NCBI GenBank assembly: GCA_045837725.1
Contig: JBEWZL010000298.1
Coordinates: 62,001-111,114, forward strand
Length of the DNA stretch: 49,114 bases
DNA from: Vermamoeba vermiformis
Lineage: Eukaryota
Direction of reading: 5' to 3'
Shown here: in pieces, positions 1-49,114 of the stretch
How the letters are laid out: the number at the start of each line of letters is the position of its first letter
Position numbering within the stretch: position 1 is the first letter of the stretch
Made by a program: the position numbers and the translations under genes
Notes under the pieces: model-generated
What the model was told of the DNA's origin: nothing
Databases searched by the model: none
Seen by the model: the letters and a program-made list of their open reading frames with translations, nothing else

Positions 1-1293
1 CGCTGCAGAACAATCTCGCCAACACCGCGCACAGGTACGTAGCGATTGCAATTCACTGAACGGCAACACTGACACGTGTCAGCCTCGAGGACAAGGTGAC
101 CATTCTCACGGAACGATTGGCCGGACTGTCCCTCAGCTTCGATGCCCTCACTGAGCGCGTCAATCAGCAGACCGATGCACTGCGCGCACAGGTGCTGGCC
201 GATGAACAGTTGCAACGCTTGATCGATCAGCGCATTCAACGCACACTCGAGTCAGATCCGCGCCTCAACAGACCGGAGGCACTGCCCAGCCTCACCGCTG
301 AGCACGTGCACGCACTCGTGGAACGCGAACTCGCTGCATTCATGAACGACAAGGTGCAGACCCTGGTAGATGCCACGCTGCGCGATCTCCGCGGTGAGAT
401 GCAGCAACAGCTCCAAGCGGAGTCACGTGCCAGTGTAGCGCGCGAGAGTGAACTGCGCAGTGCCCTGATCGATCACGTGACACAGCTGTTCAGTGAACGC
501 ACGACACGCGTGGAGCACACGAGTGAGGGCACAGACAGGGCGTGGATTCAAGAGCAGATCCGTCGTGCCTTGCATCGTCACATTGAAGGTTCGTACTTGA
601 ACATATATGATAGAGATATCACTAGACAATATGTGATACGCTCATATTGTAACACCACCACGTGATATTGTTGCACCCCTCGCACCGCACTGACCCCTGG
701 CAGGTGACGTCACCGCGCGCACGGACTACGCACTGCTCACCGCTGATGCACACATTTACAAGCCCCTCACGCACTACGCACCACTGCCACCACCCGAGGC
801 ACGTGCTTCCTCTTGGGGCTGGATCACTTCCTTATTTGGCAGTACCCCACGTGTGCGCACCCCCCACGGTCCTCGCGTGGCCATTCACCGCTCAGGGCCG
901 CGCAGTGTGGGCGAGTGTTGGGGCTTTGGCGGTGCGCAGGCCAATCTGACGGTCAAACTTAGTCAACCCATCACTGTCAGTCACGTGACCATCGATCACC
1001 TGTCACGTGACATTGCGTACAACATTGAGAGTGCACCGCGCGAGTTCCAGATCTGGGCCGTGAATGCGACGCACGCAGATCCAGCGCACTCACCGCGCAC
1101 CTTGCTCGGCACCTTCGAGTACGACATTGAGGGCGAGCCTGTGCAGACCTTTGCATTGCCTAATAAGGCTATTCCGACGCAGTACATCACGCTGGCCATT
1201 CTGTCCAATCACGGCCACTACTACACGTGCTTGTACCGCTTCAGAGTGCACGGCACACCGCTGCAACACTCCGCGCCCAGCACCGTCAATTGA
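1..1293 (+). CDS. SUN (Sad1/UNC-84) domain nuclear-envelope protein, 5'-truncated by the window, spliced
   Basis: Coiled-coil exon (~82-588), then spliced DYAL...GECWGF...VTIDHL...SAPREFQIW...NHGHYYTCLYRFRVHG, the typical SUN C-terminus. GT-AG introns at ~35-81 and ~589-703. Confidence 0.9.
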
Positions 1294-1465
1294 GCGACAT
1301 CTGGCCTGGAAGGGACTGCAGAACTCACCTGTGCGATATTCCTGTAAAATAAAGACACGTTGTATATAGTTGGTGCGTGCTGTGCAGTCCTTGGCCCTGG
1401 TAGAGGTGTTGTGCGACATTTTCAGACCAGTCAATTAACACCTCAAACTCACATCGAGCACACCA

Positions 1466-2409
1466 ATGGCTGATAAGACTGTGTACAAGGTCGTATTCGT
1501 GCGTCACGGCGAGTCCGTGTGGAACAAAGAGAACAGATTCACTGGCTGGACTGATGTCGATCTCTCTGAAAAGGGTGTCGAAGAAGCGAAACAAGGTGCT
1601 CTTGCTTTGAAAAATGCGGGTATGTACTGCGTATATTTAATTCCATGCATTCCGTTCTCCACCAGCACGCAATTATTAAAAGATTTTTATTGAAAATTTT
1701 TGCGTTGAATTTTCGTGAATCTGCAATCAATTCGCTGACTGACACGTACAGGCTTTGAATTCGATGTTGCCTACACTAGTGTGCTGAAGCGAGCTATCAA
1801 GACGTTGTGGTACGTGTTGGAAGGCTTGGATTCGTACTGGTTGCCCGTCACTCGCGACTGGCGCTTGAACGAGCGACACTACGGCGCACTGCAGGGCCTG
1901 AACAAGGCTGAGACCGCAGCACTGCACGGCGAACAACAGGTGCTCGTGTGGCGCAGATCGTACGACATTCCACCCCCCGCACTCGAAGTGTCAGATCCGC
2001 GCCATCCCTCGCACGACAGACGCTACGCAGCCCTCACCGCGGAACAATTGCCGCGCACCGAGTGTTTGGCTGACACCGTGCAGCGCGTGGGTAAGTGCTC
2101 GCCGTTCAGTGAATGCACGTGACTGACCGCAGTGCAGTGCCAGCATGGACCGAGGAGATTGGCCCCAAGATCAAGAGTGGCAAGCGCGTGCTCGTGGTGG
2201 CACATGGCAACTCCCTGCGTGCCCTGATCAAGTATCTCGATAAAATCTCCGACCAGGACATCATCGAGTTGAATATTCCGACCGGTATACCCCTGGTGTA
2301 CGAACTGGATGCAGATCTGAAGCCGATCAAGCACTACTACTTGGCCGATGAAGAGACCCTCAAACAGGCTCAAGCTGCTGTTGCTGCTCAGGGCAAGGCT
2401 AAGAAATGA
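1466..2409 (+). CDS. gpmA: 2,3-bisphosphoglycerate-dependent phosphoglycerate mutase, 3 exons
   Basis: [43 protein letters not shown] and [14 protein letters not shown] motifs. Introns 1620-1751 and ~2092-2137. Confidence 0.96.
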
Positions 2410-2522
2410 GCTGATTGGTCGGCTGAGCACGTGACTGATTCGAGTGACACGTGTCAAAGTAAAGCGAGAGTGTTTTATTTACAAAAAAGGCTATTAAATT
2501 ACACGAGCGCGGCTATTTTTAG

Positions 2523-3550
2523 CTACCACTCCATCATCTCCACGTGATCTCCGTGTGCCACCTGACTTTGTGACACGTTTGACACTTGCACATTGGTGTT
2601 GGTGACAGCAGTGCTATTATTGGGTGGTGTCACTTGCACTTGTTGCAGCAATCTTTGCAGATTTTCAGCGGGATCAGCGAGCTTGTAATTGACCAAATTA
2701 GGAAACAAGACAACGCCCTGCTGCTGCGCGGTGGTGAGCCGTTGAAAGGTGCGCTCCGCCATCACCAGCGCGTACTCGTCACGTGACTGCTGCAAGATCT
2801 TCGCTTCGAGCTCAGCACCTATTTATAGCAGCAAGGGGTGAGTAGTGTCGCGTTGCCACCGATCAGTCCGCACGTACCGACAGCAGCGAGCAGTCTGACC
2901 GCGTTGTCGAGTGCGCGCCACACCTCCTCGTCGCTGAGTGCACTCTGATGCGCCCAGTCGTGGCGTGTTTGGCGCAGTTCGAACAGCAGCGAGCGGTGGC
3001 GCGGTGTCAGACCAAAGCGTTGAAAGGCGCGATCGAACTCCATGATCAGCACTGACAGGATGCGGTGCGTGTCCCTGCATTTGCCTAATTTAGTCATCGC
3101 TGTGCACTGTGCAGCACGTGACACGTACCAGCCCTGCACGGCGCGGAACTGCGCGGCAATCAGTGCGCGGGGATCGGTGCCTGGTGGAGGCTCATCCGCA
3201 GCGCTATTTTTAGACTCGCGCGTGTCACGTGCATTCCTGTCGGTGTATTTGACCAGATCGAGCCACCTGTGCGTCGTCAGTACAGGCATGCAAAGCAATG
3301 GACAGTTACTTTTCACCGTAGACAGTCAACATGGACTTGACTATAAATGGAATGAGACCCTGGTTGAGCAGCTTTAACATGCGGCCAATTATTTCATCAT
3401 TGGTCGAATCTGAAGATAATAAGAATGTAGTGATATTAATCAGGCCAATATAATCGCATATTAATCAAATTAAAATAAATTAAATAAATAGCTAATTATT
3501 GTTGCAACAGAGCTAAACTGTCACCTGACTGACTAACCTCGTAGATTCAT
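2523..3550 (-). CDS. Stand-alone Swt1-like HEPN domain protein (putative RNase), multi-exon
   Basis: Spliced translation MNLRDSTNDEIIGRMLKLLNQGLIPFIVKSMLTVYGEKWL...ELRQTRHDWAHQSALSDEEVWRALDNAVRLLAAVG. R-x4-H HEPN motif at 2948-2965. Confidence 0.8.
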
Positions 3551-3675
3551 TTTGGTTGTAGCTCTATACACGTATAGTATACTGTACGTAACAACTCAGT
3601 CGAGCTGAAGTCGAGTTGTGTGTGATCGGATCTGCTGCTTAATAAATTGAATTCGTCGTTTGCTGCAACAACACA

Positions 3676-5168
3676 ATGAACTTTATCGACAAGAATACAC
3701 CCAAGCCTGACATAGTGTTCATCACCGGTGGCAGCGGGTTCATTGGCTCGCGTATAATCAAGGTACGGAATTAAACTGTCGCAGATGTGTCTGACAACAA
3801 AATCTTTGCCTGCTTCAATTTTAAATAATACAAATAGTGCCCATCTGCGCACGAATAATAGTACATCACTAATATTTCCACGCGCTGTAATTATAGAAAA
3901 TCATCCAAGACTGGAAACAGACTTCGCGGCCCACTGAGAAGAAGATCCGCGCCCTGGTACGCGAGTCGAGTGATTTGAGTGTAAGTACAAGTAATGCCTA
4001 TTTGAGCCTTCGCTAGTGTTCCTGGCACACTCTTCGCTAACACGCGCACCAGCTCCTCGAACACGAGTTCAACAGCGGCTTCTTAGAGTTCAGCTTTGGT
4101 GCCCTGGAAGATGACCTCGCCGTGCAGCGCGCTCTGTCACGTGACGCGGCGCAGATTCGCGTGGTGATTCACTCCGCAGCACAGGGCGGGGACTGGGGCG
4201 AGTGGGACTGGTTCTATCGCGCGAACTATCTCGGCACCAAGCACGTGATGGACCACGCCATGCACTTGCCTAATTTGGAGTAAGTGTTCGATCGATCTGG
4301 ACTGCAAGTCAGTGATTGACACCTGTCATGTCAGTCGCTTCATCTACATGTCAACCGTGGATGTGTACTCCAGCAGCCAACAGCCACGTGACTGCGACGA
4401 ATCAGTGCCCATTACCATAAATAGGTAAGTATACGCGGTTGTATACCTCGCTGATCTATAAATAGGCGCGCACACTATTCCAAAACTAAAGCTATGGCGG
4501 AAAAACTCGTGTTAGAGGCGTGGAGCACCCACCGCGTGCCAGTGACAATATTCCGCGTGGGTGTCGTGTACGGTGCTGGTATGAAATAGTTGCAAAGACT
4601 TGCCTCAAAACTCACTTCCTATTTAGGCAGCTATTCGTGGGGTCGACAAGTAAGCCGCTAATTATAGCCCAATCCAAATATGGCATTTGCTAATCACTCG
4701 CAGGAAGCACGTATTTTAGCGCGTGGTCACGGCGTGCTGATCGATGGTGCTAAATATAGCAGCGGTGTCATTCACGTCGACGACATTGTCAGTGCAGCAC
4801 TGCAATGTTTGACACGTGACAACACCATCGGAAAAATATACAATCTCGCGGACAATTTCGATGTCACGTGGCGTCAGTGGTACGACACACTGGCCGATGG
4901 ACTAAATCTCTGCCGTCCGAGATTCAGCGTACCGCGTCGCTTGGCAGTGTGGACCGCGTGGCTGTTCGAACTGATCTGGTGGCTGCTGCGCTTGCGATCT
5001 CGGCCGCTGTTAACCTTATTTGTACTGAATCTCATCTCGCGAGATCAGCTCTATCCGACCAAGCGCGCCAAACAAGACTTTGATTGGTCCCCCAAAGTGC
5101 CGTTCAGTGAAGGCATGAAAGAAATGTTGCAATGGTTGCAAGAGCACACAGAACTCTGGCGAGAATAA
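3676..5168 (+). CDS. Extended SDR: NAD-dependent epimerase / 3-beta-hydroxysteroid dehydrogenase-like, multi-exon
   Basis: ITGGSGFIG Rossmann motif in exon 1, RFIYMSTVDVY, catalytic YSKTK (YxxxK), IHVDDIV and GKIYN after splicing. Confidence 0.9.
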
Positions 5169-5241
5169 GTGCAAAGAAATCGAATTCTTTAACTGAACTA
5201 TGTACAGAATGCGTTGCATAAACCAGTTCTATTTATAGCAG

Positions 5242-7570
5242 CTACTTTTCGGAGCTCTCCGTGCCCTCAGGTGCTGTCACATTCGGACCAATACCGCACA
5301 CGTCACTGTCGCAGAATTTGTCCGGCTGCGGCTTGGTGTTCACTGAATTCAGATTCAACGGCTGCAAATTGTCTACCAGGGCTTGGTACTCCTCCGCGGA
5401 GATCTCCTCGTAGGGCATTTGCGCGTAGACACCGTCAGAGCGCGGCAAGAACGAGACGCCCTTGAGCTGGTACTGGAAGTAGTCGAGTGCGTGCGTCAGT
5501 TGCGGCCCCTCGGGCTGCGGATCGAAGGTGATGGTGGCACTCACTTGATTGTCGGCCCAGTAGCGCTGCAAGAATGCTGCCTGTTTAAACATTGCGTTAG
5601 TTCACTGTCACGTGCCAAACACTTCACTGACGCACCATGCTGAGCTGTTCCCACATGCTGACTTGGTGCTGTGGCCGCACACCAGCGCCGACATCGACCG
5701 GGAAGGTGACCACGAGCGTGTTGTGCGGATCATCCACCGAGGCCTCAATCGCGTACCCAGCACTCTGCAGCACGGGCAACAGATCGCTGTGCTTGGACAC
5801 GCGCACACGCCGCTTGTAGTAGCGACTGATGGGCCAGTGCAGCCCTGGTGTGGCCCCCGCGAGGAGTGACACCGTGCCACTGGGCTTGACACTGGTGGTC
5901 TTGACTGAGCGCGGTATGGCCATCCACTCCGAGAACGACTGATCGTACTGCTGTATCGCACTGTAGCCCTGCGTGAGCCAGTGTTTCAGCGCACCAATGC
6001 CGCGCTTGGCAGTGAACTGTGCCACGCCGGACACGGAGCAGCCGATGCGTCTGTTGCGCAACATGACGCGATTGGACTCGGGCCAGTGCGTCTGACCGAG
6101 TGTGACGGTCTTGGCGTAGAGATAGGCGTACTTGAGCGTGCGCAGATAGTCCTCGAGTGCGTCGTGATTGAACGGGAAGGTCTCGACCAAGCAGCACAGC
6201 TCGTAGCTCTCCAGCGTCTGTTCCAGGCACGGATTGCCGCCCATCGCGCGCTTGTCCTTCCAATTCATCTCCAGCTCGTTCATGCGACCGTACGCGCGCA
6301 TGTTGTCCAGCCACGCAAAGCCAGGCTCACCGTTGAGCTGCACGCGCTGAGTGACGGGCGTGTAGTCCATGCCGAGCTCTGCAAACACGCTGTTGTTCGA
6401 GGTCCAGCCGTACTCCATGCGCTCAGGGTGCTTGGTGTAGTTCTTGAGGTCGAGATACTCCGCGTTGTCTGCGGGACCGAAGGCAATCTCTGCGGTCTGA
6501 CGCACATTGCCTGCGACCACACAGCGGCCAATGTGATTCATAATGTCCACAATGCCGCGCACACCGAGTGTGGTGCCGATGAGTGGCTGCAGCGTGGCGT
6601 GAATGGACTGGTGCAAGCGCTGCAGTGCCGCAGGACCACTCGCCACACCACCAAAGCCCTTGATCGGTGCACCCGCGGGTCTGATGCGCGAGTAGTCGAA
6701 CTGCACCGCTCTGTTGCCCTCCAAGTACACACTCAGCAAGCGACGCATCGAGTCCACCCACCCCTCGCGCGTGTCATCGATCACGTGCTCTTCTGCACTG
6801 CCCTCGCGCGGGGCCTTCACCGTCACTTTGCCAGCACCGCGCGTGTCAAATCCAACGCCCACGCCCAACATGCTCATGTCCATCAAGAACACGAAGGGCT
6901 TGGTCGGCTCGGCACTCAGCTCTTCGGTCGACACGAAGGCGCAGTTGTTCAGCGCTGCGTACGTGCCGCGCTCTTCGGTCAGCGGCGAGCCCATGGCCCA
7001 CAGTCCGCGTCCTGGCGGCAAGAACTTCATCTGCCATATGCGATCGTACATCTCTTGCGCGCTGCGCTGTGCACGACTCTGTTGCCAGCCCAAGCCGTGC
7101 TGCTCGATCCAGCGCCGTTGCATGGTGTAGGTGCCATTGACCACGCGCTCGACTGTCTCCCACCACTGCTCGTTCTGACCATCGCTCTTCACGCGACTGT
7201 ACGTGCGACGATAGACGAACTCGCCGAGACCATTGAAACCTGTCAAGGGTCAGGGGATCTGATCGCGATCTGGTGCTAGTAACGGAAATTTTATTGATCT
7301 ACGCTTGTTAAATTTAATTATTCGAAGAAATATATTTTAAGCGGATCGGAGACAGGCAAAATAATTAATTAACGTTGGGCGAAATTTTAATATGAACTTA
7401 CCAAATGGAGGCTTCTTATTCTTATATTTTTCAACAAATGACTTGCTTAATTTGAATTTTTTGGTTGTAGCTTCATCAGTACTGACGGATCTCACTACGA
7501 CAGTCCGATCGAAGATCCGCGATTTACTCCGCCGCACTAAGACTTGAAGCTGAAGACGACAAGCCAACAT
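5242..7570 (-). CDS. nrdJ: Class II (adenosylcobalamin-dependent) ribonucleoside-triphosphate reductase, 3 exons (7570-7402, 7239-5636, 5580-5242; 703 aa)
   Basis: YRRTYSR, PPGRGLW, NNCAF, thiyl-radical NPCLEQ, CCLVE, RRIG, VKPSGTVS and C-terminal FCDSDVC redox pair. The exon phases join in frame. Confidence 0.95.
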
Positions 7571-7645
7571 ATTAAAGTCTTTGTGGTAACGCTGGCGGAC
7601 TTGACGACCAACTGGCGAATGAATTCACTAAACTGAGTGTGCGTG

Positions 7646-7665
7646 TCACGTGATCGATCACGTGA
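7646..7665. promoter_or_regulatory. Perfect 20-bp palindrome with two E-boxes, ~75 bp upstream of the RNR start codon
   Basis: TCACGTGATCGATCACGTGA read directly; a regulatory role is inferred from position only. Confidence 0.4.
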
Positions 7666-7750
7666 TCGGTAATATTTGCAGGTTGCAAGCACCCAGTAAA
7701 AAACCTTTAGATTCCTCTTACTTATTTTGCTGTCATTACAAGTGAAGGAC

Positions 7751-7805
7751 TCTAGTTAGTAGTAGTAGTACTACTCTACTACTGTACTCTACTCTAGTAG
7801 TAGAG
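7751..7805. repeat. TAG/CTA low-complexity tract with internal inverted repeats
   Basis: AGTAGTACTACT palindrome at 7764-7775; CTCTACTACT (7774-7783) is the reverse complement of AGTAGTAGAG (7796-7805). Confidence 0.75.
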
Positions 7806-7820
7806 TTTTGGTAACTGAAA

Positions 7821-7980
7821 TTGCGCGTTTCCATTTCGGTCTGACTGCTCTTCCGCGACGAACTTTAAAAATTACATAGGCGAACACGAACGCTTGGGTG
7901 GCTGCCAATTGAGTCCTAACGCATTTTTAGGTGGTTAATAATTTAGTGTTCAGCGATCTGCCCGTTTGTGGAACTCCGCA
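7821..7980 (-). repeat. ~160-bp dispersed fold-back element, copy B
   Basis: Its reverse complement aligns to 48124-48283 in three blocks (30/33, 36/39 and 30/31 identities by manual alignment). Confidence 0.9.
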
Positions 7981-8652
7981 AACGCGTCCAATCTCTGATG
8001 ATACAGAGAGTACGACACCGGAATGATTCACCTTCCTCTTTGCTTGTACGAAGGCAGATCCTTTCTTCATTGTGGCCCACTGTAATAAGTTTAAGACGAG
8101 CAATGGTTTGAGCTTTGGATCTGTACGCTTGAAAATCTTTTATTTCTGTACTATGTGTCCTGATTCAAGCCATCAATGGAAATCCATTCTGCAGTCACGT
8201 TTGTTCAGTGGTCCACTTTAACTATTTGAAGTTGGAGAAAAAAATAGTGAAACTCAAATGTTTCCCTTATGGTATACAGTAGTAGTAGTATTGCAGGCCC
8301 GCCAACGCCATTGGAGGTGCCTTGTGCATGTGGTAGGAATTTATCCTGTGTCTGAGATCTTGCAAGCATCTTCCCCCTCTTAGTAATCGACCAATACCCA
8401 CTTTCCATTAGCACCAGTGGCCCCAAGAAGCACGTTGTACTACTGTTAGTATTAGGCGGCTTTGGGCAACAGCTGGAGCTGAAAATTGCATTAGGCAAAC
8501 TGCTGGAAGCTGATATGGCACTGTTCTGCAAAGAACTTTGGCCCTTGACTTGTTTTTGCCATCATACTACTTCAACTTCGCCCATAGCAGTACTAGCTTA
8601 AATGCAGATACAAGAATGATCAAACTCGTAGCATGAGGGGATGTGAAACACA

Positions 8653-8809
8653 GGAAGATGGCCAGTCCAGCTCAGCTTGTTCTGTGTAGAACTCTCTTTC
8701 TTTGAATTTGTGAGCTTGCTAGCAGGCTTCTACACTGATAATCTATTCAAATTGGGATGGCCAGGTCAAGTTGGCCAGCGGAAGATGGCCGGTCCCCCTC
8801 GGCTCAGCT
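8653..8809 (+). repeat. Imperfect direct repeat GGAAGATGGCC(A/G)GTCC...GCTCAGCT
   Basis: Copies at 8653-8677 and 8780-8809. Confidence 0.65.
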
Positions 8810-8827
8810 ATAGAAGAACACTTCGGC

Positions 8828-8898
8828 TACCCGGTGGCAGGTAGTGGAAACTTGGGTTGGCAACCATCAGAAGTCCCAGGTTCAAATCCCAGCCGGCA
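8828..8898 (+). pseudogene. Degenerate tRNA or tRNA-derived SINE head
   Basis: A-box-like TGGCAGGTAGTGG, B-box GGTTCAAATCC (8879-8889), CCGG...CCGG acceptor-like ends and a downstream T-run. No intact cloverleaf. Confidence 0.55.
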
Positions 8899-8932
8899 TG
8901 CCTGATTTTTATTTATTTGTATGGCTTGGTAC

Positions 8933-8993
8933 TGCTCAAGGTGGACTGAATCTGTCACCACACTGAGGTCATGGGTTCAATCCCAACGGAGCA
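8933..8993 (+). pseudogene. Second degenerate tRNA-like relic
   Basis: GAGGTCATGGGTTCAATCCCAACGGAGCA resembles a variable loop, T-arm and acceptor 3' strand. TGCTC...GAGCA ends; D and anticodon arms not recognisable. Confidence 0.5.
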
Positions 8994-9079
8994 ATTATTT
9001 TATTCCCATAGTTGCATAATCCTTGTTGCTTTTTCAGCTAGTAAGTTCATAATTGCATGATAGCGGTTACTCAGTGCTA

Positions 9080-10225
9080 TGGTCGCCAAAGGCGGACCTC
9101 CCGTCCGGCAAAAATTGGACGTCTGCCACGGACCGCTTGTCCGCCAACCATACATCATATAGTATGAAGATTTCAACAAGATTTCATGCCATGTATATGA
9201 TTAAGCATATCCCTTCATTATAACAAGGTTTGCCACCATACTGGACAAAGTTACAACAAAAACAGTATGATGCAAAAAATTATTTTTGGATAGCTAGGTG
9301 ACAATGGATTGTAGCCCAATTTCGGGTGCATAAAATACGTATAGTTGTGTTGTACCAAACATGTGCTGATGGGTGGGTTTGTACTTAATGCTGAAAATTT
9401 GCAGACGCTGCCAATATCTTTGATGATTACTTATATTTTCTTGTTAGATAGTGATAGATCAAGGTGTTTCCAAAGTCAATGGTATTGCAGCCAATAGAAA
9501 AAAAGTTCCAGTACTTAAGTTCTTTGCAGAACATTGCCATTTTCAGCCTCTGGCGAAGCCTTCTGACGCCAATAGTATTGCTTCTTGGGTCTACTGATGC
9601 TAACGGCAGAGTTTGGTATAAGTTGGTCAATTACTAACATCAGCGGATGCAGCGACCCTGGACCGATGGATGAAAAATTTTTGGCGGACAAGACGTCCAC
9701 CAAACAAAAAGAAGTTTTTACTTGTCTGGGATAAAGCTCCTGGTGTTCTCCACAGAACTTGAATGTGTTTTACTGCATGCATTAATCTGGAATCAAACAG
9801 CAGTATCTTCTGACGTTCAGCTTTTCAGACCGGATGTAAGTGCATGGAGTATCAATCTAACCAAGTTATTTGATTTTTTGGAAACCAGAATCACTGACTT
9901 CCAGCATATCGGGCTTTCTTCACACTGACAAGTGACTTGGCTGTCAAAGCTAAACCTCGATGTCAGCCTGTGTGAACCTTGGAAAGGATAATTGAATGAA
10001 GCTGTGATTTTGGTTGTTGGCATGACCATAGACACCACTAATGGCTTGTCACCCCCACGCCCAAAGTGCTCCTTTTACAGCTGGCACCTGGATACCAACC
10101 CCAGAAAGAGTTTGTTGTTACACACAATTTTTACGAGGAGTTTTTGCCTCCAACTCCTAGGGACAAGCGGAGCCAAAATTAGGTTGAAAAATTGGATTTG
10201 GACATCCCATCAAAAATAAATGGAC
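9080..10225. mobile_element. Probable decayed non-autonomous transposon remnant(s)
   Basis: Inverted CTTGTCCGCCAA (9136-9147) / TTGGCGGACAAG (9681-9692); inverted CCGCTTGTCC (9133-9142) / GGACAAGCGG (10161-10170); direct AAAAATTGGA at 9110 and 10187. Low CpG and no intact ORF. Confidence 0.4.
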
Positions 10226-10298
10226 GCTAACTAAAGGTCTTTCACGTGACACGTTTGCTGAGAATTCTTCGCCAACATTTTTGCAGCCCAACCAACAA

Positions 10299-11312
10299 AT
10301 GAGTGACACAACTGGCAATAATATCGAACTGGTCTTAGACAAGCCTAAATCACGTGATGATTGGATCAAAGCACCGGAATGGGCTCTGATCCCGAAAGAG
10401 GGTCTGTCCATTAAACTCGAGGTAAGAAATATTGGCAAATATTCACAGTATTTTAAACAATTTCGGCGCATGCAGGGCAATTATAAATAAAAGAATATTC
10501 GATAATAATTATCGGCATTAAAATATTGAATTTATCAGCAAGAGCTCGACGGCAAAGTCATCAAGACATACGATGTATCTGAACACCTAAGAGAGCACGA
10601 TACGCGACCAGTATTTGTTGTTGGACGTCACAGCGATCACGGAGCGACTTTGATCCTCTCCGATCCCTCCATCTCGCGCCAACAAGCCGTGCTGATACTC
10701 AGCGAGCACGGACTAGTCGCCACTGACTTGCAGAGTGCTCGTGGCACGACATATAGCAGCGATGGGGCTACATGGAGCTCATTCAAGCCATTCCACTGCA
10801 CACTGCTGTCAGATCAGATGCGGCTCAAATTCGCGCAAGACAAGAGCGAGTTTGTGGTGCACATTGCGGGTCTGGGCGACAAGACCAATCTAGGCAAGCG
10901 AGCGCGTGTAAATTCGAGCGCTGAACAGCCGAACAAGCGCGCCAAGACCACGCCGCAACAAGTGCGGTGCCTCCATCTGCTCAAAAAACACCGCGAGTCA
11001 CGCAACCCCGTGAATTGGCGCCAAGAGAAGATCACGCGCACACGCGAGGAAGCGAAGGCCCTGGTAGAGCAGCTCCGCAACGAGATTGAACAGCGTGCAG
11101 CGAGCGGCGAGTCCCTGGTAGAGGTGTTCAAGTCGCTGGCCCTGGTAGAGAGCGACTGTTCGAGTGCCAAGCGCGGCGGTGATCTCGGTGTGTTTGGACG
11201 CGGTCAGATGCAGCCCAGCTTCGAGTCCGCAGCCTTTGCACTGCACGTACTGCAGCTGAGCGGTGTGGTGTCGAGTGACAGTGGCATGCACATCATACTC
11301 AGAATAGAATAA
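10299..11312 (+). CDS. FHA-domain parvulin-type (Pin1-like) peptidyl-prolyl isomerase, 2 exons
   Basis: FHA motifs VVGRH...PSISRQQA...DLQSARGT. Parvulin motifs [38 protein letters not shown] and SDSGMHII. Intron 10422-10537. Confidence 0.9.
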
Positions 11313-11344
11313 ACAAGCTTTATTATTATGAGCACTCTGTTCAT

Positions 11345-13086
11345 CTACAGCTGCGTGATGAGATCAGCGCTCTTCTTGCTGTTGTCCAAGCGACAGATCG
11401 GGTTGTTGCGCACAAAATTCAGATCGATGCCGTGGCCCACGAGGTCTCTAATGTTCTCTAGGCGGTACTTGATCATCGTGGGTCGTTCTAAACTCAAACC
11501 CCACGCAATCACGCTCACATCTTCAGGCAGACCCATAGGACGCAACATCTCTGGTCTGAACATGCCGCTGTTGCCGATCTCCACCCACCGCTTCAGATCC
11601 GGATGGTAGCCGAAGATCTCCATCGAAGGCTCGGTGTAAGGGTTGTAGGCTGGCTTGAACTTGATGTTGGTGATGCCGTAACGCTCGAAGAACTGCGCAA
11701 TTGAACCGATGAGATCGGTGAGCGAGAGGTCTCGATCGGCGACCAGACCCTCGATCTGATGGAACTCGGCCAAGTGCGTGGCATCGAGGTTCTCATTGCG
11801 GAACACACGATCGATCGAGAAGTACTTCTTGGGAGTGAACACGCCCGTCTCTTTGTACTGCTGCGCGAGTTTGTACAACATGCGCGTGGAGATGGCGGTG
11901 GTGTGAGTGCGCAGTACATTCTTCTGTGCCTCGCTCAACTTCCAGTCATATCGCCAGCCTCGCGTGCCATACTCCGCCACACCGTCACCGTGCACGGCTG
12001 CGACCTTCTGCAGGTACTCTTCGGGGTACTGCGTGGTGACTGCAGGCTCGCTCATGAAGAAAGTGTCGTGTGCATCGCGTGCAGGGTGCTGTTGCGGAGT
12101 GAAGAGCGCATCGAAGTTCCAGAACGAGGACTCGATCCACTTGTTGGTGGGCATTTCTTGGAAGCCGAGCTCTAAGAAGATCTCTCGGAACTCTGCGCGC
12201 ACCTTGAGCAAGGGGTGCAAGTGGCCTGCAGTAGGAGCAATGCCGAGTGCTTTGAGGTTGTAGGCCTTGAAGTTGGCTTGTTTCCAGGCATCGTTCACCA
12301 AGAGGTCAGCAGTCAGATCTGTCGCGACTTCTTGCTTGAGATTGACGGTGAAGGACTCGCCCTTGATCACCTTGTAGGCCTTGATCACTGAAGTCAATAT
12401 CAACTTGCGTTTCTTGAGGTTCTCGAGCGCATCCTTAGCGAGCTTATTGAGCTGTTGCAGCTGATTGCGCACCGTGTCCTCGAATACGAGCTCGCTCTTG
12501 ACGCTGAGTGTTTGTTCTTTGTCTTTGCCGCTCATCGTCAGCCACTTGTTCTTCATGGCTTGACCCATGGCTACACTCATGCTTTCACGATCTTCTTTTT
12601 CGTCCGAGGAAAACAACTTTGTAATGTTCAATTTCAATACTGGTTCGCTGTAATTTGTAATATGAGTCAATAATTCGTACAAATGTAAACCGAATTATTA
12701 TTGGATCAAGAAATAAAATTATTATCTTCTAAAAATCGCATAATCAGTCTAAAATATACATACCCCTTCTCTTTAAGATAAGAGCACAAGATAAATTCAG
12801 GAGAACCCTTTGCAATGGCGTGTTGACCCTCAGCGGTCAATGTCACTTCAGGGATGTCGAACTGTTCAGCGACGACAATGCCGCGACTCTGCAGCGACTT
12901 GACCACACCTACGACTAACAAGTGGTCGTAGTGGTGCTTGTCGGCCCACTCTTTGGTCGAGGCAATGCTCTCTGCACCGCTGTTCAGTTGATCAACGATC
13001 TGTTGTGCTACACGCTCTTTCTCCTCGTCATTCTTGGCGGGAGCAGCAATATTCTTAGTGTTAGTATTGTTATTGTTCTTCTCCAT
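11345..13086 (-). CDS. FARSA: Cytosolic phenylalanine-tRNA ligase alpha subunit
   Basis: [56 protein letters not shown] and [10 protein letters not shown]. One coding intron near 12640-12765 and a probable 5'UTR intron at ~13110-13180. Confidence 0.96.
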
Positions 13087-13397
13087 CGTGGTGTTGGTGT
13101 TGGATCAACTGCAAATTAAAAAATGACTACCTGCAACTTCACCCTGCCACAAACATCGCGCAATTGACTATTGTACTTACCTATTGTCAATTAATACACA
13201 CTCAATGCTTGCTCTGTTACGAGGACCATGTAGTATTAGACGACGTCAAAGTTTTTACTTTTGAGGGTGGATTCACGGAAATTACGCAGAAACAGCAGGC
13301 AAAAAATAGCGTATTTTATGTATTTTATTTACAAATGAATAGGAAGTACCGACACCAGTTTACAGCTTTTTTATTTGGTTGATCCAGATGTCCATTA

Positions 13398-13610
13398 TTA
13401 TTTTGTTCCGTTGGTAGCGGCATTGAGAATCGAATATCGCAGTTGTGTAACGGGCAATTTAGATTTGTATTTATTGAGCGGGTATTGCTTCAAAAACGAT
13501 TCTACTTTCTCCACACGAGCTGCTCTCTTTCGTGCATTTGCTTTTGTTCGGTTGTTTGGTCTGATTGGGGCCCAAGCTAAGCCACCCAATAAAATTTGAG
13601 TAAGACGCAT
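13398..13610 (-). CDS. Probable mitochondrial large-subunit ribosomal protein mL60 (MrpL31-like)
   Basis: 70 aa basic ORF MRLTQILLGGLAWAPIRPNNRTKANARKRAARVEKV resembles the GGLLW...K.RQR.RL..V..V N-terminus of fungal MrpL31 (recalled similarity). Confidence 0.6.
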   Translation of the reverse strand: MRLTQILLGGLAWAPIRPNNRTKANARKRAARVEKVESFLKQYPLNKYKSKLPVTQLRYSILNAATNGTK

Positions 13611-13799
13611 GGTTTATTATTGAATACGGTGAGTGAGTTACGCGTTTGTTGCGATAATCTTGGTTGGTGCAATTTTTTCAGGCCAAAAATTTCGGCCCAA
13701 AATTTTGGCTGGCCAAATTCAACCACGATTTTTTTCATCTTCTTCTTTCTCTTCTTGTTACTCGGCGCTAAAACAAGGCAGGACTGCGACGTATAAAAG

Positions 13800-14575
13800 A
13801 TGCTTATTCCTAAAAAGATCTCAAAGACTATTTTGAAGTATCTCTTCAAAGGTATGCTATTGGAATTATTGGGACGCCGATATTATTGAAAATTATTTTC
13901 GATATCCGCTAATAATAATTTTATAATTTCACTCCAGTGGATTTTTAAATTATAATTGTGCATATAATAATTAAATATTATCGCAGAGGGTGTTGTTGTT
14001 GCCAAGAAGGATACTGTGGGTAAACACCCCGAGATTGATGTCCCCAACCTCTATGTTATCAAGTTGATGCAAAGTTTGAAGAGCAAGGGTTACGTCGCTG
14101 AAAAATTCAACTGGTGGTACTTCTACTGGCATTTGACTAACGACGGTATGGAATACTTGCGTGACTACCTCTCTTTGCCCGAATCCATCGTCCCTGCCAC
14201 CCTCAAGCCTCAAGCTCGCGCTCAACGCGCTCCTCAAGCTCAAGGTCAAGCCCCTGCTAAGGAGGGTCAAGCCGAAGGCGTAAGTTAATCGACAAAATTA
14301 TTAATTTAATAATTATAATTGTTGGATCAATTCTATTTCAACGCGACGACGAAGCAAGATTACAAGATCATTATAATAAATAATAATAATAATCGCCTTG
14401 AATTATCCACAAACGACGAATGAGGAAACTGCAGAGACTGACGCGTTTGTCCGAACAGACTCAAGGCAAGACTGGTGCCCCCGCAGGCCGTGGCTACTAC
14501 CGTGACAGCAACAAGGCGCAACAGACTGGCAGCATCGGTCGTGGCTCTGCTCCTCGCAACAACACGAACAAATAA
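13800..14575 (+). CDS. RPS10: 40S ribosomal protein eS10, 3 exons
   Basis: MLIPKK...[13 protein letters not shown]...[19 protein letters not shown]...[30 protein letters not shown]. Introns 13852-13986 and 14280-14458. Confidence 0.96.
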
Positions 14576-14949
14576 ATACCCTGCCGTACACTAACTCGTA
14601 AATAATAAACAAAAAAAATCTAAAACCCCTCTTTGGTCAATCCGTGGCTCTTTATGTGACGCTGACTGTTAATTTGTGGTTTGTAATGGAGCGGATCTAT
14701 TTTCAACTGCTGTGGATCGGAGTGGGATCACGATCAGCGCAAATTGTCAACCTAAATTTGATCAACAATAGTACTTACTATGCGAATTTAATACGTCCCT
14801 AACCATCCTATTCTCGCCATTGCCGCTCTCAGCCGCAAGGGCAGCAGAATGTCGCCTGAGTTCAGTCGCGTTATTTTGACTGTTTTGTCGAACACAGCTC
14901 TCTCGCGCATTCATTGTAGTTCTGTGACTATTCGTGCAGCAAAATAGAC

Positions 14950-17431
14950 ATGTTCTCATCTGTGTTCAGACAAATCCAGCGAGGGGCTCAGCAGATCCAC
15001 CGATGTGTCGTGCCATCCGCCAAAAATGTTCAACCGAATATTAATTTATTTTCGGCTACATCAACTTGTCTTTATTCTACACAGGTAAATGATTATTTGC
15101 ATTTTTGGTTGTAAATTTATTATTTTTGGTGGATCTGGATGGTTAACGAAATACCATTTACAGAAAAAAAGTGAACGTTTGGCCAAAACTCGCAACATAG
15201 GAATTTCAGCGCATATTGATTCTGGCAAGACAACATTGACCGAACGAATTCTGTACTACACAGGAAGGATTCAAGAGATCCACGAAGTACGTTGTATCAA
15301 TAAGAAAGCATATTTACGATGCCTATAATTCTAATGCGACAATCGCATAGGTCAGAGGTACAGATGGAGTCGGAGCTAAGATGGACAGCATGGATCTCGA
15401 GCGCGAGAAAGGTATCACCATCAAGAGTGCCGCGACGTACGTGCGCTGGGGCGATCACCACATCAACATCATCGACACGCCGGGACACGTGGACTTCACC
15501 ATTGAAGTCGAGCGCTCGCTCAAGGTGTTGGACGGTGCCGTGCTGGTGCTGTGCGGTGTGAGTGGCGTGCAGTCGCAGACATTCACCGTGGACCGACAGA
15601 TGCGTCGCTACAAAGTGCCGCGCTTAGTGTTCATCAACAAGCTCGACAGACTCGGCGCTGATCCCTGGCGCGCGGTCTCGCAACTCCGCAGCAAACTCGG
15701 TCTGCACGCAGCAGCGGTGCAAGTGCCGATTGGCTTGGAGGGCAATCACAACGGTGTGGTGGATCTGGTGGAGATGCAAGCAGTGTACTTCCAGGGCATC
15801 AACGGACGCAATGTGGTGCGCGAACCCATCCCTGAGAACTTGCAGGACATTGTGGAGGAGAAGCGCCAGGCCCTGATTGAGACCCTGGGCGATGTGGACG
15901 AGGTAATTGGCGAGAAGTTGATCTCGGACATGGAGATCACGAACAGCGATGTCAAAGCCGCCATCAGACGCGGTGTGGTGAGCATGAAGTTCGTGCCCGT
16001 GTTCATGGGCTCAGCATTCAAGAACCGCGGTGTGCAGCTCTTGCTCGACGGTGTCTTGGCGTACTTGCCGGACCCGACTGAAGTGTAAGTTGTTTTTTTG
16101 ACACCTGTCATTGTCATCGTGGCGTGACACGTGTCACTCTTGAGGACTGCTGAACTGACACGTGTCACTACAGAGAGAACTTGGCGTTCATGAAAGAAGA
16201 CGAGACCAAGTCCTTCCCCGTGAATCAAGTGGACCCTTCACTGCCGCTCATTGCCTACGCCTTCAAGCTCGAAGAGAGCAAGTTTGGTCAGCTCACCTAC
16301 ATGCGCATCTACCAGGGCACACTGCGCAAGGGCAACTGGATCCGCAACGTAATGACAGACAAGAAGGTGAAAGTACCTCGTCTGGTGCGCATGCACAGCG
16401 AGGAGATGGAGGACGTGGACAAGCTGGAAGCAGGTGACATTTGCGCCATCTTTGGTGTGGACTGCTCGACAGGCACGACCTTCACCGATCAGAACGAGAC
16501 CAAGAACTACTTGATGAGCAGCATGCACGTGCCCGAGCCTGTCATGTCACTCGCCATCACCACCAAGTCGCGCGAACAGGCCAACAACTTCACCAAGGCG
16601 CTGCGTCGCTTCCAAAAAGAAGATCCGACCTTCCGCGTGACCAACGACAACGAGACGGGCGAGATTCTCATCAGTGGCATGGGTGAATTGCACCTCGAAA
16701 TCTACGTCGAGCGCATGCGTCGCGAGTACAAGGTCGATGCTAAAGTCGGCAAGCCGCAAGTGGCGTATCGCGAGACCATTCAGCGCAAGTCCGTGTTCGA
16801 GACACTGCACAAGAAGCAGAGCGGTGGTCAGGGTCAATATGCCAAGCTCATGGGCTACTTGGAGCCTATTGGTGATGAAGAGGGCATGGTCAAGGAGTTC
16901 GTTGACGCGACTATTGGTGGCACAGTGCCACCCAACTTGGTGCCCGCAGTGATCAAGGGCTACGAAGACTGTCTCGCACAGGGTCCGATGACTGGCTTCC
17001 CAGTGGAGCGAGTGCGCATGGTGATCACTGATGGCGCGTGGCATCCAGTGGACAGCACGGAGATTGCGTTCAGAACGTGCAGTCAAATGGCATTCAAGGA
17101 CGCATTCAAGAACGGCGATCCATCCATCTTGGAGCCGATCATGTCGATTGAACTCGTGGTGCCCAATGAGTTCCAAGGTGCGGTGGTCGGTCTGTTCAAT
17201 CGTCGCAAGGGTGTCATCACTGAATCGAGCACTGAGGGTGATATCGTCACTGTCTCGGGTGAAGTGCCGCTCAACAACATGTTCGGCTTCAGCACGGAAC
17301 TCAGATCCAACACGCAGGGCAAGGGCGAGTTCTCGATGGAGTACAAGCGACACGACTACGTACCGCGCGATCAGTTGCAGCAGTTGTTTGAGCAGTACAA
17401 GGATCACAAACGCGCTGCTCCTGCTCAGTAA
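14950..17431 (+). CDS. GFM1: Mitochondrial elongation factor G1, 4 exons
   Basis: Presequence-like exon 1, then [39 protein letters not shown] and [10 protein letters not shown]. Confidence 0.95.
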
Positions 17432-17671
17432 ATCATCGTGAGCAAGGTGTGGCATCCATTGTTGTTATATTTGTACTGGCTATCCAAAAGGCCACATCCA
17501 ACCTTCAATTTTGTTTATTGGCGAAAAGATTAAAGATTTGTTTTGTAATGCTAGTATTACTCGCAATCATTGTTAAGTATAATGATTTTATTTACAAGCG
17601 AAGTTGTGTCAGATGCCTGTGTTGGGGGCTGTAAAATTCAATATTAAATTGCGTAAATTGGAAATTTTTTC

Positions 17672-17974
17672 TCATAATCGTCTAATAATTAGTATAATTG
17701 TATGATCACCATATTAAAATACTTACATAATTAAGGCGAGGGTAGAGACCATGCCAGGTACAAAATGACCGAACACGACTTCAGATGTGTCATTGACGCT
17801 CTTCGAATAAGCTGCGCCGTCAATCCATACCCACCAACCACATGCAAACTATATGTAACAACAATTAGCCGCGTATTTGCGAATATACGAGTGTCAGATG
17901 CGTACGAGAATGCCGGCAAAATAAGCGAGAAAAGTTTCTCTGAACTTAGTGGGTCTATCGCTAGGACCAAACAT
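17672..17974 (-). CDS. Vps68/TMEM50 (UPF0220) family, N-terminal half only; absent from the ORF track
   Basis: Exons 17974-17906 and 17848-17727 give MFGPSDRPTKFRETFLAYFAGILFACGWWVWIDGAAYSKSVNDTSEVVFGHFVPGMVSTLALI. The nearest acceptor then gives IRL-stop. Confidence 0.75.
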
Positions 17975-18145
17975 GGTGAGTGCTGTTGATAGTAATATTA
18001 AATTATTGTAGAGGTGTGGTAGGAAGAAAGAAGTCCTCTACCAGGGCCAGTCACGTGCTCGGCTTAAATTACGTTTGCCGCGCTTTTTGAGTTCGTTATT
18101 TTTAATTCGCAACAGTCACATCAACAACAAGTGCTGACAATAATA

Positions 18146-18893
18146 ATGACCTCTGTAGTCGCGCACCGATCTCCGACCAAGATGATGCACAATAATATGA
18201 ACAAGAGTGCTGAGCTGAAGAAACGAAAGCGCGATGATGATGTCGCGGATTCGAACAACAGAAAACAGAAGGCACACAAGACCTCGCCTGGACAGTCAGG
18301 TATGTTATATTATTTATGGCCTAATTATCGTCGCTAATTCTTTGTAGTTCCCGCCATCCAAACTGAAACAGATGTGCATCGAATTAAACAACGACAAAAG
18401 CAAGTAGATTTCGGCAAGAACACATTGGGCTATCAAATCTATGTTAAGAAGGTCCCTAAGTAAGCATTCTCCCTCCTCTCAATCAGTTTTCAATGCATTA
18501 ATCAGCTGATCCAGAGCACAACGCAAGCGCGAAGATCCACGCACCCCTGAAGTGGATCGGCAGTACAGCAAACGCTGCTGGGACGCGATTGTGCGCAAGT
18601 GGCGTCGAGAGCTACACAAGTGGGACCCTGAGGGCAGCACTGCAGGCGATGAGAACGACGCCAATGCTGCGAACATTGACTTGAACGACTTGCTGGATCT
18701 GCAGCAACTCAGCGAGCCCAAGAGCGAGACTAAGGAGACTGTCACTAAGACCGAGAAGCAGGACAGCAAGACCTCTGTTAAGAGCGAGCCTGTTGAAAGC
18801 AAGAAGAGCTGGGCAGATCTGGTGGACGAAGAACTCAACAACGAGGCACAGGGCAAGTCGATTTACGATGACTTTGAGGACGATGACTTTTAA
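18146..18893 (+). CDS. SLBP: Histone mRNA stem-loop binding protein, 3 exons
   Basis: Spliced RNA-binding domain RIKQRQKQVDFGKNTLGYQIY...PRTP...YSKRCWDAIVRKWRRELHKWDP, followed by an acidic tail. Confidence 0.92.
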
Positions 18894-19202
18894 GACTAGA
18901 GGCGCACTTATATATATATAGCTAGTGGCAATGGGTACTGCTAGTGTCTGGTGCTAAGAGCGCGTTAAGGCGTGACTCTGCATCTGCTTGTAACATAGTT
19001 TGAATTGTAAAGTACTTGTAACCCTTGTAATCGAGGTCTGTATAGCACTGCGGCGCTAGTCTCAGTTATATATCATTTGTATCCCTAGTCTCAATTATGT
19101 ATCATAGCGTCAAACTGAGTCCAGGTTGATTATTAGTCTAAATTTGTTTGAATTGAAAAATCAGCTCGTGACCCACAAGAGCCTATTTATACAGCAGTGA
19201 CT

Positions 19203-20217
19203 ATGACAGAACTCAAAGAGGTCACGAGTACTAATGGTATTTCTAACGGCGAGCGAAGAGCCTCGCGACGATTGAGTCCAAACGTCAATCTGAAGGATTT
19301 ACAGAACCCCGGCAAAGTGGTCGATCCGGAGGTGATCACTATTCAACGCATATACACACATGGCACCAGTCCATGTTTTGACGAGAGCTATCCTGAATTC
19401 TTAGCTAAGCGGGTACGTGACAATAATTTATTAAATTTCAATAATAATAACAAAAATAATATTTAATTAAATTCGTGTCTGTGACGAGTGCTGTTCTATT
19501 ACTAACGAGTATACACATATATAGGGAGTGACGGCAGAGCAATACCGTCGCACCATTCAACAAATCAACGAGTACTACGAAGATGCAGAAGACTACGGGT
19601 GTCGCGAGTACAGCGAGGGCTGCGTGACTTTCTTCACGTGCAATCTGTTCATGGCCTGCACGCGACCGAATTACTTGAAGGACATGAAGCACGTGGAGCG
19701 CTGGATCAGCACTGAGAACGAGCAGATCTATCGCCCGCGCGGGCTGGAGATATTGAATCCGATTAAGAACGGCTCATTGTTTGTACGTACTGTAGTATAT
19801 ATATATAACGCGACTAGTACTCACGCGCGACAGATTGAAATCAAAGTGCATCCAAAGTCCGCGGACAACACGCCGAGCACCACGACGACGAACACACCGA
19901 ACAACAGCAGCACTAATAATAGCACCACCAATAATAGTAACACCACCAATGTGACACGTGACAATGCGAACACGATCACGAATGAGACGTTCATGAACGG
20001 TGAAAAAAAAACAAAAAAGTACAACAAATCCACGGAGAATTTGATTGAGAGCCGCGAGAGTGACGAAGAAAAAGCTAAAAATAGCAGCGAACTGAAGGGC
20101 AGCAAGAACACGCTGATCGTGTCCAATCCGCTGAGTGAGGTGAGTGTCAACAACAATCGCAGTGTCAACAATGTCAATGTCAACAACGAGTCCAGCACCA
20201 GCACCAGTGACAGCTAA
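19203..20217 (+). CDS. Erf4/Golgin A7 family palmitoyltransferase subunit with N/T/S-rich tail, 3 exons
   Basis: PCFDESYPEFL...YRRTIQQINEYY...EGCVTFFTC...ENEQIYRPRGLEILNPIKNG...IEI. Confidence 0.85.
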
Positions 20218-20378
20218 AAATAGCCGCGAGTGACAGGTGCCAGTGCACATCGTTTTGTATATAAGCAGCGTGTATAGTCGTCGTGTACAGTAGTTAAACT
20301 GATTGCAATCAGTGAATGCATCTATTTTGGGATTATTTACAGCGGTATGGTACAGGACGGCGAATGACACCTGTCACA

Positions 20379-21920
20379 TTAAGTGTCAGATGGGCTTCGA
20401 TGGCGTTGCAAGTCAAATTTGAGCCAGGACTCGGGTTTGAACACGTGAGGCTGAGATTTCCCGCGCAGCACACTGTGCAGCTGAAATCCCGCATTGACAC
20501 CTGTCAACGGCTGATCTTCGCGAGTGTAGCTGTCATCGAGTGGGAATGGACAGGGGAATGACAGCTGACTGCAGCACAGGGCCCACATGTCTGGCTCGAG
20601 CACGTGCTTGTTGCCATATAAGGCATCGCCCAATATAGTCATGCCCTCGTGCGTCAGTTGCGCGCGAATCTGATGTGTTTTGCCAGTCAAGAGCTGGATG
20701 TCGAGCATGACAAGTGGTGGCACGTGACTGTGCTGCGTGAGATCACGTGACACTGCTCTCAACCAGGGCAGCTCAAAGGGTGTCAGGGGCGCGCACTGTT
20801 CGAGTGTGACATTCTCCGTGAGGTGCAGCTGTTGACAGGTGTCATTCAGTGACACGGGTGCGTGACTGACACCGCGCGCGCACGTGATGAGCAGTTTGAG
20901 TTCCGTGCTGTACTCCTCATCGGGCACGTGCTGCACCAGTGTGCGCTGAATGCCACCACTCTCCACCGTCATGTGCTGCACGTCAATCAGCCCTGGTAGA
21001 GCGGTCAGTTCGCTGCTGCACGATTCACTGAACAGCGATGCACGTGACACGTACCAGGACTCGGGCGCGCACTGTCAGGTATCACGTGCGAGTCGTTGTC
21101 GCTCCACTTGCGCGAGGTCCAGTGCGTTAGATCGATCGGAAAGCGTGTGTGACCATATTTGGCTAAAAAGGCCTGCCAGTCACGTGTTGCCACCACGGCT
21201 TGATAATTTTTCCGCACAAAGTGTTTCTGACCAACAATTGCATTGAAATAGCGCTGAAATTGCGCGGTACGAGCGCTAAATTTGGCCCGATTAGTCTTTG
21301 CAGTTATTTACAATCACGTGCTTACAGCATGAGCAGTCCATGTGTACCTGTGTCTGCGGAGATGGTGCGATTAATCGAGGTGAGCGAATGACAGGTGACA
21401 CTTACCTAATCGGGAAGTGAGCAGCAGAGGTCCGTGCACACGTGATCGGATCGGACTGTCCGCGGCAGTCACGTGACTGATGAGACACTCGCGGCTGTGC
21501 TAGAGGTCAGTACTTGACACGTGTCACACAGCAGCACGCACCGATTGTCCTTGCTCGGCACACTCGGCAGACCAGGCGGCTTGTCCATGACGCAGAAGTG
21601 ACGCGTGCTGGCAACGAGCCACTGCCACTGTGTCACGTGTCTGTCACGTGTGCGTGGCGTGTAGCGCTTGGGCGTGAGATAGGCCTGCATGAAGTCACGT
21701 GGTGCGAGGGCTTGATCGGTCAGCAGCACCTCGTTGTTGACGCGCACTGCTCCGAGATCGATCAGCGCCCTGATCTCCGCGGCTGGCATGTCTAAATTAG
21801 GCAAGTGAGTCGACTGAGGTGGAGGGCAACAGTGAACTCACGTGTAGCTTTGTGAATAATGTCTGAGGCCCACGTCCACTTGTCTGCAACGTAGCGGAGT
21901 CGCGACACTGTTTTTAACAT
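20379..21920 (-). CDS. RluA/RluD-family pseudouridine synthase with S4-like N-terminus, multi-exon
   Basis: LIDLGAVRVNNE, DKPPGLPS, spliced catalytic SRLDTGTHGLL, and LLTGKTHQIRAQL...ILGDALYG. Confidence 0.88.
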
Positions 21921-22201
21921 TTTTTTGGAATTTTTTTTGAGCTGGATGTGGCAGTAGCGGATCTGGTTGGTTTGGCGACGAATGGACTTAAATACACTGT
22001 ATATTGCAAAAACAAATCGATGTGTTGATTACATAACAGAGAAGTGGTGCCTCGCTCTCGTGTGCTGTTCAACTGAAATTAAACTGCGATCAGATCTGAC
22101 ACGTCATCACTCGCCAAAAACTGCGCTGAAAACACGCTTTTTACAGCACACATTGCAGCACGCATTACACGCAGTAGTCGCACACACGCCACAGCTGTTT
22201 C

Positions 22202-23390
22202 ATGGTGTTCAGTTTAGACTTGCGGTTTCTCATCTGTTTTGGTGGGATCTTCTTCTCGTACTTGATTTACGGTATCTTGCAGGAGAATGTGTACGTATAC
22301 GCTATTAATAGCAGAATATTTTTATATAATGGGGCGGTGTAGAGTGTCGGTTAATCCTCTTTTATTTTGATTTTTAAAAATTTAATTATTTTGGATCCGC
22401 TCAACTTAACTGCCAATTCTTTTTGCAAATTAATAATGTCAAATACAATGCTAACCACACCGCGCAGCTACGTGACAGAATACGGACCCAACAAAGAACG
22501 CTTCAAATTCACGCTGTTCGCGGTGCTGGCGCAGAGTGTCATGGGCGCGCTGGTGGCACGACTCGGTGAGCTAAATATAGACCATTGCCATATATAGCCA
22601 CTCATCTCGTATCGCAGTGATGGCCGTGTTGCCGCGCAGTGAAGTGAACAGCACGGGCGAGTCTCTGTGGAGCTATTTTTGGTCCTCGACGAGTCAGACA
22701 CTGGCGCTCATTTGCAGCAATCATTCTTTGCAGTTCATCGACTACCCCACGCAGGTCATCGCGAAGAGCTGCAAACCATTGCCTATTATGGTCGGTGACA
22801 TGTTGACGGGTACCCCACAACCTTTGCGGAAATACTTTTTTGTGCTGCTGATCACTGGTGGCATCGCGCTGTTCACGCTGCAAGACACGCGCAATGCGAG
22901 ACACAAAGTGACACCTGTCAACGAGTGGTCGGGACTGACGCTGGTGCTGCTGTCGCTGTTGCTGGACGGAGTGACGGGCAAGCTGCAAGACCGTCTGATC
23001 AGCGCGCACCACCCGAGCTCGTACCGCATGATGTACTGCAGCAATCTGTGGAGTGCGCTGCTCGTCACGTGCTTGTTGACCCTCACGCGCGAGTGGCAGC
23101 CAGTCTTTGCATTCATTGCGCAGTACCCGATTGTGTTGCTGGACATCCTCGCGTTCTCATTGGTCAGCGCGCTCGGTCAGAACTTCATCTACTACACCGT
23201 CAAGCACTACGGCTCGCTGGTCTGTTCCATCATCACGACGACCAGAAAGTTCTTCACCGTGCTCGCCTCCGTGTTCTATTACGCACATCCACTCACGGAC
23301 TGGCAGTGGGGCGCTGTCTTCATGGTGTTTGCGGGCCTGGGACTCGATACGCTCTATTCCAAGAAGAGAAAACACAACAAAACTGCCTAA
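22202..23390 (+). CDS. UDP-galactose transporter homolog (SLC35B1/HUT1, UAA family), 3 exons
   Basis: YGILQE, YPTQVIAKSCKPLPIM, LDGVTGKLQD, GQNFIY and ITTTRKFFTVL, with a Lys-rich C-terminus. Confidence 0.92.
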
Positions 23391-23510
23391 TTTGGGCACA
23401 GAATTGAATTCGCAGCTAAATATAGCAGCAGTGTATTATGTACAAAAACAATAAAGAACAAGTAAGACTATATGTAGTACTGTGATTATACGAGTACGAT
23501 GATGGCGCGC

Positions 23511-24501
23511 CTATTTCTTGGGGAACCAGGGCACAAAAGCACTAGTTTTGACGTACTGGTCTTTGCTCGTCGAATCTGCTACGCGACGCAACTTGGGCTC
23601 GAGCAGTGGCACACCTGAGACCTTGAGCAACAGTGTGGTGATGAAGACAGGGGTGCATATTAACGACAATAGGACCTTGCTGATCAATGAGCCAGCACCC
23701 AAGCCAGATGTGACCAAGCCAGTGCAGATCATGATCCAGAGTCCCCACCACACCACGCACTCACCAAAGTAGTTGGGGTGTCGACTAACAGCATATATAT
23801 ATATCAGTACTCGTCTATAAGATGAGTACCACTCACCTGTAGCGCCATATTCCCGCTGTCAACAATTGACCTTTTTTGGTGCTTGGATCGCGCTTGAAGC
23901 GATACATTTGATAGTCCGCTGCGAGTCATATGAGTATAGTGCAAGATGTATATATATATGGACGACGTACCCACAGCCTCGCACAAGAAGCCGACCGTCC
24001 AGACGAGTGCCCCGAGCACATCTGACCAGAGCAGCTGATTGGTGCCCGGATGTTGCACGTTGAGCAGCAGTGCCACCGAGAGAATAACTGCAAACACACT
24101 CTGCAGCACAAAGGTCTGCAAATAACTCACCCACCAATAGCGTGGGCCCCAATACGCGCGGAATTTCTGGTAGCGGAAGTCTTCGCCGCTGTGTCCGAGC
24201 TTGCGCACCACTGTGTGACACGTGTCAATCACTGACCTGCACGTGCGTGGAGGTACTTACGCAGATAGAGCGCTAGTCGCAGTGCCCATATGACGAGCAG
24301 CGCGTAGACGAGTGTGACGCGGATGTGGCTGAAAGTAAAGTGCGCGGACACGAGCAGATAATAGCTGCTAGTGAGCACGAAGAGCAAGGACCATGCAATG
24401 TCGACTATAGAGACATCACTGAGCACCACTGAGAGCACCCACAGCGCTGTCATTGGGATCAGCTCATAAATAAGTGCGGAACCGAGATGTGACCAGAACA
24501 T
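23511..24501 (-). CDS. DUF1295 membrane protein (steroid 5-alpha-reductase C-terminal-like), multi-exon
   Basis: DVSIVDIAW, WALRLALYL, EDFRY, SRHPNYFGE, LLLKVSGVPLLE and TSAFVPWFPKK. Confidence 0.9.
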
Positions 24502-25297
24502 GCTTGAATATGACTGCTAACGGTTGATTAATAGTGTATTCATACAACAGTCTTAATATATAGCTCTATTCTCACTCCTGCGAGCGATGAAGAGGAATTT
24601 AAGCAACATGTTTTTGTATACAAAAATATTAAAATTTTGCAACAGCTTGGCGGTGCTTTATTAAATTATTATATTATTGTATTAGTATATATTAGTATAT
24701 AAAGGTAATTTTTTTAATGCAACATGGTGATATTTAGAGGAGGACAAAGCTTAAAATTATGCGTACCTTTACTCCGTTTCGTGTATTAGCGGCAGATCAA
24801 TACCGCGCAGTGACTGAAGTGCACTAGTGTATTGTAATAGTGACGGTAATAATATGAAGCTGAACGGTGCAGTGTTCACTATTTGTAATTTTTGGAGGAG
24901 ACGATGTCACGCGACTTTAGCCCTTGAAATTTCACCGAATGAGAACTGACACGCACTGAACTGATCACGTGCAGCACTGTTGACGGGCACTGTCATTCAA
25001 GAGATCGATCGATTGATTGCAAGAGAGGTAAGGGATGAACCATGTACGAGCGAAGGGAAGGGCTAAACGAGCTTGACAACTACAGAAGCAGCGCGCAGGC
25101 CTATAGCTCATTCTTCACTCGTTACTACATCAACTAAAGAACAAGTGAACATCGACTCATTCGTGTTCTCTCGGTTCAACGTTACAACGGATGGGCACCA
25201 AACAATTCAAAAGACCTTTGTGACGTACACAGCTCTTAATATTGCGTCGCTGTATATTGGAGCTACTATTACTAGAGTCTGCTCTGAATTCTCCTTA

Positions 25298-26416
25298 ATG
25301 CTGCATTCCTTTGTTAAACTGCTGCGAGGCACATCCGCGACATTTAAATCAACTGCGTCAACTCAACGCCACAACACTCGCGCGGTTACTATATTCAACA
25401 AGAGCCTATTCTCTAGAGCCATGAGCGCCACAGCCACCACATCAACCATTACTAGCGTCGTGTTTGACTGCGGCGGTGTCTTGGCGCAAGATGTGCCTGG
25501 AATTATGTATGAAAAGCTCTCGTTGAGATATCCAGAGGATCAACGCGGTATGTGCTATATTCGTCGACAATTGCGCGACTAATGCGTGTTTGAAGCGCGC
25601 ATCCGTGACGGTCACAAACGGAATTACGACTGTTGGAACAAATTCAAGATAGATCCGTCGTACACTGAAGACCACTATTGGAACGATGTTATTGCACATG
25701 GTAGCATATTAATGGAGTACCTAGAGTGTGGTGGCTAATTAATTTAAATTATTTAGAGAAATTGAACGAATCCGTTGCAGAACTCAAAGCCCTGTTGCGC
25801 AGTACATTTCATCCCTATAATGTGCGCTATCATATATGTTGCTTGTCGCGATGCACGTCTAATCCATTACGTGACAGGTCTCGTTCGATCTCGCGCGCAA
25901 GTTGAAAGCGAGTGGCAAGTATCAGCTCGGTATTTGCAGGTATTTATCGGCTAAAAATAGCACCGTGCAGCAGCAGCACTCATATTTCCAAATATAGCAA
26001 TCACAGCATCGAATGGTTCGCCAGCATTGCCGAACAGTTCAAGATCTACGACTACTTTGAGAAGGTCAGTCGAATTATTTCCTAATTTAGCAATAGGACA
26101 GCGACTGACACGTGTCAAACACAGGATCTCGTGCTCGTGTCACAGGAGGTGCAGCTCGCCAAGCCCTCGAAAGAAATCTTTGCACTTGTTGTTGCGCGCC
26201 TCAATCAGCGTCAACCGACATTGCCTAATCAGGTAAGTGTCACAGCAGTGTGTCATTCAGCGACTGACACGGCGACAGGTGCTATTTTTGGACGACAAAG
26301 AGGCCAATGTGCTCGCAGCCAATGAGTCCGGACTGCAGGCGCTGCACTTTGACGCGGATGTGCACGATGCAGCGTACCTCTCGGAGCATCTCCGCAAGTA
26401 CGGCATTGCGCTATAA
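25298..26416 (+). CDS. HAD-superfamily hydrolase with presequence-like N-terminus, multi-exon
   Basis: Motif I VVFDCGGVL, spliced CSNH, SQEVQLAKPSKEIF and FLDDKEANV. In-frame ATGs at 25298 and 25421. Confidence 0.85.
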
Positions 26417-26501
26417 TTAGCTGCAGTGTATATCTGACAGTAGTGTCTATAAATAGCTGTTTAATTGTCCGGCAGTTAATTCTTATTTTGCGCTGAACGA
26501 G

Positions 26502-26843
26502 ATGAGCACTACCACCAAGCAGCATACTAACAGCAGCGCTATTGACGACACTGCGGCACGACTAGCGGCGGAGTTCACTGGCCTCGGTGTGGATGCAGAT
26601 TGGGTGCTGACTGTGAGCAAGATTTGCGACGGCAAGTACTTGTTAGCTCGCGCATTGCTGCTGCAACAACTGCCGCAAAAGAGTCGCGACGAATATGTGC
26701 AGCACAAGGGTATGTAACGCCAGTGTTAGTAACAATTATATTATTTAATTTTTTTTAAAATTTATTTGATCCAAATTCCAACTCGCACTCCAATGCGCAC
26801 ATTAGACCGATCACTGCGCTATATATACGATCAAGTTAAGTAG
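26502..26843 (+). CDS. Small hypothetical protein (~81 aa), 2 exons
   Basis: Exon 26502-26709, AT-rich GTATGT...TAG intron, exon 26806-26843 ending DRSLRYIYDQVK-stop. Confidence 0.5.
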
Positions 26844-26882
26844 TGAATATAATACTCACTGCGAGGCATTGTAGTGGCTACA

Positions 26883-29176
26883 ATGAGTGTGATCCAGCCT
26901 TACACTACAGCCAGCAATGAGTGCGGCTATTGTCAGCGCAAAAAAGGCTCCGTGACTTACGGTAAGTGTAGCTATATTTAGCACTGCGCGCTGTGCGTGT
27001 GTGCGCAACGGATGTGGCTGGATGTGGTGAATTGTGATGCGGTGGTGTGGCACTGCGCTGATAACTGACAGCACGTGTCAAACAGTGTCAACTGCTGTTC
27101 AGTGAATGCCTGGGCACTGGTTGCATGGACTGAATACCGTTCATGAACCGTGCATCATCTATTCACTGAACCATCAATTCACGGAATTGATTTCGGATCT
27201 TGCTCCACCACGCACTTCGGAGCCTATACTCCGCTACATATATACTCGCAGCACATTCACCACTCCCTCACCCCACACTGCGCACTAGTGTAGCGCGTAC
27301 TGACCCCCCACTGCACTGTACTGATGTTGCTGCAGGCATGAATGCACAGCGTATCACCGTCGAGGACTATCAGGTAAGTGCCACCACTCACCACCGCTGC
27401 CGTGACTAAATATAGCACTGCAGATGCTGATCGATCGAGGCTGGCGGCGCAGTGGGCGGTGGCTGTATCAGCCGCAGAACAGTGTCACGTGCTGTCCGCA
27501 ACACACCATTCGACTCGAAGTCGCGCAGTTCACGCCGTCACGTGCGCACAAACAGCTGCAACGACGCCTGGCACGCTATCTCAAGGGCGAGATAGTGCCG
27601 AATAATAGCAACAATAATAAGGAAGATGAGGACAACAATGTGAATATGACCGATGTGACACCACTGCCAAATAAGGAAAAGAAGAATTTCGAGTCTGAAC
27701 TGCAGCAATTGACAGCACCTGTCACGGCGGCACTCGCGCAAGCACTTGCCAAATGTGGATATGCGAACATGACACCGCACGTGACGGTGAATGACAGGTG
27801 TCACTGGCCCTCACGTGGTCACTTGACCAGTCACGTGTCACTTCAGCTGGCAGGGCGCGAGCTCAAAAATCAGACTGACAAAGCTAAAAATAGCAATACT
27901 GTCAGCACGGCACCAAACAGCGCCAAAAATAGCCTTGACTCCCAACAGAAAAAGACTAAAAAGAGCAAAACACAGTCACCGGTCACTGCTCGGGCCAAGG
28001 AGATTGCAGCGAGATTAATCTCCGAGGTCGGTGAATCACGCGACTGGACGATGAGTGTAGCGGACAGCGGTCATGTCCTAATTAGGATAACGAACACTGA
28101 CCTGGAGCAACAACTTGCCTTATTTGTCGATACTCATCGCAAGCCCTCCACGTGTCCAGCAGCTAATAATAGCAACAAGATGGACACCGAGCCCAAGCAC
28201 AAGCTCAAGGTACGTGCGATTGCCTAATAAGGTAATCACGTGACTCACGCGTACAGATCACCTTGCACCGTGCCGCGTACTCAGACGAGGCCTATCGCCT
28301 ATTTAAGAAATATCAGATGACCGTGCACCACGAGGCCGAAGATGAAGTGTCACGTGACGGTTACGAACGGTTTTTAGTGAAAGGACCGCTGTACAACGGC
28401 AACGACCAGCACGGCGTGGTACTCAACCGAAAAGAATTGCCTGAAGAGTTGCAAGGACTGGTCGAAGTTGACACGTGTCAATTCGTGCCCTACGGCGCGT
28501 ATCACCAGCACTACCGACTCGATGGCAAGCTGATTGCTGTTGCAGTCCTGGATGTGCTTCCCAAGGTATACTTGCCTAATTTAGACACGAGAGGTAGATA
28601 CTCACGCTATTTTTAGTGCCTGTCCTCGGTATACTTCTACTACGATCCAGACTTTTCCTTTTTAGATCTCGGAGTGCTCTCCGCGCTGTTCGAGATCGAG
28701 TGGGTCAAGAATCACGTGACAGCTCCGCCAGCCAATCAGAACACGTTTCAGTACTACTACTTGGGCTACTACATTCACAGCTGCGCCAAGATGCGGTACA
28801 AAGCGCAGTTCAGACCGAGTGAGCTGCTCTGCTCGGACACGCAGCAGTGGGTCGCATTTGACCTGGCATTGCCTGTTTTGGAAAAGACACCTGTCGCGCA
28901 GTATCGACTGGCCGATGAGAGTGCCAGTTCAGTGCACGTGACTGACGAGCAGATTGAAGCGGCATTTGACGAGCTCATGCTGCAGATCAGTGCGCACGTG
29001 ATCTTCATGGAGGTGGGTGGCATTCACTGGCCCTGGTAGAGGACTGATACTAACGTGTTTATACCTCGTAGGAATTGCGGCCAGAGAGTCAAGAGACAGT
29101 GCGGTCAGTGCTGAGTGAATTCATTGCGCACGTGGGGCCTGATCTCGCGTCGAGATTTGTGTGTCGATTGCGCTGA
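26883..29176 (+). CDS. ATE1: Arginyl-tRNA--protein transferase, multi-exon
   Basis: CGYC, YQMLIDRGWRRSG, CCPQHTIRL, LFKKYQMTVH, YGAYHQHYRLDGKLIAVAVLDVLP and YYYLGYYIHSCAKMRYKAQFRPSELL. Confidence 0.95.
26962..27335 (+). other. Highly self-complementary 374-nt first intron of ATE1
   Basis: Nested pairings 26986-26994/27290-27298, 27001-27007/27279-27285, 27024-27032/27255-27263, 27097-27107/27161-27171 and 27173-27180/27184-27191. Confidence 0.75.
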
Positions 29177-29390
29177 GAGCAGGATGTAAATAGTGATAGT
29201 AAAGCTTTATTTATAGCAGTCGTATTACTGATAGTCGTTATTAGGCTGCACACTCCTATTCAACTTAAACTTGAAATTGCCGCGCAAATTTCTTAACTGC
29301 AAAAGAAGTTTTTGCCAAAACCGTTACAAATTTCTCATTTTTCATTTCCAAGCCAGCGCGTAACCACAACTCATTCTTTGAAACAATACG

Positions 29391-31364
29391 ATGTCTACTT
29401 TTATTGAACATGGAGGTAGTTCAACATCACCAACGAAGATCTCGCGAAAAGGAGACACCACAAAGGTGATTAACGAGGTCCGAGAGAAGCTGCGCGCGAT
29501 GAAGAAGCCGGCGTCATTACCTACTAACTGCGAAGTAGGTAAATAGCGCGTTTGTTCGCGTTTCGTTCGCTAATCCGCTTTTCAGAGAATTGGCTCTGTA
29601 GGGCGAAGGATCACATTTATGGATAGAAACGACCTCTACGAGCGGATATGGCAAACATTCTTGAAAGAAAAGAACTACGACCTCAGCACTACTGATCGTA
29701 CTGACTGGCCGTTACACGCGATTGTTGGTACACCTGGATCAGGCAAAACACGCTTTATGGCTGAGGTACTGCGACAACCGCATCCCTCTGTAGCTGAACA
29801 CTTCGCACACTACCTCTACATACACGCGACGTACAACAATGGCAATGAAGTCACGGACTTGGACCGAAAGGCACCAGCTCGATGCCTAGCTCTGCGCCTG
29901 CTGTATCATTACTTCATTGAAGGACCTCCTCATACGCGCCTTGGAAGTGTTCTCGGTGAATTGTTCAAGTTAACGAAGCACTTGGACGACTCTGTCACCA
30001 TCCACACGGCACTGGAGCTTATTCGCGAAGACTACATTCAAGCCCACCGTCTCGACCACACTACTACTGTACACATTGCACTCGGACTGGACGAGTACAA
30101 CAAGTTTTTAATCGGTGGAGCCAGCGCTTCTTGCGAGATTAGGCAGATCGTAGAGTCTCTTGCGAGCTCAAGACTACGTCCTCCAACCAATACTCGAGTG
30201 TTTGTACTTCTTGCAGGAACGTCTCGTCGCGCTATCATCGATGCTGGTTATCATTCGACTCTCGTCATCGACACCCACCGTTTGGCACCTCTGTCTGAGG
30301 CCTCGTCCCTCACCATCATCGCCAACTACTTCCAATCAACAGACATATACACCAATGCAAGTATGAGACATCTGCTTCTAGACATTGGCGGTCATCCACG
30401 ATTGCTCGAGTGGCTAGTACGCGAGATGGACCAGCACTCGTCCGTTGCGGATGTGAACTGGTCTGCTGTGCGTCACGTGCTCACTACAACGATAGCCACC
30501 AGTTGGGATGGTACGAGCATGGCTGCACTGCAGAGTGTCCTCATGGCTATGGTCAAACGAGAGCCGCAAGCCACCGATGAAATACAAGGCCAAAGTGCCC
30601 TCACCATCGATGGTCTGGAACAACGAGAACTGGGTCTGAGATTTGACGAGTGTAATGTGCCCTACTGGCCTCGTCTTTACTTGCAGGCTTGGACCTCGCA
30701 GTTGTCAGGCCACAGAAAACAGTTCCACTCCGCACTGCGCTACACACTCGACTGCTGCACTGACGGAGAGGTGTTTACTAGGCAACACTTTGCACGCTTC
30801 TGTGCGCAGTACTTGGCACTGAGAATCGCAGCCTTTGATGAGGAACATGTGCCCGTACACGCACTTCTGCGTGGAGCTGCGATGGCGAAGGACGTTAGAG
30901 AGTGCAACCTGGAGGTTATCATGCCCCAGCACGAGAGTTACGGCGGAAGAGTACTCACCACGAACAAAACATTCCCCGCTAAGAGGTCACTGATCGATGC
31001 ATATGGCGTGCCTATTAACTGGCACAACACTGGTCGCGTAGTCGTCAACAATGAAGGCGCGCCGTTCGACCTTTTCGTCAATCTCGGTGTGCCTGGTCTG
31101 AAGGAGGGCTTCTTCATCTGTGGTCACACTCAATACTGCAACAACGCGCGATTGACTGCTGAGCACGTGATGACTGAGCTGAAGAAGGTCAAAAGAGCAA
31201 TGAAGAAGGCGCACTTGAAGCACTGGATGTTGCTCATAGTGACCATTGGCCAGTGTGATTTGAGTGCAAAGGAGGTGCCTGCGAGGTGTGCCGTAGTCAG
31301 TGCCAGTCAATGTCAACACTTCTTCACCAAGCCTTTGGCCGAACGGGTGCTCTTTCGGTGTTGA
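29391..31364 (+). CDS. Crinkler/RHS-type P-loop NTPase with C-terminal restriction-endonuclease-like domain, 2 exons
   Basis: Walker A GTPGSGKT, TYNNG, Walker B LGLDE, LLAGT, GGHPRLL and C-terminal NNEGAPFD...ICGHTQ. The short first exon joins via GTAGGT...CAG. Confidence 0.7.
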
Positions 31365-31577
31365 ATTACGGAACTATAACCATCAATACTGCTGCCGTGT
31401 GGGTGTTATGTCGTCTCAACAGCTCGGTGATCAGACGGAGAAGTTAACGCGCCTGCGACAAGAACAGCCGTTCGAGAGTGCGGATGATGTGTGCCGTCGA
31501 TTAGGCAAGCAGTGGAATAGCTTGCGGGATGTTATTGTATTCTAAGTATCACTGATCCTAAGTAAATGGACCTTGGC

Positions 31578-32656
31578 TTATTTAGTTTTGTGCTTATGTA
31601 CAAATTCGGTAAATGTGGGAAAATATCCGGCGCAGATCCAAGTCTCCATGTGCCGTCCATCAGGGAACTTCTTCAATTCCTTTTTAGGAGCGGGACAGTG
31701 ATCGAAGAGATCTTGCGACATGGTGGTGGGAATCATCTCGTCACGTGATCCTGACAGCACCAACAGCGGCATGTGCACGCGTGTGATGGTGTGCAGACTG
31801 GGCCAGCGGTGTGTCAGAAGAAATGCAAAGTATCCAAATATGGGCATGACTTCACCAACCAGGGCTGCCACGCTGGTGAATGTGTTTTCTATAATTAGAC
31901 CGGTCACGTGCTCGGGATTGTGTGCCGCAAGATCGATGGCGACAGCACCACCGAGACTGCGTCCAAATAAGTAAATATCTTTGCATTGCAGATCTTCGCG
32001 GGCCAGAAGATAGTCGAGTGCTGTCTGTGCATCTATTTTTAGCCCCTCTTCGGAGACAGTTCCGTGACTGAGTCCGTAGCCGCGGTACTCCAACAACAGA
32101 ACATTGCATTTGACACGTGTCATCAACTGCTGGGCATTGTCGAGGCGATGTCCGATGTCTGAGCACGTGATTAGTATTTCAGTGAACGAACAGACAAGTC
32201 ACGTGACTTACTGCCAGCATTCGAGTGCAAAAATAGCACCGTGGGAACTGTTGCAAAGTGCGGCGTGTGTTTGATGAAATAACTGTGAAGACGCACGTGA
32301 TCGGGTGTTGTGAGCCACACCTAGTGGATAGTACATGAATATTATAATAGGAGAGTATACTGTTGTGTTGGTGCTCTAAATTGAAATTGAAATAATGTGA
32401 AATTAATTCAAAAATAATTCAATAATTATTTAAAAATCACAGTTCAATATATTCGAATGTGCGACAATACAGGGCACTTAAATATATTCACATCTACCTC
32501 CTCCCAGTCCTCAATGTTGTGATCTTCCGGGTTCTCAACATTCGTGCGCGCATCTCGCGGCATGTAAAACACGAATATCAACATGTGCTGCAAGAAGTAT
32601 ACGATGGATATGCCAATGCCGATTACAATCAGGGGGGCCCAGATCAGCTGCAGCAT
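31578..32656 (-). CDS. Alpha/beta hydrolase, ABHD13/Bem46 family, multi-exon
   Basis: N-terminal TM segment, HSNAGNI, EYRGYGLS, nucleophile FGRSLGG, IIENTF, SGSRDEMIP and GRHMETW. Confidence 0.92.
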
Positions 32657-32807
32657 GGTGCGATCTGTTTTGGACGCAAATTTAAATGAGCTAACAGAAA
32701 ACAACACGATTATATAGCTATATTAAGATATTCTTATCATCAATGTAACACCTATAATAGTGTTGCGCGTCAATATGAATGATCATCATCTAGTATTTAT
32801 GTACAAG

Positions 32808-34502
32808 TTATTTGTGCGGTACAAAGTGCGTGATGAGTTGCTGCAAGATCCAGACATTGATCGCAAAGTATACCACGCCTGATAGCCATATTTGGAAAAA
32901 GGTATTCTCGCCCAAGAACTCCAATTTGTACGCAAAGAACAGCCACAACAACTGCAAAGATCAATCAATCAATGTGTGCTTTTCCTAATTTGGTAAGGCA
33001 TGACTTACTTGCGCACCCTGCCAGAGTGCAGCCATCAGAATCGGTCTAAATTTAGACTTGAATTCCAAATAAGGCAATGCGAGGGGCAGCAGCGAGAAGT
33101 ACCAAATAAAGTACTGCAAAGTTTGAGTCAGGAGTACTTTCCAAATATAGTAATCAAGTGACGTACCTGCACGGTGCAGACCTTGTTGAATGCCACAAAA
33201 GTAAATGTTTGCAATATTATGCAGAATCCGAGCTGCTTAAAATAGCGGTGCGTGTACACCAACATGAGTGCCATCTGCGGCACGAATGACACGAGACTGA
33301 GTATGACACTTGACACGCGATCGATCAGTGAAGGCACGTGACTGAGCACGTGGCCAGTCGAGAGATAAATGTGATAAAAATAGATCGAGAAGTTGTGGCG
33401 GTTGTCTTTGCGCCATAAATGGTAAAGATAGGTCTCGTACAGGAAGGTGTAGCCATATCTAAAATTGGCAAGTGAGTGGTGACGGCACGATGACCAAATA
33501 AGGCAATACTTACAGCCAGTACATGCCAGCAGTGAGCAGCAAAAATACTGTCGCACTGACTGCAAAGAACGTCAAGCTCGCGCGGTTGAAGTAGTCCGTG
33601 AATTTCATGAATGGTTCGGATTGTTTGCCTTTTTTGGAGCTCTTCACGTGCTGCAAGTGATAATTCCGACCCAAGAAGAAAAACAGCGGCAAAGAATAGA
33701 GGATCGGATAAATTTTGAAGTGCACTGACAGGCCGTAGAGTGCTGAGCCCAAGATGAGTCTGGGAGTGGATGCATGGCCCTGGTAGAGGTGGCACAGTGC
33801 CAGCACGATGAGCAGTGCCACCACGGACTCGGCATTGCCACGTGTGCTGACATTGATCGCGATCGGATTCAACAGCCACAGCGCCACGCACATGCGCACG
33901 TGATCAGCGGAATAATTCGAGGTCTGTTTGAGAATGCTCTCGAGCAGGGCACCGATCAGCAGATCTGCTACCATAAATAGACATTTGCCCCAGAGTGGTG
34001 TCAAGTAGATGTTGGGTGTCAACAGATAGGCGCTGCTGCTGTCAGTGATTGCCTAATTAGGTAATGTGCGACAGTACTCACATCAAGGGCGTGTAGCGGT
34101 ACGTTGTGCGCTCGAATGGTGATTGGTGCAAAGTCACGTGACGCGCTCCGTCCTCGAGCACGTGATAGTCAATGTCAGTGTAGCTCACCGCCACTGTGTA
34201 CGGCGTGTTAGTTACATTGAAAATGCATTGTAATAAGCAGACATTAATCGTCTCATTGGTCGATATTAAATTGGAACTAGTGTAATAGAAACAGAAATGA
34301 AATTAATTATTTAATTAATTTATTCTCGATTGCACACCGAGCAATTAATACAATTACCTCGCCAGTGTAATATAGTATAAATATATTACTTACGATTATT
34401 ATCTTGCCAATGCCCGTACGCGATGAGAGCCAGACGGATCAGAAAAGCAAATCCGTACAATCTGCGCGAGCTACTCGTCAATAAATGCAGCAATTTGATC
34501 AT
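32808..34502 (-). CDS. PIGM: GPI mannosyltransferase 1, multi-exon
   Basis: [55 protein letters not shown] and LEFLGEN. Confidence 0.95.
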
Positions 34503-34672
34503 GGATTATACAGCACACTGGTCGACATCAAATAGCGAAATATAATCACTCAAATCAATAACAATTGATTGCAGCTGACGTCACAGCAGTGAAAAAAATG
34601 ACAAAATATCTTTTACATTCTTTTTTTAACCCTCACCATAGCGAAACAATACTTGATACGCAGCAGTTTAAT

Positions 34673-36032
34673 ATGTTCAACTACAGTGCTGAAAAGACTC
34701 AACTCAACATTCTCGACCAGAGCAAGATCAAAGCTGCTCTCGATGATTTGCGCAATAACAAAACACCTACTAACTGGTACGTCATAGTGTACACGTGAAG
34801 TACATTAATTATAACGCTAATTTACTACTAATCATATTCGAGTAAATTTCAAAATTAAAAAGATATTTTTCAAAACAAAATCTTTTTCAGATGCACTTCC
34901 ACCCACTCACTTGCGATTGCATATTAGGGTATTGCTGAGCTATGCTGAAGACAAGAAAAACGACCTCTTCTTGCAGGCCACAGGCACAGGTGGTTTCGAA
35001 GAGCTCAAGTCACATCTGACGCCCAACAACGTCAAATACGCCGTGTTTGAAGTGGTGGTCAAGGGTGACACGTACAATCCAGTCAAATTCATGCTCTTGA
35101 CCTGGATTGGCAAAGAAGTCTCGTGAGTACAAGCGGCTGTCAATTTGTCGTTCACTGAACTGAATTATTCCGCAGTCCTGGTCTCGGCAAGGCTCGCTGT
35201 GCTGCTCACCGCAATGAATTGTACGCGTTCGTGAACGTAAGTGTCAAACAGTGACTAGTACGAGGTGTCAAAGTGTCAAGCACTAACTCGCGCGCAGAGT
35301 GCTATTGGCATTGCTGGGGAATTTCAACCCGCTGACGATGATCTGCTCGACTACGACACGATTGCTGCCAAGTATGGAACATATATTGCCCTATTTGGAA
35401 TGTGACTAACCGAGACTTCAGATTGACACGTGTCGCCAATCAAAGTTCGACCAACTCCGACAAGACGCGTCAAGACATGTCACGCTCACACGTTGAAACT
35501 GGTGACCGGTCCAAGTCACGTGTCAATCTCGACGATCAGATCGCGAGTGAACTGAAGCGTGTCTACCAGGGTCAAGCTACTTGGTGAGTGTCGCGTGACA
35601 CCTGTCAAACTGGAGCTCGTACTGACGTGTAAAACAGGACCTCATTCGGCTACAGTGACACTGAAAAAGATCGCGTTGAATTCTTAGAAACAGGCAACGG
35701 TTCACTGAACGACATTAAGCGATTATTTGCAGATGATAAGATTCGATTCTGCGTGTTCTGCCTGGAATATTTGCAGCCTGGATTCGTTGAAAAAGTCAAA
35801 AAGTATATTTTAATCACGATGGTCGGTGCTCACGTGCCACCACTGAAAAAGGCTCGCAGCAGTGGTCAACGACAAGGTACCTCGCCGTTCACTGAATTAA
35901 TGTATTCGCATAACTAATCAGTGCACAGACATTGTGGACTATGTGCTGGCGTCGTGTCCGTTCCACTTGCACTTCCAGCCCAACGACCCCGAAGAGATCA
36001 CTGAGAAGAATATTGTCGCTAAATTCGTGTAA
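34673..36032 (+). CDS. Coactosin-like actin-binding protein with two ADF-H domains, multi-exon
   Basis: DLRNNKTPTNWVLLSY...GTGGFEEL...VKFMLLTWIG, then a second repeat GNGSLNDI...KKYILITMVGAHVPPLKKARS. Confidence 0.8.
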
Positions 36033-36108
36033 TTTTAACTGCCAGGTACGGTAATACAGTTTGCATAAATAGTTTTACTTTTTACAATTCGTGTTCTATC
36101 TTACATGC

Positions 36109-38780
36109 TTAGTCATCGACGAGATCGATGAGATCAGCGACGCTCTCAAATCTATTTACATTTTTGTCTTTTCGGCTTTGTCGACCGCGCCTTCGTGGCT
36201 GTTCAACTGTCATGTCTAATTGACCTACTGGCTGCTCAGTTGCTGGCAGAGCAACGACATTCGTGTTGTTAGTATTGTTATTGTTGTTCACAGGTGTGCT
36301 CGGAGTGGAGTTGGGTGTTGAAGTGGAGTTGGTGCGAGGTCGCTTGCGTGCTGTAGGAGGACTCGGACTGCGCTCTCGTCGCCTGCTCTCGTTGCGTCTT
36401 TTGCGTCGCACGGCAATGGGCTCTTCTTCGATTTCAATGTCCGAGTCATTCTCGTACACGTTTGTGCGCGCCAGTAACGCAGTTAACGGTGTGCGAGGGG
36501 TGTCATCACTTGAGGGACTGGTCAGGTGATTGGAGCTCTCGTAGTCGTGTGTCTTTTCAGCTTCCTCGGGCACATTAAGCGCAGCTGTGCGTTGTGGTGG
36601 TGACGCACGCTGCGGCTCAGAATTCTGCCCATTGCTGTCCGAGCTGCCGTTGAGTGCTGAAGGAAACACCGTTTCTTCATCGTCCAACACGAGTGTTTGT
36701 GACGCTTGAGAACTTTCAACTGGCTGTGAGGCTGGTGGTGTCCTGGACGGTGGTGACATTGGTGTTCGGGGTTGCGGTGTTCGAGGCTGTGGCGCTCGCG
36801 ATGGTGGCGATTGAAAGCTGGGCGGCGGTGACATTGGAGGCAGTTCACCCTCTTCGAGCGGTGCTTGCTGGCGCGAGGGCGTCGAGACTGGTGCGTGATG
36901 AATGTAATCAATCTGTGGTCGTGGGGGTTGTTGCGGATCAGTTGGCGTATGGACATTGGGCAATGGTGTAACGGGCATGGGTGTGTGGGGTAGCGAGGTA
37001 CTGGGCATTGGAGTGTGCGGCAGTGATGTTGAAGGGGCAGGGGTGGTGGGTAGTGGTGAAAGCACCGCTTGCATCTCTCGCGTGGTGATGTTCTCGAGCG
37101 GAGAGTGCTCGTGATTGTTAGAACTAGGGTTGTCTTGCTGTGTTACTGGTGCGGGGGCTGATGGTTGAGCGGACTGCGGTGCCTCATCGATGGATATGTC
37201 CATCACCGTGTTAGTAGTCTCGTTAGTATTGTTTTGCAATTCTTGTTCCAATGTACTCGCGATAACACTCTCAATAGGCTTGTGAACAGCATTGGTATTG
37301 CTGAGTGTGGTTTCCATATTCGGATGCGGTCTATTGTCCTCATTCAAGGTGTCCACGAGGTCTGAGTAACTCACCTCATTACCATATGTGTATTCATGCC
37401 CACTCGCTGAGTCTTTACCCCCATTGTTATTGTTGTCCGTTCTATTGTTCGCAGCCATTTGAACGGTCTCAAGCACCTGCTCAATCTGCGCGACCATGTT
37501 ACCAATCTCACCCTGGCCAATCACTTCCCAATCAGTTCCTTTTTCTCCTTGCAGCTGATCGTCATTCGCCATTCCCATCATCTGCTGGTCTGGTGCAGTG
37601 TGTAATACTTGCACGACAGGTACGGGTGCTGGATGTACTATTGGCCGTTTGCCCGCGTTGCGTGGTGGACCCTGCACAATACCTGTAATGTGTTGTCCAT
37701 CGTAACCAACAATGCGCTGCTGCGAGGGATGTATCAAACCATTCAACTCGTCTTTTTTGCGTTTCTTGCGCTGTTTTTTAGCCAATTGTTCCGCGTCAAT
37801 CAACACCGCTGATCCTTTGCGCGGTCGTCCTCGCTTTCGTTTGAGACCCTTATGCGTCCATATCCAGCCCGGAGCTACTTCAGTGCCAAACGGTAAATTA
37901 GCGTATTGTGCGGGGTTGATAATTTCAGGTCCATCGTGACTCCTATTCAGTTGCGCAGTGTCAACTATCGTGGGTGCAATAGACGAGTGGTGCTGCTGAT
38001 ACACAAATCCCTCCACAATGCCGTGCTCTAACAGTCGCAGTGTCTCTTCCTCGCCATTAACTACACCAGTCGGTGCCATTGAGTGGTCACCATTCATCAG
38101 CGGTGAAGCGAGAGCCGTGGCGGGATTGAAGTTGTTGATCATGTTCACATGTTCGTGTCCATTCAGCGTGTACTCCTCTTCGTCCTCGTCCTCGTGGTCA
38201 TCAGTGAAATTCACCGGTCGAATGGGTGCGAAACGGTATTTCGAAATTACATCGGGCTCAGCGGAATAACCCAATTTGATTTCAGGATATTGAATGGGGA
38301 CTTGACCTGCAGCAATAAATGCAAAGATTAATTCCTCGCCAATCGTACTGTGATAGTTACCCGTACCCAAGTCTTCCGAGAGTGCGGAGGTGTCGAGCAG
38401 AACCTTCTCGCCAAGCCACAGCGCCCTCTCAGTGTGGTCGCGATATTCGTACCGCGTGATTGGATGACACAATATGGACATGCTCGGTGGTCGACGCAAT
38501 ATGAACCACGAGAGCACTGGCGCGAGATACTCTTGCGGACACCATACTTCAAAGGATCCAATCGTATGTGGGCCCACAGGTTCCTCATTGACCTTGAAAT
38601 GTATAAATAAATAGCGTTGCTACAATGCAAGCTTACCTTGTCCAAAGCTACGACGTACAACTTGTCTGAAACAAATCTGAAAAATTCATTGCGAAGTTCC
38701 ATCGCCATGTCTTTCGATTTAGGATTATTTTGATAAAAATAAATATGGAAATGATATTCTTTAATTTCTTCGTCGTCCAT
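36109..38780 (-). CDS. DOPA 4,5-dioxygenase-family domain fused to an AT-hook and a long disordered tail (true start uncertain, may lie upstream)
   Basis: EYHFHIYF...PVGPHTIGSFEVW...SILCHP...DHTERALWLG, continuing in frame to KRKRGRPRK (37816-37842) and Pro/Ser/Thr-rich sequence. Confidence 0.8.
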
Positions 38781-39196
38781 TTCCAAGTTACTAAACAAAA
38801 AATTAGATGTCGGTACAAAAAGGAAAATTGAACAATTTGAAGTATATCCTTCAGAATTTGGTTGTAGTAATTTTAATATAATATTATTTGTTTATAAATG
38901 TTTGTTTTTGGACACTTCTTTATATTGCAGAAATATTACCGTTACGGTCAAATCTACCGAATAGTTAATGTACAAAACGCAAACATATATTACACTTCAT
39001 GTTGGTACTCGTAGGGCAATAATAATATGGTTTTTTCGGATGATTTGTCGGTTTCATTTGCTCCGAAGAAATTTTGCGCAAGATCGGACGAAAAACCAAA
39101 CCGCCAAAAAGCCGATCACTTAGTCACCAGCATAAAGACCGAAGCACAAGTATATCATTATTGTAAATGTTATTTAATTGGCAATAATTTTGGAGT

Positions 39197-41001
39197 ATGG
39201 AGGTGAATCATAAGGTTGAAGAGGAATCCTCTGATTTGCCGAGAGTGCCGGATGAGCGCGTTAATAAGAAAAAGAACGATAGCCCATCTGTTTCTGATAT
39301 TAGTGATGATGATAGCAGTAGCGAATCATCGGTAAGAACCTCCGTTCTGAAAAATACGTAAAACGATCTGTTGAAAGTTTATTCACCATCTTTTATGAAT
39401 ATGTTTTAGCGTCTATAATTAATTATACAAAATTAGGATGCACCAAAATTACCGCCTAAACCAGTAAAACCGCGGAGATCGAGGACGAGTATGTTAGCCT
39501 CCTTTGGTGAGTAATTACTAAAAATTATAAATAAATCGTAGTATTAATTATTATGTAGGTTTTGACATCAATGACGCTGGAAAAGTCTCATCAGTATTTA
39601 CTGCACTCGATGAAAGAGAAGCTGCAGAACAGGAACGAAAACGACAGGAAAAAGAAGCTAAAAGACTCAAAAGAGAAAAGCTGCGTCAAGAACGCGAGCG
39701 AAAACGGATGGAACGCGAGGAGAAAAATCAACGAGAGAATGAATCGGAACAAAATATTAAATCAACTGAAGACACTAATGATGGCAGTCTACCGCCCATT
39801 CGTGACTCACACGACAATGAACAGCCAAAACAAGCGCACACAAGTGACGTTCCCAATGGTGATGTTCGGCCAAACACAATTGTTGCGAAGACCGAACAAT
39901 CTGAGACGAATGGTGAACTCCCGCGCAAAAAACGAAAATATGTCCGCAAGCCTAAAGAAGAGCCAGAAGAGGGCAAAGAAAAGAAACGACGAAGGAAAGA
40001 CAGCGAAGACACCAAACCTCGCAAGAAAAGGCGAAAAGACAGCGATGAGAACGCAGAAGAAAAAGATAAAGAAGTCACGAAGAAAAAACGACGGAGAAAA
40101 GAGAGCAATGGTGAAGAAGAAAAACCAAAACGAAGGAGAAAGAAGAACAATAACAACACTGAAGAGCGGTCAGAAGAGGAGCCGAAGAAAAAACGAAGAA
40201 AGAAAAAGAAAGAAGATGACGTCAGCCACGACAAATCTGATTCGACGAATTCGGTCAAGAAAACTACGCGCAAAAGAAAGCCTAAGAGAGAAACCAGCAA
40301 AAAATCTGAAGCCGAGAACGAGAAGAGCGAGAGCGACAATAAAGCTACACGTGCCTCGAAAGACGAAGACGACGAGAGCAGTGAGAGCGGCGAGGAATGG
40401 ACCTTAATAGAGGAGGACTTGTTACGTAAGTGTTGCACGCATATGAGCGTGAGATTGATTAATGACAGCGCGGAAATTAATTTTTTTTTTGACAGCGGGA
40501 GACACGTTGACAATATTTTCCAAACAAGTATTCAACGAAGGAATTAAAAAGCATGCCAAGACAGCTGCCGCAAGAGCGCTCGATCGAGGATATGGTTATC
40601 CCATGGTGGTACGTCACGCGATCCAAGTGGATCTTCAACTCTCATACTCACTTTTATCGCAGCCTTTCCCGAAATTGAAGCCAAAATATCAGCCACGCAA
40701 AGGTCTCTATGACTGTTTCAAGCAATTTGCAGCCAACAATCAAATAGCTGCCCCTGCACCACTTCTCAAAGGACGAAAAGATTTTCGAATACCATACGGT
40801 GCTGAATATGCCTCTGAGCATAGTGCAATGCCGAATATAGAAGAGGATGACAAGCGACTACATGGCAGTCGTAAGATTCAACACCCAAAGAAACGATTGC
40901 TGTCACATCTGCGTTCAAGTTCAGATGGCAGCAAACAAAGCGATCTTGCGCAAGATGAGGTCGACAATTTTGTAAAAATTAATACCGCGGAATCAATGTA
41001 A
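39197..41001 (+). CDS. Lys/Glu/Arg-rich low-complexity, probably nuclear, hypothetical protein, multi-exon
   Basis: Exons join in frame from MEVNHKVEEE through repeated KKRRRK clusters to the 40462-41001 frame. Confidence 0.7.
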
Positions 41002-41449
41002 TATTGTACAAATAAAACCCACACGCCTTCATGAGCGCCAAATATCTCGGATCTGAATGATTGACGGAAGATAGTAATTACGATAAAGCTATTTGCAAGA
41101 GGTAGTTAAATATCTACTCTGCCCGTCTAATTATTAGGGGAGTGTAATTACGCCGGGATCTTTCTCAGATCCGGCGCCGTGAGTTCCTGTTTTATGAAAA
41201 TTCTTCAATTTATCATCACGAAAATGTTCTGCAATGAGTTTCAGGGCAATCTCATTCATACGTCATGCTAATAAGAGTGTAAATGAGTGGCCAGCAGTCG
41301 TGCCGGACCTCGCGATTCATCGTGAACTCAGCAGTTAAAAATCCTGTCCTGAACTCCTTCCGCGCTTTTGCAGTTGTTTAATTCATTTTTTGTAATCAGC
41401 GTACACCACGCATGAATAATATTTAATTTATATTGTTATTCAAACGAGA

Positions 41450-43892
41450 ATGAGTCACGATCCTGACAACCAGTACGATCAGGACAACCCAGCCTTGGAG
41501 AAGGACACCTGCAACGTTTTTATTAAATATTTGCCACCAGAGCTCACTGATACAGGCCTCTATACACTGTTTGCTCCCTTTGGAGAAATCGAAAGCTGCA
41601 AGGTGATGGTAGATCCGATCACCGGTCACAGTCTCGGCTACGGGTAAGCATCCAATTAATAAGAAACAATTAATCATAAATTGTACGGCAAGTTTTATCG
41701 TGTAATTTTTTCTTGTGGACGCCACAAGATCCCGAATGCGCTCATCTTTTCGTTTCCCGGCCCTTTTAAATTCATGAAATGATCGGTATTGAGCGTCAGT
41801 ACACTACACTAGTACGCTCGTTGAAAAATAACGAACGAGGACCGTTAGGCTACTATTGTACATCGTATTGTTTATTTTTGCGATCTTTGTTGTGTTCAAA
41901 TCCTGATCTGACCATCATCTTTTTAGATTCTGCCGCTACATGAAGTCTGAATACGCCGAGGTTGCCATCCAGAAGATGACGGGCCAGAAAATTGCGAACA
42001 AGACTCTTCTTTGTAAATTATCCAACTCATCCAGCGCGAACAATGCCGAGCCCTCAGATAACTTGTATATCAAACCATTGTTGGCCACTACATCTACAGG
42101 TATGTACTTATTTCAATCCATTGTGGTCACGAGACGAATTTTAACTGGGATACCATAGACGAATTACGGATGTTGTTTGAGAAATTCGGCCCTATCAAGG
42201 AATGCAAAGTCATGGTTGATAAGAATACCGGTATGAGCAGACAATTGGGCTTTGTAAGGTAAGTTCAATCAGAAATGGATTGACAGGCAGATTGAACTCA
42301 TCAAATTCAATTTCCATTCAGATTCCAAAACAAAGAAGACGCTATTAGAGCGTTGAAAGAAACCAACGGATATGTCCTCCAGCCTAACACACCTCCCATT
42401 GTTGGTAAGTCCTGCTTAGGAGCCTTAAAGTAAGGCGGTTACTGATGTAAAGTCCTTCGCAGTTAAATTCGCCGAGTCTGACAAGGCCAAAGTACAGCGC
42501 AGAGCCAAGTTACTGATCAATCAAAGCGCCGCCGCAGCTCGTCAAATGGCTGCTTATATTTATCAAATGCAGCAACAACAAGCCATGTGGTCTCAAGCAG
42601 CGTACTCCATGATGCCGCCTTCCCCTGGCGCTGAATCCTCACCCCAGTCAGCTATGCCCTACGTGCTCGCGGATTCATATGGCAATGTTACTATTGCACC
42701 CACGAGCGCTGAAGTGCCTTCCTCTCCGCCCACAACTGCTCCGGGCGCCGCTCCTGGATCAATCTCACCTGCTTCTTCGACCAGCCCTCCTCCTTATGGC
42801 GCACCAATGGCACCTTGGGAGATGCCTATGTGGCCTGCTTATGGCCCTGCTTATCCTCCTCGTCACCGCAGAGGTCGTCGTGGCCCTTTGACCGGCACCA
42901 ACTTGTTTGTGTTCCACTTGCCGCCTTCAATCGACGACCAAGGACTGTGGAGACTCTTCTCGCCCTTCGGTCAACTCGACAGCGTCAAAGTTATCTGTGA
43001 CCGCACCATGCACAAGAGCAAGGGCTACGGCTTTGTGAAATATATTCGTCTGGCCGATGCGATGACAGCAGTCGCTGCGATGAATGGTTTCCCCTTAGAG
43101 AACAAACACCTCAAAGTGACCTTCAAGCAGCACTATTTGCACATGCGTCGCAATCGCCGACGATACGACTCCACGCGCTACTACCACACAAACTACCAAG
43201 GCGATCAAGAGCAAGGTGAATACGAGATTGGTGAAGGCGAAGAGATTGACGACGAAGATGTTGAAGAGGACGATGAAGAGGCAGGAGAGGACCAGCCCGA
43301 TGAAGACGAAGAGAGTGAAGACAACGAGCTCGAGACTGAAGAACAACAGTCCTATCGAGCACATAGCCGCGGTCATCACCACTACAACCACTACCACAAC
43401 GGCTATCACGGCAATCATCGCTCGTACCATCGTCGCTACAGAGATCACTCGCACAGCAACAGTCCCGCGCATCACGAGAGGACCTACACTGCTGAAGACC
43501 TCAAAGCGCAGCCCTACCTCGCTGCTGTGATTGGCAACCGCAGCGCCGCGAGCACTGAACAACAGACTCCAGCAACTACTGGCCAGAGCAACACTGACAC
43601 CAGTGCGAGCACGGAGAGCAACACCAATCAACAGCCACAACAACAGTCGTATCCCACTCCTTATCCCTACAACAAACATCGCAAGGGACAATACAACGGA
43701 CAGCGCAGTTATCAGAACGGATACAAGTCACACCAATCTGGTCATCCTAATCCCTATCACTATCCTGCTTACACTGGCAAGAAGACCACCAAGTACAGAT
43801 CGCATGAAAATGCCGCCAAGACGGAAGCACCTGAAGTTGATAAGCTAACGACACAAGTAGGTCAAATGAGCGTAGCAGATGAAGGACATTGA
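41450..43892 (+). CDS. Three-RRM RNA-binding protein (ELAV/CELF-like) with acidic and His/Tyr-rich tail
   Basis: NVFIKYLP...SLGYGF, NLYIKPL...SRQLGFVRF and NLFVFHLP...SKGYGFVKY. Confidence 0.9.
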
Positions 43893-44171
43893 GGAATATT
43901 GATATAGACTGCGTATTGTAAATAAATGTTCTATGTCACATCCAACCGTTGGGAACTGTTACCTGGGTGAGTGTCATCAAAATTGTTAAAGCACATTCTA
44001 ATGAGGTTCAAGCCTTCTAAGTCAAAGAATTGGTCAAAGCTTGGATTTTTCGCTAATTTTCGGGGCTGTGTTGTTTTATTCGGGATCGAAATTGGATCAC
44101 TTTTAGCGGTCCAATTTTATCATCGAACACAAAAGGTCTTATTCTTTTCATTGGCCTCCGTTCAATACTCG

Positions 44172-47100
44172 ATGAGTTGGAGTTCACCGAATTGGAGAAG
44201 CTCCTCGAGCGCCTGGCAAAACGAAGAAGATGAGGGCACCGACTCACGCATATTTCGTAATACAGAAGACGATGATGATGTAGAAGAACCACCGCCATTG
44301 TTAGCTCAATCGAGCAGTTCTGGACTTCGAAACAATTCCCTCACATCCAGCACTGGATCTATTTTACCAGATATTCCCACCGATACCGCAGATTCGGTAA
44401 GATATACTATTATTTATTGTGCTTTCGATTGATTTAACTTTTAATTTGATATACAACGTAGCAATTTAATTTATTCTTTCGGATTCCAAAACGACCCATT
44501 ATTTATAATCGATAATGCGGCATACAATTAACAGAACAATGTGTTATTATTTAGTGTGCTTGCTTAAAATATCAATTATTTACACTGATATTTAGGATGA
44601 GCTAAACAAGATCTACGCAAAAATCAAAAAGAAACGCGAGAGCTTTTATTGGGGCCGAACAGCAGTGATGTGGGGTGTTGGTTTTATGGTATATATAGCA
44701 CTAGCCTTGATAGTCTATTCTCAAGAGGCTGCACTGCCGACGCCCTTGCTCGCGAATGTCACCGATAACCAAGTCTTTTGCGAAGAGAGGTAGGGTTTAT
44801 ACTGATTAGCAGAATTTATATTAATGTGCCGCATAAACAGAGCGTATAAGTACTTGCAGTACTTTGGAGAAGAAATTAATGCACGACCGATCGGATCTGT
44901 TGCCAACAGACGCGCATCAACTTATATCTTTGAAACATTAACAGAAATGACGCAGATAGATCGCGTATGAATCAATACTAACATACGAGTATTATATTAC
45001 TGGCTGACTTGTTGCTCCAGGGCTCAGAGTACCCCACAATCTCGGTGCGGAGATCGTCCTCGCCAGGCAATACGAAATACTTGAATATGTTGCTCAATGA
45101 CACGAATGGCAGCAACAATAAGGAGATGAAACGCGATGCAGACGACGATATCTGGCAGAACATTTACTTTGATGGCATCGGTATGTTGATTGTACTCTGT
45201 ATATGACAAGTGTTGACACGTGCCACAGAGAACATTGTCGTGACAGTGGAGGGCGAGAAGGGTCTCAACCAGTCACTGCTCGTCGTGGCACACTTTGACT
45301 CGTCCACTCTCAGTCCTGGTACGTCTATTGTTGCAGCTCTAATGTTTGTGGGGGCTAACAGTGCGTTGTTGCAGCGACTACTGATGACGCAACAGGAGTG
45401 GCGTTGTTGATTGAACTCGTGCATAACTTAATTCACACCAAGCGCATGAAGCACACCGTGATATTCGTAAGAATGGCACTATAACTGCGTATTTGATAAT
45501 AATAATTCATTCATAACAGTTGTTCACTAACGCGCAAGAGTTTGGCTCGTTGGGTGTCAAGTCTTTTGTGGATTTGGATCCACTTTCAGACACGTGAGTA
45601 CTATGGCCTGAAGTCATGTAAGGCTAATTCTATCTTGTTAGTGTCGCTGCGTTCTTGAATATAGATAGTGTGCCTTCCAAGCGTGCAGTGTTGTTGCGCT
45701 CAACGGGTGGTTGGATTGACGAAGTGTTCATGAAATCAGCGCCCGATCCACGTGCCAATGTGATGGGCCACCACGCCCTCGAGACAGGGCTCTTCAACAT
45801 GGACTCTGATTTCTTTGTGCTCGCCAAGCAGTGGCCCGGTCTCGACTTCACAGATTACAATCACCGCAAGCTGCAGCACACTCTCGACGACACACTCGAG
45901 CACTATCAAGCAGGCAGCATGCAGTTCTTGGGCCACAACATCTTGCCCACCATCAAAGAGATTGCGAGCGGTGATTGGCTGGAGAAAGAGCCAGACTTCG
46001 AGCCCAATGTCTACTACAGCATATTGGGCCTGTTCAGCACGGTGTACTCAACTGCGACCTCGATGCGCGCACACATAGTCATTGCCGTGCTGTTGGTCGC
46101 AGGGTTGGGCTTCATGTTGTTCGTGAAGATGCGTCAATATCAGCTCTTGTTGAACAAGAAGAATCATCCGCTCAAGTTCTTAGTGTTTGGCATTGCTAGT
46201 CTCAGTCTCAGTCTGTTGGCAGGCATTCTCTTCAGTGTCTTGGTGGCCTTGCTCTTGTGGTACGTGTCATGTCACATCAACGTCATTGCTAATAGTGTCG
46301 CACCCTACTAACACCCTCACCAGGGAGTTCAATCCCATGTTCTACTATTCCTACCCACAGCTCGCCATCTTTGCATTCGGTGTGCCCGCGTTGTTGGGCA
46401 TGTTCTCCGTGCAGGGCGTGTTTCACTTGCTCAGTCGTCGTCGCGGTGTTGGCATTGGTCTCGCTGAAAAACACACTTTGTGGGCTGTCACGGTACCTCT
46501 TTGCTCATTCCTATATTTGGCAACCTAAAGTTAATAACCTAATTAGGCAATGTGGGCTGTTGTAATGTGTGCCACTGCTGGTCTGACCTATGACTATGGC
46601 TGGACGTATCCCATCTTTTTGTTCGGCCTGTTCTCGCTGATTGGTCTCGTCACGCAACTGATCCTCAACAAAGTGTTCAGCGTGGTCAAGCGCAAGTTCA
46701 ATCTCATGTCCAAAGTGTCCTCGCAAAATATCGGTCACGAGCCGTACAACGAACACAGACCACTGTTAGACGACGACTTAGACCACGATTTAGGTAGTTC
46801 ACACCTGTCACACAACGACCAATTAGACCGCAGTGACCATAATAGCTTCTTTGCCACTAATCACATGCAATTAGATGTGCACTCTAGCAGCTCTATTTCT
46901 ACCAAACGACACCACTATCACTTTTATAAGTCGCTCTGTAAGCCTTCAGTTAACTTTATGTCAATTTATCTAACGTTCCAATTAGGTAAAATTTTGATTG
47001 CCGCTTTTGTGTTTTTAGTGGCAACCGTAGTGCCGTGCTTGGTCCTGTTCGAATTGACGCAATTCTTCATCACCTTTGTTAGTGCTGGTACGTCCTAGAA

Positions 47101-48032
47101 TCACGTGACTGCTGAAAACACGACTAACTCTCGAACAGAAATTGGTCACGTGACAATGGCCACGATCATTGCGCTCGTAGCATTCGTCACTTACGTCAAT
47201 TTCTTCCCCATTGCTCGTCGCGGTGGCAACTACTGGCTCGTGATTATGGTACGTTTGAATTGCCTAATTAGGAAACAACAGCGTGTCTAATGTAGTCGCA
47301 TGACAGTTCTTGTTGTTCGGCACCGTGTTTTTGCTAGTCTTTGCAAGTGTTTATCACGAGGCCTACACGAGCAATTCTCCGCTAGGTCTTTCAGTGAAAC
47401 ACCGCTTCTTAGCACTGCATCACCGCGTCTCCTCGCGCGATGTCAGCGAGGTCAAAGATCACAGCGAGGTCATTCTCTCCACGACTTTCCCAGTCAATCT
47501 CCGCTCGATCATTGAAAAGATCAACTTCACGGACTGTCACTTCCACGACAACGACCCCACTGAGTGTCGCATCGAGTCTGGACCACCAAACGCATTTATT
47601 CCTTTTTTGGGCATCAAGAATTCAACTCTCAACGGCACTTTGCACGATGTTATGATCACGGGCATCACACCTGGCTCCTTCGTGCACCTCTTTGAATTCC
47701 CAAATTTGGTAAGTACTTGTGACTACCCCGCGTAACGTCCTCTAACATTCCGTCCATAGAAACCGAGTATGGTGCAAGTGAACAATCAGACGATCGATCA
47801 AGAGGACGTGCTCGCGAGTTTTTACTATTTCGTCGCGACTGATTACCGCTGGACCTTGCGCATTCAATACAACGGCACTGAGCCTCTCATGCTGCGCTTG
47901 CACTCGCACTTCAACAGCCTCATACACAGTGCTGTAGTGGATACACTCGTAGAAAAGTTGCCAGATTGGGTCACTTTGGTCGGATCTGGCACTGGCCTCG
48001 TAGTGACGGAGACCAATTGGAGCTTTTCATAG
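44172..48032 (+). CDS. M28 family multi-pass membrane metallopeptidase homolog (ERMP1/Pff1-like), many exons
   Basis: TM anchor, VAHFDS, TDDATGVA, LFTNAQEFG, FLNIDS, SDF, GLD and QHTLDD, followed by several TM helices. Confidence 0.85.
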
Positions 48033-48123
48033 TGCAGCTGTTATTTATTTCGAAATTGTACAGTTTATATGCTAATAAACCTGCGGAACCTGTTTATAAT
48101 GATCTATCTTTACCGTTGCTAAA

Positions 48124-48283
48124 TGCGAAGTTCCACAAACGGTCTGATCGCTGAACCCGAAAAATTACACTATGCTAAAAGGCTTAGGACTCAATTGGTA
48201 GCCTCCCAAGCGTTGGTGTTCGTGCAATGAATTTTTCTGGTTCGTCGCGGAAGAGCAGCCAGACCGAAATTGGAAACGCACAA
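48124..48283 (+). repeat. ~160-bp dispersed fold-back element, copy A
   Basis: Homologous to 7821-7980 (minus). Nested inverted segments TGCG/CGCA, TTCCA/TGGAA, CGGTCTG/CAGACCG, GAACC/GGTTC and GAAAAATT/AATTTTTC. Confidence 0.9.
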
Positions 48284-48373
48284 ATAAGGAAATATTTCTT
48301 TGGTGTTCAACGAAAAGAGAAAAAACAATACGTAAGCGCTGAACACCACAATTTATCAAATAAGCTGTACGAA

Positions 48374-49114
48374 ATGGGACAAGCACAGAATATTGACGCG
48401 AATGCATACTATGATGCTCTAGACAAGTGCGATGTTGGTAATCACCGAAACTCACGTACAGATCTCGCTAATAATTTGACCAGATGCATTACAAAATTTA
48501 CTGAAAGGTGTTAAAGATCCTAAGCCATTCTTACATCAAGCTGTTGGTGATTCAACCCGGCTTCCAATTGAAATCGTAACTTACAGCAACTCGGCTTCAC
48601 CAGAGAAAATTGTAGCTGCTCTAAAGCTGTTAATTGATCACGGATTAGATCTAAATTTTACAAATGGTGGTACGCAAAAATAATCAAAGGAGATCTTAAT
48701 TAAATAAATACCTAATATTTTTCTAAACCAGCTCCCAATCCTCCCTTCTCGTTGATAGCAATCGATTCGTCACCAGAAGTAGTTAAATTTTTAATTGAAA
48801 AGGGCATGAGGTTCGATGGCGAGGCAAAGTACCCAGCAGCTGCGTGGTGCAATTACCGCGTTGCACATCTGATTCATAATACAGAACCCTGCTCTGCGAA
48901 TAAGTTCGAACAAAGCGAATATGTTTCTAATTACAAACACACGGAAGCGAAACTGAAGTTGGATCTATTCAACTTTATTTCGGTGGTGACGAGAAAAGCT
49001 TTTGTTAGATTGTTGGAAAAAAGATTGGTGTTGGAATACACTAAGGTTACTGGCGAGTATCCTGAACACAATTTAACATTGGAGTTGCCTACTTTGGATG
49101 ACAAGAAAGTGAAA
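48374..49114 (+). CDS. Ankyrin-repeat-like protein, runs off the window end
   Basis: Spliced MGQAQNIDANAYYDALDKCDVDALQNLL...LKLLIDHGLDLNF...EVVKFLIEKG; the last exon is open to 49114. Confidence 0.65.

Follow-up and report, generated by a model that had tools for sequence, protein, structure and literature searches.

Two stretches of the DNA analysed here, copy A at positions 48124–48281 (158 bp, forward strand) and copy B at 7823–7980 (reverse strand), are probably members of a many-copy family of short (~159 bp), non-coding, non-autonomous, MITE-like mobile elements in a eukaryotic nuclear genome. The window, by which we mean the whole stretch under analysis, comprises 49,114 nucleotides of Vermamoeba vermiformis. 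We have high confidence that the two copies belong to a many-copy mobile repeat and moderate confidence that the repeat is specifically a cut-and-paste element of the MITE type; its transposon class, DNA or retro-element, we infer from the copies at hand. The first-pass annotation had left three readings side by side, namely a structured noncoding RNA, a mobile promoter module and a MITE, and the last of these gains support from the number of copies, from their well-defined ends and from an allele of the copy A site that is empty and points to a short A-rich duplication. The element, at 159 bp between the family boundaries, lies below the size of ~800 bp up to which MITEs are counted as short; it is too small for a transposase and has no coding capacity. 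The family should be masked as a repeat and not annotated as an RNA gene, and it has little import beyond annotation.

Re-reading of the sequence placed both copies where they had been reported. In the pairwise comparison each extends over ~159 bp (48124–48282 on the forward strand and 7822–7980 on the reverse strand), and the boundary of copy A is ambiguous by up to 3–4 nt because of the flanking AAA/AAAT. We delimited copy A by its alignment with copy B, by the ends of other genomic copies and by a contig that joins 48102 to 48282, and copy B by alignment together with BLASTN and nhmmer. A MAFFT alignment of 48121–48286 (+) with 7818–7983 (−) had 167 columns, 37 of which differ, and its 160-column core contained 32 differences; BLASTN gave 82.8% identity over 163 nt (E 3e-38). 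No alignment was obtained outside the element, so the flanks of the two copies are unrelated, as the first-pass annotation had held.

Three near-identical blocks and two diverged AT-rich spacers of preserved length make up each copy. Block 1, the 5' terminal conserved block (48124–48156), contains the left half of a weak terminal inverted repeat, TGCG..TTCCA..CGGTCTG; block 2 is central (48183–48221) and was located by pattern search and by the A/B alignment; block 3, the 3' terminal conserved block (48239–48281), contains the right half of the inverted repeat. The hand counts made earlier hold in the alignment, with 30/33 for block 1, three substitutions and one indel over 39–40 positions for block 2, and 30/31 for block 3 across its first 31 nt from 48239. 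Spacer 1 (48157–48182) is of what we call the A type in copy A, and spacer 2 (48222–48238), in which AATTTTT is kept, indeed has 17 nt in both copies. Pattern matching with up to three mismatches gave exactly two occurrences of each block in the window, compared with 0.00–0.01 expected, and neither nhmmer nor BLASTN detected a third copy in the 49 kb, the next best match having an E value of 4.8. The differences between the copies are clustered according to a window-variance permutation test of mismatches per 10-nt window (p = 0.0006), while a second permutation test, based on the total length of the three longest runs of identity, was not significant (p = 0.17).

Evidence for further copies came from the contigs of DNA run X1, which carries the same organism label; matched to positions 47500–49100 at 80% likeness, they gave 90 contig pieces. 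The summed contig depth in four bins over 48094–48309 was 10,780, 18,900, 29,262 and 18,570, the highest value lying over block 3 (bin 48202–48255), as compared with 566–604 in the unique flanking bins; the element bins are thus 19–50 times higher, a ratio that can serve only as a rough proxy and not as the actual number of copies. The element was present in at least 14 distinct contigs, and 14 cover position 48157, all of them reading A where the window has C. Whole copies set in unlike flanks, with 10–18 substitutions and 7–17 gapped positions, were present in two separate contigs (322 nt and 1,196 nt). The matches to other copies start at 48121 (three contigs) or 48124 (four contigs) and stop at 48282 (four contigs) or 48286 (three contigs). 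Past these boundaries the letters agree with each other at only 0.53–0.57, which indicates that the flanks differ between copies. On these grounds we regard the element as one family of tens of copies, dispersed and sharply bounded.

It should be noted that X1 also contains, at roughly half the depth, sequence of a second haplotype or strain over 47699–49045, with variants at 47699 and 47727, a cluster at 48867–49045 and indels of 1–3 nt, which fits a heterozygous or mixed source.

A scan of metagenomes for more copies with the 19-nt core of block 3 returned 44 loci, all 44 of which match over only 19–38 nt in sequence of 54–75% G+C; these are chance matches in unrelated contigs, which are probably bacterial. 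Longer patterns of block 3 and block 2 had no occurrence in the prokaryote genome collection and none in the viral contigs.

The mobility of the family is indicated by the locus of copy A itself. An X1 contig passes from 48102 to 48282 with no element in between, and the 19 letters at its joint resemble 48101–48120 with small differences. The filled site in the window reads GCT, AAA, element, AAA, TAAGG, the putative target-site duplication consisting of the left AAA at 48121–48123 and the right AAA at 48282–48284, whereas in the empty-site contig the flank is followed by AAATAAGG, with a single AAA. This comparison, which uses one short contig whose shorter arm measures 30 nt, taken from a run that is possibly the window's own source and in which the filled junction was not seen, implies that the contig represents the copy A locus without the insertion and that the target duplication is AAA, at most 4 bp in length. 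The depth of the contig, 358.5 against 578.8 on the flank, or about half to two thirds of the latter, suggests a heterozygous or mixed filled/empty state. At copy B the same boundaries give flanks of GTT and AAT with no recognisable duplication, and this copy could be an older insertion or one with slightly different ends; the sites read for a duplication are these two, copy A and copy B. Presence and absence at 48124–48281 suggest recent movement of the family and provide a possible strain or haplotype marker.

The X1 contigs also bear on the meaning of the blocks. The first-pass annotation had taken block-wise conservation as a sign of selection; the block-wise pattern itself is real, but the argument for selection is weakened because the other copies fall into spacer subfamilies. 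One contig matches copy A only from 48184 on, and its preceding 30 letters match spacer 1 of copy B at 27/30 (counted by eye); another parts from copy A at 48222, its letters there being B-like. The A-type spacer 1 is spanned by many contigs, with a summed depth of 19,995 at 48168, of which 19,390 comes from contigs that have one C>A change at that position. In run X5, a contig of 151 nt agrees with 48218–48282, spacer 2 included, at all but one of 65 nt and then runs on into an unlike flank. Each of the two spacer types is thus conserved among several copies, and copies A and B represent different subfamilies, of which there are at least two, with common terminal and central blocks. Since A-type and B-type spacers both recur in other genomic copies, the spacers mark subfamilies and are not fast-decaying filler.

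By its content the window looks like eukaryotic nuclear DNA, with split open reading frames, a eukaryote-type gene complement and a 51-nt GT..AG intron at 47708–47758 that is spliced out in contigs from two runs. Pfam domains in the window include a class II (B12-dependent) ribonucleotide reductase (RNR), the alpha subunit of PheRS, an EF-G-like protein and an RRM protein, among others. Spliced transcript of the gene upstream of copy A was found in contigs of X5 and X9, which carry other organism labels, at 95–99% likeness over 47500–48069; a spliced contig of this gene ends near 48069, ~55 nt ahead of copy A. The X5 and X9 samples contain the window's organism or a close relative.

A 344-bp spacer, which extends from the stop codon of the upstream open reading frame at 48032 to an ATG at 48376, accommodates copy A; the copy ends 94 bp before that ATG, in line with the ~90 bp estimated earlier. 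The label "ankyrin-like" given to the downstream gene found no backing, as the one piece scanned (48806–49114, 103 aa) had no Pfam family at E ≤ 0.01. Copy A itself supplies an ATG at 48227, in frame and without a stop with ATG 48376 (open reading frame 48227–48514). If transcription starts upstream of ATG 48227, the filled allele could add a 50-residue N-terminal extension or an upstream start.

A distance of ~252 bp, in agreement with the ~250 bp given before, separates the end of copy B from the ATG at 7570, where a short open reading frame starts. The first-pass annotation assigned this ATG to a B12-dependent RNR; Pfam places the RNR-II domains on the next open reading frame, 5624–7123, and confirms none on the frame that starts at 7570, which would be exon 1 of the class II RNR gene. 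Since the Pfam match on 5624–7123 begins only at position 56 of the RNR_Alpha profile, the opening portion of that domain must be encoded upstream. This class II RNR is encoded on the reverse strand in eukaryotic surroundings with introns and is an unusual gene for a eukaryote; its closest protein-atlas clusters are mostly labelled as phage.

Several other motifs were recorded in the window. The 12-bp palindrome TGACAC[G/C]TGTCA occurs, at up to one mismatch, at 25 distinct sites in the 49 kb (46 strand matches), compared with 0.62 expected from shuffles (largest value 5); the sites include 70, 2445, 16099, 16125, 16156, 20365, 20495, 20833, 21515, 24216, 26106, 28469, 32111 and 35596, and no conservation extends past the 12 bases. 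Several of them lie in apparent short introns, beside GTAAGT/GTGAG or just before YAG, and three lie in an apparent ~88-nt intron at 16086–16173, ahead of the exon of the EF-G-like protein; the intron at 47708–47758, the sole one confirmed by spliced contigs, is devoid of the motif. The palindrome may be a very frequent site for a CACGTG-core factor or an intron-associated element. Among the excerpts returned by a literature search for it, only unrelated Ebola virus work was found. Near copy B, the unit TCACGTGATCGA is present twice in tandem at 7646–7668 (two CACGTG cores), between the copy and the putative RNR start codon, and a simple repeat of the CTACT/TACTACTC type with a palindromic stretch (…CTACTACTAGAGTAGAG…) occupies 7740–7810, directly downstream of the copy.

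The position of both window copies upstream of a gene and in its orientation, 94 bp and ~252 bp from the ATG, would fit a second role for the mobile element, as a promoter or regulatory module that travels with it and serves the downstream gene, a reading that is compatible with the MITE-like one and adds a function at the level of the host. The conservation of the central block between subfamilies, although it is not terminal, points the same way. We nevertheless consider such a function unlikely, since two of two copies is not statistics, the intergenic spacers are short (the stop at 48032 and the next ATG at 48376 are an example), so that any intergenic insertion lies upstream of something, and the downstream gene also occurs, in the empty allele, with no element before it. 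A narrower version, in which the central block at 48183–48221 would be a regulatory cargo delivered in fixed orientation upstream of genes, either to promote or start transcription there or to give rise to hairpin small RNAs, appears quite unlikely to us; its only hint is the two co-oriented gene-upstream copies, which short intergenic spacers explain equally well. If the central block were such a cargo, the filled and empty alleles at copy A would differ in the expression of the downstream gene, and with the insertion 94 bp before the start codon they form a natural pair for studying its effects on the expression of a neighbour.

The box-like motifs inside the element raise the question of a SINE or another retroposed small element, with an internal Pol III promoter and an RNA copied back by LINE machinery. 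By eye we note a B-box-like GGTTCGTCGCG (48238–48248, +) and a tRNA D-arm-like CTCAATTGGTAG ~50 nt upstream of it, and the weakness of the inverted termini would also suit an element of this kind. However, neither copy has a tRNA, 5S, 7SL or snRNA match at E ≤ 10, ARAGORN reported 0 tRNA-like genes, and the motifs are located 55–115 nt into the element and away from its 5' end. Both copies have a run of five T (48232–48236) between the two boxes, and such a run would stop Pol III. The element has no A-rich or simple-repeat tail of its own, the AAATAAGG that follows copy A being present in the empty site as well, and the duplication does not exceed 4 bp. A retroposed origin is, on this evidence, quite improbable.

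The weak inverted termini could also belong to a small DNA element of another kind that lacks true inverted ends, such as a derivative of a Helitron or Crypton, and in one rotation the insertion of copy A falls between A and T with no duplication; but in that rotation the ends are TG ... CAAA and not those of Helitrons, which are TC...CTRR, the 5' flank of copy B ends in T instead of A, and the outer helices are kept in both copies, all of which makes an origin of this type very unlikely. Two candidates were rejected from the sequence, Helitron-type ends, which do not fit, and a solo-LTR, which would need other ends and a longer duplication.

One argument for a multi-copy gene of an undescribed structured small RNA is the end-to-end fold of copy A, which the first-pass annotation had described and which is real: −49.7 kcal/mol, z −2.94, with none of 200 shuffles as good. 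The compensatory change of G:C to U:A noted earlier also exists, as a single pair at alignment columns 39/118. Copy B, however, folds at −32.3 kcal/mol (z +1.09), and 177 of 200 shuffles were at least as good. When the 49 pairs of copy A are projected on copy B, 31 are unchanged, four have a one-sided change, one is the compensatory pair and 13 are broken, among them the two pairs previously seen to be lost from the CGGTCTG helix. The covariation score of the two copies, 0.122 against 0.102 in shuffles, was reached by 250 of 500 shuffles, a test that with two sequences has low power. Helices 1, 2 and 4 are 100% paired in both copies and helix 3 is 86% paired, whereas the inner helices 5–7 are 75–85% paired, with 11 broken pairs; what is kept in both copies is thus only the outer helices, i.e., the inverted ends of the element.

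Searches against 4227 Rfam models gave no match at the gathering score in the whole window, and at E ≤ 10 around both copies nothing fell inside the element; two matches to miRNA models (E 1.3 and 1.4) outside it, at 48282–48352 on the reverse strand and 7773–7806 on the forward strand, were treated as chance. As for transcription, X5 contains RNA, as its spliced GT..AG joint shows, and its 151-nt contig with the 3' 65 nt of another copy could be counted in favour of a small RNA; it is also compatible with read-through in some transcript. RNA run X21, with the same species label, had 0 reads on the element or the following gene at 80% likeness among 12.97 million records, which weighs weakly against a small RNA; this silence means little, because 19 of the 23 reads on the window are less than 90% alike and the run comes from a divergent strain, and X21 was probably prepared as cDNA, with few small RNAs in it. 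With no Rfam match, a copy B fold and a covariation score at shuffle level, 13 of 49 pairs broken and a presence/absence polymorphism that better suits a mobile element, the RNA gene proposed in the first-pass annotation is very improbable. What that annotation had named as speaking against an RNA was found in the form of many copies, a short duplication at one site and no covariation, but not in the form of a match to a known Rfam family.

We return, then, to the MITE-like element. Comparison of TGCG..TTCCA..CGGTCTG with its complement over the terminal 26 nt gave a match equalled by 21 of 2000 shuffles for copy A and by 180 of 2000 for copy B, and a stricter local alignment found no terminal inverted match, picking up only an inner helix. 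We assign the element to no superfamily, since the terminal inverted repeats are weak, the AAA duplication is untypical and the 49-kb window contains no autonomous partner. In the mechanism that we propose, a transposase encoded elsewhere would recognise the terminal blocks, that is, the weak inverted repeat together with subterminal sequence, and the element would be cut and pasted into A/T-rich intergenic DNA with duplication of 2–4 bp of the target. The conserved blocks would then be what copies must retain for mobilisation, and the siting upstream of two unrelated genes would reflect the usual landing in short AT-rich intergenic spacers, with no shared function.

Compared with known systems, the element resembles the structured RNA families of Rfam in that copy A alone folds stably, and differs from them in that it has no match down to E ≤ 10 and the fold is not conserved in copy B. 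With tRNA-derived SINEs it shares a similar size and copy number and A- and B-box-like motifs visible by eye, and it is set apart from them by the missing tRNA-like match, the non-5' position of the motifs, the internal T5, the lack of a 3' tail and the duplication of at most 4 bp. Among MITEs (miniature inverted-repeat transposable elements), those of the Tourist/PIF-Harbinger type have 3-bp duplications (TWA) and those of the Stowaway/Tc1-mariner type have TA. In contrast to these classic types, the duplication at copy A is AAA and copy B shows none, and the terminal inverted repeat of the present element is interrupted and weak. In other respects it is like the MITEs: it is ~159 bp long, non-coding, AT-rich inside and capable of folding back, it is present in tens of gene-proximal intergenic copies that form subfamilies, and it shows presence/absence polymorphism, with AAA as a putative short target duplication at copy A.
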